Of a stretch of 53,846 nucleotides of DNA, positions 1-53,846 are shown piece after piece (within the stretch, counting starts at the first letter, position 1; every line of letters starts with the position of its first letter). Position numbers and translations under genes: made by a program. Origin of the DNA: Escherichia phage mEp554; the sequence record PP180005. One strand, written 5' to 3'. The notes below the pieces were generated by a model. The model searched no databases and had not been told where the DNA came from. It worked only from the letters and a program-made list of their open reading frames with translations.

Positions 1-17
1 AGACAGTAACGATTAGT

Positions 18-142
18 GGTGTTCAATCCCGTTCAGACTCGTTCACGGCTGATAAAAAATATCATTTAAATTCACTAGGTTACATCTAAATCATCCTGTA
101 GTGTGTTTAAATCCGTTCAATGGTGTTAATATCCGTTCAGAT
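18..142 (+). repeat. Direct repeats GGTGTT(C)AAT(A)TCCGTTCAGA (18-38, 122-142) plus a third ATCCGTTCA copy (110-118); candidate integrase arm-type sites
   Basis: Three same-orientation copies of ATCC(C)GTTCA within 125 bp immediately upstream of int. Confidence 0.3.
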
Positions 143-147
143 AAAAC

Positions 148-169
148 TGTGTACCAAATCGTGACCAAA
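148..169. repeat. Candidate att core, left copy (TGTGTACCAAATCGTGACCAAA)
   Basis: 21/22 identical to 53753-53774; lies 16 nt upstream of the int start codon. Confidence 0.4.
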
Positions 170-185
170 AAAAAGAGGTATCAGA

Positions 186-1400
186 ATGCTGACGGATACG
201 AAATTACGCGCAATAGCAAACAAGCCATATGACGGCCCGAACGAGATAGCAGATCGCGACGGCTTATCTGCCAGGGTAAGCCCGAAAGGAAAAATAACTT
301 TCCAGTTCCGGTACAGGTTCAACGGTAAGCCAGTGAGGATGAAGATCGGCGATTACGGCAGTATGACATTGAAAGATGCACGCTACGCAGTGGCAGAATA
401 CAAAGAGCTATTAGCGAAGGGGAAGAACCCAACTGTTTCAGTAAAACAAGCGCTAAATATTGAGCGTGGCAAATTAACAATAAGCGCCATTGTGAATGAC
501 TATTTATCCCTGCCGAACGTTATTAAGCTGGTTGCATATAATGACGTCAGGAGCGCGCTTAAGCGCCATGTTGTCGATAAATTCGGTAATTATATTGCCG
601 ATGATGTCAGCACGAAGCAATGGATGGACATATTCGGCGAGATCACTGCGGCGGGACACGCTGTTACGGCTGGCCTGATACTTAAGCGAATGAAGATTGT
701 TGTGAACAGCGCTATCCGGCGCGGGCTAATGACCAGTACAGCGATAAACAATATCAGGGTTATTGATGTAGGCGAAAATTATGCGGTTGGCGAGCGTTAT
801 TTATCATGCGATGAAATAGGTCATTTCTGGCGAACGGTGGATGATTCACAGATCTACCGTCAGAACAAGATAGCATTAAAGCTATTATTGCTCACCGGGT
901 GCAGGGTGGGAGAATTGCAGAAAATGCGGAGGGAACACCTCGACCTGGATAACGGTGTGTGGACCGTTCCGGCAGCGGTGGCAAAAACAAGGAGCGAAAT
1001 CAGGCGGGGATTGTCTGATCTGTCAATAGAAATGCTCAGGGAGGTATTAACCTCCCATGAGTATGATTATGTGTTCCCGCCAGTGATTAACGGCGGCAAC
1101 AGGCCAGTAAACGCATCAGTGATAAAAGTGGCTGCAATCTTCGTGCGTAAAAGGATGGGAGGTAAATCATGGTCCTGTCACGACCTCCGAAGGACGTGCC
1201 GGACGCACCTTTCTGCTATAGGTGTTCCGGTACATATCGCGGAAAAGGTATTAGGCCATTCACTCAGGGGAATACTGGCAGTGTATGACAAATATGATTA
1301 TATTGATGAACAAAAGGAGGCGTTAAATAAATTTGCTGATTACGTCTTATCCCTGGCTGGCGTTAATCCGATCTTATCAAAGAACCGCATCACATCTTGA
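186..1400 (+). CDS. int: Tyrosine site-specific integrase (P4-like family)
   Basis: 404 aa; N-terminal MLTDTKLRA...GKPVRMKIGDYG arm-binding-like domain; C-terminal HDLRRT...HSLRGILAVYDKYDY with R..H..R..Y catalytic pattern. Confidence 0.9.
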   Translation: MLTDTKLRAIANKPYDGPNEIADRDGLSARVSPKGKITFQFRYRFNGKPVRMKIGDYGSMTLKDARYAVAEYKELLAKGKNPTVSVKQALNIERGKLTISAIVNDYLSLPNVIKLVAYNDVRSALKRHVVDKFGNYIADDVSTKQWMDIFGEITAAGHAVTAGLILKRMKIVVNSAIRRGLMTSTAINNIRVIDVGENYAVGERYLSCDEIGHFWRTVDDSQIYRQNKIALKLLLLTGCRVGELQKMRREHLDLDNGVWTVPAAVAKTRSEIRRGLSDLSIEMLREVLTSHEYDYVFPPVINGGNRPVNASVIKVAAIFVRKRMGGKSWSCHDLRRTCRTHLSAIGVPVHIAEKVLGHSLRGILAVYDKYDYIDEQKEALNKFADYVLSLAGVNPILSKNRITS

Positions 1401-1570
1401 TAGCGGTACATGACGCCCCTCCCGGTCCCCAACACATCAACCGGGTCCGGGAATGGAGTTCCGTTTTCCTCCCACTTTTTACGCCATGAATAGAACGTTC
1501 CCCTGCTAATCCCACCAAGCATACGGCAGATGGCAGGGCGACTAAGAAGAATTGTTGCCGTTTTATCCAT
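1340..1570 (-). CDS. AlpA-family excisionase / transcriptional regulator
   Basis: 76 aa; LSRPAICRMLGGISRGTFYSWRK HTH typical of AlpA/Xis; adjacent to int; 61-nt convergent overlap with int 3' end. Confidence 0.7.
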   Translation of the reverse strand: MDKTATILLSRPAICRMLGGISRGTFYSWRKKWEENGTPFPDPVDVLGTGRGVMYRYQDVMRFFDKIGLTPARDKT

Positions 1571-2232
1571 TATCTTTTCCCCGTGTATTCAACGTGTCCG
1601 ATACATCCATCAATAATAGCTTGCGCCATATTGCGATAATCACGCGTAAATTCACTGTCACGGCTAAAGTCGATCTCGCTTGCCGCGTCATTACCCATAA
1701 CCTTAGTGGCAAGTGCGAACGCTATTCCAGCGAGCGCCTTTTCTTTAGGATCTACATACAGCCTGAAAAAGTATGATGCAAATGATAATGGCTTCTCTTC
1801 GCAATCATCTTCCTTGCTTTCACATATACCCCATTTGTCACCAACATATTTAAATTTAACGACATCGAGAACCCTTCCGCTCGTAAGACCTACACAATCA
1901 AGCCACACACCAACCGGAGGTTTTTCGCCTGCCAACCATTCAGTTTTTTCTTGTTGAGCATCACAATCATGTCGCTCATCTTCGATTAATTCATCAATGA
2001 TTTCACTTTCTTTATTCATACCGTCATCATCCTTATTCGATAAATTAGCGTATTCATCAAATTTCCAGCTTGCAGCCATAACCGAATAAGTGCCGCCAGT
2101 GTCAGCGCGAACACCTAATAAATAGTATGATCCAAAATTATATTCTGTGCGGCATGTTGTTACCTCAAACGATGGGTAACACTCAGGGTTAGTTCGATGG
2201 CTAATCACGCCAATTGCTTTGAGTTTATTCAT
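1570..2232 (-). CDS. Hypothetical protein (acidic, 220 aa)
   Basis: Long ORF with GAGGA SD; no recognisable motif. Confidence 0.55.
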   Translation of the reverse strand: MNKLKAIGVISHRTNPECYPSFEVTTCRTEYNFGSYYLLGVRADTGGTYSVMAASWKFDEYANLSNKDDDGMNKESEIIDELIEDERHDCDAQQEKTEWLAGEKPPVGVWLDCVGLTSGRVLDVVKFKYVGDKWGICESKEDDCEEKPLSFASYFFRLYVDPKEKALAGIAFALATKVMGNDAASEIDFSRDSEFTRDYRNMAQAIIDGCIGHVEYTGKR

Positions 2233-2246
2233 TTGCTTATCCTCAA

Positions 2247-2423
2247 TTACGCCACAGTTACATTGTCAACTTTGATAAAATATTCAGGGTGGTTTTCTAT
2301 TTCGTGCTTAAAGTGCGCATGACACAATCGCCAATCACGCGCCTGATTGTGAAAATAGTAAACGTATTCGCCATCAATCTTGTATAAAATGCCCGTAGGT
2401 TTAGCCATGTAGTAACGAACCAT
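2247..2423 (-). CDS. Hypothetical protein
   Basis: Start set at MVRYYMAK ATG sharing TAATG with NinB stop. Confidence 0.45.
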   Translation of the reverse strand: MVRYYMAKPTGILYKIDGEYVYYFHNQARDWRLCHAHFKHEIENHPEYFIKVDNVTVA

Positions 2424-2854
2424 TATTGCCCCCAGCGTTTTATAAATTCCTCGTTTAACTTCGTATCGCCAGACCACTGAACACCGTGTTCAGCGCCGAA
2501 CGAGTAGATCAGTTCGATTAATTCGCTAAATTCTGCTTTACTCATCCGGCTGGTTGACGTACCAAGCACAACAAAACCTGATTTATCAAGGTTAGGGACA
2601 ACGCCATATTTCTTAAGCCCGGCAGTAAATACCGCTTTCCAGTCTTCAGGGGACAGCTTTTTGCCGTACCAATTAACCTGATCGCTAACGTCTGTCAGCA
2701 GCGCCCAAAGCAACGCGTTTTGACTCAGCGACCGGGTTTTCTCCTGGATGGTAATTACCAGCGGGCTTTTGCTATCTGGCTGGATCTCTCTTATCTGCCT
2801 GACAGCATTTTCTTTCACGGCGTCGTTTACTATCTCAAATCTAATTTGCCTCAT
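2423..2854 (-). CDS. ninB: NinB-family recombination protein
   Basis: 143 aa; VITIQEKTRSLSQNALLWALLTDVSDQVNWYGKKL...GFVVLGTSTSRMSKAEFSELIELI matches lambda NinB closely. Confidence 0.85.
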   Translation of the reverse strand: MRQIRFEIVNDAVKENAVRQIREIQPDSKSPLVITIQEKTRSLSQNALLWALLTDVSDQVNWYGKKLSPEDWKAVFTAGLKKYGVVPNLDKSGFVVLGTSTSRMSKAEFSELIELIYSFGAEHGVQWSGDTKLNEEFIKRWGQ

Positions 2855-3048
2855 GATACACCGTTACTATTTTTCCACTGCGCCCGCGCATACATGATCG
2901 CCCGCAAAGAAATTAGGCGCGAGCTTGTCATAAAAGCGCTTTTTAAGTACCTCATATCAACAACAACAGGCTTATCAGGATCGTCGCTGCGCATGTATTC
3001 CGCAATCGTGCTCAAGTCTTCAACTGTCAATTCCAATTCCCTGTTCAT
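2851..3048 (-). CDS. Hypothetical protein
   Basis: Start at MNRELELTV with AAGGTGG SD. Confidence 0.45.
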   Translation of the reverse strand: MNRELELTVEDLSTIAEYMRSDDPDKPVVVDMRYLKSAFMTSSRLISLRAIMYARAQWKNSNGVS

Positions 3049-3058
3049 GATCGCCACC

Positions 3059-3265
3059 TTACACAATCCGCATTGTGTTTCGTAATTCACCGCGCAACGC
3101 CTGTAAAGCGTAACGAATCGACACAAAAGCCCGGTTAAATTTTACGTGCCTGTATTTGCGCATTAGTGGCGGCGTATAAACCATCGCGCCGCAAGGATCG
3201 CATGGGAATTTAAAGTGAGATTCGTCAATAAACGTTTCAACTGAATAAAAAATTACCCGTCTCAT
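3059..3265 (-). CDS. Hypothetical protein
   Basis: ORF with ATGA start/stop overlap to upstream gene. Confidence 0.4.
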   Translation of the reverse strand: MRRVIFYSVETFIDESHFKFPCDPCGAMVYTPPLMRKYRHVKFNRAFVSIRYALQALRGELRNTMRIV

Positions 3266-3819
3266 AATTCCAACCCCGTTTCGCCGTTAAGTTTTTCGAT
3301 CTCAAATATTGGTTTATCCGGTAGCAGGCCGTTATTTTTCCGGTATTCGTTCAGGCGTCTGTCAAAGTCAAAAGCCAAATCATTAGCGTGACCGAAGCGC
3401 CCAGGTTTAAACAATGAGTAAAAATTTACCCCGTGTCGGTTAGGGTCAACGCAAAGCGTTTCATCAATAACCATTAAACGCAGAGTACGAGATAGATAAT
3501 TCCACGGAATACCCGTTTCCGCGCTAATGTCGCGCATACGCTTTTTAACGCTGTAGTCACCAAATAACGCAGCGACGCGCTCGCGACGTTCAGCATATAA
3601 CTGTTTAATACGATAACCAAGCAGTCGGCGGCGGCGTCCAAAACATGTATACACGCGCTCGACGATGCCGTTTTTTATTAAGTGTTTAATTGTCTCAGGC
3701 ATGATTCCATCCTTATCATACCCGACCAATAATCCTGTTTTCTGGCGTAACTGGTGCATTGTTGCGATGCCATCAAGTTCAAGGATATTGATAATTTTTG
3801 TTTCAATTTCAGCGCTCAT
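3262..3819 (-). CDS. Hypothetical protein (185 aa)
   Basis: ORF with GAGG SD; downstream of helicase in the same operon. Confidence 0.55.
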   Translation of the reverse strand: MSAEIETKIINILELDGIATMHQLRQKTGLLVGYDKDGIMPETIKHLIKNGIVERVYTCFGRRRRLLGYRIKQLYAERRERVAALFGDYSVKKRMRDISAETGIPWNYLSRTLRLMVIDETLCVDPNRHGVNFYSLFKPGRFGHANDLAFDFDRRLNEYRKNNGLLPDKPIFEIEKLNGETGLEL

Positions 3820-3895
3820 TTTTAGCCTCGTTTAAAACGCGATAACAGCCACCAGAAAGCGGTAAACTTTCCGGCAAGCTGTTTGCTAATATTGA

Positions 3896-5311
3896 TTAAA
3901 AAGATGCGTTATTCTGATTGTTTCGTTGGTTAAAACGGCTTGTGCGATGATTCATTGACTGAATGCACGCTGCGGCTGCGCGCGCCTGGTCGCATGGCAA
4001 GATATTACCGTTGTCATCAAACCGCTGGTAAACAGTTCCAGACTTACCATGACGGTTTTTTGACACAATAATTTCCATATATTCGCGGGCAACAGACTGT
4101 TCATCGTAATATCCATCTCGGTAAACCATGATTATCCTGTCGGCATCTTGCTCAAGGTTGCCCGAATCACGAAGATCAGAATTGTTAGGTCGCTTGTTCG
4201 GTCGTTCCTCAACACGGCGGGACAATTGCGCCAGCGCCAACACTGGTACACGCAATTCTTTAGCCATCATCTTTAACGACCACGACAATTGCCCTACGGC
4301 GAGATCATGACGTTCGGCCTTAGCCAGCTTCATTAACCCGATATAGTCAATCATTACCATACCCAGGTTCGGGTGATCCTGCTTCATCCGTTCCGTTGTT
4401 GCGCGTATTTCCTCAACCGTTAACTGCGACGCGTCAACGATCCACACATCAAGATTAGCAAGTGCGCTCATACCCTGGCCGACATGCGCCCACCCCTCAT
4501 CATCAAGTTTTACAGGATTGCGCAGGCAGTCGGTTGATAAATTACCAGCGCCCGCGATAGCGCGCTCAGTCATCTGATCGAGTGACATTTCAAGCGTGAA
4601 GAACAAAACGCCAACCCGCTGATCCTTGCTGCCAGGGTAAGGTCGCTCAGCGGCAGCGCGGGCAATTGTCAGCGCCAACGCAGATTTACCAGACCCAGGG
4701 CGTCCGGCGAGAAGTACCAAATCAGTAGCGTTAATGCCGCCCAACATTTCGTCGAGTGGTTCTATACCTGTTTTGATGTTGTCAGAGTTGACACCGCATT
4801 CCATGCGCTTGCTTAAAACGTCAGTATATTCCTGTACCGCATCGCGCAACAGAACAGGAATGATCTTGTCTTTCGTTACCTTTAATTTTGAATACCGGGA
4901 ATCAAAATCTTTCATCGTCTCTTTGACGACCTCAAGCGTCCCAGTCTCCAGTTTGTAGCGCATATCGTCGATTAGTTCCAACATCTGCCGCCGCTGGTGC
5001 TCTTCACGTAGTAACTGTGCGTATCCCTTCAGGTTGGCAGCAGACGGGCACGAACGCGCCGTTTGCATTAGCGGTACGAAATTTTCATTACCAATCTCAT
5101 CACCGACCAGCAACGCATCTATGAGATTTCTGTTTCTGGCTTGTGCCCGGATAACTTCAAACGCACGTTTATAGAGCGGGATCGTGAACACTTCAGGATC
5201 AAGTGTGGCGAGAACATCTTGCGCGTTAGGAGTTAGGCCACCTAACAGCAGCCCGCCGATAACTGACGCCTCACGTTCCTGCCGTAGTGAGTTTATTTGC
5301 TCAGTTACCAT
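3896..5311 (-). CDS. Replicative DNA helicase, DnaB family
   Basis: 471 aa; Walker A GRPGSGKSALALTIA; DnaB-like N-terminal domain; GGAGG SD. Confidence 0.9.
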   Translation of the reverse strand: MVTEQINSLRQEREASVIGGLLLGGLTPNAQDVLATLDPEVFTIPLYKRAFEVIRAQARNRNLIDALLVGDEIGNENFVPLMQTARSCPSAANLKGYAQLLREEHQRRQMLELIDDMRYKLETGTLEVVKETMKDFDSRYSKLKVTKDKIIPVLLRDAVQEYTDVLSKRMECGVNSDNIKTGIEPLDEMLGGINATDLVLLAGRPGSGKSALALTIARAAAERPYPGSKDQRVGVLFFTLEMSLDQMTERAIAGAGNLSTDCLRNPVKLDDEGWAHVGQGMSALANLDVWIVDASQLTVEEIRATTERMKQDHPNLGMVMIDYIGLMKLAKAERHDLAVGQLSWSLKMMAKELRVPVLALAQLSRRVEERPNKRPNNSDLRDSGNLEQDADRIIMVYRDGYYDEQSVAREYMEIIVSKNRHGKSGTVYQRFDDNGNILPCDQARAAAACIQSMNHRTSRFNQRNNQNNASF

Positions 5312-5329
5312 TATGTTATTTCCTCCGGT

Positions 5330-6448
5330 TTACAAAATGGAAAATTCAGGGTAATAAACAAAGCGCCCGATCTCACCATGATCCGGGCTGTAAATTATTA
5401 CCGCCGCCAGGCGACGCGACCGCCAGCCGCCATTAGTTGAATAGGCATCTTTACCAGCTAACGTGCCGTGATACTCAACAACGCCCAACGATGATTCAAT
5501 CATCCGTTGATGATGCCAGTGCCCGCAGTGGGCGTAAACCGCCGCAGACTTGCCGAAATCCTCGCGCCAGTCAGCTACGCAAGCAGCCAATAAGTTTTCC
5601 GGCTTTTTGATAGTGTGCCCGTGGTGGTAAGCAAGGAATGTTTTCCCGTACTGCGTGTGGTGGACGATAGTAGGTGACACATCAACCGTCACGCGCGGTT
5701 CATCTTCGTAAAAAGCCGCCAGCGCCGCACGTAGCCAAATCATACCAGACTGGTCATGATTCCCTGATAACACCTGGATTTCCACATCCTTATGATTTAG
5801 CAACATCTTTCCTACAGCCCGCCGGACAGACCGGATCGCCACATAAACAAGTTTTGCGTAGCGCGAATCGCAATCAAGAACGTGATTGCTTGATGGCGTC
5901 ACTGGTAACAATCCGTCAGTGTGAAGCAGGTCGCCCCCGAGAAGAAGAACCGCTTTTTCACTCATAGGGGCAGCGCCAACTGCGTAGTCAAAGAAGTCAT
6001 TTAACACGCGTTCAGCGATCCCAGTGTCGTAGCTCTCGCCGCATTCAGCTTTATGAGCAAGCGCCCCGATGTGCAGGTCAAACACCGGATAAAGTGCCAG
6101 GCTTTTTTGAAAATCAATTTCAGGCACTGGCACGGCCTCCGCGCGTGGTATTTCTTCCGTGAATGCGTCGCGGGCCGCTTCCATTAACTGTTCCATTTCG
6201 TCGCGGTCACGGGCTGTTTTAATCCAGCGCATGATCACATTGCCATCCTTATCGACTAGCAACGACTCGCCATTAACACCAAAACCAGGAGCGCGGCGCG
6301 TTGATAATAAACCGCGTTTTGCCAGTTTTGCTCCCAGGCGTTCGACATTGCGTTTAGACATGCCGTACTTTTCAGCGATCTGTTTGTACGTTAATCCGTT
6401 GTTATATTCAGCGATCAATTGCTCATCACTGATTTTTCTTTGCGACAT
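5330..6448 (-). CDS. HTH domain protein fused to calcineurin-like metallophosphoesterase
   Basis: Phosphoesterase motifs DLH, GDLLHTDG, GNHD, HHGH, GHWHH; N-terminal LTYKQIAEKYGMSKRNVERL HTH; start at SD-preceded MSQRK. Confidence 0.75.
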   Translation of the reverse strand: MSQRKISDEQLIAEYNNGLTYKQIAEKYGMSKRNVERLGAKLAKRGLLSTRRAPGFGVNGESLLVDKDGNVIMRWIKTARDRDEMEQLMEAARDAFTEEIPRAEAVPVPEIDFQKSLALYPVFDLHIGALAHKAECGESYDTGIAERVLNDFFDYAVGAAPMSEKAVLLLGGDLLHTDGLLPVTPSSNHVLDCDSRYAKLVYVAIRSVRRAVGKMLLNHKDVEIQVLSGNHDQSGMIWLRAALAAFYEDEPRVTVDVSPTIVHHTQYGKTFLAYHHGHTIKKPENLLAACVADWREDFGKSAAVYAHCGHWHHQRMIESSLGVVEYHGTLAGKDAYSTNGGWRSRRLAAVIIYSPDHGEIGRFVYYPEFSIL

Positions 6449-6481
6449 AATGTTAATCCCTCCAGTTAACAAAATGTATAC

Positions 6482-7225
6482 CTATTTGCACGCAAAAAGT
6501 TCAGACACCCAAAGTTGACCCTTAGCAGTAAATAGTGATTGTACATAACCAGCATCCGAACATTTTACCACTCCATAGCCTTTGTCTAAAAACCACTGTT
6601 TGAACATGCGCCCGCCGCGCCTAATTCGCGTATCGTACACGTCAACCTGTTCAAGTTTTTTGTTGAGTTGCGTAGCAGTCATACCCAAAGGCTTGGCAAC
6701 CTGTGTAGCGTTGCGATACTGTTTGTTTCTCACAATCGCATCACAGACAGCCGCTTTTGGCGCTAATTCCTTGTTTTCCAGCTCCAGCCGTTCAGCTTCT
6801 TTCTGTGCTAATAGTTTTTGTTCCACCTCATCAGCCCATGCGCGAGCCGCAGCAACCGGGTCAGTGAAATCCGGCAAAGCTGGTTTAAAACCGTAATGTC
6901 CATTTTCACGCAAAGCAGGGAGAACATCCTCGCACACCCAATCCTGGAAGCGCTCAGCCGATTCTATTTTTGATCGCATCACAAGGCGGTAAACATCTGA
7001 TTCATGGATTAGCGTTACGCCTTGCGGGATTGGAGCGAATCCCAAATGTTCCATTTCAGAACATTTTATTTTTATCAATGACTTACAGTGATCTTTGATA
7101 GCTTTTTGTGGCGTAGCGTAACCAAGCGCCCGCGCCACATCCATTGCAACAAAAGCAGGTTTACCATCATAAATTACAGCAGTGATTTTATTGTCATCAA
7201 AATTAAAGCACATCAACTCAGACAT
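6482..7225 (-). CDS. Antirepressor-like protein (Bro-N N-terminal, KilA-C-like C-terminal domain)
   Basis: N-terminal FNFDDNKITAVIYDGKPAFVAMDVARALGY (Bro-N-like); C-terminal QVAKPLGMTATQLNKKLEQ (KilA-C-like); GGAG SD. Confidence 0.65.
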   Translation of the reverse strand: MSELMCFNFDDNKITAVIYDGKPAFVAMDVARALGYATPQKAIKDHCKSLIKIKCSEMEHLGFAPIPQGVTLIHESDVYRLVMRSKIESAERFQDWVCEDVLPALRENGHYGFKPALPDFTDPVAAARAWADEVEQKLLAQKEAERLELENKELAPKAAVCDAIVRNKQYRNATQVAKPLGMTATQLNKKLEQVDVYDTRIRRGGRMFKQWFLDKGYGVVKCSDAGYVQSLFTAKGQLWVSELFACK

Positions 7226-7357
7226 TGTAATTTCTCCGTAAAACGCGCTACAACGCAAAAATCCCACCGCGTAACCCGATTGCACAGGTTGCAGTGTTTT
7301 ATTGCGTCAGAGGCGCTTTCAGATGGCTAATTTTTGATTTACAGACTGATATGAATG

Positions 7358-7459
7358 TTATGGATTGACTAGAAGGAACAAACCGCCGAACAAAGCGACG
7401 TTAACAGCGATTGCAGCAGCGATGGCAAAAGCCAGGGCGAAAACGTGTTTACCGTCCAT
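7358..7459 (-). CDS. Single-helix hydrophobic mini-protein (33 aa)
   Basis: MDGKHVFALAFAIAAAIAVNVALFGGLFLLVNP; GAGAGGA SD. Confidence 0.35.
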   Translation of the reverse strand: MDGKHVFALAFAIAAAIAVNVALFGGLFLLVNP

Positions 7460-7593
7460 TTTCAAAATCCTCTCTAAAACGCTCTATAACGAGCTAAATA
7501 GCTAAAGGTATGCAAGTGTAGCACCAAATGCTTTTTAGCTCGCTGGTGAGCTTGTTTGGTTGGTTATTTTTGATTTTTGCGGATCGTGGTTGG

Positions 7594-8580
7594 TCAAAGA
7601 GCGCCTGCGCGTGTATCACGTAGCGTTTTTGGTTTAAGCAGGAAATCAAGTGTCGCAGTGAAGCCATCGCCGAAGTAAAAATCTGAAGCATTGTTTTTGA
7701 ACGTTTCAAAGTAGGCGACAAAGCCGTTAATGCTTTTGTCTTTCAGGTAGTCAGTGAACGCGTAGATCTTGCGTTCAAGATCCCGATCCAGTTCGGCAGG
7801 TGGCAACAGGCCATCAAACGTGCTGTTAAATGCCTCCACTACGTCTGCAGCGTTTGCAGTGGCTGACAGGTTGCGCCATTTTTCAGCATCAGCCAGATAC
7901 CCATCAAATTTAGTTACCCGGCAAATGTTAATAGGCTTAGGTGTTCCGCCACGACTACGCCATTGCGTTAAAGCCCACTCAATCACTAATGTGATCTCAT
8001 CCTCTGTGTACGCTTTACGTGTTTTTGTTTCTGTCAGTAGTTCTATGAATGGCTTTGCATCACGACATTTGCATCCTGCCTTGTCGTTATAGAAGGCCAG
8101 GCAACGCAATGCCGCTTCGTTTACTCCATCCTGATTGACCTGTTTTTCTTCTGGGGGGATACAAGGGGGTATATCTTTAATGTTCTCTTTACTGGTTATA
8201 TATGACTGATTAGGGTGTCTCTCTGACACTACCCCCGGTGTCACTGTGACACTACCCCGGTGTCTCTCTGACACTACCCCCGGTGTCTCTCTGACACTAC
8301 CCAGCAATGATGGTAGGACTATCACATAGAAGTTACTCGTTTGCTCCTTTCCTCCGATTAAGTATCTTGGTTGTTTAATCAATAGACCTTTCTCACAAAG
8401 GGCGTCGACGGCCCTCATTGCCGTACTCTTACTGATCTCGCATTCCTTTGCTATGTGATGATAAGAAGGGTAACACTCGCCGTTATCATTAGCGTTATCA
8501 GCTAACTTCAACAGCACTAGTTTGTGCATTGGGTTGCCGACCTCAGTATGGAAGACTTCTACCATTAGCCGCATACTCAT
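7594..8580 (-). CDS. Replication initiation protein (N-terminal winged-helix domain; iterons inside gene)
   Basis: N-terminal HKLVLLKLADNANDNGECYPSYHHIAKECEIS; four 22-23 bp iterons within coding sequence; sits upstream of helicase; start uncertain (8529-8595). Confidence 0.7.
   Translation of the reverse strand: MSMRLMVEVFHTEVGNPMHKLVLLKLADNANDNGECYPSYHHIAKECEISKSTAMRAVDALCEKGLLIKQPRYLIGGKEQTSNFYVIVLPSLLGSVRETPGVVSERHRGSVTVTPGVVSERHPNQSYITSKENIKDIPPCIPPEEKQVNQDGVNEAALRCLAFYNDKAGCKCRDAKPFIELLTETKTRKAYTEDEITLVIEWALTQWRSRGGTPKPINICRVTKFDGYLADAEKWRNLSATANAADVVEAFNSTFDGLLPPAELDRDLERKIYAFTDYLKDKSINGFVAYFETFKNNASDFYFGDGFTATLDFLLKPKTLRDTRAGAL
8214..8303. repeat. Origin iterons: four tandem 22-23 bp repeats GGTGTCTCTCTGACACTACCCCC, each with internal GTGTC/GACAC inverted repeat; AT-rich stretch at 8171-8213
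   Basis: Directly visible tandem repeats in rep gene, encoding SVRETPGVVSERH repeats; lambda O/ori-like arrangement. Confidence 0.7.
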
Positions 8581-8601
8581 AAGCATTAACCTCATGACGG
8601 A

Positions 8602-8847
8602 CTAAAACATTAACTGATAAACACAGAAGAAACCTGGCAGCTGGCTGATTAGGCCGCTTCTTTTCAGTTGATGCAGTGCAGAGATAGTATCGCGTAACGA
8701 AATTTCGCACATTTCCGCGATCTCTTCCGGCGTTACTTCGCTTTTGCCGTTGCATCCGGCCTTTGTTGCCAGTGCAATTAAGATGAGTTTTTGCACATGA
8801 TCATTGTTATTCAGGCGAATATCAAAAGCCTTGCGAACGTAATACAT
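8602..8847 (-). CDS. Small winged-helix DNA-binding protein, paralog of the replication initiator N-terminal domain; first gene of leftward operon (Cro position)
   Basis: VQKLILIALATKAGCNGKSEVTPEEIAEMCEIS aligns with rep N-terminus; GGAG SD before MYYVRK. Confidence 0.5.
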   Translation of the reverse strand: MYYVRKAFDIRLNNNDHVQKLILIALATKAGCNGKSEVTPEEIAEMCEISLRDTISALHQLKRSGLISQLPGFFCVYQLMF

Positions 8848-9112
8848 GTTTCTTTCTCCTATGGTTAGAGTGAACGCGCTGGCGGGTATCAAATTAGCAT
8901 TAGATAGCAGTGACTGACCGCTGAACAGATCCCGCCGTTGCGTGATATTTGTTTTTCGCTTCGCAGCGACACCGGATTTTTAAAGAGCTTTTAAGGTATG
9001 TGCCTTTTGTGCTTTCCCTTATCTTTTTCCTTGCATCATTGCAAGTTCGGCTTTACCTTGTCTGTAAGTTTACAGAATGGCGTTAACAGATCAAGGATTG
9101 AAAATTACATTT

Positions 9113-9128
9113 TGTGACTTGCATCAAA
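9113..9128. promoter_or_regulatory. Palindrome TGTGACTTGCATCAAA in the divergent immunity intergenic region; candidate operator or CRP-like site
   Basis: Near-match to TGTGA-N6-TCACA; adjacent CATTTTGT motif; second TTGCATCATTGCAA palindrome at 9032-9045. Confidence 0.25.
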
Positions 9129-9153
9129 TTTTTTTAGGTTATAGGGTAGCGAC

Positions 9154-9801
9154 ATGAAAACAAAATGGTATGACTTAGCAAAACAACTCATGCGGGCGCA
9201 GGGTATGAGTCAGGATTCATTGGCAGATCTCATGGGGATCACAAAAGGCGGCTTGTCACACTGGCTTAACGGTCGCCGCGAGCCAAATCTTGAAGACATT
9301 GCGCGGATCATGCGGGCGCTTGGGCGTCGGCAGTTCACTGTCACACATGATGGAATGGTCATTGATGATTCTGTTTCTAACACGTTGCCGGGAGCGCCTC
9401 CTCGTGATTTAGGCAGTTACCCGGTTGTTGACTGGAAGGATGTAGCAAACAATATGGAAGACATAAGCAGATCAACATTGCCACACGTTACGACTAGCGT
9501 TATTTGTTCAGATGATAGTTACTGGCTGGTTGCTAAAGGCGAATCAATGAACGCGCCGCAAGGATTGAGTATACCAGCGGGGACGATGATACTTGTCGAT
9601 CCGCACGCGCCAGCTATTGACGGAAAACTGGTTATAGCCCAACTGGAGGAGGGGCAGATACCGACGTTTAAACAGTTGATTATTGATGGAGGCAGAAAAC
9701 TTTTGCGTTCACTGAATCCGTTGTATCCGCCGATCCCTATGAATCCAGAATCTAAAATCATAGGCGTGGTAGTGGATGCGAAGATCGTAAACCTGCCATA
9801 A
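9154..9801 (+). CDS. CI-like repressor, HTH_XRE plus LexA-like S24 peptidase domain
   Basis: N-terminal GMSQDSLADLMGITKGGLSHWLNGRR HTH; C-terminal GESMNAP (Ser) and TFKQL (Lys) S24 motifs; divergent from leftward operon. Confidence 0.85.
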   Translation: MKTKWYDLAKQLMRAQGMSQDSLADLMGITKGGLSHWLNGRREPNLEDIARIMRALGRRQFTVTHDGMVIDDSVSNTLPGAPPRDLGSYPVVDWKDVANNMEDISRSTLPHVTTSVICSDDSYWLVAKGESMNAPQGLSIPAGTMILVDPHAPAIDGKLVIAQLEEGQIPTFKQLIIDGGRKLLRSLNPLYPPIPMNPESKIIGVVVDAKIVNLP

Positions 9802-9808
9802 AACATTA

Positions 9809-9832
9809 GCCGCCTGGTGGCGGCTTTTCTTT
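9809..9832 (+). terminator. Rho-independent terminator after repressor gene
   Basis: GCCGCC-TGGT-GGCGGC hairpin followed by TTTTCTTT. Confidence 0.65.
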
Positions 9833-9925
9833 GCCATAAAAACACCAAAACGTAAACAGAAAACGTTATTTATTATTTAAATATCAATGACATATAAAAT
9901 ATTTTAAAAAAGTATACAAAATGGA

Positions 9926-9954
9926 TTGACTAGGTGTTTTACGGGGCGTATATT
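9926..9954 (+). promoter_or_regulatory. Sigma70-like promoter for rightward early operon
   Basis: TTGACT, 17-nt spacer, TATATT; TATACAAAATGG motif immediately upstream. Confidence 0.5.
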
Positions 9955-10088
9955 GCGAGTCAAAGGAGGAAGCAAGGCAGGGAAAGAAGGTTACTTGCTC
10001 TTTAACAATCTGGTCAGCCGCTGGAAGTGCGGCAATTAACGAAGATGATTTTTATTAAGTATCATCAAGGATATAAGGAGATCAGATC

Positions 10089-10379
10089 ATGACAGTTACA
10101 ATCATGTATGGCAAATGTGATAGCAAAATAAACGCCAGGGAACGCAGAAGAATAAAAAGAGAAAACGAAAGAAAATCATCACCTGCAATTAATAAAACGG
10201 ACAATGTGGATAAAGCCATTCGCTTTGCAAACGATGAAAGATGCAAACCCAATGGCATTAAAGAACGTCGCAAAGGAGCAGTAAAATGGTATACGGAAAA
10301 TGAAAGCGGCAACTACTACCACGCAACGCAACCACGCCAACTAGGGGAGAAACCACTGGATAAAGTCCGTTACCATTAA
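10089..10379 (+). CDS. Hypothetical basic protein
   Basis: AGGAG SD; lysine/arginine-rich. Confidence 0.55.
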   Translation: MTVTIMYGKCDSKINARERRRIKRENERKSSPAINKTDNVDKAIRFANDERCKPNGIKERRKGAVKWYTENESGNYYHATQPRQLGEKPLDKVRYH

Positions 10380-10409
10380 TACATATCGTAAACAATCGGA
10401 GGTGACGTT

Positions 10410-10532
10410 ATGGTTATTAAGGCGCTTCAATTCAAACTTGCGGTAGCGGAAATGCTTCACGATGCCGAAATGTGGAGCGCCGCAAATAAAGCCTTGTACA
10501 TAGTGTTAACAGCTAAGGAGATCAAAGAGTGA
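10410..10532 (+). CDS. Hypothetical small protein (40 aa)
   Basis: GGAGGTGA SD; stop overlaps erf start. Confidence 0.35.
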   Translation: MVIKALQFKLAVAEMLHDAEMWSAANKALYIVLTAKEIKE

Positions 10533-11170
10533 AAACAGAATTACACAAAAAGCTGTGGACGATTCAACAAACGCTGAACGCACCGAAAAATCAGCGCAAT
10601 AATTTCGGTGGGTACAATTACAGGTCGGCGGAGGATATTTTGGAGGCGGTTAAGCCACTTCTTCAAAATATAACGCTGACTGTTAGCGATGAAATCGTCC
10701 TGATCGGCAATCGCTATTATGTGAAAGCCACTGCAACACTAAGCGACGGAGAAGATGAAATTGCGGTAACTGCTTACGCCAGGGAAGAAGAAAGCAAGAA
10801 GGGAATGGACGCAAGCCAGTTAACTGGCGCGACATCAAGTTATGCGCGTAAATACGCGTTGAACGGCTTGTTCTGCATTGATGACGCAAAAGATCCTGAT
10901 ACTGATGCTTACGCGAAACAGACAAATCAACAGCCGCGACAGCAGAAAAACACGCCGAAACAACAACCACAGCAGCAGAAAGCGCCGCCAAATCCTGATG
11001 AAGTATTAGCACGTTTCTGTGATGCGGCAGCGAAAGCGCCGGACGCTAACAAGTTGCGCGAGATATTCGGGAAGTGCTGGAAGATACTTCCTAAAGATTC
11101 AGAGCAGCAACAGAAAGCTAAAGACGTTTATGATATTCGCTTAAAAGAGCTTAACGGGGAGATCGGTTAA
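10529..11170 (+). CDS. erf: Erf-family single-strand annealing protein
   Basis: GGYNYRSAEDILEAVKPLL motif typical of ERF family; GTG start with AGGAG SD. Confidence 0.8.
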   Translation: MKTELHKKLWTIQQTLNAPKNQRNNFGGYNYRSAEDILEAVKPLLQNITLTVSDEIVLIGNRYYVKATATLSDGEDEIAVTAYAREEESKKGMDASQLTGATSSYARKYALNGLFCIDDAKDPDTDAYAKQTNQQPRQQKNTPKQQPQQQKAPPNPDEVLARFCDAAAKAPDANKLREIFGKCWKILPKDSEQQQKAKDVYDIRLKELNGEIG

Positions 11171-11637
11171 TGAGCTTAAATTCAATCACGCTGGGCGGTA
11201 ATATCGGAAATGATATGGAAGTTCGCTACACGCAAAACGGTAAAGCTATTGGTAGCTTTCCGTTAGCTGTAACGAATGGCTACGGTGATAATAAGCGGAC
11301 AATGTGGATCACTTGCCTGGTATTTGGCGAGCGTGCGGAAAAATTAGCTCCACATATTCGTAAGGGTGGAAAAATAGTGGTAAGCGGTCGCCTGGATGTT
11401 CGGCAATATGACCGGAACGACGGCACGAAGGGGACGGCGGTAGAAGTGGCGGTCAATGAATTTGAGTTCATGGCTGTTAACCAGCAAGGCCAACAGCAAG
11501 GCCAGCAGCAGGGCCAGCGCCAGCCGCCGCAACAGAATCAAGGCGGCGGCAATCAACCTCCGATGGATTTTGACGATGATATCCCATTTAGTTGCGTGGG
11601 GTTACAATATGGAAAACATAGAATCTACGCGTTGTAA
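11170..11637 (+). CDS. ssb: Single-stranded DNA-binding protein with 15-aa extension after the acidic tip
   Basis: OB-fold SSB N-terminus; Gln/Gly-rich linker; DFDDDIPF tip at 11566-11589 followed by SCVGLQYGKHRIYAL before stop. Confidence 0.85.
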   Translation: MSLNSITLGGNIGNDMEVRYTQNGKAIGSFPLAVTNGYGDNKRTMWITCLVFGERAEKLAPHIRKGGKIVVSGRLDVRQYDRNDGTKGTAVEVAVNEFEFMAVNQQGQQQGQQQGQRQPPQQNQGGGNQPPMDFDDDIPFSCVGLQYGKHRIYAL

Positions 11638-12139
11638 ACGGTGTATAAAATGTGGGGCGTTATTGCCCCTTTCTTCTTTCTATAAACATAAATTAATGGC
11701 TGACGGTCACTCAAATAAATGTAAGGAGTGTACGAAGCAAGATGTAAAAGATAATCGCAAGAAAAATATAGAACGCTACAGGGAATACGACAGAGAGCGC
11801 AACCAATCAGGGGATAGGAAAGCGTTAAGACGTCGTTATCGTCAAAGCGATGAAGGTAAGGAGGCGCATAAAAGGGCTTGCGACAAGTGGGTTAAAAATA
11901 ACGAGAAGAAGCGCCACGCCGAAATAATGGTAGGTAACGCTATCCGCGATGGCAAATTAATTAAACAACCTTGCGAAGTATGCGGCAGAGAGGACCGCGT
12001 ACACGCGCACCATTGCGATTATGATAAGCCGCTCGATGTTATGTGGCTTTGCCCGATATGCCATCGAGCGTGGCACAACGAACACGGTGAAGGAGCTAAT
12101 GCACACGACGAGGTATTAAATGGTGAGCGAATATCTTAA
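11609..12139 (+). CDS. HNH endonuclease (candidate homing endonuclease)
   Basis: CEVCGREDRVHAHHCDYDKPLDVMWLCPICHRAWH HNH motif; N-terminal CKRCIKCG zinc-finger; starts inside SSB 3' end. Confidence 0.8.
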   Translation: MENIESTRCKRCIKCGALLPLSSFYKHKLMADGHSNKCKECTKQDVKDNRKKNIERYREYDRERNQSGDRKALRRRYRQSDEGKEAHKRACDKWVKNNEKKRHAEIMVGNAIRDGKLIKQPCEVCGREDRVHAHHCDYDKPLDVMWLCPICHRAWHNEHGEGANAHDEVLNGERIS

Positions 12140-12401
12140 AGCACCGCCACCGCCGCGAACAAAAGAGCAAGTTCTAAAAGAAGCCCGTGATCAAATCGAT
12201 CGCGGGCTTTTTTTATGCGGCACGGCGGCGGATCGAATGGCGAAAAGATTTAGTGACCTGTACGCAAAACAAATATGGTTCGACAACTGGCAGGCAAGTT
12301 TTTACCCACTGCAAAGAAAACCGGATATGCATTGGCCTGAATATGTCGATCCACGTATGCGCAAATATCGCGGGCGTATGGGCCAGGTTATTAACGATTA
12401 A
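12120..12401 (+). CDS. Hypothetical protein
   Basis: ORF in operon; no recognisable motif. Confidence 0.5.
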   Translation: MVSEYLKAPPPPRTKEQVLKEARDQIDRGLFLCGTAADRMAKRFSDLYAKQIWFDNWQASFYPLQRKPDMHWPEYVDPRMRKYRGRMGQVIND

Positions 12402-12415
12402 TGAGGTATTAAATC

Positions 12416-12640
12416 ATGATCGAAGAAAAAGAAATTGATAAAGAAACGCCTGATGGTCGTGATGAGCTTATTTATTTTGATGGCGGCATGTATGAGATCG
12501 ATACGTCGGCTGGCTGGCATGATAAATGGCCTCTGCCTACTCGCAAGGAATTGAGCGATCGTAAATCATTCGGCGAAGATGCAGAACGCCTTGCTAATAA
12601 CAAGTGGCTTAACAAGTTTATTGCGGAGGGCGACAAATGA
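12416..12640 (+). CDS. Hypothetical protein
   Basis: ORF in operon; no recognisable motif. Confidence 0.5.
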   Translation: MIEEKEIDKETPDGRDELIYFDGGMYEIDTSAGWHDKWPLPTRKELSDRKSFGEDAERLANNKWLNKFIAEGDK

Positions 12641-12750
12641 ATTTTGCAAAAATTGCCGCACTGATTGCGGCCCTGTCTATCGCCGTGGTGTATCTGAGCG
12701 TATCTCTTTGTATCACGGTAGCGATCATTAAACTTATTACTAACATGTGA
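12637..12750 (+). CDS. Single-helix hydrophobic mini-protein (37 aa)
   Basis: MNFAKIAALIAALSIAVVYLSVSLCITVAIIKLITNM; ATGA overlap with upstream stop. Confidence 0.4.
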   Translation: MNFAKIAALIAALSIAVVYLSVSLCITVAIIKLITNM

Positions 12751-12758
12751 GGCCAATC

Positions 12759-12878
12759 ATGAAAGTCGGTAAGGATATTGTGACAGTCGCGTTTTGCATT
12801 ATTTGTTTCCTGTTTGTGGTTGTGTTTTGTGGCGCATTTGCCGCGCTGGTTAGCCTTATTTTCAGGGGATTGTTGTGA
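12759..12878 (+). CDS. Single-helix hydrophobic mini-protein (39 aa)
   Basis: MKVGKDIVTVAFCIICFLFVVVFCGAFAALVSLIFRGLL; stop overlaps next start (TGATG). Confidence 0.4.
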   Translation: MKVGKDIVTVAFCIICFLFVVVFCGAFAALVSLIFRGLL

Positions 12879-13150
12879 TGAAAACATGGGATGCAAAGGC
12901 TGGTGATCTTGTCGTATTGCCTGAATATCGTGATGACCCTGGCCTGGTTGTACTGAATAAGATGTGTAACGATCTCGAACGTCCATTACTGGTTAAATAC
13001 CTGGACGGAACAATCATAGAGCCGCGTTTCTTTGATGATATTGAACTGAAGGCCCGCAATGTTCGCGTTAAGCCGTTCCGGGCTTATGTTGAAGACCACT
13101 GGCGGAAATTGTTCGCCGGACTGAATGGGATGTACGGCGTATGGCTATAA
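12878..13150 (+). CDS. Hypothetical protein
   Basis: ORF in operon. Confidence 0.5.
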   Translation: MKTWDAKAGDLVVLPEYRDDPGLVVLNKMCNDLERPLLVKYLDGTIIEPRFFDDIELKARNVRVKPFRAYVEDHWRKLFAGLNGMYGVWL

Positions 13151-13332
13151 AGGAAGTAAAGGTCAAAGACCTGAAAGGCGGTGAGCGATTAAAGGCGTGG
13201 TGGGGTCGTGAGTTTACAGCCGCTGCCTTCATGATCATGCATGGCGGGGAAGTCGTTATATACGATGAAGACCTGAAGGAAGTAGGCAGATGGCATCTTG
13301 AGCAATATATCGAGGTGTTAGATGAAAATTAA
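13141..13332 (+). CDS. Hypothetical protein
   Basis: ORF in operon. Confidence 0.45.
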   Translation: MAIKEVKVKDLKGGERLKAWWGREFTAAAFMIMHGGEVVIYDEDLKEVGRWHLEQYIEVLDEN

Positions 13333-13654
13333 ATTCCATAAAGGTTATGATTCGGTCACTAACAAGTTATCGCTATTTATTGAGTTCGAGCGCCGGATCG
13401 TGGTTGTTCCTTATGCGCGTCGCTTTAATGATGCGGCAGGGCGGCGGCAATTCGCATTAGATATGATGTTGCGTGGCTGCGGCCTTATGCGCCCGCTATC
13501 TGATTTAAACCGGATGATGCCTGGATCGTTCGGTCAGATTGATGAAATTGAAATAAGCCAGGACGAGCTAAAACGGGCGCGTGATTTGTTCCTTTCAAGT
13601 GAAGGGAACCCGTTTAATCCAGAGACTGAAATGAAATGGCATCATCCACTATAA
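13322..13654 (+). CDS. Hypothetical protein
   Basis: ORF in operon. Confidence 0.5.
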   Translation: MKIKFHKGYDSVTNKLSLFIEFERRIVVVPYARRFNDAAGRRQFALDMMLRGCGLMRPLSDLNRMMPGSFGQIDEIEISQDELKRARDLFLSSEGNPFNPETEMKWHHPL

Positions 13655-13667
13655 AAGGATAAATATC

Positions 13668-14288
13668 ATGAAAGACATCAAAACGGCTTATTCACTAGGC
13701 AGCGATGGCATGTTAATCACTCGCTACACTGAAGATGCAAGTTTTCATGAAGTGGAAACGAAGGACTATCACGAAGTGCTAAAGGATATGGAAGCTGGAG
13801 CGTATGACGCAGATTTGAACCTGGCGTTACAGGTTGCTGATATTGTGATGGAAGCGTCGATGCGCGACTATGTGTCTTTGGATAATGAAGAAAAAACGGC
13901 TGTAGCTCGTTATGTCTTCTGCCTCACTTTTGTGAAACGCATGGAAGAAGAATATGGTCGCGTGCCAGTGCCGGAAGAGCTTGATCCGCTGGCGTTCGGC
14001 AGTGCTGTTATCTTCCCGTTAGACGAAAACCATATGGGTAGCGCTGCACTGTATTCTGTGCGCGGCGTAATGAAGAAAATATTTGAGGCCAAAGCGCTAC
14101 ATAAGTGCATTGATGAAGGGCACAACGAAGAAGACGTAAGAGCGATCATGCCGCTGTTTTATGGCGAAATGGTTGGTATTAACATGCGTGCAAATGATTT
14201 AGGCGTGCAGGCGGCTATATCTATGCTTAATGAAGCACGAAAAATGTCACAGCCAATGCCTGAACCTGAAAAGCGCGTACTTCATTAA
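13668..14288 (+). CDS. Hypothetical protein (206 aa)
   Basis: ORF; no recognisable motif. Confidence 0.55.
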   Translation: MKDIKTAYSLGSDGMLITRYTEDASFHEVETKDYHEVLKDMEAGAYDADLNLALQVADIVMEASMRDYVSLDNEEKTAVARYVFCLTFVKRMEEEYGRVPVPEELDPLAFGSAVIFPLDENHMGSAALYSVRGVMKKIFEAKALHKCIDEGHNEEDVRAIMPLFYGEMVGINMRANDLGVQAAISMLNEARKMSQPMPEPEKRVLH

Positions 14289-14291
14289 TAT

Positions 14292-14307
14292 TGTGATTGC
14301 GATCACA
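14292..14307. promoter_or_regulatory. Perfect CRP-consensus palindrome TGTGATTGCGATCACA
   Basis: TGTGA-N6-TCACA; intergenic; followed by TACAAAATGTATA motif (minus orientation) and a TGTGATCGCGA half-site. Confidence 0.4.
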
Positions 14308-14387
14308 TAGCTATACATTTTGTACTGTGATCGCGAATCCGTTTTGTAAACTGAAAGCAAAAGGTTTACGGTACGGAGGGAAATAAG

Positions 14388-14606
14388 ATGGCCCGCGAAT
14401 TAATGCTTTATTGTGTTGAGGGTGGAGTAGGTCACGATGCCTACGTCGCTGGGAAAGGCTATCCAGCCGATGAAGTGCTTTCTAATATGCACTTCCGGGA
14501 AAATGAAAGCCGGGTGTCTGTGTGGAAACGGTGCGTTGATGGTATTGAGGTTGTAAGCATCGAACGGTATTTAGGCACGTTTGATTACGGTGTTATTGAG
14601 GCTTAA
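14388..14606 (+). CDS. Hypothetical protein
   Basis: GGAGGG SD. Confidence 0.5.
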   Translation: MARELMLYCVEGGVGHDAYVAGKGYPADEVLSNMHFRENESRVSVWKRCVDGIEVVSIERYLGTFDYGVIEA

Positions 14607-14608
14607 TT

Positions 14609-14701
14609 ATGGACGACACATTGTTTTATATGTGCTGTTGCTGGGGTTTTATTGCCTTATGCCTGTTTATCAGGTGGTTTATTGAATACCATATGAGGTG
14701 A
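14609..14701 (+). CDS. Hydrophobic mini-protein (30 aa)
   Basis: MDDTLFYMCCCWGFIALCLFIRWFIEYHMR; GAGG SD. Confidence 0.35.
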   Translation: MDDTLFYMCCCWGFIALCLFIRWFIEYHMR

Positions 14702-14704
14702 TAT

Positions 14705-14899
14705 ATGAAAAAGGTTGGCGGTTATACGTTGCCTGATAACGCTAAATTGGCGGGAATTGGTTTTAGCGGCTGTTATTACTACAACAATGTAGGCGATATT
14801 TATTGCGTGCGTTTTGTCGATGGTGTACAGCATTTTCGCAGACTACCAGACATTGAATTGAGTAAACTTATCCGTGAGGTGTCATTACATGCGGTTTAA
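14705..14899 (+). CDS. Hypothetical protein
   Basis: ORF in operon. Confidence 0.45.
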   Translation: MKKVGGYTLPDNAKLAGIGFSGCYYYNNVGDIYCVRFVDGVQHFRRLPDIELSKLIREVSLHAV

Positions 14900-15092
14900 A
14901 CATTACAGAGAATGGAAGATTCCAGAATCAGCAACAAAGGCAGCGCCCGGAATATTTTCGGGCGTTTATTTTTATATGGAAGGTAAATGGTATTTCGGCA
15001 GCAGGCCGGATCACTATTATCAAGAAGTATGCAAATCTCACACATGGGACATTAAGGAGCGCGTGCAAGGCGGTGTAATAGACGAGGTTTAA
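14889..15092 (+). CDS. Hypothetical protein
   Basis: Start at MRFKHY with GAGGTG SD. Confidence 0.45.
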   Translation: MRFKHYREWKIPESATKAAPGIFSGVYFYMEGKWYFGSRPDHYYQEVCKSHTWDIKERVQGGVIDEV

Positions 15093-15093
15093 A

Positions 15094-15330
15094 ATGATTA
15101 ATGGTTTTTTAAGCTGGTTAAGAGTGTGGTTTTTTGCCACGCTTTTCGTTTTTTTGGCGTTCAGCGGTGTCATTGTCATATTTACGCTGGCGATGATGTT
15201 CATTACATGGTCAGTACCTGAATTTAACGACTTTGGAGCTATTATTGCCATCGCCCGCGCTTTATTGGCTGGTAGCGCATTTATTGGTTTTTGCTGGACT
15301 GTAGCGCCTGATTGGGGTGATGAATGGTGA
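15094..15330 (+). CDS. Hypothetical membrane protein (two hydrophobic segments)
   Basis: FFATLFVFLAFSGVIVIFTLAMMFI and AIIAIARALLAGSAFIGFCW stretches. Confidence 0.5.
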   Translation: MINGFLSWLRVWFFATLFVFLAFSGVIVIFTLAMMFITWSVPEFNDFGAIIAIARALLAGSAFIGFCWTVAPDWGDEW

Positions 15331-15334
15331 TCCT

Positions 15335-15568
15335 ATGGCTTTGTTCAATATGTCAGAACTGCAATTTAATGCCGTAAAAGCTGCCGCCCGCGCAGCGCTT
15401 TCTGCTTGCAAAGCTGAGGTAGAGAAAAACGGCTACAGCGATAAAGCCACGCGGCTGATATTAGATAAGCATTATCGCAAGGTCGCCCCGCTGATCAGCA
15501 TTGAGCGCTTTGTGTGGTTGGTGGGGTATTTAAACAACCGTTGGGGAACGGAACAGGATTATTTCTAA
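15335..15568 (+). CDS. Hypothetical protein
   Basis: Start uncertain (15320 or 15335). Confidence 0.4.
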   Translation: MALFNMSELQFNAVKAAARAALSACKAEVEKNGYSDKATRLILDKHYRKVAPLISIERFVWLVGYLNNRWGTEQDYF

Positions 15569-15581
15569 GGGGGGGGGCGTA

Positions 15582-16121
15582 ATGAAAAATGATTACGGCG
15601 GCAGCCATACGCCGAAAGAAATAAAAGACCTATGGCAAACGCCAAAACCAGTTTTTAGAGGAATGGATCGAGAATTCGAATTCGTCGCTGATGTGGCGGC
15701 AAACAAGGCAAACGCGCTAGTTCCGCGATATATAACCGAAGAAATGGACACGTTGCATTATCCGTGGGGAGCGGTGGCAATGCCTGGTGAATATGTCTGG
15801 ATGAATCCGCCATACTCAAACCCTGGTCCATTCGTTGATAAAGCGGCGCTCGAACATCAACTGAATCACATTGGTTGCGTAATGCTGTTGCCCGCTGACA
15901 TTTCTGTTAGCTGGTTCATGAACGGCGCGGAGACGGCAAACGAATGCAGATTAATAACGCGCGGGCGGCTGGCGTTTATCAATGCTGCGACTGGTAAGCC
16001 AGTGAGCGGAAACAATAAAGGGAGCTTGTTTTTGATCTGGCATCCACGATGCAGACATGAATGTATTTTTACACACATAACACGTAAAGAGCTATACGCA
16101 AGAGGTGCAGATAATGACTAG
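15582..16121 (+). CDS. Phage Dam-family DNA N6-adenine methyltransferase
   Basis: DLWQTPKPVF...YVWMNPPYS (NPPY catalytic motif) and overall length/pattern of phage Dam family. Confidence 0.8.
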   Translation: MKNDYGGSHTPKEIKDLWQTPKPVFRGMDREFEFVADVAANKANALVPRYITEEMDTLHYPWGAVAMPGEYVWMNPPYSNPGPFVDKAALEHQLNHIGCVMLLPADISVSWFMNGAETANECRLITRGRLAFINAATGKPVSGNNKGSLFLIWHPRCRHECIFTHITRKELYARGADND

Positions 16122-16611
16122 TGCGGCAGATTTACTACGAATCGCAGCGGAAACAATTGAGCAAAGAGGTAAACAAAACGGATACGACAGAAAAGAGGAA
16201 AAATCGGCGCCAAAAATAGCCACTATATATAACGCTAAGAAGGGCGCAAATTTAACCCCGCTTGATGTATGGGATCTGTTGATTTGTCTCAAGGAGGCGC
16301 GTTTAGAGGCCATTTTGGCTAATGGTAGCGATCCTGCTGACACTTTGGTTGACCTAATCAGCTACAACGCACTAAAAGCTGAGCAAATATTGAATGATCG
16401 GGATGAAGAGTTAAAGAAAAATCAGTTCACTGCCGCCAATATTAGCGATGGAATAATAAAAGATGCAGCAATAACAAGCTGTAAGGGCTTACCCCCTTCA
16501 ATGCTTAATCCTCAATGCGGTTGCATTTCAACTCGGCTTGATTTGAGTTTTGACAGATCTGAAGCTATTCGCGATAAGAGGTATGACCCAAATGAAAAAG
16601 GTGACAATTGA
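16114..16611 (+). CDS. Hypothetical protein
   Basis: AGAGGTG SD; between two methyltransferase genes. Confidence 0.5.
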   Translation: MTSAADLLRIAAETIEQRGKQNGYDRKEEKSAPKIATIYNAKKGANLTPLDVWDLLICLKEARLEAILANGSDPADTLVDLISYNALKAEQILNDRDEELKKNQFTAANISDGIIKDAAITSCKGLPPSMLNPQCGCISTRLDLSFDRSEAIRDKRYDPNEKGDN

Positions 16612-17095
16612 CAGGTTATTGGCCTGCGTTTATGTCGCCGTTTTCGTGATCATCAACCTTATTGTTAACCATTGCGGCCCGTGGGTAATTCCGATCACTA
16701 CGGTAGCCGCTGTGTGTGTCAATATGATGATCCGTGACTTCCTGTTATATGACGGCGGCTTGAAATGGTCGGCTACAACATGCGCCGCCGCTGGCGCAAT
16801 CACGGTGCTAATAAATTACGATGCAGGAATGGTAGCAATAGCGTCATTCGTCGCGGTTGTTTCCGGTGCGCTTATATCTGGCGGTGTTTACCGGGTTTTG
16901 CCTGGTGATTTCGATTCGAAACGCTGGCCTGCAAATATAGCTTCAGCCATCGGGGATGCGTTAATTTTCCCGACGCTATCGTTTATGGCGTTTATGCCGG
17001 AAATATCAGCGATGCAATTCATCTCAAAAATGGCAGCGGTGACGGTGATCACTATCATCATGCGCCGCTATTTCACGTTTGAGGGCAAAAAATGA
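16583..17095 (+). CDS. Multi-pass membrane protein, possibly DUF165/YhhQ-like transporter family (uncertain)
   Basis: At least four hydrophobic segments; ASFVAVVSGALISGGVYRV and SKRW motifs recalled as YhhQ-like; start uncertain. Confidence 0.45.
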   Translation: MTQMKKVTIDRLLACVYVAVFVIINLIVNHCGPWVIPITTVAAVCVNMMIRDFLLYDGGLKWSATTCAAAGAITVLINYDAGMVAIASFVAVVSGALISGGVYRVLPGDFDSKRWPANIASAIGDALIFPTLSFMAFMPEISAMQFISKMAAVTVITIIMRRYFTFEGKK

Positions 17096-17874
17096 GCAAG
17101 GCTAAACACTGGTTATATAATTGGCTAAGAAACTGGGTTGTGTGGTCGCTGTACGACGGCAGCGGGTACGCCGTTAAAGACTGGGCGGAAGCGGGATATA
17201 AGTGCTATTGCTTCAACTATGACGGCGCAAATCACGGCGATTATGAAGGCGTTAAAATCATTCATCCGAATATTGAATACGTTAACGTATGGATTGACAG
17301 TCACTTCCTGGTGATGTTCTCGCCTGACTTGTCAGTTTACCCAGAGCCTGACATTATCCTGGGCTTCCCGCCGTGCGACGATCTCGCCGTGTCTGGCGCT
17401 CGCTGGTTCGCTGACAAACGAAAAAAAGATCCTGACTTCCAGGTGAAGGCGGCGAATAGCGCAAAACTGGTAGAAAAACTGGCGGATATGCACAACGTGC
17501 CGTGGATGGTGGAAAATCCGGTGGGGGCACTGTCAACGCTATGGCGTAAACCGGATTTTATCTTCAATCCTTGCGCTTACGGTGGCTACCTGCCGGAAGA
17601 TGACAAACATCCTGCTTTCCCGGATGTTTACCCGGCGCGCGACGCGTATACAAAGAAAACTTGTATTTGGTGCGGTAACGGATTTAAGCAGCCGCTTTTC
17701 AGACCTGTAGATCTTAACTCTGGTGATAACCCGGGGTGGGCGAAAACAGGAGGCAGGACGAAACGAACAAAGATGATCCGCTCACTAACGCCGCGCGGCT
17801 TTGCCCGTGCTGTATTCCTGGCTAACGACCGGGCCATCAATCGTACTACGCTTAACCGTGTTTTGCCGGACTGA
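17092..17874 (+). CDS. DNA cytosine-5 methyltransferase-like protein (compact, 260 aa)
   Basis: Motif I-like LYDGSGY, motif IV-like GFPPC, motif VI ENPVG, motif IX/X-like RSLTPRGFARAV. Confidence 0.65.
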   Translation: MSKAKHWLYNWLRNWVVWSLYDGSGYAVKDWAEAGYKCYCFNYDGANHGDYEGVKIIHPNIEYVNVWIDSHFLVMFSPDLSVYPEPDIILGFPPCDDLAVSGARWFADKRKKDPDFQVKAANSAKLVEKLADMHNVPWMVENPVGALSTLWRKPDFIFNPCAYGGYLPEDDKHPAFPDVYPARDAYTKKTCIWCGNGFKQPLFRPVDLNSGDNPGWAKTGGRTKRTKMIRSLTPRGFARAVFLANDRAINRTTLNRVLPD

Positions 17875-17896
17875 AATTTACAAAATGGCGTCATTG

Positions 17897-17912
17897 CGTG
17901 ATGCGGATCACA
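17897..17912. promoter_or_regulatory. CRP-like palindrome CGTGATGCGGATCACA
   Basis: GTGA-N6-TCACA; centred about 60 bp upstream of predicted TSS of promoter CTTGTT-N17-TATACT (17929-17957). Confidence 0.35.
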
Positions 17913-18033
17913 TAATGGCGCTTTTTGTCTTGTTTGCATGTATCCATTTTGTATACTTCAAGCAAACAAAATGCTCTTTAAAAATCCGGCAGCGCTGAAA
18001 TGCGTAGAAATCACCTGAAAAGGAGAGAGCATT

Positions 18034-18210
18034 ATGCCTTTTGATAATTACCAATGGCATGACGACTATGAACGAGAGAGCGTTATGCGTGCAATGTGCA
18101 ATGTATGCAGCACGAAGAGAGGAGGCTGTAACGAGTGCAACGAATGCTTAGAACATTGGCTAAGGGCCGGACACGCCGAAAGGCTGAACGAAACAGAGAA
18201 TCAAAAATAA
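18034..18210 (+). CDS. Hypothetical Cys-rich small protein (58 aa)
   Basis: AGGAGAG SD; CNVCSTKRGGCNECNEC. Confidence 0.4.
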   Translation: MPFDNYQWHDDYERESVMRAMCNVCSTKRGGCNECNECLEHWLRAGHAERLNETENQK

Positions 18211-18224
18211 TCGGGGTGGTTTTT

Positions 18225-18830
18225 ATGCAAAACCCTAAAAAACCCATAAGACGCCGTTGCAAATGCTGCGGCGTTTTTTTTGAGCCTAAATACCATAATC
18301 AAACGTGGTGCAGTGATGAGTGTCTGGAAGAGCTGAAATTTGATCAGCTATGCCGCGACCGTGAGAAGGCTATGAAGGCTATGGAGCGGAAGAAACGCCG
18401 TGATAGCCAGCGTGAAGAACGCAACCGGAAGCGTAAACAGTTAAATCCGCGTAGTTATTGGATCAAACAAGTTCAAAATGTATTTAACGCCTATATTCGA
18501 GAACGTGACGCGCGCTTGCCGTGTATATCTTGCGGGACTTACTACGGTGAGCAATGCGGGTGGGATGCAGGCCATTACAGGACGGTAGCCGCCGCCGGAC
18601 ACCTTCGCTTCAACGAGGATAATTGCCATAAGCAATGTAGGCACTGCAACCAGACACTAGACGGCAACATCGGAGGGTATCGCCCGGCACTGATTCGAAA
18701 AATTGGCCTCGCCAGGGTGGTAGCTCTGGAGAACAACAACGAAACTCACAAATGGACGATTGCAGAATGTAAGGAGCTAATAAACATCTATCAGGCTAAA
18801 TTGGACGCCTTAAGGAGAAAGGCAGCATGA
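18225..18830 (+). CDS. ninG: NinG-family protein
   Basis: RRRCKCCGVFFEP...YWIKQVQNVFNAYIRERDARLPCISCG...WDAGHYR...LRFNEDNCHKQC closely resembles lambda NinG. Confidence 0.85.
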   Translation: MQNPKKPIRRRCKCCGVFFEPKYHNQTWCSDECLEELKFDQLCRDREKAMKAMERKKRRDSQREERNRKRKQLNPRSYWIKQVQNVFNAYIRERDARLPCISCGTYYGEQCGWDAGHYRTVAAAGHLRFNEDNCHKQCRHCNQTLDGNIGGYRPALIRKIGLARVVALENNNETHKWTIAECKELINIYQAKLDALRRKAA

Positions 18831-19234
18831 ACGAATATACATTTAGCCTACCTTACCCGCCATCGAATAATCGCTATTACCGACATTCGCGCGGTTTTCA
18901 CTATATCAGCAAAGTGGGGAAGGAATACAGGGAACAAGTAAGAGACATCATTGAGCTATTAAATTTAAATATTAACCTGCCTTGCCGACTGGCAATTGCA
19001 ATTTACGCCGCGCCGCCGGATAACCGGATCAGAGATCTGGATAATATCCCTAAATGCCTTTTTGATAGCCTTACTTATGCCGGATTCTGGATGGATGACG
19101 GGCAAATTGACTCAATAAAAATTGTCCGCTGCCGGAAGATAAAAGGCGGACGCTTGTTTATTAAGATCCGCGAACGCGGCGACCTACTACCGGATATTGA
19201 CGAATACGCGACTAATATGTGGGGTGAGCAATGA
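18827..19234 (+). CDS. rusA: RusA-family Holliday junction resolvase
   Basis: LPYPPSNNRYYRHSRG...RDLDNIPKCLFDSLTYAGFWMDDGQI matches RusA motifs. Confidence 0.85.
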   Translation: MNEYTFSLPYPPSNNRYYRHSRGFHYISKVGKEYREQVRDIIELLNLNINLPCRLAIAIYAAPPDNRIRDLDNIPKCLFDSLTYAGFWMDDGQIDSIKIVRCRKIKGGRLFIKIRERGDLLPDIDEYATNMWGEQ

Positions 19235-19413
19235 AAAACGAAATTAAAGATCTGCAAATAGATATTCAGCGCGATGAGCATGATTTAGCTACAGTCCGAC
19301 AAATCCAGGCTTTCCACATGAGAGAACTGCTTGCGCTGAAAGAGCTTGAAAGAAAGTTGGTCCAATCAATATCTGATCGTAAACGTCTGGTTGCTCGTTA
19401 CGGGGGCAAATAA
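19231..19413 (+). CDS. Hypothetical protein
   Basis: ORF in operon. Confidence 0.45.
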   Translation: MKNEIKDLQIDIQRDEHDLATVRQIQAFHMRELLALKELERKLVQSISDRKRLVARYGGK

Positions 19414-20135
19414 TGAATCTGGAATCAATTCTTAAATTCCACTTCCCAAAATCACCGCGTTTGTCAGATGAAAGCCGGGGCACGTCCCCGGATGCGCTTA
19501 ATACTACTGATGCACTAACTGCCGCAGGTATGGCGCAATCGCGCGTAGAGCTTGGTTATAGCGCTTTTTTGGGGAAGATGGAACTATCACAAGCCGAAAA
19601 GCATAAGGCCGTAGTTTTGCTTATAGAGCGTTTAAGGGCTATGGCAAAAGACTATGAATACGTTATGGAACTGGACGAGGCCAAACGCAATGATCTCATT
19701 ATTCTTGTTGCCGTTTTCGCATTTCGGGATTATTGCCAGAGTGCCGCGACGGAAAAAACTTGTATGGAGTGCGGCGGATATAAATTTACGTTTGACGAAT
19801 ACGGGGAAAAACACCTTTGTAAAAAATGCAAGGGGCATGGGACAGTTCGCAATCATTGTAAACAATGCAAGGGCCGTGGCGAAGTACCGGATAAAGCAGC
19901 CAGCGAAGCGGCGGAAATGCCAGTGTTCAAAACGTGCCAGCGCTGCGGCGGGCGCGGGTACTCGCGTTTCCCTGTAGATCTTGTCCGGCAGGCGGTTAAT
20001 CAGCTTGTTTTTCCGGTAAGCCGATCAACATGGTGGAAGAAATACCGGGCTTTCTATGAAGACGCCATTGCCGAATTGTTCAAAGAAGAGGCGCGGGCTG
20101 ACAACGAAATTAAACGAGTGACGCGGGGTGAATGA
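19413..20135 (+). CDS. Q-like late antiterminator (phage 82 type) with four CxxCxGxG zinc-finger repeats
   Basis: N-terminal MNLESILKFHF...SRGTSPDAL recalled as Q82-family; CMECGGYK, CKKCKGHG, CKQCKGRG, CQRCGGRG. Confidence 0.6.
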   Translation: MNLESILKFHFPKSPRLSDESRGTSPDALNTTDALTAAGMAQSRVELGYSAFLGKMELSQAEKHKAVVLLIERLRAMAKDYEYVMELDEAKRNDLIILVAVFAFRDYCQSAATEKTCMECGGYKFTFDEYGEKHLCKKCKGHGTVRNHCKQCKGRGEVPDKAASEAAEMPVFKTCQRCGGRGYSRFPVDLVRQAVNQLVFPVSRSTWWKKYRAFYEDAIAELFKEEARADNEIKRVTRGE

Positions 20136-20335
20136 TGGATAAGCTGGAAATAAACGATCAGTTTGCTGTTATCTTATTCGAAGATAAAACAGGCGGCGCA
20201 TGGTGTAAGAAAGTCACTGGTGCGGAAGCGCGTTTGGTTTTGGGTATGGCAAGCGCGTTAAACGAAGGCGAATTACCAGCCATACCTATTAAGCCAGTCA
20301 AAATATACAAACGGGGTGACGATGATGAAGCCTAA
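20132..20335 (+). CDS. Hypothetical protein
   Basis: ATGA overlap with Q stop. Confidence 0.45.
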   Translation: MMDKLEINDQFAVILFEDKTGGAWCKKVTGAEARLVLGMASALNEGELPAIPIKPVKIYKRGDDDEA

Positions 20336-20594
20336 ATTAAAAGAACATCTATTTGCAAAGCTGGTTAATGACCTGACATTATCCGCGCGGTTGTGCCGTG
20401 ATACACAACAATTGAGGGCGTGGATAGCAAGGGATTTAAGAAAATACATTGAGCCAGGCGGACCAGGCGACAAAATGACTATGGACGAGGCCATCAAGCG
20501 CCGTTCGGCTGATTGGTCAGTTAGTAACACAGGATTAACCGGATACATTGAAGGCTATAACGACTGTTTACAGGATCATAGCAATGAAAAGTAA
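20322..20594 (+). CDS. Hypothetical protein
   Basis: GGGGTG SD. Confidence 0.45.
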   Translation: MMKPKLKEHLFAKLVNDLTLSARLCRDTQQLRAWIARDLRKYIEPGGPGDKMTMDEAIKRRSADWSVSNTGLTGYIEGYNDCLQDHSNEK

Positions 20595-20796
20595 CCGCAA
20601 GCGCCTTGTAAGGGCGTATGACAAAGCATTAAAGGCTTTTGATGATCTGCGACACAACAAACGCCAGCGCCGTAAATGGGCGCGTATGCTTGTAAGGGAA
20701 TGGCATAGCGAGGAATATTTCCTTAATGCCAGGCACATGACTCAGGATGTAGCTGACATGTTAGCTGACGAGAACGTTTATTACATGATGTGGTGA
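20584..20796 (+). CDS. Hypothetical protein
   Basis: AGGAT SD. Confidence 0.45.
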   Translation: MKSNRKRLVRAYDKALKAFDDLRHNKRQRRKWARMLVREWHSEEYFLNARHMTQDVADMLADENVYYMMW

Positions 20797-20800
20797 TAAT

Positions 20801-21166
20801 ATGCAAATAATCATTGATTATCTTTGCCATGCTGTGAATACGCTTTTTGGTTTTTATCAACAACCATTCCTAAAAGAATGGGATGAAATGCTTAACGACA
20901 TTATTGACAAAGGGTTAATAGTTGAAGTCGGCGAGCTAACGATAAAATTCAATTACGAAGGAAAGGAATATGAAATATGGGTAGGGAATAGATGGTACTC
21001 ATACGGTCATATTTATTCAATTGGCGGTATGTACATTAAACGTAGCCAGGAGTTCAGGCCGCGATTCCGCACAATGCGCCGCCTGCGTGACCTGCATATG
21101 AATATATTTGAAAATCAGGAAGCGTGTGAACTATTCAAGATCTACGGGGATAAATCATGGAATTAA
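20801..21166 (+). CDS. Hypothetical protein
   Basis: GGTGA SD. Confidence 0.5.
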   Translation: MQIIIDYLCHAVNTLFGFYQQPFLKEWDEMLNDIIDKGLIVEVGELTIKFNYEGKEYEIWVGNRWYSYGHIYSIGGMYIKRSQEFRPRFRTMRRLRDLHMNIFENQEACELFKIYGDKSWN

Positions 21167-21387
21167 AAATCTGGCAGGCTATCGACGTAGTTGATAATGA
21201 ATTGTCTATGTTCGCCACTAACGGGAAACGCGTTGTGATCGCTACATGGACACGTAACCATGATGATATTGCTTTTCGTCGCGCTGCGGCGGAATTGCTT
21301 TTCTCTGATGGCGGCTACACGATGAACATCGCACAGCTTGCCAGAATGAAAGATGAAAAGCTGGTGGACAGCTACACAACTGCATAA
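21157..21387 (+). CDS. Hypothetical protein
   Basis: GGGGA SD. Confidence 0.45.
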   Translation: MELKIWQAIDVVDNELSMFATNGKRVVIATWTRNHDDIAFRRAAAELLFSDGGYTMNIAQLARMKDEKLVDSYTTA

Positions 21388-21397
21388 CGGGGTGAAT

Positions 21398-21628
21398 ATG
21401 CGTATCTATGAGCACAAGCGGGATAAAACCCGCTTTTTTGTTCGTGCTGGCGTTGCGTACTGGTATCACGAATGCGGATACATTGAGGCACTTGCTTACG
21501 ATCTGGATTTTGAGCAGGAAAAAGAATGGTTCGATTTTAAAATTTACCGTAAGCGCAAACCAACGCGCGACGAGCGACACGCTATCCGTGACTTTTTAAT
21601 CAGTATTGAGCGCTGGGGGACAGATTAA
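21398..21628 (+). CDS. Hypothetical protein
   Basis: GGGGTGA SD. Confidence 0.45.
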   Translation: MRIYEHKRDKTRFFVRAGVAYWYHECGYIEALAYDLDFEQEKEWFDFKIYRKRKPTRDERHAIRDFLISIERWGTD

Positions 21629-21855
21629 TGAAAGTTAAATTTTTGCACGATCACGGTTATCCGTCATTGAAACAGGTTGTTGGTAAGGTGGTTAACGTCG
21701 TTCATAGCGATAATGTCACTTGCATGATTAACGGTGCTGACCTCATTGCCGCTGGCGCTGATGATCATTACATTAATCCGGCATGGTCGTATACGTTCAG
21801 CCTGAGTGACTTCGTTGGCGATAAGGGGCGCGGGCTGGAAGTAGTCGAGGGTTAA
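21628..21855 (+). CDS. Hypothetical protein
   Basis: GGGGA SD. Confidence 0.45.
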   Translation: MKVKFLHDHGYPSLKQVVGKVVNVVHSDNVTCMINGADLIAAGADDHYINPAWSYTFSLSDFVGDKGRGLEVVEG

Positions 21856-21859
21856 CATC

Positions 21860-22108
21860 ATGGACGTTTACGAAGATCTATACCTTCAGACAAATACCAA
21901 CACTTTTTATTTTCTGAATAACGGCGTCGTGTATCGCAGTGACGACGGGGTGATAATGAAAGAGTGGTTATTTAAGCGTGAAGATCTACTCGACGATCTG
22001 GTTTTTGCCGGGGTATTTCGTAAACGTCCGGCTAACCTGGAAGAAGAAATGTTGATAGAGGTATTTCAAAATGAAAATCAGGGTAAGTTATTTCCGGGCG
22101 AAAGATAA
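21860..22108 (+). CDS. Hypothetical protein
   Basis: GAGGG SD. Confidence 0.45.
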   Translation: MDVYEDLYLQTNTNTFYFLNNGVVYRSDDGVIMKEWLFKREDLLDDLVFAGVFRKRPANLEEEMLIEVFQNENQGKLFPGER

Positions 22109-22124
22109 GGCAACAGGAAGGCAG

Positions 22125-22322
22125 ATGGCGATCCTGGTTAACGAGGCGCGTTACATGTTTGTGCTTCAGCCGTGGTGTGTTGTAGACCTTAACGACAATT
22201 GCCGCCGTCACGCCGCGCGGAGTGCTGTAGGAATGAAAGGATGGCAGCCGCGCGACATGGGAAACTATTGTGACTGGAAATTGGTGGCAAAATATACGGT
22301 TGATTATAAAGGGGTTTTCTAA
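22125..22322 (+). CDS. Hypothetical protein
   Basis: Start at SD-preceded MAILVNEAR (alternative 22071). Confidence 0.4.
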   Translation: MAILVNEARYMFVLQPWCVVDLNDNCRRHAARSAVGMKGWQPRDMGNYCDWKLVAKYTVDYKGVF

Positions 22323-22534
22323 TGCAAGTTAAATGCACATGCTCAAGCAATGACAGCGTCTTCACTATTGGGCGTGCTTATGACGTTCATATCGTTTATG
22401 GCAATGCGGTTAGCGACGCTGGAGTTACGCTTGTATTGATTGACAATCATGATAATGTGTGGGGATTTATGCCAAATTACCGGGGCGGTGAGATAACTGG
22501 TGTTCATTTCTCGGCCAGCTTCGAGCGTTATTAA
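22322..22534 (+). CDS. Hypothetical protein
   Basis: AAGGGG SD. Confidence 0.45.
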   Translation: MQVKCTCSSNDSVFTIGRAYDVHIVYGNAVSDAGVTLVLIDNHDNVWGFMPNYRGGEITGVHFSASFERY

Positions 22535-22571
22535 TTGCGTCATAATGTTGATTTTAATGAATAAATAAAAA

Positions 22572-22587
22572 TGTGATCTTTATCACA
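22572..22587. promoter_or_regulatory. Perfect CRP-consensus palindrome TGTGATCTTTATCACA
   Basis: TGTGA-N6-TCACA; centre about 60 bp upstream of predicted TSS of the 22605-22633 promoter. Confidence 0.4.
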
Positions 22588-22604
22588 ATGTATACAAAAT
22601 GGCA

Positions 22605-22633
22605 TTGTTTCGGCAGTGCCGTTTTGTTATATA
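22605..22633 (+). promoter_or_regulatory. Sigma70-like internal promoter
   Basis: TTGTTT, 17-nt spacer, TATATA; TATACAAAATGG motif directly upstream. Confidence 0.4.
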
Positions 22634-22666
22634 TAAGTCACTGAAAGACGAATGGAAGGTAAGAAG

Positions 22667-22792
22667 ATGAACGCTAACGCTAAATATCCGGCATGGGTCT
22701 TTGAACTATACGCCCGCTACTTTGAATTGCTGGCACCAGGTGAAGAAGCATTAAGCATTGACGAATACGCTGAGTGTTTAGGGTTCAAATGA
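22667..22792 (+). CDS. Hypothetical small protein (41 aa)
   Basis: GGAAGG SD. Confidence 0.35.
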   Translation: MNANAKYPAWVFELYARYFELLAPGEEALSIDEYAECLGFK

Positions 22793-22850
22793 GACAAAGA
22801 AGAATAAAACACGGGGCCGGATGGCCCAATCAAACCAGAAGGTTGCAATC

Positions 22851-23150
22851 ATGAAAAGCGATAAGTTCATAGCGTGCTGTTTTGTTGAAGTGCCTAAAGG
22901 TGATGTTTTCTGCAATTATGAATTTAAAGACAGTTTAGGCCGATCTCATGTTGTTGTTGGTAAGCGGGGCGATTGGTTATATATAACAGACGACGACATG
23001 ATTTTTACCAGAAATCAACTATTTCACATCAACTCATTAAATAATTATGCGCCAGTTGCCGCTATATCCATGATGGATCTTAAATCTAATATGTGGCTTG
23101 AAAAGGACACTGTGCATAAAGCGCGTAGCTTACCTAGTGCGGAGTTTTAA
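22851..23150 (+). CDS. Hypothetical protein
   Basis: GAAGG SD before MKSDKF. Confidence 0.45.
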   Translation: MKSDKFIACCFVEVPKGDVFCNYEFKDSLGRSHVVVGKRGDWLYITDDDMIFTRNQLFHINSLNNYAPVAAISMMDLKSNMWLEKDTVHKARSLPSAEF

Positions 23151-23152
23151 TT

Positions 23153-23407
23153 ATGGTTGTGATCAGACTATGGCGCGGTAATAGCCGATTTGATGGTAAA
23201 TATATCCGCGTAATTGAAGATGTTAATCGTGGTCGGTTTTATGAATTGGTATACAGCGAAAAAAGGGAGAAAGAATATCTGAACGAATCGATCCCTATGT
23301 GGCGTAAAGTGGCTGGCCTTGCCTTAATTCTGCGCCGCGGGTTTTATACAGATCACAACACACTAACAGATGCGGAACTAGTGACAATTCTTTACAAAGG
23401 AGAATAA
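23153..23407 (+). CDS. Hypothetical protein
   Basis: ORF in operon. Confidence 0.45.
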   Translation: MVVIRLWRGNSRFDGKYIRVIEDVNRGRFYELVYSEKREKEYLNESIPMWRKVAGLALILRRGFYTDHNTLTDAELVTILYKGE

Positions 23408-23410
23408 CAA

Positions 23411-23734
23411 ATGTCTAAATTTATCAGCGTTAATGTTTTCCGTGGCAATTTTCCAGAAGATAAAGAAATTGGACAATTCGCAGGTGAACGTGGCGTATGT
23501 TTCCGTGTAGCTACTGAAGACGATGCGCACGTTAAATGCTTTCACGTATCTGAACCGCCTTTTAATGCAGACCATCTTGAAGACCTGAATAGAATTAAAA
23601 GCCTTATTTTTGCCTATCTGGCGTTCCCTGGCATAGCTGATGCTGATGTGGAATTGGTTGGGGCCGAACTGGTGGCAGAATACAAAATGACTGAAGGCGA
23701 AAACGGAGGGGTGGAAATTGAGCGCATCAAATAA
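23411..23734 (+). CDS. Hypothetical protein
   Basis: AAGGAG SD. Confidence 0.5.
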   Translation: MSKFISVNVFRGNFPEDKEIGQFAGERGVCFRVATEDDAHVKCFHVSEPPFNADHLEDLNRIKSLIFAYLAFPGIADADVELVGAELVAEYKMTEGENGGVEIERIK

Positions 23735-23972
23735 ACCTTACAAAATCCGTTGTAAAGGCGAATATCCTGGTTTTACGATTGGTTGCGAATACATGGGCCA
23801 CATTGGGTACGGCCCTTTCGGTGAATTAGGAATGAATACGCTGGACGACGACGGCGACAGCAGGACGCTTGATCTCGATTCTGATGATTTCGAATACATC
23901 CCGCCAGTGACTTGCCGCGTCGTTGATGAGTTCCTGGCTGAACATGAAGACGATGAGGATGATTATGATTGA
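23718..23972 (+). CDS. Hypothetical acidic protein
   Basis: TTG start with GGAGGGG SD; C-terminal EHEDDEDDYD. Confidence 0.4.
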   Translation: MSASNKPYKIRCKGEYPGFTIGCEYMGHIGYGPFGELGMNTLDDDGDSRTLDLDSDDFEYIPPVTCRVVDEFLAEHEDDEDDYD

Positions 23973-24159
23973 ATGCCTTATTGCTGTGACTGTTTTGCTT
24001 TATATCGCTGGCGCGATCTTGATGTCATGTTTTATTAAGGTTAGTGAGGCTGACCGTTGCGGATTTGAGATCCCTTTTTGGCCTGTATTGGTTTTTCTCG
24101 CTTTCTTTGATGCTACGGTAGTGCAGATCAAACAAGCTATTAAGGAGCGCAAAAAATGA
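23965..24159 (+). CDS. Small membrane protein (two hydrophobic segments)
   Basis: MIECLIAVTVLLYIAGAILMSCFI...FWPVLVFLAFF; GAGGA SD. Confidence 0.45.
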   Translation: MIECLIAVTVLLYIAGAILMSCFIKVSEADRCGFEIPFWPVLVFLAFFDATVVQIKQAIKERKK

Positions 24160-24338
24160 TTGAAGACGGCATCTATGGTGTAAACCAGATGGAAAACGTT
24201 TTTTACATGGTTGACGGCGATACCGTAACAATCAGCGTAGATGGTGGGGAATACGCAGAGCCATTCTTCAAAACAACAAGGGAAGACATTAAGCGAAGCG
24301 TTGATAAAGGCATACTATTTAAGGTTGGCGAGCTATGA
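24156..24338 (+). CDS. Hypothetical protein
   Basis: GGAG SD; N-terminal MIEDGIYG shared with next ORF. Confidence 0.45.
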   Translation: MIEDGIYGVNQMENVFYMVDGDTVTISVDGGEYAEPFFKTTREDIKRSVDKGILFKVGEL

Positions 24339-24511
24339 ACGAGATCGAAGACGGCATCTATTTGCACATGTTATTTAACATCGCCTATTTGGTTAAAGGT
24401 GATAAGGTGATGATTCAGAATCCAGAAAGTAAATGCTGGGAATCAAGCATGATGGATCGTTGGCACATGCAAATGCTACTTGATAATAACCTGATATACA
24501 GAAAGCAGTAA
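24335..24511 (+). CDS. Hypothetical protein, N-terminal paralog of preceding ORF
   Basis: MNEIEDGIYLH versus MIEDGIYGV. Confidence 0.4.
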   Translation: MNEIEDGIYLHMLFNIAYLVKGDKVMIQNPESKCWESSMMDRWHMQMLLDNNLIYRKQ

Positions 24512-24519
24512 AGCCGTAT

Positions 24520-24548
24520 TTGTGGCTCGAAAACAAACGGATTAAAAT
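24520..24548 (+). promoter_or_regulatory. Sigma70-like promoter immediately upstream of lysis cassette (candidate late promoter)
   Basis: TTGTGG, 17-nt spacer, TAAAAT. Confidence 0.4.
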
Positions 24549-24576
24549 ATTACCTAACAATGCGAAACTGTAACTA

Positions 24577-24598
24577 CCCGGCCCCGTGCCGGGTTTTT
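24577..24598 (+). terminator. Rho-independent terminator about 30 nt downstream of the candidate late promoter (tR'-like)
   Basis: CCCGGC-CCCGT-GCCGGG hairpin followed by TTTTT. Confidence 0.6.
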
Positions 24599-24618
24599 GC
24601 TTTGTTGGAGGTAAATCT

Positions 24619-24819
24619 ATGTTCGACAGAATACGGGAGGCGTGTGCGTATGTGACTGGTGCAGTAACCGCTTTTTTCGGTGCTATAACCATCAATGACG
24701 TCGCTGTTTTCGTTGGTATCTTATCAACCATAGGCACATTTGCCGTTAACTATTACTTTAAATCACAGGAGAACAAGCGAGCGCAAGAGGAACACGACGC
24801 GCGAATGGGGAATAAGTAA
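24619..24819 (+). CDS. Holin (pinholin-like, two TM segments)
   Basis: 67 aa; GGAGG SD; resembles phage 21 S-type pinholin architecture; precedes SAR endolysin. Confidence 0.7.
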   Translation: MFDRIREACAYVTGAVTAFFGAITINDVAVFVGILSTIGTFAVNYYFKSQENKRAQEEHDARMGNK

Positions 24820-25311
24820 ATGATTAGCCAATCGCTGAAAAACAAGATTGTTGCTGCGGCGGCTGGTGGTGCAATCGCTATTGCGGCGGTGATGATTAAG
24901 CCATTAGAGGGCGTGGAATACGATCCATATCGTGATGTTGTTGGCGTATGGACTGTTTGCTACGGTAACACCGGAAAAGACATCATGCTTGGGAAGACTT
25001 ACACGCAATCAGAATGCGATGCTTTGCTGAACAAAGATCTACACAAAACCGCAAAAGCGATTGACCCATATATCAAAGTCGAAATATCAGATTTTACCCG
25101 CGCTGCACTTTATTCCTTCGCCTATAACGTAGGCGCAACCAACTTCAAAACATCAACCTTATTAAAGCTACTCAATGACGGCAAGAAATCGGAAGCGTGC
25201 GCACAGCTTAAACGCTGGGTATACGCTGGCGGTAGGAAGTGGCAAGGCCTGGTAAACCGCCGCGATGTTGAATATGCCGTTTGCGAATGGGGGGAAACGT
25301 GGACAAGGTGA
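24820..25311 (+). CDS. SAR endolysin (GH24 lysozyme, phage 21 R-like)
   Basis: N-terminal weakly hydrophobic [21 protein letters not shown] segment; [34 protein letters not shown] lysozyme core. Confidence 0.85.
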
Positions 25312-25769
25312 AGGCGTTAATTATCGCCGCTGTTGTTTGCATTATTGCCAGCCTTACCGCCGTAACGTGCCATTACCAGAGTGAGGCGACAAGGTTACAG
25401 GAAGAGTTAACGACCACGCAAGGCGCACTGAAAACAGCAAGTAACACTATTCAGCAGATGAAGGAGCGAAACGCCGAACTGTCAAAACTTGATAAGAGGT
25501 ATCACGATGAGATTAAAGCTATCAGATCTGACATTGCCGATCTGCGCACTGGTATTGATAACGGCACTATCAGGCTGCGCGTCAACGCAATACCCGTGCG
25601 AGTGTCCGACCCCGCAGGAACCGCCAGCGCCATTAATGGAGCCTCCTGTAGACTCACTCCCGACGCTGAATCGGCTTATCTATCCCTCAGAGAACAACTA
25701 AAAGAGAAAGACGCGAAGATAACCGCGCTTCAGGGATACATCAAAACGCAGTGCTTACGCAAAGAATAA
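25287..25769 (+). CDS. Inner-membrane spanin Rz-like
   Basis: N-terminal [15 protein letters not shown] then coiled-coil; overlaps endolysin 3' end; start uncertain (25281-25308). Confidence 0.7.
25507..25701 (+). CDS. Outer-membrane lipoprotein spanin Rz1-like, embedded in Rz in +1 frame
   Basis: Lipobox LSGC after signal segment; proline-rich [14 protein letters not shown]. Confidence 0.65.
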   Translation: MRLKLSDLTLPICALVLITALSGCASTQYPCECPTPQEPPAPLMEPPVDSLPTLNRLIYPSENN

Positions 25770-26048
25770 CAGTGCGTTGACGTGTCGCCGTTTCTGCCAG
25801 CCAGCCATAACCGGGCCAATCCTTCCCGCGAGCGACGGCAGAATAGTCAAAAACACGTAATGCCGGATCAACAGTCCCATTAACAGGTCAGGCGCTACCT
25901 GGGTAGAAGAAAGCGCCATCCACCAATTTTATAAAATTCTGTAAACGGTACTCACACAGCGCCGTTTTCAGTGTTTTATAGCTGTTTTCACTCCCTGCGG
26001 TGTCCAGTTTTGCGGGGGTTATATTTTTCAGGATAGAGGAATATTCTG

Positions 26049-26606
26049 ATGGCTAAGGCTAAAGGCATTAAGTTGCCTCAATTCAAAGTCCCGCTCTTTG
26101 AGCATACAACTGTTTTCTTTTGCCCGACCCGCGAGATGTTCTATGAGTTTTGCGAAAAGGCAGGGATCCCAATCGAACCTGATTTCGAACTGGCAGGAGG
26201 ATTAACGCTTACTTGCACTGGTGAGAAAGGCGGTAACTTCTACGTGATCGCAGTATTCGACAATGAGTTAGGAACGCTGGTACATGAAGCGGCCCATACT
26301 ACATTTCACGTTTTAAGTGATGTAGGCGTCGTGGCGACCACTGATCCCAGCCATCCGGCAAACGAGACTTATGCTTACATGGTAGGCCGTATCTTTGATG
26401 CTTTCTTCCCCATCCTGGCAGAATCAAATGAAGCACAGGTGGCAGCAATGCAGGCAGAAGAAATAACCGAACGTCTTAGCGCACAAGAGGCAAGGGATAT
26501 TGCTAATGAGGCAAAAGACAAGCAAAAGCCAGCTAAGAAAGGCAAACGTAAGCCTAAAGCAAAAGAGGCGCTTGTGCCGCGTGTTATGAGCTTTAAACGG
26601 GGGTGA
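26049..26606 (+). CDS. Hypothetical protein with HExxH motif (possible zinc metallopeptidase) and lysine-rich C-terminus
   Basis: LVHEAAHTTFHV; C-terminal KDKQKPAKKGKRKPKAK. Confidence 0.55.
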   Translation: MAKAKGIKLPQFKVPLFEHTTVFFCPTREMFYEFCEKAGIPIEPDFELAGGLTLTCTGEKGGNFYVIAVFDNELGTLVHEAAHTTFHVLSDVGVVATTDPSHPANETYAYMVGRIFDAFFPILAESNEAQVAAMQAEEITERLSAQEARDIANEAKDKQKPAKKGKRKPKAKEALVPRVMSFKRG

Positions 26607-26608
26607 TT

Positions 26609-26704
26609 ATGGGTATCCTTCTGGTATGTGTATTTATTGCTTTAGTTGCGATGGAGGTATTGCTCCCCATTTGGGCGGCGACCTGGATGATGCAAGATGA
26701 TTGA
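26609..26704 (+). CDS. Mini-gene 1 of array: hydrophobic peptide (31 aa)
   Basis: MGILLVCVFIALVAMEVLLPIWAATWMMQDD; GGGGGTGA SD. Confidence 0.4.
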   Translation: MGILLVCVFIALVAMEVLLPIWAATWMMQDD

Positions 26705-26771
26705 CCCGCTCATTATCCTTTCTGCCTGCGTCGCTGTATGGCTGGCGATCATGATATTCATTGAAAGCTAA
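26697..26771 (+). CDS. Mini-gene 2 of array (24 aa)
   Basis: MIDPLIILSACVAVWLAIMIFIES; start overlaps mini-gene 1 stop. Confidence 0.35.
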   Translation: MIDPLIILSACVAVWLAIMIFIES

Positions 26772-26781
26772 AGGCGTTCAC

Positions 26782-26856
26782 ATGAATATTTACGATCTAA
26801 TCTGGTGGTTGTTGGTCGCCGTCATTATCTATTTCTGGTGGAAGAATGTTGTATAG
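26782..26856 (+). CDS. Mini-gene 3 of array (24 aa)
   Basis: MNIYDLIWWLLVAVIIYFWWKNVV; AAAGG SD. Confidence 0.4.
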   Translation: MNIYDLIWWLLVAVIIYFWWKNVV

Positions 26857-26864
26857 GTGACGGC

Positions 26865-26963
26865 ATGGATATATTCGAATTACTGGCGATTATGTTCGGA
26901 ATGATGTTAAGCATTGTCGCCATAATTATCATCATCGGCCTTGTTATGGGTAGCATCAAATGA
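26865..26963 (+). CDS. Mini-gene 4 of array (32 aa)
   Basis: MDIFELLAIMFGMMLSIVAIIIIIGLVMGSIK; AGGTGA SD. Confidence 0.45.
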   Translation: MDIFELLAIMFGMMLSIVAIIIIIGLVMGSIK

Positions 26964-27040
26964 ACGCATACGAAATGCTATTGCTGGTGGCTGTTATTAC
27001 AGTTATCGCCGTAGATTTTTATCGAGGGTTGAAAAGATGA
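26960..27040 (+). CDS. Mini-gene 5 of array (26 aa)
   Basis: MNAYEMLLLVAVITVIAVDFYRGLKR; ATGA overlap. Confidence 0.4.
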   Translation: MNAYEMLLLVAVITVIAVDFYRGLKR

Positions 27041-27108
27041 GAGAAGCAGACTTCTTTTGCATGATTATAGTGATCGTCATCGTTGCCGTGCTTTTAAGCG
27101 TTAACTGA
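27037..27108 (+). CDS. Mini-gene 6 of array (23 aa)
   Basis: MREADFFCMIIVIVIVAVLLSVN; GAGGG SD; ATGA overlap. Confidence 0.4.
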   Translation: MREADFFCMIIVIVIVAVLLSVN

Positions 27109-27125
27109 ATCGCAGGAGGTTAAAA

Positions 27126-27194
27126 ATGAAATTGCTTGATTTCTTTTTCCTGATTGTTGCGATTGTTCTTACCATGACCGCGCTGACTCAATAG
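27126..27194 (+). CDS. Mini-gene 7 of array (22 aa)
   Basis: MKLLDFFFLIVAIVLTMTALTQ; AGGAGG SD 7 nt upstream. Confidence 0.45.
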   Translation: MKLLDFFFLIVAIVLTMTALTQ

Positions 27195-27202
27195 GTGAAT
27201 AT

Positions 27203-27277
27203 ATGGAAACTATCGAAGCAGTATTATTCGTGTTCATCGCTGCGGTTGTTATTGTTGGGTTTATTATCAATGTCTGA
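27203..27277 (+). CDS. Mini-gene 8 of array (24 aa)
   Basis: METIEAVLFVFIAAVVIVGFIINV; AGGTGA SD. Confidence 0.45.
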   Translation: METIEAVLFVFIAAVVIVGFIINV

Positions 27278-27338
27278 CGTCGATTTCTTAATCATAGCTA
27301 TAAGTTCGCTGTTAGTCGTTATCGTTTTCTTCGCATAA
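27270..27338 (+). CDS. Mini-gene 9 of array (22 aa)
   Basis: MSDVDFLIIAISSLLVVIVFFA; start overlaps mini-gene 8 end. Confidence 0.35.
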   Translation: MSDVDFLIIAISSLLVVIVFFA

Positions 27339-27348
27339 AGGGTAAGCA

Positions 27349-27432
27349 ATGAAAGAGCTATTCGACTGGTTGGAAGTATTAACATACTGCGCAAGTTTTG
27401 TGGCTTGCGTATATATCATCAACAAATATTAA
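27349..27432 (+). CDS. Mini-gene 10 of array (27 aa)
   Basis: MKELFDWLEVLTYCASFVACVYIINKY; AAGGG SD. Confidence 0.4.
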   Translation: MKELFDWLEVLTYCASFVACVYIINKY

Positions 27433-27442
27433 GAGGTGAAAT

Positions 27443-27928
27443 ATGGCCCGCACGAAAAAGGCAAAGGCTGAAGACAAAAAGCCAGCAGCCAAAAAGACGG
27501 GCCGTCCACATGGCTATTCAGAAGAAAAGGCATTGGAGATCTGCGAGCTTGTGTCGGACGGCGAAAGTATTAACAAGATTTCGAAGATGCCTGGTATGCC
27601 TGCACGTTCAACAATCCTCAAGTGGTTCAGAGATGTGCCGGAGTTTTCGGACATGTATATGCGCGCGAAGGAGATCGGATTCGAGGTGTTAGCTGATGAG
27701 ATCATCGACCTTGCTGACGCGCCAGAGAACATCAAAAAGGAAGAACTGAACAGACACCATTTGATGATTGAAACTCGTAAATGGCTATTAGCAAAACTGC
27801 AACCGCGTAAGTATGGCGAGCGCGTCACACAGGAGATCGTCGGCAACAAGGAAGAGGCGCCCGTCCAGGTGGAAGTCACGAAAGAAGAGATCGCCCGCAT
27901 CGTCCAGGAAGTAGAAGACGAGGTGTGA
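27443..27928 (+). CDS. Terminase small subunit
   Basis: 161 aa; basic N-terminus, HTH-like segment; AGAGGTGA SD; overlaps terL start. Confidence 0.75.
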   Translation: MARTKKAKAEDKKPAAKKTGRPHGYSEEKALEICELVSDGESINKISKMPGMPARSTILKWFRDVPEFSDMYMRAKEIGFEVLADEIIDLADAPENIKKEELNRHHLMIETRKWLLAKLQPRKYGERVTQEIVGNKEEAPVQVEVTKEEIARIVQEVEDEV

Positions 27929-29409
27929 TTATGCTGACAATCAGAGAACGAGTCATTCAGTCCAAATGTGAAAACGATGGCCTGTTTTTCAATCGCTACT
28001 TCTATAAGCAAGCGAACGGAACGAAGATGTTAATCTCAGGCCATCATTTAGCCATCCGTGATGCACTGCAACGCGTTGTCAATGGTGAGATAACCCGACT
28101 CATCATCAACATTCCCCCAGGGTACGGTAAGACAATGATCGCTACCATCAATATGATGGCACGGTCCCTCGCAATAAATCCCCGCACAAGATTCCTTCAC
28201 GTTTCCTATTCCAATAACCTTGCGTTACTCAATTCATCGACTGTAAGAAACATGATCTGCACGCCTGAATATCAGGCAATGTGGCCCATGAAGATCCGCA
28301 ATGATGCCAACAGTAAATCTATGTGGTGGACAGAATACGGTGGCGGCGTGTACGCGACCTCATCGCTGGGCCAGGTAACTGGGTTCCGTGCCGGGTATAT
28401 GGAACCAGGATTTAACGGCGCGTTAATCATCGACGACCCATTGAAACCTGCTGACGCTTATTCTGACGTGGTGAGAAAGCAGGTAAACACCAACTATAAC
28501 GACACGCTTGCGTCACGTCTGGCAGTGCAAACGACGCCTGTTATCGTCATTATGCAGCGCATCCACTACGATGATTTGTCCGGCTACCTGTTACGCGGTG
28601 GGAGTGGGGAAAAGTGGTATCACCTGAACCTGCCAGTGAAGATTGACAACAGCGTTGACTATTGGGATTTGTACCCTGAAAACGAGTTCGCCATCCCTAT
28701 TGCTCACAACCTGCCTGATGGCTGGCTGTGGCCCAGGAAGCACAATGACGAACATGAAGCAGGACTGAAAGCACACAGGCGGTCATTTGAGGCCCAGTAC
28801 ATGCAGCGCCCGCGTAAATTCGACGAAGAGGGTGCATTGTGGACTGAAGCCATGATAACCGCAGCGCACCGGATGCAGATAACGCAGGACAAGATTCGCA
28901 CAGTGGTAGCCATCGACCCGGCGACAACATCATCGGAAGAATCGGACGAAACGGGGATCGTTGCATGTTCCGCTTACGGTGGCGGCAAGAATGCTCAGTA
29001 TTCTGTTGATGGTGACTACTCAGGACGCATGTCCCCTAATGCCTGGGCGCAAGCAGCAATGAGCGCATACGACATTCATGAGGCTGACGCGATGGTTATC
29101 GAAACCAACCAGGGCGGTGAAATGGCAGAGGCCACGCTACGCAATGCAGGATTCAAAGGCCGCATTGTTAAGGTACACGCAAGCAAGGGTAAATTCGCCC
29201 GCGCCGAACCAATATCTGCACTGTATGCACAAGGAAGGGTGGCCCACACTGGTGAACTGTACACGCTGGAAAATCAAATGATGGAATACGTGCCAGCTAC
29301 CGCCAAAAAATCCCCTGACCGTATGGACGCAATGGTATGGGGCATTACCGAACTGAGCCAGCCACAGGCGATGGGCCTCATGTTACCGAAGCGCCTGCGC
29401 GGATTTTAA
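27925..29409 (+). CDS. Terminase large subunit
   Basis: 494 aa; P-loop NIPPGYGKTM; nuclease-domain acidic motifs (IIDDPLKP, VVAIDPATT); position after terS. Confidence 0.9.
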   Translation: MIMLTIRERVIQSKCENDGLFFNRYFYKQANGTKMLISGHHLAIRDALQRVVNGEITRLIINIPPGYGKTMIATINMMARSLAINPRTRFLHVSYSNNLALLNSSTVRNMICTPEYQAMWPMKIRNDANSKSMWWTEYGGGVYATSSLGQVTGFRAGYMEPGFNGALIIDDPLKPADAYSDVVRKQVNTNYNDTLASRLAVQTTPVIVIMQRIHYDDLSGYLLRGGSGEKWYHLNLPVKIDNSVDYWDLYPENEFAIPIAHNLPDGWLWPRKHNDEHEAGLKAHRRSFEAQYMQRPRKFDEEGALWTEAMITAAHRMQITQDKIRTVVAIDPATTSSEESDETGIVACSAYGGGKNAQYSVDGDYSGRMSPNAWAQAAMSAYDIHEADAMVIETNQGGEMAEATLRNAGFKGRIVKVHASKGKFARAEPISALYAQGRVAHTGELYTLENQMMEYVPATAKKSPDRMDAMVWGITELSQPQAMGLMLPKRLRGF

Positions 29410-29487
29410 AATCTGCCTCACAACTACCCACAAGTTTTTCTATTTTTCGCGTAGCAACGCGTAAACATGTATTCAGGAGTAAACATT

Positions 29488-30858
29488 ATGCCATCCAATT
29501 TAGAATTGGCGGTTAATGCTGCCTTGTCTCAACGCCAGGCGGCCTACGCCCGCTATGCCGCAGCACACCCATTCACTATGGGTATAGATGCCAAACGGGA
29601 TGCAGCGTGGAGTGAATACGGATTCAAAGAAGAAATAACCTATGACGATCTATACAAGCTGTATCGTCGCGGTGGTATCGCTCATGGTGCTGTAGAGAAG
29701 ATTGTTACTACTTGCTGGCGCACTATGCCAACGATGATCGAGGGAACCGAAGACGAGAAAGCCGAAAAGGAAACACCCTGGGAAAGAGAAATCAAGAAAC
29801 AATTCGACAACAGATTTTGGCGCACCATTGCCGAATGTGACCGCCGCCGCCTCATCGGTCGTTATGCTGGCCTGTTGATTCATGTCAGAGATAACCAGCC
29901 GTGGGATAAGCCAGTAACAAAAGGCGTAGGCATTGCCAAATTTACCCCGGTATGGGCTGGTGCTCTGACGCCGAAGGACTTCGAAGAAAACCCGGACAAT
30001 GAAAACTATGGCCTGCCGACGTGGTGGGAGTACAAGGAACGCATTAACAGTAAGACCATAGCAAGAAGGATCCACCCTGACCGCATATTCATCTTCGGTG
30101 ACTATTCTGATGATGCAATAGCCTTCCTTGAGCCGTCATATAACGCCTTTGTCTCGCTTGAGAAGGTGGAAGGGGGTAGCGGTGAATCATTCCTGAAAAA
30201 CGCTGCCCGCCAGTTAGCTATCTCGTTCGACAAGGATATTGACTTCCGGTCACTGGCAGCCACATACGGATGCGACGTCACAGAGCTTCGAGAAAAATTC
30301 AACGAGGCAGCGGATGAAATGAATAAGGGTAACGACGTGATGATGGCATTACAAGGGGCCACAGTTAGCCCGCTGGTGACTGCCGTATCTGACCCGTCAG
30401 CAACCTATGATGTCAACCTGCAAACCGCCGCCGCTGGTATTGATATTCCGACTCGCATCCTGGTTGGGAACCAGCAAGGCGAACGCGCATCAACCGAAGA
30501 TCTCCGCTACTTCAACAGCCGCTGTATGACTCGCAGGGAGGAAATCGGCGGTGAACTTGAGGAACTATTCCGCAAGATGGCAGATCTTCGCCTTATCAGC
30601 ATACCAGTTGACGTATCAGTTATATGGGACGACCTGAACGCCATGACTAAAGCCGAACTACTGGAAGCGGCATACAAAATGGCGCAAATCAATCAGGCTT
30701 GTTTGGCTACTGGTGAAGAAATATTTAGCGGTGACGAGATTCGCGAGGCTGCCGGATACGATGGCCCCGCTAGTGTAGTAGAAACGGAAGAGGGTGACGA
30801 TGATGAAGGTGAAGAAGATAATCAGGCGAATACCTCCAGCCGCGATAATGCCATCTAA
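29488..30858 (+). CDS. Portal protein
   Basis: Size and position after terL; AGGAG SD before MPSNLELAV; acidic C-terminus. Confidence 0.7.
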   Translation: MPSNLELAVNAALSQRQAAYARYAAAHPFTMGIDAKRDAAWSEYGFKEEITYDDLYKLYRRGGIAHGAVEKIVTTCWRTMPTMIEGTEDEKAEKETPWEREIKKQFDNRFWRTIAECDRRRLIGRYAGLLIHVRDNQPWDKPVTKGVGIAKFTPVWAGALTPKDFEENPDNENYGLPTWWEYKERINSKTIARRIHPDRIFIFGDYSDDAIAFLEPSYNAFVSLEKVEGGSGESFLKNAARQLAISFDKDIDFRSLAATYGCDVTELREKFNEAADEMNKGNDVMMALQGATVSPLVTAVSDPSATYDVNLQTAAAGIDIPTRILVGNQQGERASTEDLRYFNSRCMTRREEIGGELEELFRKMADLRLISIPVDVSVIWDDLNAMTKAELLEAAYKMAQINQACLATGEEIFSGDEIREAAGYDGPASVVETEEGDDDEGEEDNQANTSSRDNAI

Positions 30859-31744
30859 CACCGAAGACCCGACCATGACAGGTAAGTTACGGTCGGGAGC
30901 TATCAAGCGTTTTAAAGCCTGCCTGAAGAAAGTTGCGGATCCGTATATTGCCATACTGGACCGTATGCAATATAGCCTTGCTGTTAATAAGAAATACACT
31001 TTTCAGATCTACATCGACGAATTACATGATTTGCTGGAAGACGCCAGCGACATGATTGATGAAATATTCGAGTTAACAGACCCGGAGAACTTCTGGTTCT
31101 GGCAGGAATACGTAAAGGTGGCATATCAGCGCGGCACTTCACAGGAATATGCCAACCTCGCTAACCAGTCGGTCACATATTCCAGGGCTTACCCTGAAGT
31201 GTCGGCGGTATTAACCAGTCAGACCTATCGCACGCGCCTTGCCCTGGTCCGTACCCGTGTATTTGAAGAGATGCGCGGGCTTACCGCACAGATCAAGAAG
31301 GATATGGCCCGCCGATTAACCGAAGGCATGGCCCGTGGCTTAAACCCACTCGAAATAGCGCGCACATTGCAGCAGGAAACGCAATTGCCGCTATACAGGT
31401 GCAAACGTATTGCCCGTACTGAAATATGCACAGCGTTGCGCACAGCGCGTATGGATGAGGCAGAGGCCGCATCTGATGAGCTTAACTTGCGCACTATGCA
31501 AATGCATATTTCGGCATTGTCACCGACTACCAGGCTATCACACGCACAGCGACACGGGAAAACATACACCATAGAAGAGCAGCGCGAATGGTGGAGCAGA
31601 TCACCTAATTCAATTAACTGCAAATGTAGCACAATTACCGTGCTGGTGGATGAATCTGGTAACATATTAAACAAAAGAATCCTTGAGCGAGCGCAAGAGA
31701 ATTACAAAGTTGCGCACGCTAAATATGGCGAAGATTGGGAGTAA
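30800..31744 (+). CDS. Head morphogenesis protein (Mu F / SPP1 gp7-like)
   Basis: Central RCKRIARTEICTALRTARMDEAEA-type motif; position after portal; start uncertain (30794-30875). Confidence 0.65.
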   Translation: MMKVKKIIRRIPPAAIMPSNTEDPTMTGKLRSGAIKRFKACLKKVADPYIAILDRMQYSLAVNKKYTFQIYIDELHDLLEDASDMIDEIFELTDPENFWFWQEYVKVAYQRGTSQEYANLANQSVTYSRAYPEVSAVLTSQTYRTRLALVRTRVFEEMRGLTAQIKKDMARRLTEGMARGLNPLEIARTLQQETQLPLYRCKRIARTEICTALRTARMDEAEAASDELNLRTMQMHISALSPTTRLSHAQRHGKTYTIEEQREWWSRSPNSINCKCSTITVLVDESGNILNKRILERAQENYKVAHAKYGEDWE

Positions 31745-31749
31745 AAACC

Positions 31750-33018
31750 GTGAATAAAGAACTGATTCAGGTTAATACCAAATTAACCGCTAATACCATC
31801 CGCCGGGAAACATATAACGGGCGCGAACACATTGTTGTCCCGTCGTATACGTTGCCCTTCAATATCGTTATGAATCGTGAATATTACCCGGAAGCTGAAA
31901 TCATTGCTAATTATCAATCTCTGGAAGGTACGCTCGCACCGCTGGGCCATCCTACGGTTAACGGTGAATTCGTTTCCGCATTTAGCCCGGAAGGTCTGAA
32001 TATTGGCTTTTGTGGAGCATGGAACAGAAATGTTGAATTACGCGGCAATCGTGTTTATGTGGAAAAATGGGTGGATGTTGAAACCGCCAGCCATTCAGAA
32101 CAGGGCCGCGAATTATTAAGCCGACTTGAAGCACTGGAAAAAGGCGAAAGCAAAGATCCGATCTGGTCATCTGTTGCCGTATATCGTCAGCGTATGCCAG
32201 CTACTGAAGAGATGAAAGCGCAGGGCGCTGACAGCGTTGTCAAAATCATGTCAATTGACCATGACGCCATCTTACTGCATGAACCGCCAGCCGCATCGCC
32301 AGAACAGGGCGTTGGCCTGATGGTTAACACTGACCAGGCGAAGCCGTTAATGGCGGTGGCAATGAAAGAAAACAGCTATCGCACGCTTGAAAGACAATTG
32401 GAAGAAGCGGCGCGTAAACTGTTCCCCGATGCAGATTATGTCTATGTCGTGGACTTCACTGATAAAGAAGTGACGATTGCTACTAATGCCGAAAGTGCTC
32501 AAGTTTGCACGTATGAAAAACAGGCTGATAAAATAATTCTCAATAATGGCGAGCTTGCAACCAATGAGGAAAGTAAATCCTGGTTCGCTCAGTTCGCTGA
32601 ACACCTATCCAATCTTTTCTCACTAAGTGAAAAAATTAAGGCCAATAAATCGGAGGACGATCCCATGCCTTTGACCAAAGAAGAACGCGCCGAACTGGTG
32701 AAAGAAATTAACGAAAGCATCACCGCAAATATGGCTAATGCAATCGCTGAAGCGCTTAAACCAGTACAGGCAAGCGTTGAAGAATTACAGACCAATCAGA
32801 AAGCGATTAAAGAAGAGATCGCAGCAAACGCAAATAAAGAAGTAGCAGAAAAACGCGCCGCAGTAGCAAAAGTGCACGGCGAAATTGTTGCTAACGCATT
32901 AAACGGTGAGGCGTTAGAAGCAATGTTTAAATCCCTGGGCAAAGCCGCGCCGATGGCAACCAACGCAGCAAGCGAAGGTAAAAAAGGCGAAGTTCCAGAC
33001 TTTAACACTTATTTCTAA
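31750..33018 (+). CDS. Putative capsid scaffolding / maturation protein
   Basis: Position before capsid; C-terminal alpha-helical low-complexity (KEEIAANANKEVAEKRAAVAK); GTG start with GGGAG SD. Confidence 0.5.
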   Translation: MNKELIQVNTKLTANTIRRETYNGREHIVVPSYTLPFNIVMNREYYPEAEIIANYQSLEGTLAPLGHPTVNGEFVSAFSPEGLNIGFCGAWNRNVELRGNRVYVEKWVDVETASHSEQGRELLSRLEALEKGESKDPIWSSVAVYRQRMPATEEMKAQGADSVVKIMSIDHDAILLHEPPAASPEQGVGLMVNTDQAKPLMAVAMKENSYRTLERQLEEAARKLFPDADYVYVVDFTDKEVTIATNAESAQVCTYEKQADKIILNNGELATNEESKSWFAQFAEHLSNLFSLSEKIKANKSEDDPMPLTKEERAELVKEINESITANMANAIAEALKPVQASVEELQTNQKAIKEEIAANANKEVAEKRAAVAKVHGEIVANALNGEALEAMFKSLGKAAPMATNAASEGKKGEVPDFNTYF

Positions 33019-33034
33019 TTAAAAGGGGATCACA

Positions 33035-33406
33035 ATGTTTCGTTTTCGTCGTGTAAATATTGATGGTAAATCCATCACTGAAACCCGCCTCGCTGGTGCT
33101 GAATTAAAACCTGGTGAACTGGTTAAACTGGAAGGCGGTAAATTTGTTAAAGCGACCACAGCAGAAGGCCGCTTGTATATCGTTAACCCTGCTTTCCATG
33201 AAGGCAAAACCATCGCCGATGCCATCGCAACGAATGAAACCGTTGTTGCTGACTACTTTGAAACAGGCCGCGAATTCGCAATGCGTGTTGCACTTGGCAC
33301 TTACACCAAAGATCAGGCCATCCAGGTAAACGAAGTTACTGTCGCGTACTGCCAGGAAGACGTGAAACTGGAAGCTGAAGACTTCATCCGCGTTCGCGTA
33401 GCTTAA
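33035..33406 (+). CDS. Putative head structural or decoration protein
   Basis: 123 aa between scaffold and capsid genes. Confidence 0.4.
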   Translation: MFRFRRVNIDGKSITETRLAGAELKPGELVKLEGGKFVKATTAEGRLYIVNPAFHEGKTIADAIATNETVVADYFETGREFAMRVALGTYTKDQAIQVNEVTVAYCQEDVKLEAEDFIRVRVA

Positions 33407-33423
33407 TTTAAAAGGGGAAAAAC

Positions 33424-34476
33424 ATGTACTTTACTAAAGAAAACCTCGCTACCAACGCCCGTATGCAGGGCCATTGGAACGAACTGTGGGCGCAACGTAA
33501 TATCTTCAACGCTCAACATGACGCCATGATTGCTGCAAATAAGGCAAACATGACCGCTGAAATGTTGGCCTGCAACGCTGTTGGTGGCTTCGCTCAAGAG
33601 TTCTGGAAAGAAATTGATAACCAGATCATCGAACTGAACACCGAGGAAATCGGTATCGAAATCGTCAACGACCTGATGGGTGTGCAAACCGTACTGCCTA
33701 TCGGTAAAACGCTGAAAATGTACAGCGTATCCGGTGACATCAACGATGAGGTCGTAATGTCTATGGATGGCCAGGCACCGCACGGCTTTGATCACACCGA
33801 ATACGGCAGCGATGGCGACCCGATCCCGATGTTCACCGCTGGCTACGGTGTCAACTGGCGTTTAGCTCATGGCTTAAACACTGTAGGTATTGACCTAGCC
33901 CTGGACAGCCAGCGCCTGAAACTGAAAAAATTCAACAAACGCCGCGTTAAATTCTACCTTGAAGGTAACGAAAACATCGTTGTTGATGGTCATAAAGCTA
34001 TGGGTATTAAAAAACACAAAAACACCCAGCAACTGACTCTGACCGCTGACCTGACAACTGCAAAATTTGACGCACTGATCGACTTCTTCACCATTGGTGA
34101 ATTTGGTGTTCTGGCCCGCAATAACTTCGTTGCTAAATATGATGTGATGTGGGTATCACCTGAAATCATGGCTAACCTGGCCCGCCCGCACATCGTTAAC
34201 GGTGCTGTCGTTGGCAGTGTACTTAATACGGTTATGCCGTTCGCCCCTGTTGGTGAAATCCGTCAGACCTTTGCACTGAAAGGCAACGAAATCATTGCTT
34301 ATCAGCGCCGCCGTGATGTCATCACCCCGCTGATCGGTATGACTACTGGCGTAGTGCCTGTTCCGCGCACCATGCCTACCGATAACTACAATTTCAAAAT
34401 CATGTCTGCCGAAGGTTTACAAATCACCTGCGACATGCTGGGGCGTTCCGGTGTCGTTTACGGTAAAAAATCTTAA
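33424..34476 (+). CDS. Major capsid protein
   Basis: 350 aa; position; followed by strong terminator. Confidence 0.7.
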   Translation: MYFTKENLATNARMQGHWNELWAQRNIFNAQHDAMIAANKANMTAEMLACNAVGGFAQEFWKEIDNQIIELNTEEIGIEIVNDLMGVQTVLPIGKTLKMYSVSGDINDEVVMSMDGQAPHGFDHTEYGSDGDPIPMFTAGYGVNWRLAHGLNTVGIDLALDSQRLKLKKFNKRRVKFYLEGNENIVVDGHKAMGIKKHKNTQQLTLTADLTTAKFDALIDFFTIGEFGVLARNNFVAKYDVMWVSPEIMANLARPHIVNGAVVGSVLNTVMPFAPVGEIRQTFALKGNEIIAYQRRRDVITPLIGMTTGVVPVPRTMPTDNYNFKIMSAEGLQITCDMLGRSGVVYGKKS

Positions 34477-34496
34477 TTATAACGTTTCCTGTAACT

Positions 34497-34524
34497 CCCC
34501 GGCATCACGCCGGGGATTTTTTTT
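34497..34524 (+). terminator. Rho-independent terminator after capsid gene
   Basis: CCCCGGC-ATCAC-GCCGGGG hairpin plus T8. Confidence 0.7.
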
Positions 34525-34542
34525 GTATGTGGAGAAAACAAA

Positions 34543-34929
34543 ATGGTCACTACAGAACAGGCGCGGGAATATCTTGAAAGCCAGGGTATTGACCTGCCAG
34601 ACGTTATCTTATCTTTGCTGGTGGAGCAGGCAAACAGCGTTAACGAATGCCTTGATGCCAACTATCCGGCCTCCACTGCAACATTGATTCAACTTTACCT
34701 GATTGGCCTGTTAGGACTCACCCAGGCTAATAAATACGTTTCCTCGCATACTGGTACGAACGGCGCAAGCCAGTCATATCGCTATGTTGATTTTAATAAA
34801 AAATGGAAGGCGGCCTATTCGTTGCTTTATTCCCTGGACAAACATCACTGTACAGCAGAACTAATTCCACCAGATCCAGAAAACACAGCACACGCCGGGT
34901 TATGGATAGGTAAAAGCGGGAGGATGTAA
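34543..34929 (+). CDS. Putative head-tail connector protein
   Basis: Position after capsid; start codon lies inside an ACAAAATGG motif. Confidence 0.45.
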   Translation: MVTTEQAREYLESQGIDLPDVILSLLVEQANSVNECLDANYPASTATLIQLYLIGLLGLTQANKYVSSHTGTNGASQSYRYVDFNKKWKAAYSLLYSLDKHHCTAELIPPDPENTAHAGLWIGKSGRM

Positions 34930-34931
34930 CA

Positions 34932-35117
34932 ATGTGGAATGACCTGACATTACCGGATCCGTTATTACCGAAACTGTTTACCCGTGTATGGGTGAAAACA
35001 GACACAGGGCGACAGGTGGCGGCCTACCTCAATGACGCTGGCGAATGGGTAATTCTCTGCCCGCGCGTGGCGAAAACCCATCCGAAAATTGTTAAATGGA
35101 GTTACGGCTATGAGTAA
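34932..35117 (+). CDS. Hypothetical small structural-module protein
   Basis: ORF in operon. Confidence 0.4.
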   Translation: MWNDLTLPDPLLPKLFTRVWVKTDTGRQVAAYLNDAGEWVILCPRVAKTHPKIVKWSYGYE

Positions 35118-35478
35118 GATTGCCAGATTCAGCTACAAGGCGTTAGCCACCATTTACCCCGTAACGCGTGACGACTGGACAAACTCCGACGTATACGGTA
35201 CGCCATACCTGGTAGATTGTGCATGGGAGCGTACTGACGGAACCGCAACAGACGCAAACGGGAATGAGGTTAGCAACACGATAACCGTATATACCGAACT
35301 GCTTTACAAGATGCAGCCAGTACAGCGCCCGGAAAAAGGATGGATGATTGCTACTGGCGACACCACTGCTATTGCTGACCCGCTGGCGGCTGGGGCCAAT
35401 TTTATAACCGGGATCGTTGAATGGGACATGAGTATGTTTAACGACACGCCGGATTATAAGATCGTCACAGGAGGTTAA
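35110..35478 (+). CDS. Putative head-tail adaptor
   Basis: Start at MSKIARFSY with GGAG SD; position. Confidence 0.45.
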   Translation: MSKIARFSYKALATIYPVTRDDWTNSDVYGTPYLVDCAWERTDGTATDANGNEVSNTITVYTELLYKMQPVQRPEKGWMIATGDTTAIADPLAAGANFITGIVEWDMSMFNDTPDYKIVTGG

Positions 35479-35480
35479 TT

Positions 35481-35954
35481 ATGCCACTGAAAGGCGTCAG
35501 ACGCGTCCGTATGAAAATGACGGAAGAAATCAGGAATATAGCAGACAAAAAGACTTATGAAGTGCTGTGGATTGTTGGAAACGTTGCGTCCGGCCTTGCA
35601 TCTGGAATGACGCCAGTTGATACGGGTTTTTTGATTAACAGCATGTACCAGACTGTCGAGAAAAACGGCAACGGCCTTTGCCTAAGGGTTGGATATACCG
35701 CCCGCTATGCTGAATGGGTGCATGACATGCCTGGGACATTAATGGGGCAGCCTCGCGAGCATTTTGGTAAAACCAACAACCTTTCTGATTTCGGCCCGAA
35801 ACAGGTAGTTGAGTTCGGCGGAGGTACTGGGAAAGGTTATTACTGGGATCCTAACGCTGAACCGGAATTTTTGCGCAAGGCGTTCGAGGAACCAGACAAT
35901 TTCAATGAAATCTGGAACACGATAAAACTTGGGTACTGGACGAAACAATCATGA
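35481..35954 (+). CDS. Putative neck / tail-completion protein (HK97 gp10-like, uncertain)
   Basis: Position and size only. Confidence 0.4.
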   Translation: MPLKGVRRVRMKMTEEIRNIADKKTYEVLWIVGNVASGLASGMTPVDTGFLINSMYQTVEKNGNGLCLRVGYTARYAEWVHDMPGTLMGQPREHFGKTNNLSDFGPKQVVEFGGGTGKGYYWDPNAEPEFLRKAFEEPDNFNEIWNTIKLGYWTKQS

Positions 35955-36337
35955 AACGCAGCGAAGTATATGACGAAATAAGGGATTGGATTAAGTCCCA
36001 CGGGTACGACGAAGGTTATATTTTGCAGGCCCGTTTCTGGAATGAGCGATCCAATTCTAATAAAGACAGATACATTGTCGTACAGCAAAACGGCGGCGCG
36101 GCGGGAGAAGAGGCAATAACCCGCGACTATTTCCGCATCCTGGTAATTTCAGCGCGTAATGACGCAAATATTAGTGAAGTGGAAGACCTCGCCGATGCAA
36201 TACGGCAAAGTATGATAACCGAATATAAAACTGATAAAATTACACACATGAAGCCAATTGGCGCTATTCCTGCAATGCAGACGAGAGAAGGGCGCTTTAT
36301 TTTCACCGTAGCTTTCCAAACCATCATATCTAGATAA
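35951..36337 (+). CDS. Putative tail terminator protein
   Basis: Position before major tail gene. Confidence 0.4.
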   Translation: MKRSEVYDEIRDWIKSHGYDEGYILQARFWNERSNSNKDRYIVVQQNGGAAGEEAITRDYFRILVISARNDANISEVEDLADAIRQSMITEYKTDKITHMKPIGAIPAMQTREGRFIFTVAFQTIISR

Positions 36338-36350
36338 GAGGTAACTAAAC

Positions 36351-36827
36351 ATGTCTCAGACTTGTGAAAAAGGTTCGTTCTTAGGCCGTGACGTTGCCGT
36401 ATTTTACGCTATCGCCTGCCCTAATGCGAAACCTAATGATGAAGCCTATAAAGCGTTAGGCATGATGCGTGGCAAATCTCTTTCCGTAGAATGGGAAACC
36501 GCAGACGCCACCGCTGATAAATCAGCAGACTACACCAAAGAATCATTGGTGACTTACAAATCTGTTGCATTCTCCGGCGACGGCGTATCCCGCACCGAAG
36601 AGATCCACAACCAGAAAGCACTTAAACGCCACGTTATTAACCCTGGCGAAACAACTGGTGCGCAGCCTTACGTTTGGTTGAAACTCGTTTCCCCGCTTGA
36701 TGTAACAGAGGGTCCGTTCCTTTGCACTTCCTTTAAGGAAGAAGATCCGCACGACGATGTGTCCACCTGGTCAATTGAGTGCGAAAGCGCTGGCAAGGTC
36801 ACAGTAGGTGACGTTCCGTCATTGTAA
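36351..36827 (+). CDS. Major tail tube protein (putative)
   Basis: 158 aa; position upstream of chaperone and tape measure; followed by terminator. Confidence 0.55.
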   Translation: MSQTCEKGSFLGRDVAVFYAIACPNAKPNDEAYKALGMMRGKSLSVEWETADATADKSADYTKESLVTYKSVAFSGDGVSRTEEIHNQKALKRHVINPGETTGAQPYVWLKLVSPLDVTEGPFLCTSFKEEDPHDDVSTWSIECESAGKVTVGDVPSL

Positions 36828-36844
36828 CAGTAAATATTGACATC

Positions 36845-36869
36845 GGGGCCGCTTGGCCCCTTTATTTTT
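36845..36869 (+). terminator. Rho-independent terminator after major tail gene
   Basis: GGGGCC-GCTT-GGCCCC hairpin plus TTTATTTTT. Confidence 0.65.
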
Positions 36870-36881
36870 AAGGTGACAACT

Positions 36882-37562
36882 ATGATTCACGTTCGAACAG
36901 GACAGTTTGCGGTTGTGGTTGATGGCAGACGTTACGAATTTAATCCCTGCTTTGCTGCAATGGCTAAGATCGGCAGTGACAGGGAACTGGTCGAATATTT
37001 CGCAACGGTTCACGGCGGCAGATACCCACGACGTTTGCCAATGGATACAGACCTCCGCAATCGCATTCTGGCGCGTTGTTATGGTGGACTGGTGCAAACG
37101 TCCATCCACATATTGAAATGTTGCTCAGAATGCGAAATAGGCCAGTTATTGGGCGAATGTAGCTTTACTCCTTCGGGTAAGTTGAGACTGAAACCTGGAT
37201 TGATGCCCACCAGCGACGTTATCACACTTGCGCAGCACTGCATGTTTCACGGTTTAATTGGTGACGGTCCAGAAGAAGACACGGGCGAAAACCAGGATGG
37301 CGAGTACAAGCCCACATTCGACATCCTTGAGTATGTTTATTCTGCCGTTGCTCACCTGGGATTGTCTGAGTCTGAAGCGTGGGGCATGACAATGACCGGA
37401 TACAGGGCCGCAGTACGCGCTAAAACGCCGCCAGACGAAAGAAACGAGAAACGTAAGCCAAACGTTCAGATAAATAAACGTGATTATGATGAGCAAATGG
37501 AGGCCGCTAAGAGGGTGCTGGAATTGATGAAAAAACGCGAGCAAGAAAAAGCCCGGAATTAA
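36882..37562 (+). CDS. Tail assembly chaperone (G/GT-like)
   Basis: Position between major tail and tape measure; start at MIHVRTGQ; no obvious slippery site seen. Confidence 0.5.
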   Translation: MIHVRTGQFAVVVDGRRYEFNPCFAAMAKIGSDRELVEYFATVHGGRYPRRLPMDTDLRNRILARCYGGLVQTSIHILKCCSECEIGQLLGECSFTPSGKLRLKPGLMPTSDVITLAQHCMFHGLIGDGPEEDTGENQDGEYKPTFDILEYVYSAVAHLGLSESEAWGMTMTGYRAAVRAKTPPDERNEKRKPNVQINKRDYDEQMEAAKRVLELMKKREQEKARN

Positions 37563-37578
37563 CCGGGCCTTTATCTTT
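37551..37578. terminator. Bidirectional rho-independent terminator
   Basis: GCCCGG-AATTAA-CCGGGC hairpin flanked by A5 upstream and CTTTATCTTT downstream; ends both the chaperone gene (+) and the convergent minus-strand moron. Confidence 0.65.
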
Positions 37579-37891
37579 ACTTGTATGCTGCGAATCGGCA
37601 TCTTGCTTCATCCAGGTCATGAACATCGTACACGTTATCGTAAATGTAAGTTGCTACCTGTGCTTTCTGTACGTCAGTTGCGTTCGGGAACTCCATGCTT
37701 ACGAAAGTCACTGCATCAACGTAGTGTTTGAACATCTTTTTGTTAACGCACAGTGCGTAAATCAATACGGCAGGCCAGCAAATCAGCGCGCCAAAGAATG
37801 CCATGAGCATATTCAGATGTTTTTTCTGAGCTACAACCATAGTTGCGACGAATCCGATGAAGCAAATTACCAGTTCCATGATGCACCCCAT
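37577..37891 (-). CDS. Membrane protein (two TM segments), opposite-strand moron
   Basis: MELVICFIGFVATMVVAQ...LMAFFGALICWPAVLIYALCV then soluble C-terminal domain. Confidence 0.55.
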   Translation of the reverse strand: MGCIMELVICFIGFVATMVVAQKKHLNMLMAFFGALICWPAVLIYALCVNKKMFKHYVDAVTFVSMEFPNATDVQKAQVATYIYDNVYDVHDLDEARCRFAAYK

Positions 37892-37998
37892 TAATTACGT
37901 TTATCTTCGGTTGTCATTGCCAGCACTAGCACAGCCATCACATTAAATGCTAACCATGCTGTAATATATACATCTATAACCGTTTTGATTGTGTCCAT
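37891..37998 (-). CDS. Single-helix hydrophobic mini-protein (35 aa), moron
   Basis: MDTIKTVIDVYITAWLAFNVMAVLVLAMTTEDKRN; stop overlaps next start. Confidence 0.4.
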   Translation of the reverse strand: MDTIKTVIDVYITAWLAFNVMAVLVLAMTTEDKRN

Positions 37999-38011
37999 TT
38001 ACCCGCCACGC

Positions 38012-38098
38012 TTATTTCTTGTTTTTAAGTGCTTTCAACATTTTTTCGATGAAATCGGCATAACGCTCATGCTCGTTTGGTCGGTAGTAGTTTTTCAT
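38012..38098 (-). CDS. Small basic protein (28 aa), first gene of minus-strand moron
   Basis: MKNYYRPNEHERYADFIEKMLKALKNKK; GAGGA SD. Confidence 0.3.
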   Translation of the reverse strand: MKNYYRPNEHERYADFIEKMLKALKNKK

Positions 38099-38176
38099 TT
38101 TCTTATCCTCTTTTGCTTCCTCCGGTTAATCCGGCCTTCTAAATCCCTTTACTCTATCCCTTTCCTTTAGCCTCTT

Positions 38177-38218
38177 TATACAAAATGTATTCGTTGAAGT
38201 GAAGCCATTTTGTATAAA
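38177..38218. promoter_or_regulatory. Divergent promoter pair built on back-to-back TATACAAAATG motifs
   Basis: Plus: TCGTTG-N16-TATAAA (38191-38218); minus: TTCACT-N17-TATAAA; each -10 lies inside the partner motif. Confidence 0.4.
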
Positions 38219-38255
38219 ATAGAGATCAGGATCACACTTTTTACGAGGTTAAATC

Positions 38256-40604
38256 ATGGCTACCAGTTTAGGTACAATTTATTACGAAGTTGATGCAAAA
38301 ACTGGTCAACTTCTAGTCGCTCAGAGACAGGCGGACCAGGCTTTTGACAGTATCGAGCGTGGCGCAAAACGCGCTGACCGCCAGGTGAACACGCTTAAGA
38401 CTTCAATCAAAGCACTATCCAGGGTCATTCATCTGTTACTTGCTGCGGAGGCTGTGCGCCAGTTTATTGACATGGCGGAGCAAGCAAAAATGCTTCGCGT
38501 AAAAATCAAATTGCTTACAGGTGAAGCGGAGGCAACGGAACGCGTTTTCAACAGACTGAAAGAAATATCAAAAGAAACAGGGCAAAGCCTCAAGGATACT
38601 GGCGACCTGTGGCAAGGGCTTGCTATATCGCTAAAAAACACATCCGCTACTGAAGGCCAGGTCCTCAACCTGGTTAGCACGCTGCAAAAACTCGGCAACC
38701 TGGGCGGCGTGTCTGCGGAACAACTATCAAACTCCATGCGCCAGTTCCGCCAGGCTATTGATGCTGGCGTGTTGCAGGCTGAAGAATTTAACTCAATCCG
38801 TGACAACACCCCAACAATCATACAGGAAATGGCACGCCAAATGGGGTTGTCTATGGGGCAGTTCCGCGCTGAAATGCTGGACGGCAAGATCACGGCTGAA
38901 AGGATGCTCAACGCGATCCAGGCCGCCACGCAGGAAACGAACGAGAAGTTCGCACAGTTGCCGCGCACATCCGGCATGGCCTTCAACGAGCTTAAAGTTG
39001 AGGTTATGGGACTTGTCGAACAGCTAGACGATCTTTTCGGCATATCAGATGGCGTTGTGTCGGCAATAGACTTAATCACTGGTGGCGTTGAGGGATTAGG
39101 TAAAGGCGCAAAATTCGCCGCAACATGTTTCAATACACTAAAAACGGCTGGCAGCGAATTTATCGACATGTTTGATGATGTTGCTGTTAAGGCTGGCGAG
39201 GTGGCGGAAGAGATTATCAGGATGGTAACGCCAATCAAGGCGCTAATGGATGGCTACAAATGGATGAAGGAAATCATTGACAAGCGCAAGGAAGAGCTAA
39301 ATAGCAACAACGAGAAGAAATTTGGCCCTACAGTTGGTAAGGTCATGACGTTTGCAAACGACATTAAAAACGCAACTGCCGCCTATGATGAGTTCATGGA
39401 GAAACAGGGTGAGGCTGACGATGGTAAGATCACGGGATTCGATCAGCCAGTTGGTAAACCGAAAAAAGGTAAAAAGGGCAAAAAAGACAAGAAATCTGAA
39501 GCTGATCGGCTTGGTGATGAAGGTATAAAAGTCTCTGACCAGTACAACAAAGACGCCGCCGCTATGCGTAAAGCACTGGAGAACGGCAAGGCCATTGACG
39601 CCGCATTTGCCCAGGGAAAAATAACCCTCCTTGAGTACAAGGCCGCGCAGAAAGGTATAGGCAAGGAACTGAAGGACGAATTGGCGCAAATCCCTGTTGA
39701 TGAGCTACGCGACAAATGGGACCACATAGTTAGCCCAATGGACCAGCTTAAGGGCGAAATTGACCCAATCAAACAGGCGCAAAATGAATGGGCCGTAAGA
39801 AAGCAAATGCTATTGGACCTGGGCGCTACAGAGGCGCAACAGAGACAGGCGCAATTGGAATACGAACAACAGATCCGGGATCTGAAGTGGGAGCAATGGC
39901 AGGCGCAAAGCGAAACAAACGGACTGATCGGCGCTTGCGTCAGCGGCCTGAAAGGTGGCATGGGCAATGCCCTTACAGGACTGTTAAACGGTACTCAATC
40001 ATTAAGCGAGGTTTTTGCCAACCTGGGAAGTAGCATACTTAACACCGTTGGCAACAAACTATCAGAAATTGCCGCTAACTGGATAGCAGATCAGTTAATG
40101 ATGGAAACACAAAGCAAGGCCACGCAAGCAAGTACCACGGCAGGCGCGGTAGCGGCACAAGGCCAGATTGCAGCGGCGGCGGCCCCGGCAGCGGCGGCTA
40201 CGGCTGCGTCAACTGGTGGTAGCTGGGCGGCGGCTGGTGCTGCGGCGCTTTCTGCGATCATGTCGCTGGCAACGTCAATCTTTGGTGGCGGGCGTTATAA
40301 TGGTGGTTCTGTTAATGGTGGTAGCCTGTATCGAGTAGGGGAACACGGAATACCTGAGCTATTCCAGACGAGCAACGGGCGTCAGTATATGATTCCTGGC
40401 GAAAATGGTAGGGTAATTCCTGGCCGCGATCTCTTCAATGGTGGCGGCATCAATATGCCTGTGCAAATCACAGTTCAGACCACAAACGGATTTAGCGACG
40501 AAGATAGCCGCAGACTTGAGCAGACGATGGAGCGCGTAGCAATGAAAATGATGGCAAGGGAATCGCAACGACCGGGAGGAATGTTGCAACCGCGCCGCAA
40601 ATAA
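38256..40604 (+). CDS. Tail tape measure protein
   Basis: 782 aa, alpha-helical, Ala/Gly-rich C-terminal segment; position. Confidence 0.85.
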   Translation: MATSLGTIYYEVDAKTGQLLVAQRQADQAFDSIERGAKRADRQVNTLKTSIKALSRVIHLLLAAEAVRQFIDMAEQAKMLRVKIKLLTGEAEATERVFNRLKEISKETGQSLKDTGDLWQGLAISLKNTSATEGQVLNLVSTLQKLGNLGGVSAEQLSNSMRQFRQAIDAGVLQAEEFNSIRDNTPTIIQEMARQMGLSMGQFRAEMLDGKITAERMLNAIQAATQETNEKFAQLPRTSGMAFNELKVEVMGLVEQLDDLFGISDGVVSAIDLITGGVEGLGKGAKFAATCFNTLKTAGSEFIDMFDDVAVKAGEVAEEIIRMVTPIKALMDGYKWMKEIIDKRKEELNSNNEKKFGPTVGKVMTFANDIKNATAAYDEFMEKQGEADDGKITGFDQPVGKPKKGKKGKKDKKSEADRLGDEGIKVSDQYNKDAAAMRKALENGKAIDAAFAQGKITLLEYKAAQKGIGKELKDELAQIPVDELRDKWDHIVSPMDQLKGEIDPIKQAQNEWAVRKQMLLDLGATEAQQRQAQLEYEQQIRDLKWEQWQAQSETNGLIGACVSGLKGGMGNALTGLLNGTQSLSEVFANLGSSILNTVGNKLSEIAANWIADQLMMETQSKATQASTTAGAVAAQGQIAAAAAPAAAATAASTGGSWAAAGAAALSAIMSLATSIFGGGRYNGGSVNGGSLYRVGEHGIPELFQTSNGRQYMIPGENGRVIPGRDLFNGGGINMPVQITVQTTNGFSDEDSRRLEQTMERVAMKMMARESQRPGGMLQPRRK

Positions 40605-40610
40605 ACAAAA

Positions 40611-40638
40611 CCCCGGTACAATGCCGGGGTTATCTTTT
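40611..40638 (+). terminator. Rho-independent terminator after tape measure gene
   Basis: CCCCGG-TACAATG-CCGGGG hairpin plus TTATCTTTT. Confidence 0.6.
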
Positions 40639-40913
40639 AGTTATTCTCAAATCTTGTATATCCTCTCTCAATTTTCCCTCCGTGTACACTTCTGGCAAAT
40701 ACCGCGTCAGTATACCTGAAAAATGGACATGTATATGTATCCCCTTTGCTATCCATATATTTTAGCACCCATGCCATACGTTTTACATTGCTTTTATTTG
40801 CCGGGTTTTTCATTTTATTTTCCTCCGCAAATCACAACCTGCCGTTTCTTGCTATGTAGCTGCGAGCAAACATCACCTGCCAGATGTTCCAGATCTCCCG
40901 CCACGTAAATTCA

Positions 40914-41063
40914 TCATCTTCCATATCTCACACCATCGCGCTTGTATGGTTCGCCATCAGCAAACGGGATTAACTCATCGTTTGCCACCATTCGATTGAA
41001 CCAGTCTTTCAGAGCAACCAGGGAGAACCGGATCCCGTAACTGTGCAATTCGCGCCACCTCAT
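40914..41063 (-). CDS. Hypothetical small protein (49 aa), third gene of minus-strand cassette
   Basis: ATGA overlap with upstream stop. Confidence 0.3.
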   Translation of the reverse strand: MRWRELHSYGIRFSLVALKDWFNRMVANDELIPFADGEPYKRDGVRYGR

Positions 41064-41314
41064 TTATGTGCCCCTTTCACTCCACAATGTCGGTTGTATT
41101 CAAGGTGGTCAATAATTAGCCAAACCTTCAAATCTTCACTGAACAGCCGCCAATCAGGGTTTATGTCCATCTTGTAACCGTAACCATCGCGTAACTTTTT
41201 GGGGTAAACCTCTTTTTTAAGAAAAGCATCAAGTAATTGTTTTCCTTTCTTGATGATCCGTTCTTGGGCGTTTTTCTGTGCTTTCAGGTTTTTGCCAATC
41301 ATTACCAATTTCAT
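41060..41314 (-). CDS. RelE/HigB-superfamily toxin-like protein (tentative)
   Basis: GYGYKMDINPDWRLFSEDLKVWLIIDH resembles the conserved core of RelE/ParE/HigB-fold toxins; lysine-rich N-terminus. Confidence 0.4.
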   Translation of the reverse strand: MKLVMIGKNLKAQKNAQERIIKKGKQLLDAFLKKEVYPKKLRDGYGYKMDINPDWRLFSEDLKVWLIIDHLEYNRHCGVKGAHK

Positions 41315-41334
41315 AACTCACCCCACGCAATCAA

Positions 41335-41490
41335 TCAGTTGACCACTTTCAGGAAGAAATCACGGTATTCATCTTCTTTTGCATTCATCATGAATTGACC
41401 GTATTTGAACGCATCATCAAAACCCTTCACAATCGCAACTTCCACCTGTTCGAATGCTTTGTTTAGCATTACCACTACATAGCGTTCCAT
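41335..41490 (-). CDS. Hypothetical small protein (51 aa), first gene of cassette (antitoxin candidate)
   Basis: AAGGGGG SD before MERYVVVML. Confidence 0.35.
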   Translation of the reverse strand: MERYVVVMLNKAFEQVEVAIVKGFDDAFKYGQFMMNAKEDEYRDFFLKVVN

Positions 41491-41659
41491 ATTGGCCCCC
41501 TTTGTTGGTACTGCTTTCTCTTCTTGCTTTCTGTATACATCTTGTTGCGTCCTGTGTGAAGCCATTTCGTAAACTGGGTATAATTCTTGTGACGAAGTTC
41601 TCATTTTTCGCGTAGAAGCGCGTAAAGATGTATGCAATATGTAACTTATAGGGGGAATC

Positions 41660-42013
41660 ATGCCGGAAGTTTTCAGATGGACGCCGCAAAGAAGCTACAG
41701 CGTGACCAGGGAACCAAATGTGTCGGTCGTTAAACTTGGTGATGGTTATGAACAGCGCCAGGCGAAAGGGATTAACACGTTGCTTGATAGCTACACCCTG
41801 GTTTTTAAAGGCAGTAGCGCAGGATGCGGTGATAGTGGGAACGTGGCGATCCAGGCAGAAGCATTCTTGAGGGCGCGCGGCGCTGTCGAGGCTTTTTACT
41901 GGTCGCCGTCTATGGATGGTGTGCAAAGGCTTTTTGTTTGCCGTAGCTGGAGTATGACAAAGGACGGGCCTGTATACACGCTAAACGCAACATTTGAGCA
42001 AGTTGTTGGCTAG
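41660..42013 (+). CDS. Minor tail protein M
   Basis: 117 aa; lambda gpM-like size, position and recalled sequence character. Confidence 0.7.
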   Translation: MPEVFRWTPQRSYSVTREPNVSVVKLGDGYEQRQAKGINTLLDSYTLVFKGSSAGCGDSGNVAIQAEAFLRARGAVEAFYWSPSMDGVQRLFVCRSWSMTKDGPVYTLNATFEQVVG

Positions 42014-42024
42014 TGGGGGTTAAT

Positions 42025-42210
42025 ATGTACGGGACTTGTGTAGTTGACAAAACTGACGCATTTACATTATTTGACGACTATGAGATCAACGACCTTACTG
42101 TAAAGGCTGACAATGGCGATACATGGTATCTTCATGATGTTGGTGACGGGTATGTGGGATGCAGATCCAGGGAAGGCAAGGAGGTTTTATTTTTGGTTGA
42201 TGGCGTGTAA
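42025..42210 (+). CDS. Hypothetical small protein
   Basis: GGGGG SD; inserted between M and L. Confidence 0.4.
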   Translation: MYGTCVVDKTDAFTLFDDYEINDLTVKADNGDTWYLHDVGDGYVGCRSREGKEVLFLVDGV

Positions 42211-42216
42211 TAACAA

Positions 42217-42240
42217 CCCCGCTTCGTGCGGGGTTTTCTT
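42217..42240. terminator. Bidirectional rho-independent terminator, copy 1 of duplicated module
   Basis: CCCCGC-TTCGT-GCGGGG hairpin with T-run; 37/38 nt shared with 50715-50751. Confidence 0.65.
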
Positions 42241-42241
42241 G

Positions 42242-42379
42242 TTAGTAGTGAATATACAGCAAACTCATTGGGTGAGCGTGCGCCATATTATTGGCTATCG
42301 CCGCCCAGTCCCAATCTGCAGCATGAGCGCCAAATACTATCAGTCCCATTATTATTAGCGCCAAAACTTCTATTTTCAT
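42242..42379 (-). CDS. Small secreted protein with signal peptide (45 aa)
   Basis: MKIEVLALIIMGLIVFGAHA then ADWDWAAIANNMAHAHPMSLLYIHY. Confidence 0.4.
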   Translation of the reverse strand: MKIEVLALIIMGLIVFGAHAADWDWAAIANNMAHAHPMSLLYIHY

Positions 42380-42389
42380 AATCTGTCAC

Positions 42390-42638
42390 CTATAAGTTAT
42401 CACGCAGATAATTAACGCCCTTATCAGTGACGAATGAATGATTAACCTGGTTTTCATCCGTCATAATGATGAATAACTTTTCTTGTAGGTACTTAGCTTT
42501 CGGGTACAACGTTAAACAAACCTGATACAAAATCCCGCGCTCAATCAGCAAATCAATAAATTCGTGTTCATGATAACCGATGATGCGGGCGGCCTGTTTC
42601 AACGTGTACACATAATCACCGTGATTGCGCCGCCCCAT
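42390..42638 (-). CDS. Small DNA-binding-like protein (KilA-C-like HTH, tentative)
   Basis: YTLKQAARIIGYHEHEFIDLLIERGIL resembles KilA-C segment of the antirepressor at 6482-7225. Confidence 0.45.
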   Translation of the reverse strand: MGRRNHGDYVYTLKQAARIIGYHEHEFIDLLIERGILYQVCLTLYPKAKYLQEKLFIIMTDENQVNHSFVTDKGVNYLRDNL

Positions 42639-42647
42639 GCTGCCGCC

Positions 42648-42998
42648 TTATTTATCGAATGCGCTCAGGTTATCGATGCAGAAGTCTTTCGCAGCTTTTT
42701 CGTATTCGCGTTTTGCTTGCGGATTGTCTGCCGGGAAACCTTTTGCGTGTATTTCACCAGGGCAAGCCTGATCCATAGAATCTGCAAAGTTAACATTGGC
42801 GTTGAAGTTAATATCTTTCGGGTTCATCTCTTCCACCTTATCCGGCACTTGTACAGGAATAACATAATAATCACGAGCATTAGACCAACAGCGGAGCAAT
42901 TCGCAACCTTCATTGCGCGCTGATTCGAATGTGTCAAATAGTCCCATGCTTTCCCATTCACATTTATCAGTCCACACGTCTAATCTGTATTTTTTCAT
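42648..42998 (-). CDS. Hypothetical protein
   Basis: ORF in minus-strand moron operon; start uncertain. Confidence 0.45.
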   Translation of the reverse strand: MKKYRLDVWTDKCEWESMGLFDTFESARNEGCELLRCWSNARDYYVIPVQVPDKVEEMNPKDINFNANVNFADSMDQACPGEIHAKGFPADNPQAKREYEKAAKDFCIDNLSAFDK

Positions 42999-43170
42999 TT
43001 TTTGCTACAACCTCCCATTTGACAGGTTCGATCCTGTACCCCAAAACGCGTTCGTCTTCAGCGAGTAAGAGCGCGTCGGTAAGTGCCTCGCCTTCATCTT
43101 TATACAGGGCCACAGTCATTTTCCTGCCATCCGCAAGGAACACCGTCAACCTCCACACCTTATCATCCAT
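42967..43170 (-). CDS. Hypothetical protein, first gene of moron operon
   Basis: GGAGGTG SD before MDDKVWRL. Confidence 0.45.
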   Translation of the reverse strand: MDDKVWRLTVFLADGRKMTVALYKDEGEALTDALLLAEDERVLGYRIEPVKWEVVAKNEKIQIRRVD

Positions 43171-43216
43171 TTCACACCTCCGCGCCATTTTGTTAATCAT
43201 GCTTCCTTTTGAGTAC

Positions 43217-43245
43217 AATATACATACTGTAAAAAACGCGATCAA
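43217..43245 (-). promoter_or_regulatory. Sigma70-like promoter for minus-strand moron operon
   Basis: Minus strand TTGATC-N17-TATATT. Confidence 0.4.
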
Positions 43246-43264
43246 CCGTTTTGGTATGATTTAG

Positions 43265-43280
43265 CGTGATGGCGATCACA
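43265..43280. promoter_or_regulatory. CRP-like palindrome CGTGATGGCGATCACA
   Basis: GTGA-N6-TCACA centred about 62 bp upstream of predicted minus-strand TSS; 19 nt upstream of L start. Confidence 0.35.
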
Positions 43281-43298
43281 AAATGACAAGGTGATAAA

Positions 43299-44003
43299 AT
43301 GCGCAACATACCTACAGAGATGATTATTGATTCCGTCGATGCCGGAGTCGGCGCTGTAATTGACTTGTTTGAATTAGACCTCACGCCCCTGGGTGGCGAG
43401 GTTATCCGCTTCCATTCCGGCGCTAATGGCTATTACGGCCCGGTTATCTGGAAGGGCTTGGCTTACAACAGCTACCCGATCGAGGCTACTGGCTTCGAAA
43501 TGAAAAACGAAGGTGTTTACTCACGCCCACAAATGGTAGTGGCAAACATTGGCGGCCTAATCACTGGGATGAATAACGATTTTAACGACCTGCGAGGAAT
43601 GAAGGTTACGCGCCGCCAGGTGGAAGTAAAATACCTGGACGCCGTCAACTTCCCCAATGGCAACCCGGATGCAGATCCATCTATTGAGGCTGTATCTTTT
43701 TACGTCGTTGAGGCGATGAGCGAAGAAACAGCCGACCAGGTGCAATATGAACTGTCAACGCCAATTGACGCTGACAAGGCGGTTATTCCAGGGCGCACAA
43801 TCCTCGCTGACGTTTGCCAATGGCAATACCGTGGCGACGGTTGCGGATACAGTGGCGGCCCTGTAGCTACTGAAAAAGACGAATCGACCAGCGATCCTAA
43901 GCTGGATAAGTGCAGCCACCGCCTGAGCGGTTGCCGTTTGCGTTTTCCGCGCCCGAACCCGTTACCAATTTCATGTTTCCCTGGATCAAGCAAGGTCGGT
44001 TAA
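43299..44003 (+). CDS. Minor tail protein L
   Basis: 234 aa; C-terminal CQWQYRGDGCGY...CSHRLSGCRLRF cysteine cluster as in lambda gpL. Confidence 0.8.
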   Translation: MRNIPTEMIIDSVDAGVGAVIDLFELDLTPLGGEVIRFHSGANGYYGPVIWKGLAYNSYPIEATGFEMKNEGVYSRPQMVVANIGGLITGMNNDFNDLRGMKVTRRQVEVKYLDAVNFPNGNPDADPSIEAVSFYVVEAMSEETADQVQYELSTPIDADKAVIPGRTILADVCQWQYRGDGCGYSGGPVATEKDESTSDPKLDKCSHRLSGCRLRFPRPNPLPISCFPGSSKVG

Positions 44004-44005
44004 TT

Positions 44006-44737
44006 ATGGCACTTGAAGATAAAATGATTCGCTATGCGGCAGCCCACCAGGAAGAGGAAGTGTGCGGGCTGGTGATAGATAACGATTATTTTTACCCGTG
44101 CGCTAACGTGTCTGAAACGCCTCACAACAGCTTTAAAATCTCGCCTGACGATTATATCAAAGCTGACGAATTAGGCGTTATAACCGCCGTTTTTCACTCC
44201 CATACTGACAATTCGTTGATATTGTCAGCGCTGGATCGACAACAGCAGGTTATTTCCGGCATGCCGTGGTATTTGTGTTCCGGCGGCAGGGTAAGAAAAT
44301 TCCGCCCGGTGGCGCACCTGTTAGGACGTAAATTTGAACACGGGAAAGCAGATTGTTACTCGCTTTTCCGTGACGCATATCATCTTTGCGGCGTGGATCT
44401 GCCGGACTTTGAGCGCCACGATGGGTGGTGGCTGCGTGGGGAAAACCTGTACATAAAGAACCTGCCATTGCACGGGTTTTTCATGGTTGACGCTCAAAGC
44501 ATTCAGCCCGGTGATGTGATTATCCGTCAGCCATTTAAAGGCGCTGACCCATGCCACGCGATGATTTACCTGGGCGATAACACTGTTTTGCATCATGACA
44601 ATGCCGGACTGTTAAGCCGCCGCGAGCAAATGCGGCCCGCGTATGTTCGACAGACCAATTCAATATGGAGATCTGACAAATGCTCAAATTTAGATTTACG
44701 GGCAATCTTCGAAGATATTACGGCAAGGTGTGTTTGA
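44006..44737 (+). CDS. Tail assembly protein K (JAMM/MPN plus NlpC/P60-like)
   Basis: HSHTD JAMM-like motif; cysteine/histidine pattern; position after L. Confidence 0.75.
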   Translation: MALEDKMIRYAAAHQEEEVCGLVIDNDYFYPCANVSETPHNSFKISPDDYIKADELGVITAVFHSHTDNSLILSALDRQQQVISGMPWYLCSGGRVRKFRPVAHLLGRKFEHGKADCYSLFRDAYHLCGVDLPDFERHDGWWLRGENLYIKNLPLHGFFMVDAQSIQPGDVIIRQPFKGADPCHAMIYLGDNTVLHHDNAGLLSRREQMRPAYVRQTNSIWRSDKCSNLDLRAIFEDITARCV

Positions 44738-45210
44738 ACGTTGATACACCAGCCCAGGGACTTGGCTTGCTGGTTGCGCAGAATCATGAGTTCAAAAAGG
44801 CGTTTTTAAGCACCCCGTTGCGTTTACGAATTGCCGGGAAAGATTATGACGAAAAGACCGCGCCCGCAGCGGTTAATAGTAAATATCCAGATGGTACTAC
44901 CGTCATTGTTGCGCCAGTGGTGGAAGGTGGTATTGCAGGGATTGGCGTTGTAGGCTGGATTTTGATCGGTGTTTCGGTTGTTAGCGTTGCGTTCTCGATC
45001 TTCATGTCTCGCAATATGAAGATAAAAACATCAGCAGAAAGCGCACAAGATAACACCATATCTAACAACACATACACCAGCGTTGAAAACAAGGTTGGCC
45101 AGGGTAGACCAGTGCCGATCCTGTTGGGTGAAATGAAAATAGGTTCAAACGTCGGATCGTTAGGCATAGACACAAGTAACAACAAAGACGCCTTAGACGT
45201 TGTAAGTTAA
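44680..45210 (+). CDS. Tail assembly protein I
   Basis: 176 aa; hydrophobic central segment; position between K and J; overlaps K by 58 nt. Confidence 0.65.
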   Translation: MLKFRFTGNLRRYYGKVCLNVDTPAQGLGLLVAQNHEFKKAFLSTPLRLRIAGKDYDEKTAPAAVNSKYPDGTTVIVAPVVEGGIAGIGVVGWILIGVSVVSVAFSIFMSRNMKIKTSAESAQDNTISNNTYTSVENKVGQGRPVPILLGEMKIGSNVGSLGIDTSNNKDALDVVS

Positions 45211-45224
45211 CAGGAGAAAAGGCC

Positions 45225-48200
45225 ATGAGTAGCGGCGGCGGCAAAGCCAAAACACCAACATTATTAAACGATAACCTGTATCATAAACAGTTTTATCGTG
45301 TTTTAGACATTCTCAGCGAGGGGCCGATATACGGACCTGTAAACCAGAAAGCGCCATTAAACAGCGTAATGCTTAATGACACGCCTATCACTGACGCCAA
45401 CGGTAATACATCAGTCCCCGGCGTTAGCGTGGCGTGGCGCAATGGTACTGCTGACCAGTCACCAATCAACGGCTTCAACGCCATTGAATCAACCGTTATT
45501 GTCAACGCAAAAGTAACTCACGATACGCCAATAATCAGGACCGTTTCAGATCCAAACGTTAACCGCGTAAGGCTGAATCTTGGCGTTGATTCTCTGGTTC
45601 AGTCAGATGATAAGGGCAATCAATACAATACATCAGTTACGTTGATGGTTGACGTTAAGCCTTCATCTTCAACAACGTGGTCACTGGTTAAGGATATTCA
45701 CATTGGCCCGGGTAAGCAAAGCGGCGAGTACCTCGAAGCGCACATCATCAAAGCACCGGATGAAAAACCGTTTGACATTCGCGTTCGTCGCGTAACGCCG
45801 GACAGCACTGGCGATCTACTTCACAATGATACCAGGTGGAGCAGTTACAGCGAGATAATCGACGATAATTTGTCTTATCCTCATACCGCTGTAGCAGGCG
45901 CGGTAATTGACCACGATCAGTATACTGACACGCCGACACGTACTTATCACATGCGCGGCCTTATTGTTGACGTGCCTGATAACTACGACCCGGAAACGCG
46001 CACGTACTCAGGTTTATGGCTTGGTGGCTTTAAAAAGGCGTACACCAACAACCCTGCGTGGCTTTTCCGGTATCTGGTTAAAAATGAACGCTTCGGGCTT
46101 GCCCGCCACGCTGGTTACATCGACGTTGATGACGGCGCACTGTATACGCTTTCTCAATACTGCGACCAGTTGGTAAACGACGGTTACGGCGGCCTTGAAC
46201 CACGCATGACGCTTAACGCTTACATCACGGAGCAAATGAGCGCCCGCGACTTGCTGGATAACATTGCAGGCATGTTCCGTGGTATCGCATTATGGGACGG
46301 GCAGCGCCTTACGGTGATGATTGATGCACCGCAGGATCCAATTGCCACCATCACAAATGCAAACGTTGTTGATGGTGCGTTTACTCGTTCAAGTATCGCC
46401 CGCGCAGAATCTTACAACGCCGTGATTGTGTCATGGACTGACCCGGAAAACGGTTGGGAACAATCAAAAGAATACGTGGCAGATGATGAACTGATCGCCC
46501 GCGATGGTTACAACGAAACCACGTTGGAGGCTTTCGGTTGCACGTCACGCGGGCAGGCGTACCGCGCTGGCAAATGGCTGATAGAAACAGCAAAACGCGA
46601 ACCCTCAAAATTCACGTTTAAAATGGCCCGTGACGCAATTCACTTCACACCAGGGGATATTATCGAGATACTCGACAATAACCGCGCAGGCGCTCGTTTA
46701 GGCGGTCGCATAGTGGCGAATAATGGGAAAGTTATAACTGTAGACAAAGTTGATTCTGACCTGGTGGCGGCTGGTGACACTATCAGCTTACTGGACAGCG
46801 ACGGCAAGTTTAAAAAACATCAGATCACTGGGGTTAACGGAAACAATATTACCCTTGCGTCAGCGCCCGCATGGATTCGTAACGGAACCGTGTTTGCTGT
46901 ATCGACTGAATCTGCAAAACCCGTTCTGTGTCGAATTACCAGCGTAGCGGAAACCGAAAACAACAGCGTGTACACCATCGAGGCTGCACAGCACGATCCG
47001 CATAAACAGGCTGTAGTTGATGAAGGCGCAATCTTCGAGGTAAACAACGACACGCTTAATCACTTCCGCGTGCCGAACATTGAAAATCTGAAGGTGTTAA
47101 ACGTTGGTTCTGAGACAGTACAATGCCGCGCAACATGGGAAACACAGACGACAACGCATCGCCTGACCTTTGAAATACGCGTATATAACACCGAAGGCCG
47201 CATTGTGGCAACTTATGAAACCACGAATTACCGCTATGATTTTTATGGCCTCGACGCTGGCAGCTACACTATTGGTATTCGCGGGCGTAATGACACTGGC
47301 ATGAAGGGTGCGGAAAGTATTGTGGACCTGGTTATTGGTGCGCCAGCGGCCCCGATTGGAGTCAATTGGGTTCCTGGTGTCTTCCAGGCAACGGTATATC
47401 CGATCAGCAAAACAACCCTGACCACTGACACGGCATATGATTTCTACTACTCAGGTGAAAATCAGATCACTGACCCGTCAAAAGTAACCACGCTGGCACA
47501 GTTTACCGGGCGCGGCTACCAATGGACTTTTGGAGGCATGAACACGGGACACACCTATTACGTTTATGTGCGCACGCGTAATGCCTTTGGTGTGTCAGAC
47601 TTCGTTGAGGTATCAGGTAAACCAACTGAAAACTTCGATGAAATCAGCGACTACGTGATGAAGGATGTCATGGAGTCAGAACAGTTCAAAGATATGATTG
47701 GCGACATTAAAGATCTTGGCGACCGCGCTGATCTTATCGAAAGCGCTACAAATGACCTGAAAAACGCTACTGACAACCTCAAAACTGCAACTGATAACCT
47801 GACAAACATCACTGACGATTTGAGGGTTGAAACTGACAACCTGACAAACATCACTGACGAATTGAGGACTGATACGGACGGCCTAATCACAGAAACAGGG
47901 GCCATAAAAGCTGACACAGACACACTGAAAAAAGAAACGGAAGATCTCTATAAAAAGGTTGAGGAAAACGCCGACGATATTGGACAGCATGAGGCAAGAA
48001 TAGATTCTCTTGAGGTATCTAGCGAAAAAGTTGGCAGTGAACTGGCGCAAGCAAAAGCAAGCCTGCAAAACGCGTCATTGGCGCTTATCAACAACTCCCT
48101 TGCTCAGACCAACACGCGGGTTACTCTCACTGCACAGTACAAGAAAGGCAGGACAGAGACGAAGGCTGAAATTGACCGCATCGACAACGTTATTGCTGAA

Positions 48201-50711
48201 GAGAAAAAGGCTACAGCGGAATCACTGGAAACCATCACAGCAGAAATGAACACGATGGATTCTAATCTTAAGGGTCAGATCTCCAACGTGGAACGCGCAG
48301 TGGCTGACGAATCAAGCGCCCGCGCTGAAGCAATCAACGGCGTTAACGCATCAATAAGCAATCTCGACAAGAAAACCGACGCCAGCGTCAATAGACTTGA
48401 TCAGGCCATCGCAGACGAAACGAACGCCCGCACACAGGCAGTCAGTGACGTTAACGCGAGTGTCTCATCGCTAGACAAGAAAACTGACGCCAGCGTGAAA
48501 CGCCTGGATCAAGCAATAGCAGACGAAACCAGCGCAAGAACTGAAGCCATCAGCGGTGTGAATGCGTCAATTTCCACGCTTGATAGCAAGGTAACAAGCA
48601 ATGTAACGCGCATAGATAAATCTATCGCCGACGAAACGAAGGCCCGCACTGACGCAATCAGCGGGGTCAAAGCAAGTATTGACACACTTGAAGGTAACAC
48701 CAATTCAGAAGTTAAACGCCTTGATCAGTCGATTGCCGACGAGGCCAGCGCCCGCGCCCAGGCTGTGAGCGATGTTAAAGCATCAATAAGCAACCTTGAA
48801 AGCAAAACTGACGCCAGCGTTTCACGTCTCGACAAGGCAATTGCAGACGAAACACAGGCAAGAAGCGCTGCAATAACAGATGTTAAGGCTGATTTGACAA
48901 CGCTTGAAAACAGCACAAACGCCAGCGTTAAACGTTTGGATCAGGCTATTGCAGACGAATCAAGCGCCCGCGCTGAAGCAATCTCAGGCATTAACGCGGA
49001 GATCGGCAGCATTGAAAATAGCGTTGACAAAAACAGCGATGATATAAATCAGACAAAAGCAAGCCTGCAAAACGCATCTATTGCTCTGATTAACAACTCA
49101 ATCGCTCAAACCAACACGCGTGTTACGCTTACGGCCCAATACAAGAAAGGACGCAAAGAAACCAACGCGCAAATTGACCGTATTGACAATGTTATCGCAG
49201 AAGAGAAAAAGGCTACAGCCGAATCAATTGGCGTGGTAAAAGCATCGATCACGGATCTTGATAAGAAAACCGATGCCAGCGTTTCGCGTCTCGATAAAGC
49301 AATTGCAGACGAAACCAACGCACGCAGCCAGGCGGTGAGCGACGTTAACGCAAGCATTTCAGCGCTCGACAAGAAAACCGATGCCAGCGTTAAGCGTCTG
49401 GATCAAGCTATTGCAAATGAAACCAGCGCACGCAGCGAGGCAATCAGCGGCGTGAATGCAAGCATTAACACCCTTGAAAGCAACACCGAATCCGAAGTTA
49501 GCAGACTGGACCAGGCAATTGCTGACGAGGCCAGCGCCAGAGCGCAAGCCATCAGTGGTGTGAATGCGTCAATTTCAACCCTTGATGGCAAGGTTACAAG
49601 CAACGTGACCCGCATCGACAAAGCCATTGCAGACGAAACGAAGGCACGCACAGACGCAATCAGTAGCCTCAATTCATCGCTTACCAGTACGATTAACTCG
49701 AAGGTGTCTGAGGTATCAACGGCGCTTTCTACACATGAAGCATCAAGCGCGGAAAAATTCGGCCAGATCTCAGCGTCTTTCGAATCTGTAAACTCAAGTA
49801 TTACAGAATGGTCGCAGGCTATGGCAACGGCTGACGAGGCATTGTCAACCAAAATTGATCAGTTAACAGTAACCGTTAACGGTAACAAAACGGCGATCGA
49901 GACGACATCGAACGCGCTAACCGATTTCAAGGGTAACGTTGATGCGTCGTATTCCATCAAGCTGGCAACCGATAACAACGGCATGAAGTACGCTACAGGT
50001 ATGTCGCTTGGCCTGACTGGTAACGGTACAAACTTTCAATCGCAGTGTATTTTCCTTGTTGACCGCTTCGTGTTAATGACAGCAGCAAACGGCACATATA
50101 CAACGCCTTTCTATATGTCTAATGGTGCAATGTATGTGAAAGAAGCGTTTATTAAAAACGCATCAATAGGAGAAGCCAAAATTGCAAACGCTGCAATCAC
50201 ATCAGCCAAAATCGCACAGCAAATACAGTCAACAGAATTTGTTAAAAACTCAAAAGGCTGGATGATTAACAAAGATGGGTGGGCTGAGTTCAATAGCGTT
50301 ACGGTGAGGGGTACTGTGTATGCTACGGACGGTAAGTTCGCCGGTTCACTTGAGGCGAAAACCTTTATCGGTGATGTTGCAAATATGTATACAGGAGGTG
50401 ACGTTAGCAGGTTAAATGATGGCGTACTGGAAAAAACAATTACATACAACGATACATCTAACGCAGCGTACAGACGACACATCTGCGTTATGGCAAACGT
50501 TAAAGGTTTTGGTGGCTGTACAATAACTATCGGAAGTTCAGAAAAATCCCTTTCTATGAGTGGAGACGAACGCCTTGTCATGCATTCAGCGGCAATAACT
50601 ACCAGTGGCGTTACAGTTAAAATTAAGGTATCCGCTCAAAATGGTAGGGGTGCATATATAAATTCGCCGACCGTCATTGTGTCGCGCGGTTCTGGTTCAT
50701 TCTCAGGATAA
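45225..50711 (+). CDS. Host specificity protein J-like tail tip / central fibre (1828 aa) with internal repeat expansion
   Basis: Lambda J-like N-terminal 800 aa; long coiled-coil repeat stalk; AGGAG SD. Confidence 0.9.
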   Translation: MSSGGGKAKTPTLLNDNLYHKQFYRVLDILSEGPIYGPVNQKAPLNSVMLNDTPITDANGNTSVPGVSVAWRNGTADQSPINGFNAIESTVIVNAKVTHDTPIIRTVSDPNVNRVRLNLGVDSLVQSDDKGNQYNTSVTLMVDVKPSSSTTWSLVKDIHIGPGKQSGEYLEAHIIKAPDEKPFDIRVRRVTPDSTGDLLHNDTRWSSYSEIIDDNLSYPHTAVAGAVIDHDQYTDTPTRTYHMRGLIVDVPDNYDPETRTYSGLWLGGFKKAYTNNPAWLFRYLVKNERFGLARHAGYIDVDDGALYTLSQYCDQLVNDGYGGLEPRMTLNAYITEQMSARDLLDNIAGMFRGIALWDGQRLTVMIDAPQDPIATITNANVVDGAFTRSSIARAESYNAVIVSWTDPENGWEQSKEYVADDELIARDGYNETTLEAFGCTSRGQAYRAGKWLIETAKREPSKFTFKMARDAIHFTPGDIIEILDNNRAGARLGGRIVANNGKVITVDKVDSDLVAAGDTISLLDSDGKFKKHQITGVNGNNITLASAPAWIRNGTVFAVSTESAKPVLCRITSVAETENNSVYTIEAAQHDPHKQAVVDEGAIFEVNNDTLNHFRVPNIENLKVLNVGSETVQCRATWETQTTTHRLTFEIRVYNTEGRIVATYETTNYRYDFYGLDAGSYTIGIRGRNDTGMKGAESIVDLVIGAPAAPIGVNWVPGVFQATVYPISKTTLTTDTAYDFYYSGENQITDPSKVTTLAQFTGRGYQWTFGGMNTGHTYYVYVRTRNAFGVSDFVEVSGKPTENFDEISDYVMKDVMESEQFKDMIGDIKDLGDRADLIESATNDLKNATDNLKTATDNLTNITDDLRVETDNLTNITDELRTDTDGLITETGAIKADTDTLKKETEDLYKKVEENADDIGQHEARIDSLEVSSEKVGSELAQAKASLQNASLALINNSLAQTNTRVTLTAQYKKGRTETKAEIDRIDNVIAEEKKATAESLETITAEMNTMDSNLKGQISNVERAVADESSARAEAINGVNASISNLDKKTDASVNRLDQAIADETNARTQAVSDVNASVSSLDKKTDASVKRLDQAIADETSARTEAISGVNASISTLDSKVTSNVTRIDKSIADETKARTDAISGVKASIDTLEGNTNSEVKRLDQSIADEASARAQAVSDVKASISNLESKTDASVSRLDKAIADETQARSAAITDVKADLTTLENSTNASVKRLDQAIADESSARAEAISGINAEIGSIENSVDKNSDDINQTKASLQNASIALINNSIAQTNTRVTLTAQYKKGRKETNAQIDRIDNVIAEEKKATAESIGVVKASITDLDKKTDASVSRLDKAIADETNARSQAVSDVNASISALDKKTDASVKRLDQAIANETSARSEAISGVNASINTLESNTESEVSRLDQAIADEASARAQAISGVNASISTLDGKVTSNVTRIDKAIADETKARTDAISSLNSSLTSTINSKVSEVSTALSTHEASSAEKFGQISASFESVNSSITEWSQAMATADEALSTKIDQLTVTVNGNKTAIETTSNALTDFKGNVDASYSIKLATDNNGMKYATGMSLGLTGNGTNFQSQCIFLVDRFVLMTAANGTYTTPFYMSNGAMYVKEAFIKNASIGEAKIANAAITSAKIAQQIQSTEFVKNSKGWMINKDGWAEFNSVTVRGTVYATDGKFAGSLEAKTFIGDVANMYTGGDVSRLNDGVLEKTITYNDTSNAAYRRHICVMANVKGFGGCTITIGSSEKSLSMSGDERLVMHSAAITTSGVTVKIKVSAQNGRGAYINSPTVIVSRGSGSFSG
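47750..49690 (+). repeat. Tandem repeats inside J: short TDNL-type repeats, then about twelve 96-bp units (DKKTDASVxRLDQAIADETxAR...) arranged as a duplicated block of about 1 kb
   Basis: Directly visible periodic DNA and protein repeats; linker QNAS(L/I)ALINNS(L/I)AQTNTRVTLTAQYKKGR occurs twice. Confidence 0.8.
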
Positions 50712-50719
50712 AAAAACAA

Positions 50720-50744
50720 CCCCGCTTCGCGCGGGGTTTTCTTT
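50720..50744. terminator. Bidirectional rho-independent terminator, copy 2 of duplicated module
   Basis: CCCCGC-TTCGC-GCGGGG hairpin plus T-run; follows J and the convergent lipoprotein gene. Confidence 0.65.
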
Positions 50745-50992
50745 TAGTAGTTGGCTACACAGTTCGACGGGCTACCGATGCGGCGCATATTGTGATCGAG
50801 TTCATGACACCATTGCCCAGTATACGGCAGTTTTTCAGTGTCATAGACAAGATGACCACTACCATCATAAACAATATCATGTGGAATTACTCCGCTATTT
50901 GGCAGGTTGTGCAATGCGGCCTCTTTGTCAACAGCACAGCCAGTAAGAGCAACAGCCGCAGCGAACAAAACCACTTTGAACACGTTTTTCAT
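50744..50992 (-). CDS. Small lipoprotein (82 aa), opposite-strand moron between J and side tail fibre
   Basis: MKNVFKVVLFAAAVALTGC lipoprotein signal with LTGC lipobox. Confidence 0.6.
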   Translation of the reverse strand: MKNVFKVVLFAAAVALTGCAVDKEAALHNLPNSGVIPHDIVYDGSGHLVYDTEKLPYTGQWCHELDHNMRRIGSPSNCVANY

Positions 50993-51169
50993 TTTTGAAT
51001 CCTCATTCTTGTTGGTTCATCCGGTTTATCCGGTGGCTTAAATATCCGACAAAACCACATTTCGTATATTGATATAAATCAACAAATACATTTTGTGTAA
51101 GCAGAAAATGCAACAAAGATCACAAAATGGTAGAATTATTCCGTTAATTAACATAATGGAGTCATTGCA

Positions 51170-53695
51170 ATGATTTATACGACTGGAACAATTGCCATCA
51201 ACGGCAATACTGTTACAGGCACGGGAACAAACTTTTCCGCGCCGCTTTCTCTCATTCGTGTAGGTTGCACGCTCATTGCCATCGGCAACCAGGTGCAGAT
51301 CTTTACAGTTACAGAAATTAAAAACGGTACTGAACTGTCAGTAACGCCAGCGGCTAACCCTGCGATCCCTGCCGGAACAAAATTTAGTATTCTGCTATCT
51401 GACTCGATCTCAGTTGATGGGCTTGCTCAGGATGTAGCCGAAACTCTGCGTTACTACCAGGGCAAGGAAACAGAGATTGCAACAGCCGTTGAATGGTGGA
51501 ACGAGTTCGGCGGTGATGGTCAGATGGAACAACTTCTTGCCGACATTCGCGCAGAAACAGCGCAATCAACCGCCAATGCTCAAAAAACAGAATCAGACAA
51601 AAACGCGGCAGCAGCATCAAAAACGGCAGCAGCAAACTCAGCCACAGCAGCAAAAGCGTCACAGGATGCAGCAAAAGCCAGCGAAACGTCAGCAAGCAAC
51701 AGCAAAACGGCGGCGGCTACCAGCGAAACCAATGCGGCAAAATCAGCAGCCGATGCGCTTAACTATCGCAACCAGGCGCAGGGCATTGTGGGGACTGATA
51801 TAGGTTTGGGTGCAAATCGCCGCGACTGGCCTGACTGTAACGATCCGACAGGATATATAGGTTTTTGCCGTGCCGAAGCGTCAACAGCAAAAAACTTTCC
51901 GTCGATTGCATCAGGAGAGCTTTACCTTGTTGGTTGGTTGGCGCGCGGTGACGGTGCAACTATTAACGGCTGTTTCGTTGGTACTGTTACCCGTTCACTG
52001 TATACCTACAGCTATAACAACGCAGACAAATCAGTTGCGTGGACGCGTCACGCAAGAAAAGACGAAGTAGATCGCTTTTCTCAAATAGGTAGCGACCAGA
52101 CCCGTATTTACGCTGGCAACGGTAAAACATATTTAGAAATTGGCAACGATCGTGCATGGGGTGTTTATAATGGCGAGACTGGTCAATGGAAACCGTTAGA
52201 TCTTGCGCAAGGCGGTACATCTGGACGTAATTCAGGACAGGCGCGTACAAACCTTGAGGTTATGCACGAGAAAAAATCAGCTCTCAATTCCACTAATATT
52301 AATACGCTCACTGGTGAGTATTCTGGTTTTTATTACCAGGCATCAAATGTAGGCGCTACGGCAGAGTTAGGTTATCCAGTAGCAGGCGCGGGAGCATTAC
52401 TTGTTATAAAAAACGGCGCAAATAGTGCATCAGGATGTACGCAGCTCTATTTCCCTTACAATGCTGTAAATGGCGCATTTTATATGCGCCAATATATCCT
52501 TCAATCTTCCTCTGCTGGCTGGGAGTGGACTTCATGGAAAAAATTTCAGTCACTTGATTTTGCTGATAGCCCACAATTTGCCAATCTCAATCTTGTAATT
52601 TCTTCGGATAATGAAACCACTAACGGAGGTATACTGCAAAGCATACTCAACGGTACAACAGGAGCGCAAAGAGCCAGAACGCGCATTTACACCGAGTTTA
52701 GGGGTGATGGTAAGGCGTGGGCAACAACTCATCTACAGAGTGGCAGCAGTAATAAATATGCAGGATTGAGCGAAGACGGAGATTTTGCTTTAAGTACAGG
52801 TGATTTTGTCGCCAGAAGTGCACGATTATCATCAAACGTAAGCAATCCATTAACTTTGACGAGCGCACACCCAACAATTAAATTTGATGAGACTGACAGA
52901 CCTGAAGGGTCGCCGGACTACGCTTTTATCTGTGATGGTGGGAACTGGCGTATTGAAAGAGATCATTGGGATACATCAAAAGCCAAAGATTGCATCTCAT
53001 ATAGTTACAGCACACAAGAAATCAAAGTACCAAATCTGTCGACTCAAAATATTGCCATTCATGGAGGCAAAAGTTCCGGCGCTGGTACACTCCGGATTGA
53101 AAGTCAAAAAAGTTCAGACGAAGGGATGTATATTCGGGCATGGGGTAACGGTACGGATCGCTTGTCTGTTCTGGAGGTATCACTAGACTCAGGATTCCTA
53201 TTCTATGCCCAAAAAGTCGCTGACGGAAGCAAGGTACTAAGGGTTAACGGTTCAGTAACATGCACAACAGTTAACCAGACTTCAGATCGCGACCTAAAAG
53301 ACAACATTCAGGTTATAGGTGACGCTACTGAAGCAATCCGTAAAATGAACGGGTACACTTATACCCTTAAGGAAAACGGCCTGCCTTACGCTGGCGTTAT
53401 CGCTCAGGAGGTCATGGAGGCGCTGCCGGAAGCTGTTGGATCGTTCACCCATTACGGTGAAGAATTGCAGGGACCGACCGTTGACGGACGCGAGCTACGC
53501 GAAGAAACGCGTTATCTCAATGTTGACTACGCCGCAGTGACTGGTTTACTTGTCCAGGTGGCACGCGAAACAGATAACCGCGTAACCGAACTGGAAGAGG
53601 AAAACGCCATCCTACGCGCTAACATTGCTGAAATGGATGAGCGTATCGCAAAACTTGAAGCGCTTGTCAGTAAGTTGACAGAAGGCGAAAAATAA
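51170..53695 (+). CDS. Side tail fibre protein with C-terminal intramolecular chaperone (S74-type) domain
   Basis: Ala/Ser/Thr-rich lambda Stf-like N-terminal repeats; C-terminal SDRDLKDNI...NGYTYTLKENGLPYAGVIAQEV...coiled coil. Confidence 0.85.
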   Translation: MIYTTGTIAINGNTVTGTGTNFSAPLSLIRVGCTLIAIGNQVQIFTVTEIKNGTELSVTPAANPAIPAGTKFSILLSDSISVDGLAQDVAETLRYYQGKETEIATAVEWWNEFGGDGQMEQLLADIRAETAQSTANAQKTESDKNAAAASKTAAANSATAAKASQDAAKASETSASNSKTAAATSETNAAKSAADALNYRNQAQGIVGTDIGLGANRRDWPDCNDPTGYIGFCRAEASTAKNFPSIASGELYLVGWLARGDGATINGCFVGTVTRSLYTYSYNNADKSVAWTRHARKDEVDRFSQIGSDQTRIYAGNGKTYLEIGNDRAWGVYNGETGQWKPLDLAQGGTSGRNSGQARTNLEVMHEKKSALNSTNINTLTGEYSGFYYQASNVGATAELGYPVAGAGALLVIKNGANSASGCTQLYFPYNAVNGAFYMRQYILQSSSAGWEWTSWKKFQSLDFADSPQFANLNLVISSDNETTNGGILQSILNGTTGAQRARTRIYTEFRGDGKAWATTHLQSGSSNKYAGLSEDGDFALSTGDFVARSARLSSNVSNPLTLTSAHPTIKFDETDRPEGSPDYAFICDGGNWRIERDHWDTSKAKDCISYSYSTQEIKVPNLSTQNIAIHGGKSSGAGTLRIESQKSSDEGMYIRAWGNGTDRLSVLEVSLDSGFLFYAQKVADGSKVLRVNGSVTCTTVNQTSDRDLKDNIQVIGDATEAIRKMNGYTYTLKENGLPYAGVIAQEVMEALPEAVGSFTHYGEELQGPTVDGRELREETRYLNVDYAAVTGLLVQVARETDNRVTELEEENAILRANIAEMDERIAKLEALVSKLTEGEK

Positions 53696-53724
53696 GAGGT
53701 GATGTGCGAAGAACATCGCCGCGC

Positions 53725-53753
53725 GAAACGAGGCTAACGCCTCGTTTCTTTTT
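53725..53753 (+). terminator. Rho-independent terminator after tail fibre gene
   Basis: GAAACGAGGC-TAAC-GCCTCGTTTC hairpin plus TTTTT. Confidence 0.7.
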
Positions 53754-53774
53754 GTGTACCAAATAGTGACCAAA
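53753..53774. repeat. Candidate att core, right copy (TGTGTACCAAATAGTGACCAAA)
   Basis: 21/22 identical to 148-169. Confidence 0.4.
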
Positions 53775-53846
53775 TATCCAAAACCAAAAACAAAAGCGCT
53801 GTAACATACTGTTTTATAAATGATTACTAACAGCGCTAACCATTCC

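What the first reader, a model, noticed from the sequence alone, without database searches (positions are those of the whole stretch)
37577..38218. Three minus-strand small genes between tail chaperone and tape measure, with a divergent promoter
Between the chaperone and tape measure genes there are three minus-strand ORFs: a 28-aa basic peptide (38012-38098), a 35-aa single-helix peptide (37891-37998) and a 104-aa two-TM membrane protein (37577-37891), ended by a bidirectional terminator (37551-37578). Upstream, two TATACAAAATG motifs face each other (38177-38187 and 38205-38216) so that each strand reads motif, -35, spacer, TATAAA. A membrane-protein moron inside the tail operon is a classic position for superinfection-exclusion genes.
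Basis: partly seen in the sequence, partly recalled or inferred. Interest (0 to 1): 0.55.

Follow-up and report, generated by a model that had tools for sequence, protein, structure and literature searches.

The report
Repressor-wired accessory gene cassette in tail operon
Three small backward-facing genes between a phage's tail chaperone and tape-measure genes are real; they form a swappable accessory cassette whose control region looks like a copy of the phage repressor's own operator/promoter switch, so these membrane proteins are probably tied to the lysis-lysogeny circuit.

Summary

The window is an mEp-immI (mEp021-group) coliphage. In about 60 relatives this junction holds a cassette with conserved ends: the terminator, the 40-bp palindrome, a leader and a 27-29-aa microprotein gene. 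The cargo between them is shuffled and consists almost entirely of envelope proteins. Here it is a 35-aa plus 100-aa inner-membrane pair that always co-occur, an orphan family.

The main new result concerns the palindrome. It is not obviously two sigma-70 promoters. Its arms are outer halves of two 15-bp dyads (TATACA-N3-TGTATT) spaced 25 bp apart. In three clades of homologous CI-like repressors these dyads occupy classic operator positions. The module aligns without gaps to those phages' early promoters and to this phage's own early promoter. Only the minus-strand -35 is conserved.

The proven exclusion lipoprotein gene (Lpp) and a third minus-strand array in this genome share parts of the design.

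Superinfection exclusion remains an inference by analogy. Expression timing (lysogen versus early or induced) is open, with repression by Rep favoured.

The parts
37546..37572 (.). Shared (bidirectional) intrinsic terminator. The stem is GCCCGG/CCGGGC (37551-37556 and 37563-37568). The stop codon of the DUF6246 'chaperone' gene lies in the loop. It ends the minus-strand cassette (good T-run) and, more weakly, the plus-strand gene.
   Evidence: The stem is invariant and the loop variable in 6 aligned phages.
37577..37879 (-). F4: 100-aa protein with two predicted N-terminal transmembrane helices (about residues 1-19 and 22-47) and a helical C-terminal domain. The window also has an in-frame upstream ATG at 37891 (104 aa) that is absent in relatives.
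   Evidence: dN/dS 0.14; AlphaFold2 pLDDT 72.5, all-helical. Orphan family: 8 clusters in 5.8e9 proteins and 3 representatives in 1.84e9.
37891..37998 (-). F3: 35-aa single-pass membrane peptide. It is present in every cassette that carries F4.
   Evidence: dN/dS 0.19; L029 re-checked. It is duplicated in tandem in L020 and L021.
38012..38098 (-). F0: 28-aa soluble, helical microprotein MKNYYRPNEHERYADFIEKMLKALKNKK. It is the first gene of the transcript in most cassettes (two relatives carry a short F7 ORF ahead of it), it is conserved across cargo types, and it stands alone in two relatives.
   Evidence: third-position bias 5/5/21; dN/dS ~0.04; 47 of 62 cassettes; F0-only in L022 and L039; confined to this phage group; annotated only in mEp515.
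38099..38168 (-). Predicted purine-rich 5' leader with a small hairpin CCGGATTAACCGG (38134->38122) and the Shine-Dalgarno AGAGGA. It is homologous to the leader of the Lpp exclusion-lipoprotein gene.
   Evidence: The motif CCGGAT[AT]AACCGG occurs only twice in the window, both times 36-41 nt before a minus-strand moron ATG.
38175..38203 (-). Candidate promoter of the cassette: -35 TTCACT (38203->38198), 17-nt spacer, -10 TATAAA (38180->38175). The predicted start is near 38168.
   Evidence: weight-matrix score 8.8; gapless alignment with early promoters; -35 keeps TT in 44/44; -10 is TATAAA in 39/44.
38177..38191 (.). Operator-like dyad TATACAAAATGTATT. It overlaps the -10 of the cassette promoter and is the best match in the whole window to the operator matrix derived from L032 (20.8 bits).
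38202..38216 (.). Second dyad AAGCCATTTTGTATA (outer half perfect, inner half degenerate; 11.7 bits), 25 bp from the first. It overlaps the first two bases of the -35 of the cassette promoter.

Best explanation
This is an exchangeable accessory-gene ('moron') cassette inserted between the DUF6246 tail-chaperone-position gene and the tape-measure (TMP) gene of an mEp-immI coliphage. It is transcribed against the late operon.

Transcription is inferred to start near 38168, from a weak promoter (TTCACT-17 nt-TATAAA). That promoter is embedded in two 15-bp dyads (TATACA-N3-TGTATT type) spaced 25 bp apart. One dyad overlaps the -35 and the other overlaps the -10. The transcript crosses a about 70-nt leader, encodes the conserved 28-aa microprotein F0, then the 35-aa (F3) and 100-aa (F4) inner-membrane proteins. 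It stops at the hairpin shared with the DUF6246 gene.

Shown by comparison:
- All three ORFs are under purifying selection.
- The ends of the cassette are conserved while the cargo is swapped among envelope proteins.
- The dyads belong to the operator family of this phage's CI-like repressor clade.
- The module is collinear with repressed early promoters.

Inferred:
- The immunity repressor Rep, and/or a Cro-like partner, binds the palindrome and controls the cassette.
- The most likely logic is repression in the established lysogen and expression on infection or induction.
- F3 and F4 form an inner-membrane complex that interferes with entry of incoming phage DNA at the tape-measure/inner-membrane step. 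This would be superinfection exclusion, as with HK97 gp15, and timed as with T5 Llp.
For: Real genes.

Cassette and hot-spot:
- Searches compare 62 cassettes. F0 is present in 47.
- Cargo families are F1 secreted, F2 VasI/TagO-like lipoprotein (PF11319, 2e-16), F5 weakly BamE-like lipoprotein, and F3+F4.
- Distant relatives have DUF6246 abutting TMP.
- GC dips across the cassette.

Operator link:
- L032 shares only the repressor gene (46% identity, recognition helix conserved) and the 40-bp palindrome with the window.
- In the 51% and 45% repressor clades, dyads sit at -82, -49 and -23 from the repressor start. A pair 25 bp apart lies over TTGCAT-17-TATATT, ahead of an N-like gene where this was examined (L032, L110).
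- Those loci share nothing else with the window.
- A matrix built from L032 alone finds its best window hit at 38177 (20.8 bits) and finds the window's early promoter site at 9913 (16.2 bits). The 9913 site is conserved in 41 of 43 mEp-type loci.
- Arms vary at 2/22 positions against 16/18 for the spacer. The one recurrent arm variant (CGTTTTGTATA) is a natural operator variant. The -35 TT is kept 44/44 on the moron strand only.

Paralogous modules: one before a third minus-strand array (41573->41532) and a second copy in L022 driving the only distant F4 homologue.

Functional analogy:
- The position matches HK97 gene 15.
- The proven exclusion lipoprotein Lpp of this phage group (PMC11893012) is encoded at 50744-50992. 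It shares the orientation, shared terminator, leader hairpin, MKN start and upstream dyads.
- T5 Llp is made shortly after infection (bioRxiv 10.64898/2026.03.26.714494).
Against: - There are no transcript or binding data.
- The core promoter is weak: -7 is A, and the matrix score is about the genome median.
- The inner half-sites of the dyads are degenerate in most relatives.
- The window's own repressor-upstream region has only weak dyads (best 7.4 bits, at -50). The operator set of the mEp repressor may therefore differ from that of the sister clades.
- Rep021 operators have not been defined experimentally.
- A dyad centred near -41.5 is also the geometry of class II activation, so the sign of regulation is uncertain.
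- Repression in the lysogen would remove the classical benefit of a moron.
- The exclusion function rests on position, predicted membrane location and analogy only. F3 and F4 match no Pfam, PHROG or PADLOC model and no fold.
- The phage already has an exclusion protein (Lpp).
Confidence: 0.5

Rival explanations
1. Classical moron. Two back-to-back constitutive sigma-70 promoters read outward from the palindrome. The minus-strand genes are expressed from the prophage and give superinfection exclusion in the lysogen. The palindrome is only the two promoters' shared sequence.
For: Own terminator, low GC, variable cargo and the HK97 gene 15 position. The plus-strand candidate TTGAAG-15-TAAAAT scores 10.4, about the 90th percentile.
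Against: - The minus-strand candidate scores at the genome median, and the plus-strand one needs a 15-nt spacer.
- The plus-strand -35 is not conserved.
- The invariance lies in the outer arms, not in the hexamers.
- The same dyads sit at operator positions next to homologous repressor genes in otherwise unrelated phages.
Confidence: 0.2
2. Same operator pair but opposite sign. Rep bound at the dyad centred near -41.5 activates the intrinsically weak cassette promoter, as lambda CI at OR2 activates PRM. The cassette would then be expressed because the cell is lysogenic.
For: Weak core promoters lacking -7T recur in the cassette module (TATAAA), the post-TMP array module (TATACA) and the 22591 module (TATATA), and no good sigma-70 candidate is found upstream of Lpp. 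The dyad overlaps the -35 by 2 bp, which is class II geometry. An exclusion lipoprotein with upstream dyads would be most useful in lysogens.
Against: The second dyad overlaps the -10, and in this window it is the stronger site (20.8 against 11.7 bits). The same two-dyad layout covers strong early promoters that must be repressed in the sister clades and in L032.
Confidence: 0.15
3. The F3/F4 membrane pair is not an entry blocker. It could be another envelope module: a toxin/antidote or abortive-infection pair that depolarises the membrane, a modulator of lysis timing, or a host-envelope conversion factor. This is independent of how the cassette is regulated.
For: - A 35-aa hydrophobic peptide resembles small membrane toxins in size.
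- The pair strictly co-occurs.
- Alternative cargoes (VasI/TagO-like and BamE-like lipoproteins) are not obviously anti-phage.
- The phage already has Lpp.
Against: There is no PADLOC, Pfam or PHROG match to any toxin, holin or Abi family. The distant homologue P0009 occurs without a 35-aa partner. The position and the shared expression platform with a proven exclusion gene favour exclusion.
Confidence: 0.15
4. The palindrome acts on the plus-strand late transcript or on elongating polymerase, not as the cassette's promoter. It could be an RNA hairpin about 40 nt before the TMP start that stabilises or processes the mRNA. Or it could be a repressor roadblock of the mycobacteriophage 'stoperator' type that keeps tail genes silent in lysogens.
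For: The plus-strand RNA can fold a 13-bp stem (z = -3.2). Dyad-like sites are dispersed in intergenic regions of the genome (9913, 14312, 17941, 51085), which recalls stoperators (PMC9283540).
Against: Both arm variants seen in relatives break the pairing without compensation. The minus-strand genes need a promoter, and this is the only conserved intergenic sequence upstream of them. Stoperators are asymmetric 13-bp sites bound by a monomer, not dyads.
Confidence: 0.07

Closest known systems
HK97 gene 15 moron (gp15, YebO-like inner-membrane superinfection-exclusion protein)
   Same: It is inserted at the same junction, between the tail assembly chaperone gene and the tape-measure gene. It encodes a small inner-membrane protein and is an independent transcription unit (PMC3594210).
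   Different: - No sequence relationship: no Pfam hit of any kind, and F4 is an orphan family.
- Three genes rather than one, led by a conserved microprotein.
- The cargo is combinatorial across relatives.
- The control region looks like immunity operators.
Lambda-type OL/PL and OR/PR operator-promoter modules (CI/Cro)
   Same: Dyad-symmetric sites about 2.4 helical turns apart, one overlapping the -35 and one the -10. The same sites flank a homologous CI-like (HTH + S24) repressor gene in three clades.
   Different: This copy lies about 28 kb from the immunity region, inside the tail operon. It has a weakened core promoter and drives accessory envelope genes antisense to late transcription. 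Binding is not demonstrated.
mEp-immI Lpp exclusion lipoproteins (Lpp021, Lpp010; PMC11893012)
   Same: Same phage group and, in this window, the same design. It is a minus-strand gene inside the tail cluster with a terminator shared with the upstream gene. It also has a homologous leader with a CCGGAT-W-AACCGG hairpin, an MKN start and upstream dyads.
   Different: Lpp is a single outer-membrane-directed lipoprotein with a demonstrated exclusion phenotype. Its dyads are 31 bp apart. The finding's proteins are inner-membrane, untested and unrelated in sequence.
Phage T5 Llp
   Same: A small envelope protein encoded among tail and receptor-binding genes but made shortly after infection, to exclude further infection.
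   Different: T5 is virulent, and Llp is a lipoprotein that blocks FhuA. No homology, and no repressor control.
Cluster A mycobacteriophage stoperators
   Same: Repressor-binding sites distributed across the genome, including structural gene regions (PMC9283540).
   Different: Stoperators are asymmetric, numerous, orientation-dependent, and act on elongation. Here there are few dyad sites, and they are arranged as promoter-overlapping pairs.

Membership tests
Moron (Hendrix/Juhala sense) | Extra DNA between genes that are adjacent in related phages | tested here: met
   Distant DUF6246 relatives L196, L198, L199 and L201 have the DUF6246 gene directly abutting TMP. L022 and L039 have only F0.
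Moron (Hendrix/Juhala sense) | Own terminator | tested here: met
   Hairpin at 37551-37568 followed by TTTTTCTTG on the minus strand. It is conserved in relatives.
Moron (Hendrix/Juhala sense) | Own promoter | tested here: inconclusive
   TTCACT-17-TATAAA has a conserved position and -35 TT (44/44), but its weight-matrix score (8.8) is about the genome median. There is no transcript mapping.
Moron (Hendrix/Juhala sense) | Base composition differs from the neighbouring genes | tested here: met
   GC is 0.36-0.39 at 37800-38300, against 0.47-0.52 in the flanks.
Moron (Hendrix/Juhala sense) | Expressed from the repressed prophage | not testable with these tools
   The operator-like dyads over the -35 and -10 argue that this may not hold.
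HK97 gp15 / YebO-type exclusion proteins | Sequence homology to gp15/YebO | tested here: not met
   No Pfam family reaches significance for F4, F3 or F0 at E<=1. An exhaustive profile search finds only the protein's own family plus P0009.
HK97 gp15 / YebO-type exclusion proteins | Small inner-membrane protein encoded between the tail chaperone and the TMP gene | tested here: met
   Hydropathy segments 1-19 and 22-47 in F4, and 7-30 in F3. The position is confirmed.
HK97 gp15 / YebO-type exclusion proteins | Blocks genome injection of superinfecting phage | not testable with these tools
   This needs plating and DNA-entry assays.
CI/Cro-type operator-promoter module | Dyad-symmetric sites of about 15-17 bp | tested here: met
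   38177-38191 is TATACA-AAA-TGTATT. 38202-38216 has a perfect outer half.
CI/Cro-type operator-promoter module | Two or three sites at fixed spacing overlapping the -35 and -10 of an early promoter | tested here: met
   The 25-bp spacing is identical to the early-promoter pairs of L032, L110 and L116, and the alignment is gapless.
CI/Cro-type operator-promoter module | Sites co-occur with the cognate repressor gene across otherwise unrelated phages | tested here: met
   Three repressor clades (>90%, 51% and 45% identity) all carry the dyads next to the repressor gene. Only the repressor is shared with the window.
CI/Cro-type operator-promoter module | Strong sites in the phage's own repressor/cro divergent region | tested here: not met
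   The window region 8893-9153 has only a 7.4-bit site (9104, at -50) where sister clades have three sites of 14-19 bits.
CI/Cro-type operator-promoter module | Bound by the repressor, with an effect on transcription | not testable with these tools
   Rep021 operators are undefined in the literature.
Mycobacteriophage-type stoperators | Asymmetric 13-bp sites, many per genome, oriented with transcription | tested here: not met
   The sites here are dyads. About 7 sites reach >=14 bits in 54 kb.
Known anti-phage defence systems (PADLOC) | Match to a defence-system protein model | tested here: not met
   No hit at E<=1 for any of the five cassette proteins tested.

The most novel reading that the evidence does not exclude
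mEp-immI phages carry a dispersed immunity regulon. Copies of the repressor's operator/early-promoter module have been seeded through the late region. There are at least three such sites in this genome: 38175-38216 and 41532-41573, which carry the full module, and 51054-51099, which has dyads but no clear promoter. A related module lies at 22591 and a duplicate occurs in L022. Each copy drives a minus-strand accessory operon for envelope proteins, including the proven exclusion lipoprotein. Exclusion and envelope-remodelling genes would then be switched directly by the lysis-lysogeny repressor rather than being constitutive morons. The invariant 28-aa microprotein F0 would be a conserved effector of unknown target.
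Probability: 0.35. Interest if true: 0.72.

Novelty: new variant of a known kind. Interest (0 to 1): 0.55.

Why it matters
Morons are usually pictured as autonomous, constitutively expressed add-ons. Here a moron slot at the classic HK97 position appears to be plugged into the phage's immunity circuit through a copied operator/promoter module. The same platform seems to be reused for several accessory operons, including a known exclusion gene.

If this is confirmed, four things follow:
- It would define the unknown operators of the Rep021 repressor family.
- It would show how accessory cargo is swapped behind a fixed regulatory and leader 'socket'.
- It would give a testable case of exclusion genes timed by the repressor.
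- It would add two orphan membrane proteins and a strongly conserved, mostly unannotated 28-aa microprotein to the list of candidate phage-host interface factors in a phage group common in the human gut.

Tried and rejected
- Family searches: Pfam, PHROGs and PADLOC scans of all cassette proteins gave no significant hit for F0, F3, F4 or F1. The DUF6246 and PHROG 791 hits concern only the neighbouring 'chaperone' gene.
- Sequence searches for F4: the large-database search and an exhaustive profile search found only its own narrow family plus one distant homologue.
tblastn against phage genomes found it only in the mEp group.
- Promoters: the built-in consensus promoter scan found nothing at the palindrome.
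- RNA families: the Rfam scan gave only a sub-threshold hit on the terminator.
- Other genera: the GTDB species-representative scan with DUF6246 returned only a degraded Kluyvera fragment. The test 'different immunity type, different palindrome' could not be run, because distant tail-module relatives lack the cassette.
- Host factors: I considered and dropped, from memory of consensus sequences only, host-factor sites (IHF, LexA, OmpR, CpxR, TyrR) and alternative sigma factors (sigma-E, -S, -54, -28) for the 11-mer. None fitted.
- Literature: the mEp021 literature held here does not describe this cassette, its transcripts or the Rep operators.
Full report
**Context.** The window is a complete genome of about 54 kb from the mEp-immI (mEp021) group of temperate coliphages. 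Across this region it is 92% identical to mEp044, and it also matches mEp010, mEp021, MagusPhagus and mEp515. The finding lies between a DUF6246 gene (PF19759, E = 3e-55; PHROG 791, function unknown) and the tape-measure (TMP) gene. DUF6246 occupies the tail-chaperone position after the tail tube gene, so 'chaperone' is a positional call.

**Observation.** All stated features are present.
- ORFs lie at 37577-37891, 37891-37998 and 38012-38098 on the minus strand.
- A G+C-rich hairpin at 37551-37568 has T-runs on both sides.
- TATACAAAATG occurs at 38177-38187 (+) and 38206-38216 (-).

The ORFs are not chance.
- Across 17 relatives the 28-aa ORF varies at codon positions 1/2/3 in the ratio 5/5/21, with dN/dS about 0.04.
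- The 35-aa and 100-aa ORFs give dN/dS of 0.19 and 0.14.

Three corrections apply.
- Relatives start the large ORF at the window's M5 (37879), giving 100 aa.
- The small peptide is only mildly basic.
- The plus-strand 'promoter' has a non-functional spacing if TATAAA is taken as the -10.

**What the locus is.** I compared the window with 18 annotated phage and prophage loci, 4 metagenomic loci and 44 IMG/VR contigs. The ends of the cassette are fixed.
- On the left is the terminator.
- On the right are the 27-29-aa gene (F0), a about 70-nt leader, the 40-bp palindrome and the TMP start.

Between these ends the cargo is combinatorial.
- F1 is a secreted protein family of 116-165 aa that includes mEp021 gp63.
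- F2 is a VasI/TagO-like lipoprotein (PF11319, 2e-16).
- F5 is a weakly BamE-like lipoprotein.
- F6 is a 106-aa protein.
- F3+F4 is the pair found in this window.

F0 is present in 47 of 62 complete cassettes and stands alone in L022 and L039. F3 accompanies F4 in every cassette that has F4. Distant DUF6246 relatives have that gene abutting TMP, and one (L195) has an unrelated plus-strand insert at the same junction. GC falls to 0.36-0.39 over the cassette. Only 28 of 5,426 complete E. coli genomes carry the conserved module at megablast sensitivity, and only 3 carry this cargo. This is therefore a moron hot-spot at the same junction as HK97 gene 15 (PMC3594210).

**The proteins.**
- P0009 also sits on the opposite strand of a related tail operon, one gap upstream between the tail tube and DUF6246 genes, without a 35-aa partner.
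- F3 is a single-pass peptide.
- F0 is soluble, helical and confined to this phage group. It is annotated only in mEp515. In other records nothing, or an antisense ORF, is annotated there.
- None of the proteins matches Pfam, PHROG or PADLOC models.

**The palindrome.**
- By a simple sigma-70 weight matrix (frequencies from memory, so approximate), the minus-strand candidate TTCACT-17-TATAAA scores 8.8. The median best score of 300-nt windows of this genome is 7.9.
- The plus-strand candidate TTGAAG-15-TAAAAT scores 10.4, and the phage's early promoter scores 16.4.
- The exact 11-mer also occurs at 9913, 17945 and 22591.
- At 9913 it abuts the -35 of the strong promoter between the repressor gene (9154-9801) and the N-like gene (10089-10379). 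That site is conserved in mEp021 and in 41 of 43 mEp-type immunity loci.

**The link to the repressor.** An exact-palindrome scan of IMG/VR returned 43 tail-junction loci and one unrelated contig, L032.
- In L032 the palindrome extends to two 15-bp dyads (TATACAAAATGTATT and AATACATTTTGTATA) with a third dyad upstream. They overlie TTGCAT-17-TATATT ahead of a gene with an N-like arginine-rich motif.
- L032 shares with the window only the CI-like repressor gene (46% identity, E = 2e-63, recognition helix nearly identical) and the palindrome itself.
- Loci fetched through repressor homology fall into three clades, at over 90%, 51% and 45% identity.
- In the two non-mEp clades, dyads sit at -82, -49 and -23 from the repressor start. 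A pair spaced exactly 25 bp apart lies downstream over the early promoter.
- Those loci share nothing else with the window.
- A matrix built from L032's six sites alone gives its best score in the whole window at 38177 (20.8 bits).
- The cassette module aligns without gaps to the early-promoter modules of L032, L110 and L116 and to the window's own early promoter: dyad, -35 sharing its first TT with the dyad, 17 nt, then -10 inside the second dyad.

**Independent support from conservation.** In an unbiased set selected through DUF6246, the palindrome is exact in 39 loci and has one mismatch in 5.
- The recurrent variant, CGTTTTGTATA, is a natural operator variant in the sister clades.
- Neither this variant nor the other one seen (TATACAAATTG) is compensated on the opposite arm. 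That argues against selection for an RNA hairpin.
- The arms vary at 2 of 22 positions and the spacer at 16 of 18.
- The -35 TT is kept in 44 of 44 modules on the cassette strand but in only 23 of 44 on the TMP strand.

**Paralogous modules in the same genome.**
- A near-copy, TTTACGAAATGGC-TTCACA-17-TATACA (41573->41532), precedes a third minus-strand array of small genes (41490->40637). That array ends at a terminator shared with TMP.
- The type-C Lpp exclusion lipoprotein of this phage group lies at 50744-50992 on the minus strand, between J and the tail-fibre gene. Exclusion was shown by expressing it from a plasmid (PMC11893012). It has a shared terminator, dyads at 51054 and 51085 (17.8 bits), and a leader homologous to the cassette's. 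That leader includes the hairpin CCGGAT[AT]AACCGG, which occurs only in these two places in the window, and an MKN start.
- In L022 a second exact palindrome sits before DUF6246 and drives P0009.

**Interpretation.**
- Shown: the three ORFs are coding. The locus is an exchangeable cassette with conserved regulatory ends. The palindrome belongs to the operator family that travels with this repressor clade and is collinear with repressed early promoters.
- Inferred: Rep and/or a Cro-like protein binds it. Because dyads cover both the -35 edge and the -10, repression in the lysogen, with expression on infection or induction, is the more likely logic.
- A PRM-like activation model is not excluded. 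It is favoured by the recurrently weak core promoters and by the usefulness of exclusion genes in lysogens.
- The main weakness is that the window's own repressor-upstream region has only weak dyads, and Rep021 operators are experimentally undefined.
- The exclusion function of F3/F4 rests on position (HK97 gp15), predicted inner-membrane location, the envelope nature of almost every alternative cargo, and the platform shared with Lpp. T5 Llp shows that exclusion proteins encoded among tail genes can be early products.

**Verdict.** The 'divergent promoter' is better read as one weak minus-strand promoter inside a pair of immunity-type operators, and the exclusion function remains a hypothesis. 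This is a new variant of a known kind of element, of moderate to good interest. It yields directly testable predictions about repressor-wired accessory operons and about a conserved, mostly unannotated microprotein.

Noticed in passing
window 50744-50992 (-), with regulatory region 50993-51110: This 82-aa lipoprotein (MKNVFKVVLFAAAVALTGC...) is the type-C Lpp exclusion protein of PMC11893012. It has H38 and I40, as reported for mEp554, so the window is probably mEp554 or a near-identical phage. It has a terminator shared with J, the leader hairpin CCGGATAAACCGG, and dyads at 51054 and 51085 spaced 31 bp apart.
   Followed up: partly
window 40610-41573: A third minus-strand array lies between TMP and the next tail gene. 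It holds ORFs of 51 aa (41490->41335), 84 aa, 49 aa and 58 aa (40813->40637). It is driven by a paralogue of the cassette promoter module (TTTACGAAATGGC-TTCACA-17-TATACA, 41573->41532) and ends at a hairpin shared with TMP (40610-40640).
   Followed up: partly
window 22573-22792: Another copy of the module: TATACAAAATG-gca-TTGTTT-17-TATATA (22591-22633). It is preceded by a perfect CRP-like palindrome TGTGATCTTTATCACA and followed by a purine-rich leader and a about 41-aa ORF starting at 22667. This site is absent from the first 30 kb of mEp021.
   Followed up: no
window 14292-14326 and 17877-17955: Strong dyad-like sites lie in intergenic regions away from obvious promoters. 14312 (16.1 bits) sits next to a CRP-like TGTGATTGCGATCACA. 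17941 (16.5 bits) pairs with a motif variant at 17877, and together they bracket the predicted terminator downstream of the cytosine methyltransferase gene (the nutR2 region). Both are conserved in mEp021 (16539, 20140). They may be repressor roadblock sites.
   Followed up: no
window 8893-9153: The divergent region upstream of the repressor gene lacks the three strong dyads seen in the sister repressor clades. Only ATTACATTTTGTGAC at -50 (7.4 bits) is positionally homologous. Other palindromes are present (CTTGCATCATTGCAAG, CTGTAAGTTTACAG), and their role is unknown.
   Followed up: partly
window 36845-36860; locus L022 1620-2130: An intrinsic terminator sits between the tail tube and DUF6246 genes. 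In L022 this same gap holds a second palindrome-driven moron (P0009). The late operon is thus punctuated by terminators after the tube, DUF6246, TMP and J genes, which implies reliance on Q-type antitermination.
   Followed up: no
L020 3235-3461 and L021 407-633: The 35-aa gene is present as two identical tandem copies in two independent metagenomic contigs. There it is preceded by an extra gene of about 60 aa (MNVYEAIRNIRNIE...) between F0 and F3.
   Followed up: no
cargo genes in L002-L017: Otherwise unrelated secreted and lipoprotein cargoes share very similar signal-peptide starts (MKRL[AI]K...). These, together with the conserved F0 junction and the terminator, could provide the homology arms for cargo swapping by recombination.
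   Followed up: no
L014 and L015 about 5037-5268; L016 and L017 about 4990-5180: In several prophages the gap immediately after TMP carries other minus-strand accessory genes, for example a ParE-family toxin-like protein. This shows that the post-TMP junction is a second variable slot.
   Followed up: no

Follow-up and report, generated by a model that had tools for sequence, protein, structure and literature searches.

An antisense island of small genes at the tape-measure/M junction of mEp021-group coliphages encodes a ParE-like protein with a predicted RelE/ParE-superfamily fold

With few exceptions, the RelE/ParE-fold proteins that have been characterised are known as toxins of type II pairs, and this counts against the stand-alone reading that is preferred below for one such protein of a temperate coliphage. 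The RegB endoribonuclease of phage T4 has a RelE/YoeB-like fold, cleaves early mRNAs at GGAG and is not known to need an antitoxin. Accessory genes of phage late regions provide the other term of comparison: gp15 of HK97 is a membrane superinfection-exclusion protein and bor is an antisense late-region gene of phage λ. The gp15 moron lies at a place equivalent to the tape-measure/M junction that is analysed here.

The DNA in question is the whole 53,846-nucleotide stretch of Escherichia phage mEp554 (PP180005), referred to as the window. An earlier note on this sequence had pointed to three small minus-strand ORFs lying between the tape measure gene and M, and these are indeed present, at 41335-41490 (51 aa), 41060-41314 (84 aa) and 40914-41063 (49 aa). 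Together they form the upstream portion of an antisense moron (accessory-gene) island, inserted where the tape measure gene meets M in a temperate coliphage of the mEp021 (mEpimmI) group. The note's delimitation to three genes does not hold: the minus strand runs on through ORFs of 30 and 58 aa to a terminator, and the unit is therefore a five-gene antisense island. The surroundings of the island are 88-93% identical to Escherichia phages mEp010, mEp044, mEp515, mEp013, MagusPhagus and mEp021; these phages are members of the mEpimmI group (PMC11893012), whose temperate coliphages are Nus-dependent and non-lambdoid. On one side lies the plus-strand gene for a 782-aa protein (38256-40604), called tape measure protein in the annotation of relatives; on the other lie the gene for a λ M-type minor tail protein (41660-42013; Pfam Phage_min_tail, E 6e-29) and, beyond it, the tail protein L gene (43299-44003). 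Given these flanks, the antisense ORFs interrupt the tail operon by ~1.05 kb, and the placement between tape measure gene and M that the note had proposed is borne out.

The island (40609-41659, ~1.05 kb) comprises a constrained leader, five close-packed small genes and a bidirectional terminator. In the direction of its own reading it begins with a 169-nt divergent leader between M and the first gene (41491-41659, minus strand), followed by the 51-aa ORF, which encodes an acidic ORFan protein (pI 4.85) and is the usual, dispensable neighbour upstream of the 84-aa gene. A 20-nt spacer with the ribosome-binding site GGGGTGAG separates the two. The 84-aa ORF encodes a basic protein (pI 9.78; Pfam PF24732, ParE_like) and is the sole fixed gene of the island. 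Its stop shares an ATGA with the start of the 49-aa ORF, as originally described. The 30-aa ORF (40832-40924, minus strand), a conserved micro-protein of sequence MEDDEFTWREIWNIWQVMFARSYIARNGRL, overlaps the end of the 49-aa ORF, and a basic 58-aa ORF (40637-40813, minus strand; pI 9.8) is the last gene. The terminator (40609-40631) is common to the tape measure gene on the plus strand and the island on the minus strand: on either strand a terminator scan detects the hairpin AACCCCGG...CCGGGGTT with a T-run behind it, and a terminator is also annotated at this place in mEp010, mEp515 and mEp021. None of the five proteins of the island is matched in NCBIfam or PADLOC. A longer N-terminus for the 51-aa protein was considered (the window holds a 108-aa in-frame ORF, and gene callers propose 68-89 aa) and rejected: mEp021 has a 1-nt indel that disrupts the longer frame, and a strong ribosome-binding site precedes the 51-aa start.

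The leader is more constrained than its surroundings, with a mean pairwise difference of 0.14 where the genes on either side differ by 0.46-0.48 at synonymous sites. It contains a candidate σ70 promoter, with -35 hexamer TTCACA (41560-41555), a 17-nt spacer and -10 hexamer TATACA (41537-41532); across 51 leaders the hexamers are kept and the spacer is variable, the -10 reading TATATA in 30 of them. An inverted pair of AAGATGTATRCA, at 41532-41543 and 41625-41636, is spaced 81 nt apart; these two leader arms are the only exact copies of that sequence within the window, and one of them contains the -10 hexamer. Taken together, the hexamers and the inverted pair suggest a promoter with a possible operator. 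(A stricter consensus promoter scan did not report the leader candidate.) The leader was also considered as a structured RNA or RNA antitoxin, and this was set aside: Rfam gives no match over 40400-43400 at E up to 1, the leader (fold z-score -0.66) folds no better than shuffled controls, and the long inverted repeat is not accompanied by convincing compensatory change.

For comparison, 52 related loci were assembled from six phages, from several prophages of E. coli and from 46 contigs of IMG/VR. Every one of these loci has the 84-aa ORF open over its full length, as 33 distinct sequences (with differing first residues in the locus designated L047), and the 51-aa ORF is open in 49 of them, as 17 distinct sequences. 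Ratios of dN/dS across the 52 loci, estimated by the Nei-Gojobori method, are 0.07 for the 51-aa, 0.08 for the 84-aa, 0.10 for the 49-aa and 0.03 for the 30-aa ORF, the reference value for the tail gene M being 0.08. With ratios of 0.03-0.10 and reading frames that are kept open, these four ORFs are protein-coding genes under purifying selection. The composition of the island is mosaic among relatives, and the mosaicism resides in the genes downstream of the 84-aa gene.

A second sample of loci was retrieved through M alone, so that presence of the 84-aa gene was not a condition. Where M is at least 84% identical, the 84-aa gene is present in every viral contig (31 of 31); the same contigs carry the 51-aa gene in 29 cases and the 30-aa gene in 16. 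The 84-aa gene is found in none of 49 contigs with an M that is 67-71% identical. In those 49 the tape measure gene and M are often 3-9 bp and otherwise 170-500 bp apart, as against 685-1397 bp in the mEp021 group. Since gap sizes and contents differ among the M-retrieved contigs, the tape-measure/M junction is an insertion hotspot. The island is inserted between genes that are adjacent in related phages and has its own terminator, as a moron should; its promoter is deduced from conserved hexamers. Fixation of the 84-aa gene throughout the mEp021 group is atypical for a moron.

The 84-aa protein matches the Pfam "ParE-like toxin domain" PF24732 with 45.5 bits (E 7.7e-12), above the gathering threshold of 24.4; the match spans residues 19-75 and profile positions 2-67 of 67. 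The same family is matched by each of 22 aligned relatives, the protein also matches PHROG 1525, and near-identical prophage copies in RefSeq E. coli genomes are already named "ParE family toxin-like protein". The assignment of fold is thus known from Pfam and RefSeq, and the 84-aa protein joins an uncharacterised family. Similarity to the classical toxin families is another matter. Apart from PF24732, no Pfam family is matched at E up to 10, ParE_toxin, HigB and YafQ included; phmmer and hmmsearch with the protein and its family profile find nothing relevant among PDB sequences; and hhalign of the family profile with E. coli YoeB, RelE and YafQ yields probabilities below 1%. In view of these negative Pfam, PDB-sequence and hhalign searches, kinship with the classical toxins exists at the level of fold only. 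The profile search that the earlier note had proposed gave a divided answer, negative for the toxin families that it named and positive for PF24732.

Structure prediction, which the note had likewise proposed, proved informative. With close relatives only, AlphaFold gives an unusable model (pLDDT 57). With 22 diverse family members the model is confident (pLDDT 89.7, pTM 0.78); residues 3-5, 10-13, 47-50, 55-59 and 65-69 form strands in it, and residues 18-32 and 70-77 form helices. Foldseek places YoeB first (probability 0.98, TM 0.49), with RNase-type toxins slightly above ParE; among viral models (BFVD), two jumbo-phage proteins labelled "ParE-like toxin domain", from fHe-Yen9-04 and RaK2, match best (TM 0.74-0.86). 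The 84-aa protein has, then, a predicted RelE/ParE-superfamily fold, of moderate similarity to known structures; it belongs to the superfamily by fold and not by sequence. The description of the middle protein as RelE/HigB-like survives to this extent, through its predicted fold and its membership of PF24732, and fails in so far as it implied a match to a classical toxin family.

The motif on which that description was based, GYGYKMDINPDWRLFSEDLKVWLIIDH, is found in the middle protein as quoted, at residues 44-70. Three residues, K40, L41 and R56, never vary within the family, and five more, K23, G44, H70, Y73 and N74, hardly do. The RelE pattern KLRG..YK.K..-GYRL-...-R...Y is, in our alignment by eye, presumably paralleled by KKLR-G..YK...-DWRL-...-H..Y of the 84-aa protein. 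On the same by-eye motif alignment K52, R61, R81 and Y87 of RelE, or R65, H83 and Y84 of YoeB, may be the equivalents of its conserved positions. Judged by motif, R56, H70 and Y73 would correspond to catalytic residues of RelE/YoeB.

As HMMER sees it, PF24732 is a small family, an exhaustive search of representatives yielding only 11 at E <1e-3. Profile searches and tblastn located further members. (A scan of genome contigs gave a single match, to an AhpC/TSA protein, which is a false positive.) Members occur in arrays of small genes in Sortsnevirus and in jumbo phages of the Asteriusvirus and Alcyoneusvirus types, and also in Klebsiella phage IME279, all of them phages generally regarded as virulent. 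One lies beside a T7 gp0.4-like gene on a metagenomic contig, and one on a 41-kb Klebsiella plasmid, as part of a series of small genes close to a gene for an S24 peptidase. The neighbours of the phage copies are homologous neither to one another nor to the 51-aa protein, with the exception of a syntenic 116-131-aa gene in the jumbo phages; the gene upstream of the closest outgroup homologue (51% identical, in the locus designated L010) is also unrelated. The highest Pfam scores, 73-74 bits, are those of 82-aa proteins encoded by plasmids of Pantoea and Duffyella. There, and with a weaker homologue on a Citrobacter plasmid, the gene is part of a conserved ICEclc/SPI-7-type backbone, in the order ParB family protein, DUF2857, PF24732, STY4528-family replication protein, PFL_4669-family ICE protein; in the Citrobacter plasmid the start of the PF24732 gene overlaps the stop of the DUF2857 gene. 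No small neighbouring ORF is annotated beside the ICE-backbone copies. ParB and DUF2857 together are BisDC, the master activator of ICEclc transfer competence (PMC7423338). PF24732 is a recurrent single gene of mobile elements and no recognisable toxin of a toxin-antitoxin pair. Our literature search on PF24732, on ParE-like toxins in phages and on mEp021 found no study of the 84-aa gene or of its family.

The question of pairing turns on the 51-aa gene. Its product matches phrog_29810 over 51 of 51 residues, and in 5.8 billion protein clusters every homologue of it shows at least 76% identity and belongs to an mEp021-type phage or prophage. Searches of Pfam, NCBIfam, PADLOC and PDB sequences connect it to no antitoxin or DNA-binding family: RHH, HTH, Phd/YefM, AbrB, RelB and ParD domains are not detected in the 51-, 49- or 30-aa proteins (Pfam, NCBIfam, PADLOC), nor do the 51- and 49-aa proteins have a meaningful match among PDB sequences. 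The 51-aa gene adjoins the 84-aa gene in 49 of the 52 loci. It is exactly missing from two, L020 and L028, the latter 100% identical to a prophage of the sequenced strain E. coli UMNK88. In both, the ribosome-binding site of the leader is joined straight to the ATG of an intact 84-aa gene, whose product retains all family-conserved residues. The two genomes are 94.5% identical, which makes the absence a property of a lineage and no artefact of assembly. These natural genomes argue for the 84-aa gene being tolerated alone. Nor do the two genes travel together as alleles: one identical 51-aa allele, present in 21 loci, accompanies 84-aa proteins of clades A1, A2 and B (58-88% identical to the copy of the window), and pairwise distances of the two genes correlate with r = 0.24. 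An always-adjacent antitoxin, a recognisable antitoxin domain and co-variation of alleles, the marks of a type II module, are thus each missing here, and the relatives show no fixed partner of the 84-aa gene, which makes a classic toxin-antitoxin pair unlikely.

Of the genes downstream, the 49-aa ORF is present in 10 of the 52 loci. It lies on a ~130-bp segment that is absent from mEp010 and mEp021, and in mEp515, the E. coli E21845 prophage and the L053 locus an HNH endonuclease gene is placed between it and the 84-aa gene; we infer that it is an occasional, unrelated accessory gene. The 30-aa ORF, acidic in its product and represented by 19 distinct sequences, is intact in 30 of the 52 loci (mEp010, mEp021 and mEp515 have it) and missing or truncated in ~20, the 84-aa gene being intact in these. 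In loci that have no 49-aa ORF, the start of the 30-aa ORF is ~10 nt or less behind the 84-aa gene, and the 30-aa ORF is retained in both genomes that are without the 51-aa gene. No locus of the 52 is without both 51-aa and 30-aa genes; this carries no weight, because three absences of the one and about twenty of the other predict only about one such locus by chance. The 51- and 30-aa proteins could conceivably be redundant neutralisers. The 58-aa ORF is variable in presence and is found in about half of the related loci. The 49-, 30- and 58-aa proteins have no family match in the searches made.

The explanation that we tentatively favour, though it falls a little short of being probable, is an antisense moron island whose 84-aa protein is a stand-alone effector, probably acting on ribosome-associated RNA, with the 51-aa protein as a possible modulator. 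The island would be transcribed from its own candidate promoter at ~41532-41560, opposite to late transcription. Being read against the late operon, it would be expressed chiefly when late transcription is off and the tail operon inactive, whether in the lysogen or soon after infection. Its 84-aa product would most likely be a stand-alone effector and not the toxin of an obligatory pair. It would act through the conserved K23, K40, R56, H70, Y73 and N74, most likely by binding or cleaving ribosome-associated RNA in a manner comparable to T4 RegB; an activity on RNA is suggested by the conserved positions falling, by motif, at the RNA-cleaving residues of RelE/YoeB. The acidic 51-aa protein may modulate the 84-aa protein and would be unnecessary for its being tolerated.

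Against the stand-alone reading there is the pair-like layout, an acidic 51-aa protein followed by a 20-nt spacer with ribosome-binding site and a basic 84-aa protein, in 49 of the 52 loci. That layout is the starting point for a classic type II pair, in which a labile 51-aa antitoxin and an 84-aa RelE/ParE-type toxin are co-transcribed from the prophage and serve abortive infection or prophage retention. The antitoxin-first order, the spacer, the opposite pI values of 4.85 and 9.78, the adjacency in nearly all loci, the purifying selection on both genes and the toxin fold predicted for the second product are all as such a pair would have them; the island's own leader and terminator and its antisense orientation are expected of a moron that is expressed in the lysogen, and the inverted repeat overlapping the candidate -10 box could be an operator. 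A pair of this kind is nevertheless somewhat unlikely. The L020 locus and the UMNK88 prophage, two diverged genomes, keep a conserved 84-aa gene behind the same ribosome-binding site and have no 51-aa gene, the alleles do not co-vary, no known domain of antitoxins or DNA-binding proteins is seen in the 51-aa protein, distant members of PF24732 have no homologue of it beside them, and the 51%-identical outgroup homologue has an unrelated gene upstream. The toxin-antitoxin-like module of three ORFs that had been envisaged for this DNA finds no support in the comparison, its 49-aa member being sporadic and its 51-aa member absent from two genomes, free of co-variation and of no antitoxin family. 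A toxin-first arrangement as in HigBA, with the partner encoded downstream, is very improbable. The ATGA overlap would suit the 49-aa protein in that role, which is close to refuted by its distribution (few loci, and in three of them an intervening HNH endonuclease gene). The 30-aa micro-protein is another candidate, being acidic, strongly conserved (dN/dS 0.03), placed ~10 nt after the 84-aa gene where the 49-aa ORF is absent and kept in both genomes that are without the 51-aa gene; yet some twenty loci have an intact 84-aa gene and a missing or truncated 30-aa ORF, and neither protein matches a family.

The fold might, on the other hand, be put to a non-toxic use. The 84-aa protein could serve mobile elements as a small regulator or adaptor, bind a protein or a nucleic acid and leave cells alive and RNA uncut, or it could be a ParE-like modulator of DNA gyrase. 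In keeping with this, the PF24732 genes of ICEclc/SPI-7-type backbones lie directly after bisDC-type genes (PMC7423338), the 84-aa gene occurs throughout the mEpimmI group, as a gene with a life-cycle function should, and is tolerated without a partner, and ParE-like is the name chosen by the Pfam curators. A non-toxic use is nonetheless decidedly unlikely: the conserved set of Arg, His, Tyr and Asn suits an active site better than a scaffold, RNase-type toxins outscore ParE in the comparison of folds, and Pfam ParE_toxin is not matched. A wider proposition, possible if rather doubtful, is that PF24732 as a whole is an antitoxin-independent branch of the RelE/ParE fold, used for the life cycle of mobile elements themselves and not for addiction. 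If that were true, PF24732 would act on host or element RNA or regulation, much like T4 RegB, with the 51-aa protein as a modulator peculiar to its lineage.

As annotated, the 84-aa gene is one more, ordinary ParE-like prophage gene. What emerges from the comparison is a RelE/ParE-fold family that is fixed in a prevalent group of gut coliphages and has no conserved antitoxin; the recurrence of PF24732 in jumbo phages, and beside a master regulator in ICE backbones, offers a further lead. A more general point is that a RelE/ParE fold and a small upstream ORF do not suffice to call a toxin-antitoxin module, since natural genomes carry the supposed toxin alone.

Set beside the accessory genes of other phages, the island resembles HK97 gp15 and λ bor in being an autonomous unit, with its own terminator and a probable promoter. 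In related phages the tape-measure/M junction has no insertion or different ones. HK97 gp15 is unrelated in sequence, and the island consists instead of five soluble-looking small proteins; moreover, a typical moron is sporadic, whereas this island is fixed in a whole phage group. The 84-aa protein is like the RelE, YoeB, YafQ and HigB mRNA interferases in size and strong basicity, and differs from them in having no significant sequence or profile similarity and no conserved cognate antitoxin, as well as in its model, which has one N-terminal helix and a β-hairpin where these toxins have two helices. From ParE of ParDE (RK2-type plasmid stabilisation, gyrase poison) it is set apart by the missing Pfam ParE_toxin match, by fold scores below those for the RNase branch and by a neighbourhood that has no ParD-like (ribbon-helix-helix) gene. 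As a member of PF24732 the protein belongs with a family that lies in phages and ICE backbones, outside recognisable toxin-antitoxin pairs. T4 RegB is the precedent for such a protein, of RelE/YoeB-like fold and working antitoxin-free within the programme of a phage, and it fits the presence of PF24732 in phages that are generally known as virulent, jumbo phages included.

The part of the tape-measure/M island that lies distal to the 84-aa gene differs between related phages. In mEp021 (L002) two other genes take its place, over positions 1085-2419 of that locus: a repetitive one with a zinc-ribbon domain and another of 157 aa. This distal part is therefore the variable cargo slot.

The 49-aa ORF is absent from mEp010 (L001) and mEp021, where its first codons persist as a mini-ORF, ATG AGG TGA. 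Because GGTG ends both sides of the missing segment (41056-41066 and 40925-40935 in the window, compared with the mEp010 and mEp021 loci), this segment was probably lost by deletion through 4-nt microhomology. In these phages GAGGTG then acts as ribosome-binding site for the 30-aa ORF. In three other relatives, an HNH endonuclease gene (1062-1568 in mEp515, L007; 1560-2042 in the E. coli E21845 prophage, L009; also present in locus L053) is placed exactly between the 84-aa and 49-aa reading frames and overlaps the end of the former. This arrangement suggests a homing-endonuclease-type insertion, and such insertion may explain the patchy presence of the 49-aa ORF.

Several E. coli prophage copies of the 84-aa gene (P0033-P0037, P0039 and P0040; strains Ecol_244 and LSU61) are cut to 47-61 aa or frameshifted. 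This degradation could be ordinary prophage decay, or it could reflect selection against the gene.

The constrained leader of the island contains two exact inverted copies of AAGATGTATRCA (41532-41543 and 41625-41636), 81 nt apart, one of which overlaps the candidate -10 box. No other exact copy was found in the 53.8-kb window; when up to two mismatches are allowed, the window contains 19 copies, as against 9.7 expected. The two copies could form an operator pair.

The tail operon is broken a second time, at the M/L junction, by an antisense island (42242-43264, minus strand). It lies between L (43299-44003) and a 65-aa ORF (42013-42210) that follows M and is itself followed by a terminator (42215-42235). 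Its ORFs encode 45, 82, 116 and 92 aa. Of these, the 82-aa one (42390-42638, minus strand) gives a protein that matches Pfam ANT, the KilAC domain of phage antirepressors (E 4e-7); no match was found for the 45-, 116- and 92-aa ORFs. The gap from M to L is ~1.2-1.9 kb across the mEp021-group loci, with one exception; among phages less closely related it is frequently 45 bp.

Homologues of the island genes also occur (at 175-261, 378-512 and 2838-3104) on an unrelated 5.8-kb metagenomic contig composed of small genes (SRR25667327_70150, L010). The homologue of the 84-aa protein is 51% identical. Two further ORFs of the island, the 30-aa one (55% over 29 aa) and the 58-aa one (49% over 45 aa), have weak homologues on the same strand, in a gene order that differs from that of the mEp554 island. 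Such small genes may travel together.

In ICEclc/SPI-7-type elements, genes of the family to which the 84-aa protein belongs, PF24732, are backbone genes. Pfam-confirmed members are found on Pantoea and Duffyella plasmids (L065, 2501-2749; L066, 812-1060), and a weak tblastn match identifies a candidate on a Citrobacter plasmid (L149, 2001-2249). The PF24732 gene directly follows the ParB-family and DUF2857 genes and precedes an STY4528-family replication gene; in the Citrobacter plasmid, the DUF2857 stop and the PF24732 start overlap by 4 nt. The ParB-family and DUF2857 genes encode BisDC, the master regulator of ICEclc (PMC7423338).

What the first reader, a model, noticed from the sequence alone, without database searches (positions are those of the whole stretch)
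42025..43298. Opposite-strand moron operon inserted between tail genes M and L
In lambda, M and L are adjacent. Here they are separated by about 1.3 kb containing a small plus ORF, a bidirectional terminator (42217-42240), and four minus-strand genes (42967-43170, 42648-42998, 42390-42638, 42242-42379) with their own promoter (43217-43245) and an upstream CRP-like site. Products include a KilA-C-like small DNA-binding protein and a 45-aa secreted peptide with a signal sequence. Cargo in this position is expressed from the prophage independently of the late operon and commonly encodes lysogenic-conversion or defence functions.
Basis: partly seen in the sequence, partly recalled or inferred. Interest (0 to 1): 0.6.

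Follow-up and report, generated by a model that had tools for sequence, protein, structure and literature searches.

The report
Backward accessory operon inside tail genes
A small block of backward-facing genes with its own promoter and stop signal sits between two tail genes of a temperate gut E. coli phage. It is real and every relative keeps it, but it is a familiar kind of add-on and its job is still untested.

Summary
Between tail genes M (41660-42013) and L (43299-44003) lie a 61-aa rightward gene, a bidirectional terminator (42215-42235), and four leftward genes. I call them A (42967-43170), B (42648-42998), C (42390-42638) and D (42242-42379). A sigma70-like promoter (43245-43217) and a CRP-type palindrome (43265-43280) lie upstream.

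The window is an mEp021-type (mEpimmI) temperate coliphage. In the nearest outgroup M and L overlap, so this is an insertion. It is not sporadic cargo: A, B and C occupy the same place in all of about 50 relatives, under purifying selection. Only D and a few extra ORFs come and go.

- C is a stand-alone KilAC/ANT domain and the most conserved product.
- A and the first half of B share a fast-evolving beta-beta-alpha-beta domain.
- The second half of B pairs with D in relatives of virulent phages.
- No defence-system model matches any of the four.

My best reading is a fixed, independently transcribed antisense operon inside the Q-dependent late operon. It is probably cAMP-CRP-assisted, probably on in the lysogen, and probably damped by late transcription. 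The protein functions remain inferred. In kind it is ordinary; in content it is uncharacterised.

The parts
42025..42210 (+). sP: a 61-aa gene co-oriented with M and part of the insertion (an alternative GTG start lies at 42013)
   Evidence: ORF. phrog_3249, E 1.9e-22. Present in all relatives. dN/dS 0.09. Absent from the outgroup, where M and L overlap. Homologues of 45-53% identity in virulent Rtp-like phages.
42215..42235 (.). Bidirectional intrinsic terminator: GC-rich hairpin with an A-run upstream and a T-run downstream
   Evidence: Found by the scan. mEp021 annotates it as a terminator on both strands. Stem conserved and loop variable in 27 of 31 distinct relatives.
42242..42379 (-). 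D: a 45-aa peptide with a signal-like or transmembrane N-terminus (MKIEVLALIIMGLIVFGAHA|AD...). It is the optional last gene of the operon.
   Evidence: ORF. SD sequence AGGTG lies 7 nt upstream. Hydropathy. dN/dS 0.16. ORF of at least 35 aa in 25 of 42 relatives. Homologues of 45-47 aa lie next to a stand-alone copy of the second half of B in unrelated contigs.
42390..42638 (-). C: an 82-aa stand-alone KilAC/ANT-domain protein, the most conserved product
   Evidence: PF03374, 4e-7, above the cut-off. 88-99% identical across relatives. Only 7 clusters at 90% identity, all 82 aa. dN/dS 0.11. Model pLDDT 71, with weak resemblance to MerR/excisionase-type winged HTH folds.
42648..42830 (-). BC: the second half of B (residues 57-116), a nearly invariant module (ADSMDQxCPGEIHxxGFPADDPxAKREYEKAAKDFCIDNLGAFDK)
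   Evidence: Alignment A1. Stand-alone 56-64-aa versions occur next to D homologues in other phage contigs. dN/dS 0.13.
42831..42998 (-). B_N: the first half of B (residues 1-56), a hypervariable beta-beta-alpha-beta domain
   Evidence: pLDDT above 90 for residues 1-50. Mean amino-acid distance 0.40, dN 0.275. Aligns with A over 48 columns (hhalign E 2e-4, probability 45%).
42967..43170 (-). A: the first gene, with a 52-aa beta-beta-alpha-beta core. It may start at the conserved ATG at 43188.
   Evidence: ORF. SD GGAGG. phrog_29559, 2.8e-29. Found in 41 of 42 relatives. Fused to B in a sub-lineage. The RefSeq name 'transporter' has no support.
43217..43245 (-). Leftward sigma70-like promoter: -35 TTGATC, 17-nt spacer, -10 TATATT. 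Predicted transcription start near 43210.
   Evidence: Scan. Mean pairwise distance of the core is 0.07, against 0.28 in the neighbouring free spacer. Alignment.
43214..43231 (.). 18-bp palindrome TACAATAT-AC-ATAcTGTA lying over the -10 region; a candidate operator
   Evidence: Unique in the window, against 0.05 expected. Conserved in relatives. Unlike the CI-type palindrome at 9030-9045 and unlike a LexA box.
43265..43280 (.). CRP-type site cGTGA-N6-TCACA. Its centre lies 27.5 bp from the first base of the -35, roughly a class I position.
   Evidence: Half-site distance 0.009 against 0.276 in the spacer, across 42 relatives. The other two antisense cassettes have the same arrangement.
43190..43219 (+). 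Candidate rightward promoter (TTGTTA, 18-nt spacer, TACAAT) back-to-back with the leftward one. Status uncertain.
   Evidence: Scan, 9 of 12 positions matched. Both hexamers conserved.

Best explanation
The segment is an old insertion, now fixed, in the tail-tip gene block of an mEp021-type (mEpimmI) temperate coliphage. It consists of one extra rightward gene (sP), a bidirectional terminator, and a leftward operon A-B-C(-D) with its own promoter.

I think it works as a gene set embedded backwards in the late operon, a 'non-contiguous operon'.
- Host RNA polymerase starts at the conserved sigma70-type promoter beside L (inferred).
- It is probably helped by cAMP-CRP bound to the constrained GTGA-N6-TCAC site about 60 bp upstream (inferred).
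- It reads A, B, C and D, and stops at the hairpin behind sP (inferred).
- The control region has no sequence like the repressor's operators and no LexA box (shown). So the operon should be transcribable from the repressed prophage (inferred).
- During lytic growth, Q-modified late transcription must read through the hairpin and across the cassette head-on to reach L, K, I and J. That should damp the cassette (inferred by analogy with phi80 taiEcA).

Products:
- C is a stand-alone KilAC domain that is almost invariant, so it probably acts on an invariant partner. Candidates are RecA/SOS, as shown for the isolated KilAC domain of Listeria AriS, the group's invariant repressor, or the promoter palindrome.
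- A and the N-half of B are two copies of a small, fast-evolving domain.
- The C-half of B works with the small exported or membrane peptide D. The pair also occurs in relatives of virulent phages, so I guess it acts at the envelope, for example in superinfection exclusion.

My confidence in the architecture and transcriptional logic is about 0.7. My confidence in any one protein function is 0.25 or less.
For: Identity of the phage: 90-94% nucleotide identity to mEp013 and mEp021.

Insertion: in the outgroup, M and L overlap.

Fixed module: A, B and C are present in every relative in the same order and on the same strand. All are under purifying selection.

Own signals: promoter and terminator are found by the scan and conserved. 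The promoter core has a pairwise distance of 0.07. The CRP half sites are at 0.009 and their spacer at 0.276.

CRP-type sites: GTGA-N6-TCAC occurs 6 times in the window against 0.68 expected. The two other antisense cassettes in the tail block have the same design of CRP-like site plus sigma70-like promoter. Their site-to--35 distances are 25.5 bp and 35.5 bp, about one helical turn apart.

Repressor independence: no LexA box and no CI-operator-like sequence near the promoter.

Late read-through: a Q antiterminator is encoded in the window (PF03589, 8.5e-31).

Precedent: phi80 taiEcA is an opposite-strand gene inside the Q operon. It is expressed in the lysogen and reduced when Q is expressed (PMC11364771).

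Proteins:
- C matches PF03374.
- The isolated KilAC domain of AriS blocks the SOS response (PMC9043618).
- A and B are fused in one lineage.
- The C-half of B and D are adjacent in unrelated contigs, which are distant relatives of virulent rV5-like phages.
Against: There are no expression data of any kind. The transcription start, the CRP dependence and the damping by late transcription are all predictions.

The CRP-like palindrome lies 19 nt upstream of the L start codon. It could instead be an RNA hairpin or the site of a phage protein. Its half sites never vary, so covariation cannot decide. One copy of the motif elsewhere in the window sits inside a hairpin that mEp021 annotates as a terminator.

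The centre-to--35 distance here is 27.5 bp. I recall about 26.5 bp for lac.

A conserved rightward promoter candidate overlaps the leftward one, so the conservation may partly serve L.

C shares only a domain family with AriS, not demonstrated function.

D is missing from many relatives.
Confidence: 0.55

Rival explanations
1. This is a classic moron: horizontally acquired cargo expressed from the prophage that gives the host a lysogenic-conversion or anti-phage defence trait.
For: It is an insertion relative to the outgroup. It has its own promoter and terminator. Its G+C is lower than that of the flanking tail genes. HK97 gp15 sets the precedent of a moron inside the tail operon (PMC3594210). 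The 3' end of the cassette behaves as a variable slot: D, a 67-aa ORF, a 58-aa ORF, a 77-93-aa ORF and AP2/HNH-like ORFs all come and go.
Against: A, B and C are fixed in all relatives, and the published 48-genome comparison lists the KilAC-like gene among its manually defined core genes. No PADLOC model matches. The proteins are small and have no recognisable enzymatic effector. sP and the BC-D pair have relatives in virulent phages.
Confidence: 0.2
2. It is a second immunity (immI-like) region. C is an antirepressor that inactivates the group's CI-type repressor. A and B regulate it, and the palindrome over the back-to-back promoters is the operator.
For: The KilAC/ANT family is named after antirepressors. 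C is nearly invariant, and so is the repressor of this group (95.95% similarity; PMC11893012). Overlapping divergent promoter candidates and an 18-bp palindrome are present. P22 immI also lies within late genes (my own knowledge, not tested here).
Against: C lacks the N-terminal domain found in known two-domain antirepressors (AntA/B, Bro-N, Rha). There is no LexA box and no CI operator that would keep an antirepressor silent in the lysogen. A and B do not look like Arc or Mnt: the model predicts beta-beta-alpha-beta, not ribbon-helix-helix.
Confidence: 0.12
3. It is a lytic-cycle helper rather than a prophage-expressed unit. The genes would be made early in infection or after induction, for host takeover, anti-defence or exclusion. 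The antisense orientation would only time their shut-off by late transcription.
For: The module is core to the whole group. Homologues of sP occur in virulent Rtp-like phages. BC-D occurs in relatives of virulent rV5-like phages. A and B_N evolve fast, as expected for arms-race proteins. B_N has the fold of many small orphan phage proteins, including DUF7336 members, though the matches are weak.
Against: Nothing ties the promoter to the early N-type or late Q-type circuits. A plain sigma70-like promoter with a CRP-type site would also fire in the lysogen.
Confidence: 0.18
4. The ORFs are chance frames in a non-coding spacer, or decaying remnants.
For: Three of the four products have no database annotation.
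Against: dN/dS is 0.11-0.23 over about 40 relatives. ORF lengths are conserved. Shine-Dalgarno sequences are present. A PHROG family exists for A, B and C. B and D homologues occur in unrelated phages.
Confidence: 0.02

Closest known systems
HK97 gene 15 moron (Juhala 2000; Cumby 2012, PMC3594210)
   Same: Extra DNA inside the tail gene block of a temperate siphophage, with its own promoter and terminator and atypical G+C. It includes a small membrane-directed product (compare D).
   Different: HK97 gp15 is a single gene found in only some relatives, and it lies between the tail chaperone gene and the tape-measure gene. Here a 3-4-gene operon sits between M and L, faces backwards, and is fixed in the whole phage group. 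There is no sequence similarity.
phi80 taiEcA/atiEcA non-contiguous operon (He et al. 2024, PMC11364771)
   Same: Opposite-strand gene(s) embedded in the Q-controlled late operon. In phi80 the embedded gene is expressed in the lysogen and reduced when Q drives late transcription.
   Different: In phi80 the unit lies before the packaging genes and encodes a 26-kDa tail-assembly inhibitor plus an antidote. tblastn of B, C, the BC module and D against the phage collection returned only mEp-group phages, plus unrelated antirepressors for C and one weak unrelated hit for BC. I did not check whether phi80 is in that collection, and A was not searched this way. No function is shown here.
ANT/KilAC domain proteins, for example Listeria AriS (Azulay 2022, PMC9043618) and the P1/P7 Ant proteins
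   Same: C matches PF03374 above the gathering score. The isolated KilAC domain of AriS is active on its own, as an inhibitor of the SOS response.
   Different: C consists of the domain alone (82 aa), has no N-terminal partner domain, and comes from a Gram-negative phage. Its activity is untested.
P22 immI region (mnt-arc-ant)
   Same: A small regulatory operon lodged among late genes, with overlapping divergent promoters and a palindromic operator (my own knowledge; the resemblance is one of layout only).
   Different: There is no homology. A and B are not predicted to be ribbon-helix-helix proteins. There is no evidence that C binds a repressor.
Class I CRP-dependent promoters (lac type)
   Same: A 9/10 match to TGTGA-N6-TCACA. 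The half sites are invariant across relatives and the spacer is free. The site lies about 60 bp upstream of the predicted start, next to a weak -35.
   Different: The transcription start is not mapped and binding is not tested. The same palindrome could act in RNA or bind another protein.

Membership tests
Moron (Juhala/Hendrix definition, as summarised in PMC3594210) | Inserted between two genes that are adjacent in related phages | tested here: met
   M and L overlap in Erwinia phage 49, whose L is 69.5% identical. They are adjacent in lambda (my own knowledge).
Moron (Juhala/Hendrix definition, as summarised in PMC3594210) | Own promoter and own terminator | tested here: inconclusive
   Both are predicted and conserved. 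Neither has been mapped experimentally.
Moron (Juhala/Hendrix definition, as summarised in PMC3594210) | G+C content different from the surrounding genes | tested here: met
   43.8% in the cassette, against 51.7% in M and 52.2% in L. The window mean is 46.7%.
Moron (Juhala/Hendrix definition, as summarised in PMC3594210) | Present in some close relatives and absent from others (an add-on) | tested here: not met
   A, B and C are in all relatives examined. Only D and the extra ORFs are sporadic.
Moron (Juhala/Hendrix definition, as summarised in PMC3594210) | Expressed from the repressed prophage | not testable with these tools
   No transcript data are available. The only indirect evidence is the absence of CI-operator-like and LexA sequences.
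Non-contiguous operon (opposite-strand gene inside an operon) | Gene(s) on the opposite strand flanked by genes of one operon | tested here: met
   M and sP lie upstream and L, K, I and J downstream on the plus strand, with the cassette on the minus strand. A Q antiterminator is encoded in the window.
Non-contiguous operon (opposite-strand gene inside an operon) | Overlapping antisense transcripts that influence each other's expression | not testable with these tools
   This needs RNA-seq or northern blots with and without Q.
ANT/KilAC domain (Pfam PF03374) | Profile score above Pfam's gathering threshold | tested here: met
   30.8 bits against 25.3, E 4e-7, covering residues 10-82. The same family is precomputed for the homologues.
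Two-domain phage antirepressor (AntA/B, Bro-N or Rha domain plus KilAC) | An N-terminal regulatory domain fused to KilAC | tested here: not met
   C is 82 aa and consists of KilAC only. The architecture of known members is described in PMC9043618.
Class I CRP-dependent promoter | Match to TGTGA-N6-TCACA | tested here: met
   9/10 at 43265-43280. The half sites are invariant in 42 relatives.
Class I CRP-dependent promoter | Site centred near -61.5 (or one helical turn further) from the transcription start | tested here: inconclusive
   The centre at 43272.5 is 27.5 bp from the -35, or about -62 from the predicted start. The start is not mapped.
Class I CRP-dependent promoter | CRP-cAMP binds the site and activates the promoter | not testable with these tools
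   This needs EMSA or footprinting and crp/cya mutants.
Sec-type signal peptide (gene D) | Short charged N-region, hydrophobic core, and small residues at -3 and -1 | tested here: met
   MK, then a hydrophobic core at residues 3-17 (Kyte-Doolittle about 2.4-2.7), then AHA|A. Homologues keep V-H-A. No dedicated predictor was available, and an uncleaved membrane anchor is equally possible.
Known anti-phage defence systems (PADLOC-DB 2.0) | Match to any defence-protein model | tested here: not met
   0 families at E up to 1 for all products.
Type II toxin-antitoxin pair (considered for A-B) | Recognisable toxin or antitoxin family, and cognate co-variation of the two partners | tested here: not met
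   No family match. Allele distances of A and B_N correlate only weakly (rho 0.22), and the A and B_N types occur in mixed combinations.

The most novel reading that the evidence does not exclude
The three backward cassettes in the tail block, this one included, are jointly gated by cAMP-CRP. The invariant stand-alone KilAC protein C is a RecA/SOS (or repressor) modulator. Together they would couple the prophage's induction threshold to the host's carbon status, a nutritional input into the lysis-lysogeny decision, wired through antisense operons inside the late genes. The B-D pair would be a separate envelope-level exclusion device, shared with virulent phages.
Probability: 0.08. Interest if true: 0.7.

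Novelty: new member of a known kind. Interest (0 to 1): 0.4.

Why it matters
mEpimmI phages made up about half of a collection of temperate coliphages isolated from human faeces (abstract of PMC11893012). Homologous prophage segments occur in 35 of 5,426 complete E. coli genomes.

Their tail operon is interrupted three times by backward-facing units, and the published genome comparison does not discuss them in its main text. If these units are expressed in lysogens and respond to CRP, they are the phage's interface with host physiology. They would then be the obvious place to look for exclusion, toxin-antitoxin and induction-control functions.

The work also defines three uncharacterised small-protein families: the A/B_N domain, the BC module and the D peptide. 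It identifies a conserved BC-D gene pair that crosses phage lifestyles, and it gives a stand-alone KilAC protein suitable for testing what that widespread domain does.

None of this overturns current ideas. It adds a well-delimited, testable example to the known class of morons and non-contiguous operons.

Tried and rejected
Database and structure searches that found nothing informative:
- Pfam, NCBIfam and PADLOC gave nothing for A, B, D or sP. PHROGs gave only families of unknown function.
- A profile search with the B alignment against 1.84 billion representatives found only members and fragments of the family itself.
- PDB sequence searches with C and with the B profile found nothing significant.
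- Foldseek of the B model against viral models gave only weak matches to about 55-aa orphan phage proteins (E of 0.012 or more).
- Rfam found no RNA family in 37000-44500.
- The plasmid collection has no BC homologue.

Regulatory motifs that were looked for and not found:
- A LexA box and a CI-operator-like motif are both absent near the promoter.
- The 18-bp palindrome occurs nowhere else in the window.

Ideas considered and dropped:
- A and B as a toxin-antitoxin pair: there is no family match and only weak allele co-variation.
- The RefSeq label 'transporter' for A: rejected as unsupported.
- D as an arbitrium-like signal peptide: considered unlikely, because D is optional, pairs with BC rather than with a receptor-sized protein, and occurs in relatives of virulent phages.
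- The enriched motif CCRTTTTGTW (14 copies against 1.05 expected): it could not be resolved into one function.
Full report
**What the window is.** The stretch 41600-43700 is 90-94% identical to Escherichia phages mEp013, mEp021, mEp515, mEp010 and mEp044. It also matches prophages in 35 of 5,426 complete E. coli genomes. These phages form the 'mEpimmI' group of Nus-dependent, non-lambdoid temperate coliphages described by Negrete-Mendez et al. 2025 (PMC11893012). That paper lists a 'phage antirepressor protein KilAC-like' among its manually defined core genes. A search of its main text found no mention of morons or of the genes in this cassette.

**Check of the observation.**
- Pfam confirms M (41660-42013) and L (43299-44003).
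- The consensus scan returns the hairpin at 42215-42235 and the minus-strand promoter at 43245-43217. The mEp021 record annotates the equivalent hairpin as a terminator on both strands.
- Among 31 distinct relatives, 27 keep the stem ACCCCGC/GCGGGGT directly after the stop of the small plus gene. The loop varies, with an A-run on one side and a T-run on the other. This fits a two-way terminator.
- Each minus gene has a Shine-Dalgarno sequence, read.
- Mean dN/dS across about 40 relatives is 0.09-0.23 for all five inserted genes, against 0.04-0.07 for M and L. These are protein-coding genes under selection.
- The cassette has 43.8% G+C, against about 52% in M and L, and its GC skew is reversed.

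**Is it an insertion, and is it a moron?**
- In the closest phage outside the group, Erwinia phage 49 (L 69.5% identical), M and L overlap with nothing between them. So the 1.3 kb, including the small plus gene, is an insertion specific to this lineage.
- Within the lineage it is not an add-on. In 5 annotated records and 44 of 45 IMG/VR loci the order is the same: M, sP, terminator, [D], C, B, A, promoter, L. The 45th locus, L049, has a different context (see the section on the proteins).
- In a more divergent sub-lineage A and B are fused into one 172-192-aa protein, C follows, and D is absent.
- Only the 3' end and one internal junction behave as variable slots. D is an ORF of at least 35 aa in 25 of 42 relatives. 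ORFs of 67, 58 and 77-93 aa, and AP2/HNH-like ORFs, come and go.
- The segment therefore meets most moron criteria but fails the criterion of sporadic distribution. 'Fixed accessory operon' describes it better.

**The control region.** The 128 bp between A and L are far more conserved than neighbouring synonymous sites.
- The promoter core has a mean pairwise distance of 0.07.
- The palindrome cGTGA-N6-TCACA (43265-43280) has half sites at 0.009 and a central spacer at 0.276. That pattern is expected for a site read by a dimeric protein.
- The site is a 9/10 match to the CRP consensus. Its centre lies 27.5 bp from the -35, or about -62 from the predicted start. This is close to the class I position.
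- GTGA-N6-TCAC occurs six times in the window against 0.68 expected. Two copies, at 14292 and 22572, are perfect TGTGA-N6-TCACA.
- The tail block holds two more backward units, one between the chaperone gene and the tape-measure gene and one between the tape-measure gene and M. Each has a sigma70-like promoter (-35 TTCACT or TTCACA, 17-nt spacer, -10 TATAAA or TATACA) with a CRP-like site 25.5 or 35.5 bp from the -35. The two distances differ by 10 bp, about one helical turn. The arrangement is conserved in relatives.
- An 18-bp palindrome (43214-43231) covers the -10 and is unique in the window.
- There is no LexA box. Nothing near the promoter resembles the CTTGCA-N4-TGCAAG palindrome next to the repressor gene.
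- A rightward promoter candidate overlaps the leftward one back-to-back.

I cannot exclude that the GTGA/TCAC palindrome acts as an RNA hairpin just upstream of the L ribosome site. One copy elsewhere in the window lies inside a hairpin that mEp021 annotates as a terminator.

**How it probably works at the transcript level (inferred).**
- The window encodes a Q-type antiterminator (PF03589, 8.5e-31).
- Late transcription must pass the hairpin and cross the cassette antisense to reach L, K, I and J.
- This is the layout called a non-contiguous operon in phi80. There the backward gene taiEcA is made in the lysogen and drops when Q is expressed (PMC11364771).
- By analogy, the cassette here would be on in the lysogen, modulated by CRP, and damped late in the lytic cycle. 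None of this has been measured.

**The proteins.**
- B (116 aa) is an orphan. It has 55 clusters, all from E. coli or this phage group. A profile search of 1.84 billion representatives found nothing beyond the family. B has a confidently modelled N-terminal beta-beta-alpha-beta domain that is hypervariable (mean distance 0.40). A poorly modelled linker follows, and then a nearly invariant C-terminal module, BC.
- A has the same predicted topology as the N-half of B and aligns with it end to end (hhalign E 2e-4, probability 45%). The natural A-B fusion supports a joint function. Allele types of A and B_N occur in mixed combinations (rho 0.22), so a strict cognate pair is unlikely.
- BC also exists as a free 56-64-aa protein. 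In four independent contigs it is followed, after 10 nt, by a 45-47-aa homologue of D. Two of those contigs, about 120 kb long, carry a metallopeptidase-like gene 62% identical to that of virulent rV5-like myophages. D is therefore a real gene with a conserved partner, and the pair is not restricted to temperate phages.
- sP has 45-53% homologues in virulent Rtp-like phages.

No product matches a PADLOC defence model.

**Verdict.** The feature is real and well delimited, and it is more than chance.
The 'cargo' reading is only partly right, because this is a core module of the phage group and its content points as much to phage-cycle functions as to lysogenic conversion.
- In kind it belongs with morons and non-contiguous operons. 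In content it is uncharacterised.
- I rate the transcriptional model at about 0.7 and any specific protein function at 0.25 or less. The overall confidence given for the combined statement is 0.55.

Noticed in passing
window 40605-41661: A second backward cassette lies between the tape-measure gene and M. It holds a ParE_like toxin ORF at 41060-41314 (PF24732, 7.7e-12), preceded by a 51-aa ORF at 41335-41490 that is probably the antitoxin, plus 58-aa and 49-aa ORFs. It has a bidirectional terminator at 40609-40631 and a CRP-like site at 41588-41603. The ParE-like pair is conserved in relatives, while the genes beyond it vary (mEp013 has a 436-aa ORF there).
   Followed up: partly
window 37577-38236: A third backward unit lies between the tail chaperone gene and the tape-measure gene, the same slot as the HK97 gp15 moron. 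It is a 104-aa ORF with two hydrophobic segments (37577-37891). Its promoter is TTCACT-17-TATAAA, with a CRP-like site TGTGAtcctgaTCTCT at 38221-38236.
   Followed up: partly
window 14292-14307, 17897-17912, 22572-22587: Two perfect matches and one 9/10 match to the CRP consensus lie in intergenic regions of the early-right and pre-lysis regions. GTGA-N6-TCAC occurs 6 times against 0.68 expected. The 17897 copy lies in the hairpin annotated TERM_4 in mEp021.
   Followed up: partly
window, 14 sites including 43185-43194 and 38205-38214; also 43246-43254 (CCGTTTTGG, a variant found): The motif CCRTTTTGTW occurs 14 times against 1.05 expected. Some copies are start-codon contexts and one is a terminator tail. 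Others sit beside -10-like hexamers 30-45 nt upstream of genes. The exact copy at 43185 and the variant at 43246 flank the cassette promoter and are conserved in the 42 relatives. AAATGGCTTCAC is shared by the promoters of the other two backward cassettes.
   Followed up: partly
L049 3962-4292; L053 3001-3349; L058 3001-3325; L059 2477-2801: A stand-alone BC module (56-64 aa) is followed immediately by a D homologue (45-47 aa). L049 and L053 are contigs of about 120 kb that are distant relatives of virulent rV5-like myophages. L058 and L059 carry PhoH, T5orf172, ClpP-like and Dam-like genes. This conserved two-gene module is undescribed.
   Followed up: partly
window 42025-42210: The small rightward gene after M has 45-53% homologues in virulent Rtp-like (T1-type) coliphages. 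It is absent from the outgroup that has adjacent M and L.
   Followed up: partly
window 42390-42638: Gene C has a mean dS of 0.29, while its neighbours have 0.5-1.2. Its synonymous sites are unusually conserved. The cause could be a sweep, recombination, or an overlapping constraint.
   Followed up: no
window 42967-42998: In this window (and in L004/L010) gene A has lost its usual stop after ...EPVK. It runs on for 15 codons and overlaps the start of B by 32 nt.
   Followed up: yes
L003 3891-4046; L005 4393-4581: RefSeq names gene A 'transporter'. No Pfam, NCBIfam or PHROG result supports that name for this soluble protein of 51-73 aa.
   Followed up: yes
L017, L026, L033, L039 (just after the sP stop); L027 between B and C: There are further variable slots. 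Four relatives have an extra rightward hydrophobic ORF that starts at the sP stop codon (TAATATG...) in place of the terminator. L027 has AP2/HNH-like ORFs between B and C.
   Followed up: no
window 43240-43245 and 43275-43278: GATC lies inside both the -35 hexamer (TTGATC) and the right half of the CRP-like site (GATCAC), and both are conserved. In mEp021 a gene is annotated as a putative DNA N-6 adenine methyltransferase, so methylation-sensitive control is conceivable.
   Followed up: no

Follow-up and report, generated by a model that had tools for sequence, protein, structure and literature searches.

Gene J of Escherichia phage mEp554 raises a simple question: what is the additional length of this tail tip protein made of, and what might it do? 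The gene occupies positions 45225–50711 of the window (the whole stretch of 53,846 nucleotides analyzed here, sequence record PP180005; plus strand, as for every J feature below) and is a single open reading frame of 1828 codons plus a stop codon, encoding the central tail fibre or tip attachment protein. Lambda J comprises 1132 residues; the mEp554 protein is longer by 696, in keeping with the excess of about 700 residues given in an earlier note on this DNA.

A lambda-type J protein with an extended shaft

By its sequence, mEp554 J is a lambda-type tip attachment protein J (TipJ, or central tail fibre). Pfam detected FNIII-A_GpJ, Phage-tail_3, Ig_J, Ig_J_second and Phage_Tail_Tip domains, with E-values of 6e-36 to 2e-16 across the N-terminal hub and the FNIII/Ig series, and phmmer aligned residues 1–851 to lambda gpJ (8iyk_J) with an E-value of 1.6e-181. 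The tail module around the gene follows the order L-K-I-J, as judged from PHROG matches of the neighboring ORFs and from the way in which mEp044, mEp021 and further relatives are annotated. The lambda-like hub and FNIII/Ig part (45225–47657, residues 1–811) aligns within lambda J 1–858, the last Pfam domain of the series ending at residue 811. It is succeeded by the start of an α-helical shaft (47658–47747, residues 812–841), which is still alignable to the lambda shaft (the phmmer alignment runs to residue 851, corresponding to lambda 858) and in which AF2 predicted a helix from residue 819 onwards.

At the distal end, the Phage_Tail_Tip domain (DUF1983; 49893–50336, residues 1557–1704; PF09327, E-value 2.5e-35) contains the first β strands of the AF2 model (residues 1573–1598), and the best Foldseek matches of this region are the lambda central fibre structures 8xck and 8xcj. 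The protein terminates in a receptor-binding β-sandwich (50337–50708, residues about 1705–1828; AF2 block-mean pLDDT about 64–91). Pfam did not detect Ig_GpJ_C (PF12421) in mEp554 J, whereas lambda J carries it with an E-value of 4.5e-74. Being a variable module, this C-terminal domain is not diagnostic of the lambda-type J family; over its final 348 nucleotides, the mEp554 gene shares 93–94% identity with a tail fibre gene, that of phage CSP1.

The lambda gpJ structures (8iyk, 8xck, 8xcj) and mEp554 J thus share the order of hub, FNIII/Ig domains, shaft, Phage_Tail_Tip prism and C-terminal receptor-binding domain, the shaft begins at the same point after Ig_J_second, and both phages use LamB. 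In lambda, the shaft consists of residues 809–861 and refolds upon LamB binding, releasing the FNIII closure (Ge and Wang 2024, PMC11101478). The two proteins differ in the receptor-binding domain, which is of the PF12421 type in lambda only, and in the shaft, which is about 50 residues long in lambda and built from repeats in mEp554; the gap between Ig_J_second and Phage_Tail_Tip measures 27 residues in lambda J and 745 in mEp554 J. All of the extra length sits inside the α-helical shaft, exactly between these two domains.

Repeat modules of the shaft and their copy number

The shaft is assembled from about ten heptads, two copies of a linker of roughly 75 residues, and 8 + 5 units of 36 residues. 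The heptad zone (47748–47960, residues 842–912) is acidic and consists of about ten xTDxLxx heptads; a tandem repeat of 21 bp, or 7 residues, was detected within it by TRF at 47755–47858, which agrees with the short TDNL-type repeats noted previously. A helix break of low confidence comes next (47967–48056, residues 915–944, AF2 pLDDT below 50, with the break itself at 923–936), and includes the acidic patch ADDIG at residues 916–920. Linker copy 1 (ASLQNASLALINNSLAQTNTRVTLTAQYKKGR...; 48052–48224), which has a further stretch of pLDDT below 50 at residues 961–978, overlaps a degenerate unit, d1 (48147–48254, residues 975–1010; unit HMM i-Evalue 1e-4). Block 1 follows with seven tandem units of 36 residues, or 108 bp, A–G (48255–49010, residues 1011–1262; i-Evalues 1e-20 to 1e-24), modeled by AF2 as helix with block-mean pLDDT of about 74–84. 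A second acidic patch, SDDIN (residues 1271–1275), precedes linker copy 2 (49054–49226), which likewise contains a helix break (pLDDT below 50 at residues 1291–1308) and is followed by a second degenerate unit recognized by the unit HMM, d2 (49149–49256, residues 1309–1344), and by the four tandem units H–K of block 2 (49257–49688, residues 1345–1488), which were recovered both by TRF, with a period of 108, and by the unit HMM.

The unit length of 36 residues is fixed by the TRF period of 108 bp, by the direct-repeat spacing of 108 bp, and by perfect stacking at 36 residues per line; with i-Evalues of 1e-18 to 1e-24 for the repeats, their relatedness is far beyond chance. The earlier note had described about twelve units of 32 residues (96 bp): that the units are tandem stands, the size does not, and the count becomes 13, namely seven and four full units with one degenerate unit ahead of each run. 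Its consensus string, offered as a 32-residue unit, in fact covers 34 of the 36 positions. The proposed block duplication was right in part. The linker copies form a direct repeat with 82% nucleotide identity at an offset of 1002 bp, each leads into a run of units, and d1 and d2 share 67% of their residues; block 2, however, is not a simple copy of block 1, as the paralogous pairs d1–d2, B–H, C–I, E–J and D–K (69–78% nucleotide identity) place the order in block 2 as d2, H~B, I~C, J~E, K~D. A 2025 paper on the mEpimmI group mentions in one sentence that the J proteins differ in size through "repeats of different length (positions 950-1,475)"; it gives neither a unit size or structure nor a phase analysis, block layout or mechanism, and does not remark that mEp515 J equals mEp021 J minus 334 residues. 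Tail lengths in the same paper are about 130 nm, and a fibre of about 100 nm does not appear in it.

The suggestion that the excess forms a coiled-coil stalk is borne out at the level of predicted helix and hydrophobic periodicity. An AF2 model of the J monomer, which cannot test a trimeric prism, places helices at residues 819–922, 937–1292 and 1307–1545, with the full units mostly at block-mean pLDDT of 70–84. Fourier analysis returned hydrophobic periods of 3.52 for the heptad zone and 3.60 for the units, peaks that controls lacked. Each unit follows an 11+7+11+7 pattern with ten core positions and a period of 3.60; on a 36/10 helical wheel, all ten fall within 46 degrees. From the gpJ and F-pyocin structures, we infer three parallel chains for the mEp554 shaft. 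Matches of the stalk to the Pfam coiled-coil families SF-assemblin, DUF4806 and Baculo_PEP_C were generic or below threshold and were judged compositional. Three minus-strand ORFs lie within the repeats (47651–47923, 49106–49372 and 49403–49852) and are taken to be by-products of repetitive codon composition; Rfam and tRNA scans of the whole window returned no match.

Streptococcal M protein, the YadA and BadA stalks, and T4 fibritin are likewise long parallel coiled coils of tandem repeats, in which intragenic recombination alters the copy number and with it the length of the fibre, and in which non-heptad periodicities and interruptions occur. They differ from the mEp554 shaft in that their sequences are unrelated, their cellular context is another, and they operate no tail-opening machine; to our knowledge, these coiled coils carry no β-prism motif.

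Comparison with related phages demonstrated that the modules are gained and lost. The 120 J homologues compared for architecture fall into 29 architectures, and the indels among relatives (14, 35, 36, 108, 144, 144, 298 and 334 residues) are, without exception, in repeat phase. Across 118 relatives, the heptad zone differs in length by multiples of 7 residues in 116, and the stalk by multiples of 36 residues in 99 and by a 334-residue block in another 17; a single linker is present in 18. The J length variation that the earlier note had asked to be looked for is therefore found, in steps of 7, 36 and 334 residues, and its expectation of repeat expansion and contraction holds. The clearest case is mEp515, the J gene of which is identical at the DNA level to that of mEp021 apart from exactly 1002 bp (334 residues) missing in mEp515. 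The junction lies within homology between the D and K units, and the difference is one recent, clean deletion. mEp515 still plaques on K-12 through OmpA (PMC11893012); most units are thus dispensable for plaque formation. In the mEpimmI group more widely, LamB or OmpA serves as receptor (2025 mEpimmI paper), the shafts span 3 to 11 full units, and the phages encode their own recombination proteins. A literature search on repeat-number variation in tail-fibre coiled coils returned nothing relevant.

Two other accounts of the repeats were rejected. That the repeat number or the block duplication stems from short-read mis-assembly is highly improbable. Only Illumina MiSeq reads went into the mEp554 assembly (PMC11893012), and a repetitive region invites this error; however, exact repeats within J reach 30 nt at most and DNA identity between units is only 45–80%, which makes the collapse feared in the earlier note unlikely, and the reading frame is intact across 1828 codons. 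The same 8+5 layout is present in the independent assemblies of mEp044 and mEp021, and closed chromosomes of 4.8–4.9 Mb carry prophages with 7+3 and 8+3 arrays. A diversity-generating retroelement or other programmed system, with the linkers as template and variable repeats, would accord with a pair of 173-nt repeats of 82% identity inside a tail-fibre gene, and we give it a negligible chance. The mismatch spectrum refutes variation of the retroelement type: copy 1 has A at 3 of the 32 mismatches and either copy at 10 of 32, which is not adenine-specific. Both copies are moreover translated in frame in the helical shaft, outside the receptor-binding domain.

Relationship to the F-pyocin fold-switching coil

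The distal, non-repeated part of the shaft (49689–49922, residues 1489–1566) shares homology with the coiled coil that switches its fold in the F2 and F7 pyocins. With phmmer, residues 916–1168 of 25vf_A matched J residues 1403–1660 (E-value 3.5e-26), gapless over F2 1013–1090, and the distal 160 residues of the shaft are thereby homologous in sequence; the alignment extends into units I–K at low posterior probability only. Strand motifs at J 1492, 1507, 1524, 1539 and 1556 correspond to F2 1002, 1017, 1034, 1049 and 1066, and each of the 16 residues that the three pyocin papers single out (F7, PMC12874032; F2/PA0641, PMC13455828 and bioRxiv 10.64898/2026.02.24.707460; structure PDB 25vf) maps onto the alignment. 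The central fibre of the F pyocins belongs, as mEp554 J does, to the J homologues, and a long coil, trimeric in the pyocins, joins its FNIII domains to a distal β-prism. At the level of sequence, the two coils have in common strand motifs whose orientation alternates, a turn of 4 residues, a Glu-Arg i/i+4 pair in the core, and an acidic patch close to where the coil starts. The pyocin coil spans about 163–180 residues and has no tandem repeats, whereas mEp554 adds 13 units, two linkers and a heptad zone. Fold switching has been described for the F7 pyocin, while the likeness of mEp554 is one of sequence; the 2026 F-pyocin work proposes the coil-to-prism switch of the central fibre as an energy source, and the authors of the F7 study regard lambda and T5 as lacking extensive switching (PMC12874032).

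Are the 36-residue units themselves copies of such a hairpin? Reverse-to-forward pairs of the motif SxSxxMxxLxS at a spacing of +15 number 15 within residues 937–1572, one in each of the 13 units and two in the core. The F2 pyocin has pairs at 1002 and 1034, lambda J has none, three were found in 18,495 residues of other open frames, and a count this high never arose in 5000 column permutations. The motif itself is loose, consisting of small residues and hydrophobics of the a/d type. Conservation was evaluated over 388 distinct units. Positions 7 and 32, which point outward at 166 and 174 degrees from the core, are small in 100% of the units, and conservation of Ala reaches 99% at positions 15, 22 and 26, with other exposed positions varying freely; the small positions 15, 17, 22, 24 and 26 lie beside the core and may do no more than let a trimer pack closely. 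E19 (100%) and R23 (99.7%) are invariant or nearly so and lie 46 and 6 degrees from the core axis, as a putative buried core Glu-Arg i/i+4 pair like E1039–R1043 of F7 (PMC12874032). Codon differences between paralogous units are mostly synonymous, as in the pair C–I (15 synonymous, 3 nonsynonymous), which points to strong purifying selection on such units. Profile comparison of the 36-residue unit with the F2 hairpins was not significant (hhalign probability 0.7%), the unit HMM did not match the distal shaft core of mEp554 itself, and the hairpin of F2 and F7 is 32 residues long, against 36 for the hairpin-like unit of mEp554. Amplified fold-switch hairpins are thus a plausible, unproven identity for the units.

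A possible spacer, docking scaffold or spring

The mEp554 J shaft is an extreme, modular form of the known lambda/F-pyocin shaft. We consider it fairly probable that residues about 812–1566 form a hyper-extended, three-stranded shaft that is modular by recombination and in which the units are amplified fold-switch hairpins. The dispensable units of mEp515, the tails described for the mEpimmI group and the view of the F7 authors on lambda and T5 count against the hairpin reading. Unequal or homeologous recombination between units likely underlies module gain and loss. The fibres of the resulting family, if helical throughout, would measure between about 55 and 108 nm, with a predicted shaft of about 108 nm in mEp554 and mEp021 and about 58 nm in mEp515. 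In lambda gpJ and the F-pyocin central fibre, the shaft links the FNIII domains that close the tip to the distal β-prism and the receptor-binding domain (PMC11101478; PMC12874032). Since it is a known conformational transducer there, the mEp554 stalk probably, by analogy, does more than keep its two ends apart.

In a rival reading, which we think possible but rather unlikely, the shaft would be a passive spacer: a stable coiled coil of three chains with no role other than to hold the receptor-binding domain at a given distance from the tip, for instance so that LamB is reached past O-antigen or capsule. Its units would undergo no fold switch, and their copy number would drift or be selected for reach. 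It agrees with the predicted helix and coiled-coil periodicity of the region, with shafts of 374–722 residues in 14 length classes within one receptor-binding-domain type, with the tolerance of mEp515 for its deletion, and with the lack of significant profile homology between unit and F2 hairpins. Such a spacer, however, needs neither uniformly small exposed positions 7 and 32 nor the conserved Ala at 15, 22 and 26, and the purifying selection on paralogous units also argues against it. A rigid fibre of about 100 nm would moreover keep the tail tube far from the membrane, so that collapse or bending would be needed anyway, as in lambda and F7. We regard it as improbable that linker and acidic patch form an attachment site for side fibres, the duplication giving two tiers of them and the units spacing these tiers. 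In the F pyocins, an acidic kink of the shaft, DDADDGNG, is where side fibres dock (PMC13455828; PMC12874032), and the F7 authors note that side fibres may attach where a predicted shaft bends outside the coil (PMC12874032); ADDIG and SDDIN each precede a linker, the AF2 model has low-confidence breaks at 915–944, 961–978 and 1291–1308, and a side-fibre gene lies downstream of J at 51170–53695. Yet the N-terminus of that side fibre is unrelated to its F-pyocin counterpart, resembling Klebsiella phage depolymerases, with no pyocin chain among its PDB matches; the side fibres of Ur-lambda attach via collar domains that touch gpV and gpM and not J; and 18 of the 118 relatives carry a single linker.

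Returning to the shaft of amplified hairpins, each 36-residue unit would be a copy of the hairpin with which the F7 pyocin coil switches to a β-prism. Once LamB is bound, the coil, being metastable, would condense into a compact prism and in doing so draw the tail tip onto the outer membrane and open it; both reach and stroke would then be set by copy number. In its strongest form, which we put forward only tentatively, the 13 units would join the two linkers and the pyocin-like core in one giant metastable spring of about 630 residues per chain, passing on LamB binding from a coil of about 95–108 nm to a prism estimated at roughly 17 nm and reeling in the tip by some 80–90 nm. If so, tip opening would be powered, copy number would set stored energy in addition to reach and stroke, and the heptad zone would be an external spine matched in length to the prism. 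The lengths of heptad zone and stalk correlate among relatives (rho 0.48, not corrected for phylogeny), a weak hint.

The shaft bears on how non-contractile tails generate force and deliver their tube to the membrane. Within the phage group, one shaft occurs as a natural series in phages that are cultivable on K-12 and have known receptors, and mEp021 and mEp515 are a ready-made natural test pair; whether shaft length governs reach, ejection kinetics or stored energy, and whether the amplified units are competent for fold switching, can be tested with them. The differences in J length within the group are quantized module changes and not errors, which is relevant to annotation and to phage and tailocin engineering. 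A search with the unit profile against 1.84 billion representatives returned 71 matches, mostly long proteins with related ADExxAR-type repeats of 33–48 residues; their names are uninformative, and some carry a J-like N-terminus or tip domain.

Repeat organization of the J shaft

A single open reading frame at 45225-50711 (plus strand, 1828 residues), preceded by L-, K- and I-like open reading frames, is by its sequence that of a lambda-type tip attachment protein J. Residues 1–851 match lambda gpJ residues 1–858 (phmmer against the PDB, E 1.6e-181), and Pfam places FNIII-A_GpJ at residues 88–214, Phage-tail_3 at 335–492, Ig_J at 609–707, Ig_J_second at 709–811 and Phage_Tail_Tip at 1557–1704. 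The end of Ig_J_second and the start of Phage_Tail_Tip fall at residues 818 and 845 in lambda J, and at 811 and 1557 in mEp554 J. Lambda gpJ residues 809–861 form a three-helix “alpha-helical shaft” leading from FNIII-2 to the beta-prism fibre, which flips and partly refolds upon LamB binding (PMC11101478). All ~700 extra residues of mEp554 J thus represent an expansion of the alpha-helical shaft.

The repeat elements described in the earlier note at 47750-49690 (J residues 842–1489), namely TDNL-type repeats, runs of longer units and a duplicated linker, were all recovered by tandem and direct repeat searches and a unit HMM. The unit size reported there, 32 residues or 96 bp, requires correction; the TRF period and the direct-repeat spacing are both 108 bp, or 36 residues, and the units stack perfectly when the J protein is printed at 36 residues per line. 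About ten TDNL-type heptads (21 bp by TRF, 7 residues) occupy residues 842–912. The unit HMM, built from the 36-residue units themselves, located seven full units at residues 1011–1262 (block 1, units A–G) and four at residues 1345–1488 (block 2, units H–K), with a degenerate unit ahead of each run (d1, residues 975–1010; d2, residues 1309–1344). The linker preceding each block is present at 48052-48224 and 49054-49226, at 82% nucleotide identity and a 1002-bp offset. The closest paralogue pairs are B–H, C–I, E–J, D–K and d1–d2 (69–78% nucleotide identity), a sequence pattern that makes block 2 an old copy of block 1 that has been rearranged. Purifying selection on the units is indicated by paralogue codon differences that are mainly synonymous (for C–I, 15 synonymous versus 3 nonsynonymous). 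The mismatch spectrum of the linker pair rules out a diversity-generating retroelement.

The mEp554 genome was assembled from MiSeq reads (PMC11893012). Assembly collapse, a concern raised for an array of this kind, is unlikely: the longest exact repeat within J is 30 nt, and the 8+5 layout (units per block, degenerate unit included) is common to the related phages mEp044 and mEp021. Similar arrays, 7+3 and 8+3, in prophages on closed 4.8–4.9 Mb chromosomes also count against an artefact; the repeat feature is real and biologically meaningful.

An AF2 monomer model of J residues 800–1600, built with 34 homologues, predicted helices at residues 819–922, 937–1292 and 1307–1545 and the first strands from residue 1573, with block-mean pLDDT values in full units mostly 70–84. 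Helix breaks or low confidence were found at residues 915–944, 961–978 (first linker copy) and 1291–1308 (second linker copy). A second model, of residues 1440–1828, agreed with the first and added a mostly confident C-terminal beta-sandwich. Hydrophobic residues recurred with a period of 3.52 across the heptad zone and of 3.60 in each unit block, with control regions lacking such a peak, and all ten core positions of the unit (1, 5, 9, 12, 16, 19, 23, 27, 30 and 34; spacing 11+7+11+7) fell within 46 degrees on a 36/10 helical wheel. The helix prediction and periodicity bear out the proposal that the excess sequence is a coiled-coil stalk. As a continuous helix, residues 819–1545 would measure ~108 nm, and by analogy with the gpJ and pyocin structures we infer that the shaft is a trimer.

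Copy-number variation among relatives

J DNA is 90% identical to that of mEp044, with further matches to mEp021, mEp010, mEp515, mEp013 and MagusPhagus. The expectation that the repeats expand and contract held true in these comparisons, in which all indels keep to the repeat phase: those of the heptad zone measure 14 and 35 residues, those of the unit region 36, 108, 144, 144, 298 and 334 residues. Across the 118 proteins that carry all three landmarks, heptad-zone lengths differ by multiples of 7 residues in 116, and stalk lengths by multiples of 36 residues in 99 and by the 334-residue block in 17 more. The 120 best J homologues fall into 29 block architectures, their full units numbering 3 to 11, and the longest J among them, at 1828 residues, is that of mEp554 and mEp044. 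Within a single C-terminal receptor-binding-domain type (41 proteins including mEp554), the shaft spans 374–722 residues in 14 classes. Heptad-zone and stalk lengths are correlated (Spearman 0.48, uncorrected for relatedness). Precomputed Pfam annotation lists PF28217 and PF27241 for most of the 120 homologues; the Pfam scans run here did not return them.

The J of mEp515 is 100% identical to that of mEp021 in protein and DNA, bar one in-frame 1002-bp deletion with its junction inside the homology between units D and K. The 1002-bp difference must reflect a recent loss rather than a duplication, since the two mEp021 blocks have diverged from each other. mEp021 and mEp515 both form plaques on K-12 by way of OmpA. 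That the alpha-helical shaft is hyper-extended, modular and subject to recombination has good support; the feature is an extreme form of a known type.

The 36-residue repeat type is rare (71 of 1.84 billion representative proteins at E ≤0.001), and most of the matches are long proteins whose repeats, of a related type, measure 33–48 residues. A few of the 71 possess a J-like N-terminus or tip domain, so comparable shafts have been built in other phage lineages as well. The repeat feature is already on record at the descriptive level; the present analysis contributes the corrected unit length, the finding that the expansion sits within the alpha-helical shaft, copy-number polymorphism in exact repeat phase, the mEp021 and mEp515 J genes that differ by a single deletion, and a match to the pyocin fold-switch signature.

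Resemblance to the F-type pyocin fold switch

Three papers from 2026 describe the J homologue of F-type pyocins, in which the coiled-coil shaft is “exceptionally long” at ~163–180 residues and side fibres dock at an acidic kink (PMC13455828; bioRxiv 10.64898/2026.02.24.707460). In the F7 pyocin, cell contact turns the shaft into a triangular beta-prism, driving tip opening; hallmarks of the switch region are SxSxxMxxLxS as the strand motif and a Glu-Arg pair (i, i+4) that is buried (PMC12874032).

The distal J shaft aligns with residues 916–1168 of the F2 pyocin central fibre (25vf_A; E 3.5e-26), ungapped over F2 1013–1090, and F2 numbering rebuilt from the alignment placed 16 of 16 residues named in the pyocin papers on the correct letters. 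By a permissive version of SxSxxMxxLxS, the F2 strands run forward at 985, 1017 and 1049 and in reverse at 1002, 1034 and 1066, a 32-residue hairpin period; the same motifs occur at the aligned J positions 1474, 1492, 1507, 1524, 1539 and 1556. Scanning also revealed a reverse motif (positions 7–17), a 4-residue turn and a forward motif (22–32) in 13 of 13 units, and 15 reverse-to-forward (+15) pairs in residues 937–1572, compared to 3 in 18,495 residues of the window's other open frames and a shuffle mean of 0.09. None of 5000 column permutations reached the observed pair count, and lambda J has no such motif pairs.

Across 388 distinct units from the 120 homologues, residues are small in 100% of cases at the proposed small positions 7, 15, 17, 22, 24 and 32 and at position 26, which alternates with these, and E19 (100%) and R23 (99.7%) are invariant. 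Positions 7 and 32 face directly away from the core on the helical wheel, while the outward positions 3, 14, 21 and 25 vary freely; a coiled coil would not by itself account for the small-residue constraint at 7 and 32. The motif is a loose one, and several small positions lie beside the core, where they could instead favour the tight packing of a trimer. hhalign gave no significant match of the unit profile to the F2 hairpins, and most units are dispensable, as the mEp515 deletion shows. The reading of the units as amplified fold-switch hairpins is plausible but tentative, with somewhat less than an even chance of being correct. The linkers, each with the acidic patch ahead of it (ADDIG, residues 916–920, 47970-47984; SDDIN, residues 1271–1275, 49035-49049), could alternatively provide a side-fibre docking site in the F-pyocin style; the patches recall the acidic kink DDADDGNG at which pyocin side fibres dock, whereas the mEp554 side fibre N-terminus resembles Klebsiella phage depolymerases rather than a pyocin side fibre.

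Receptor-binding tip, side fibre and neighbouring genes

The side tail fibre (51170-53695, plus strand, 841 residues) matches the depolymerase N-terminal domain over its first ~187 residues (7vyv, 7lzj; E ~1e-30) and PHROGs tail-fibre families in its C-terminal part; the fibre gene downstream of J varies in length, with 449 residues in mEp021 and mEp515 and 655 in mEp010. The last ~116 residues of J (50364-50711) share 93–94% DNA identity with a tail fibre gene found in Cronobacter phage CSP1 and in Escherichia phage CSP1C. The two phages have no other similarity to J, and the pattern resembles mosaic exchange of the receptor-binding tip. The temperate siphovirus mEp554, of the mEpimmI group, requires LamB (PMC11893012), yet its J C-terminal domain, in contrast to that of lambda, is not of the Ig_GpJ_C type.

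From base 1, the window's left end is colinear with both mEp021 and mEp515, and no tRNA genes or Rfam families at gathering score were detected across 1-53846 (53.8 kb). From its first possible start, a GTG, the K-like frame (43910-44737, plus strand) overlaps the end of the L-like frame (43299-44003, plus strand) by ~94 nt; the mEp021 annotation has a later start and 714 nt. A 189-residue gene between I and J in mEp021 and mEp515 (2437-3003 in both loci, L002 and L004), annotated as a putative HNH endonuclease and as hypothetical, respectively, is absent from the window (~45210-45225), mEp044, mEp010, mEp013 and MagusPhagus. Directly downstream of J lies an 82-residue lipoprotein gene (50744-50992, minus strand), whose product differs from the mEp010 lipoprotein by Q38H and V40I alone, the substitutions published for mEp554; superinfection exclusion is the role described for these lipoproteins (PMC11893012).
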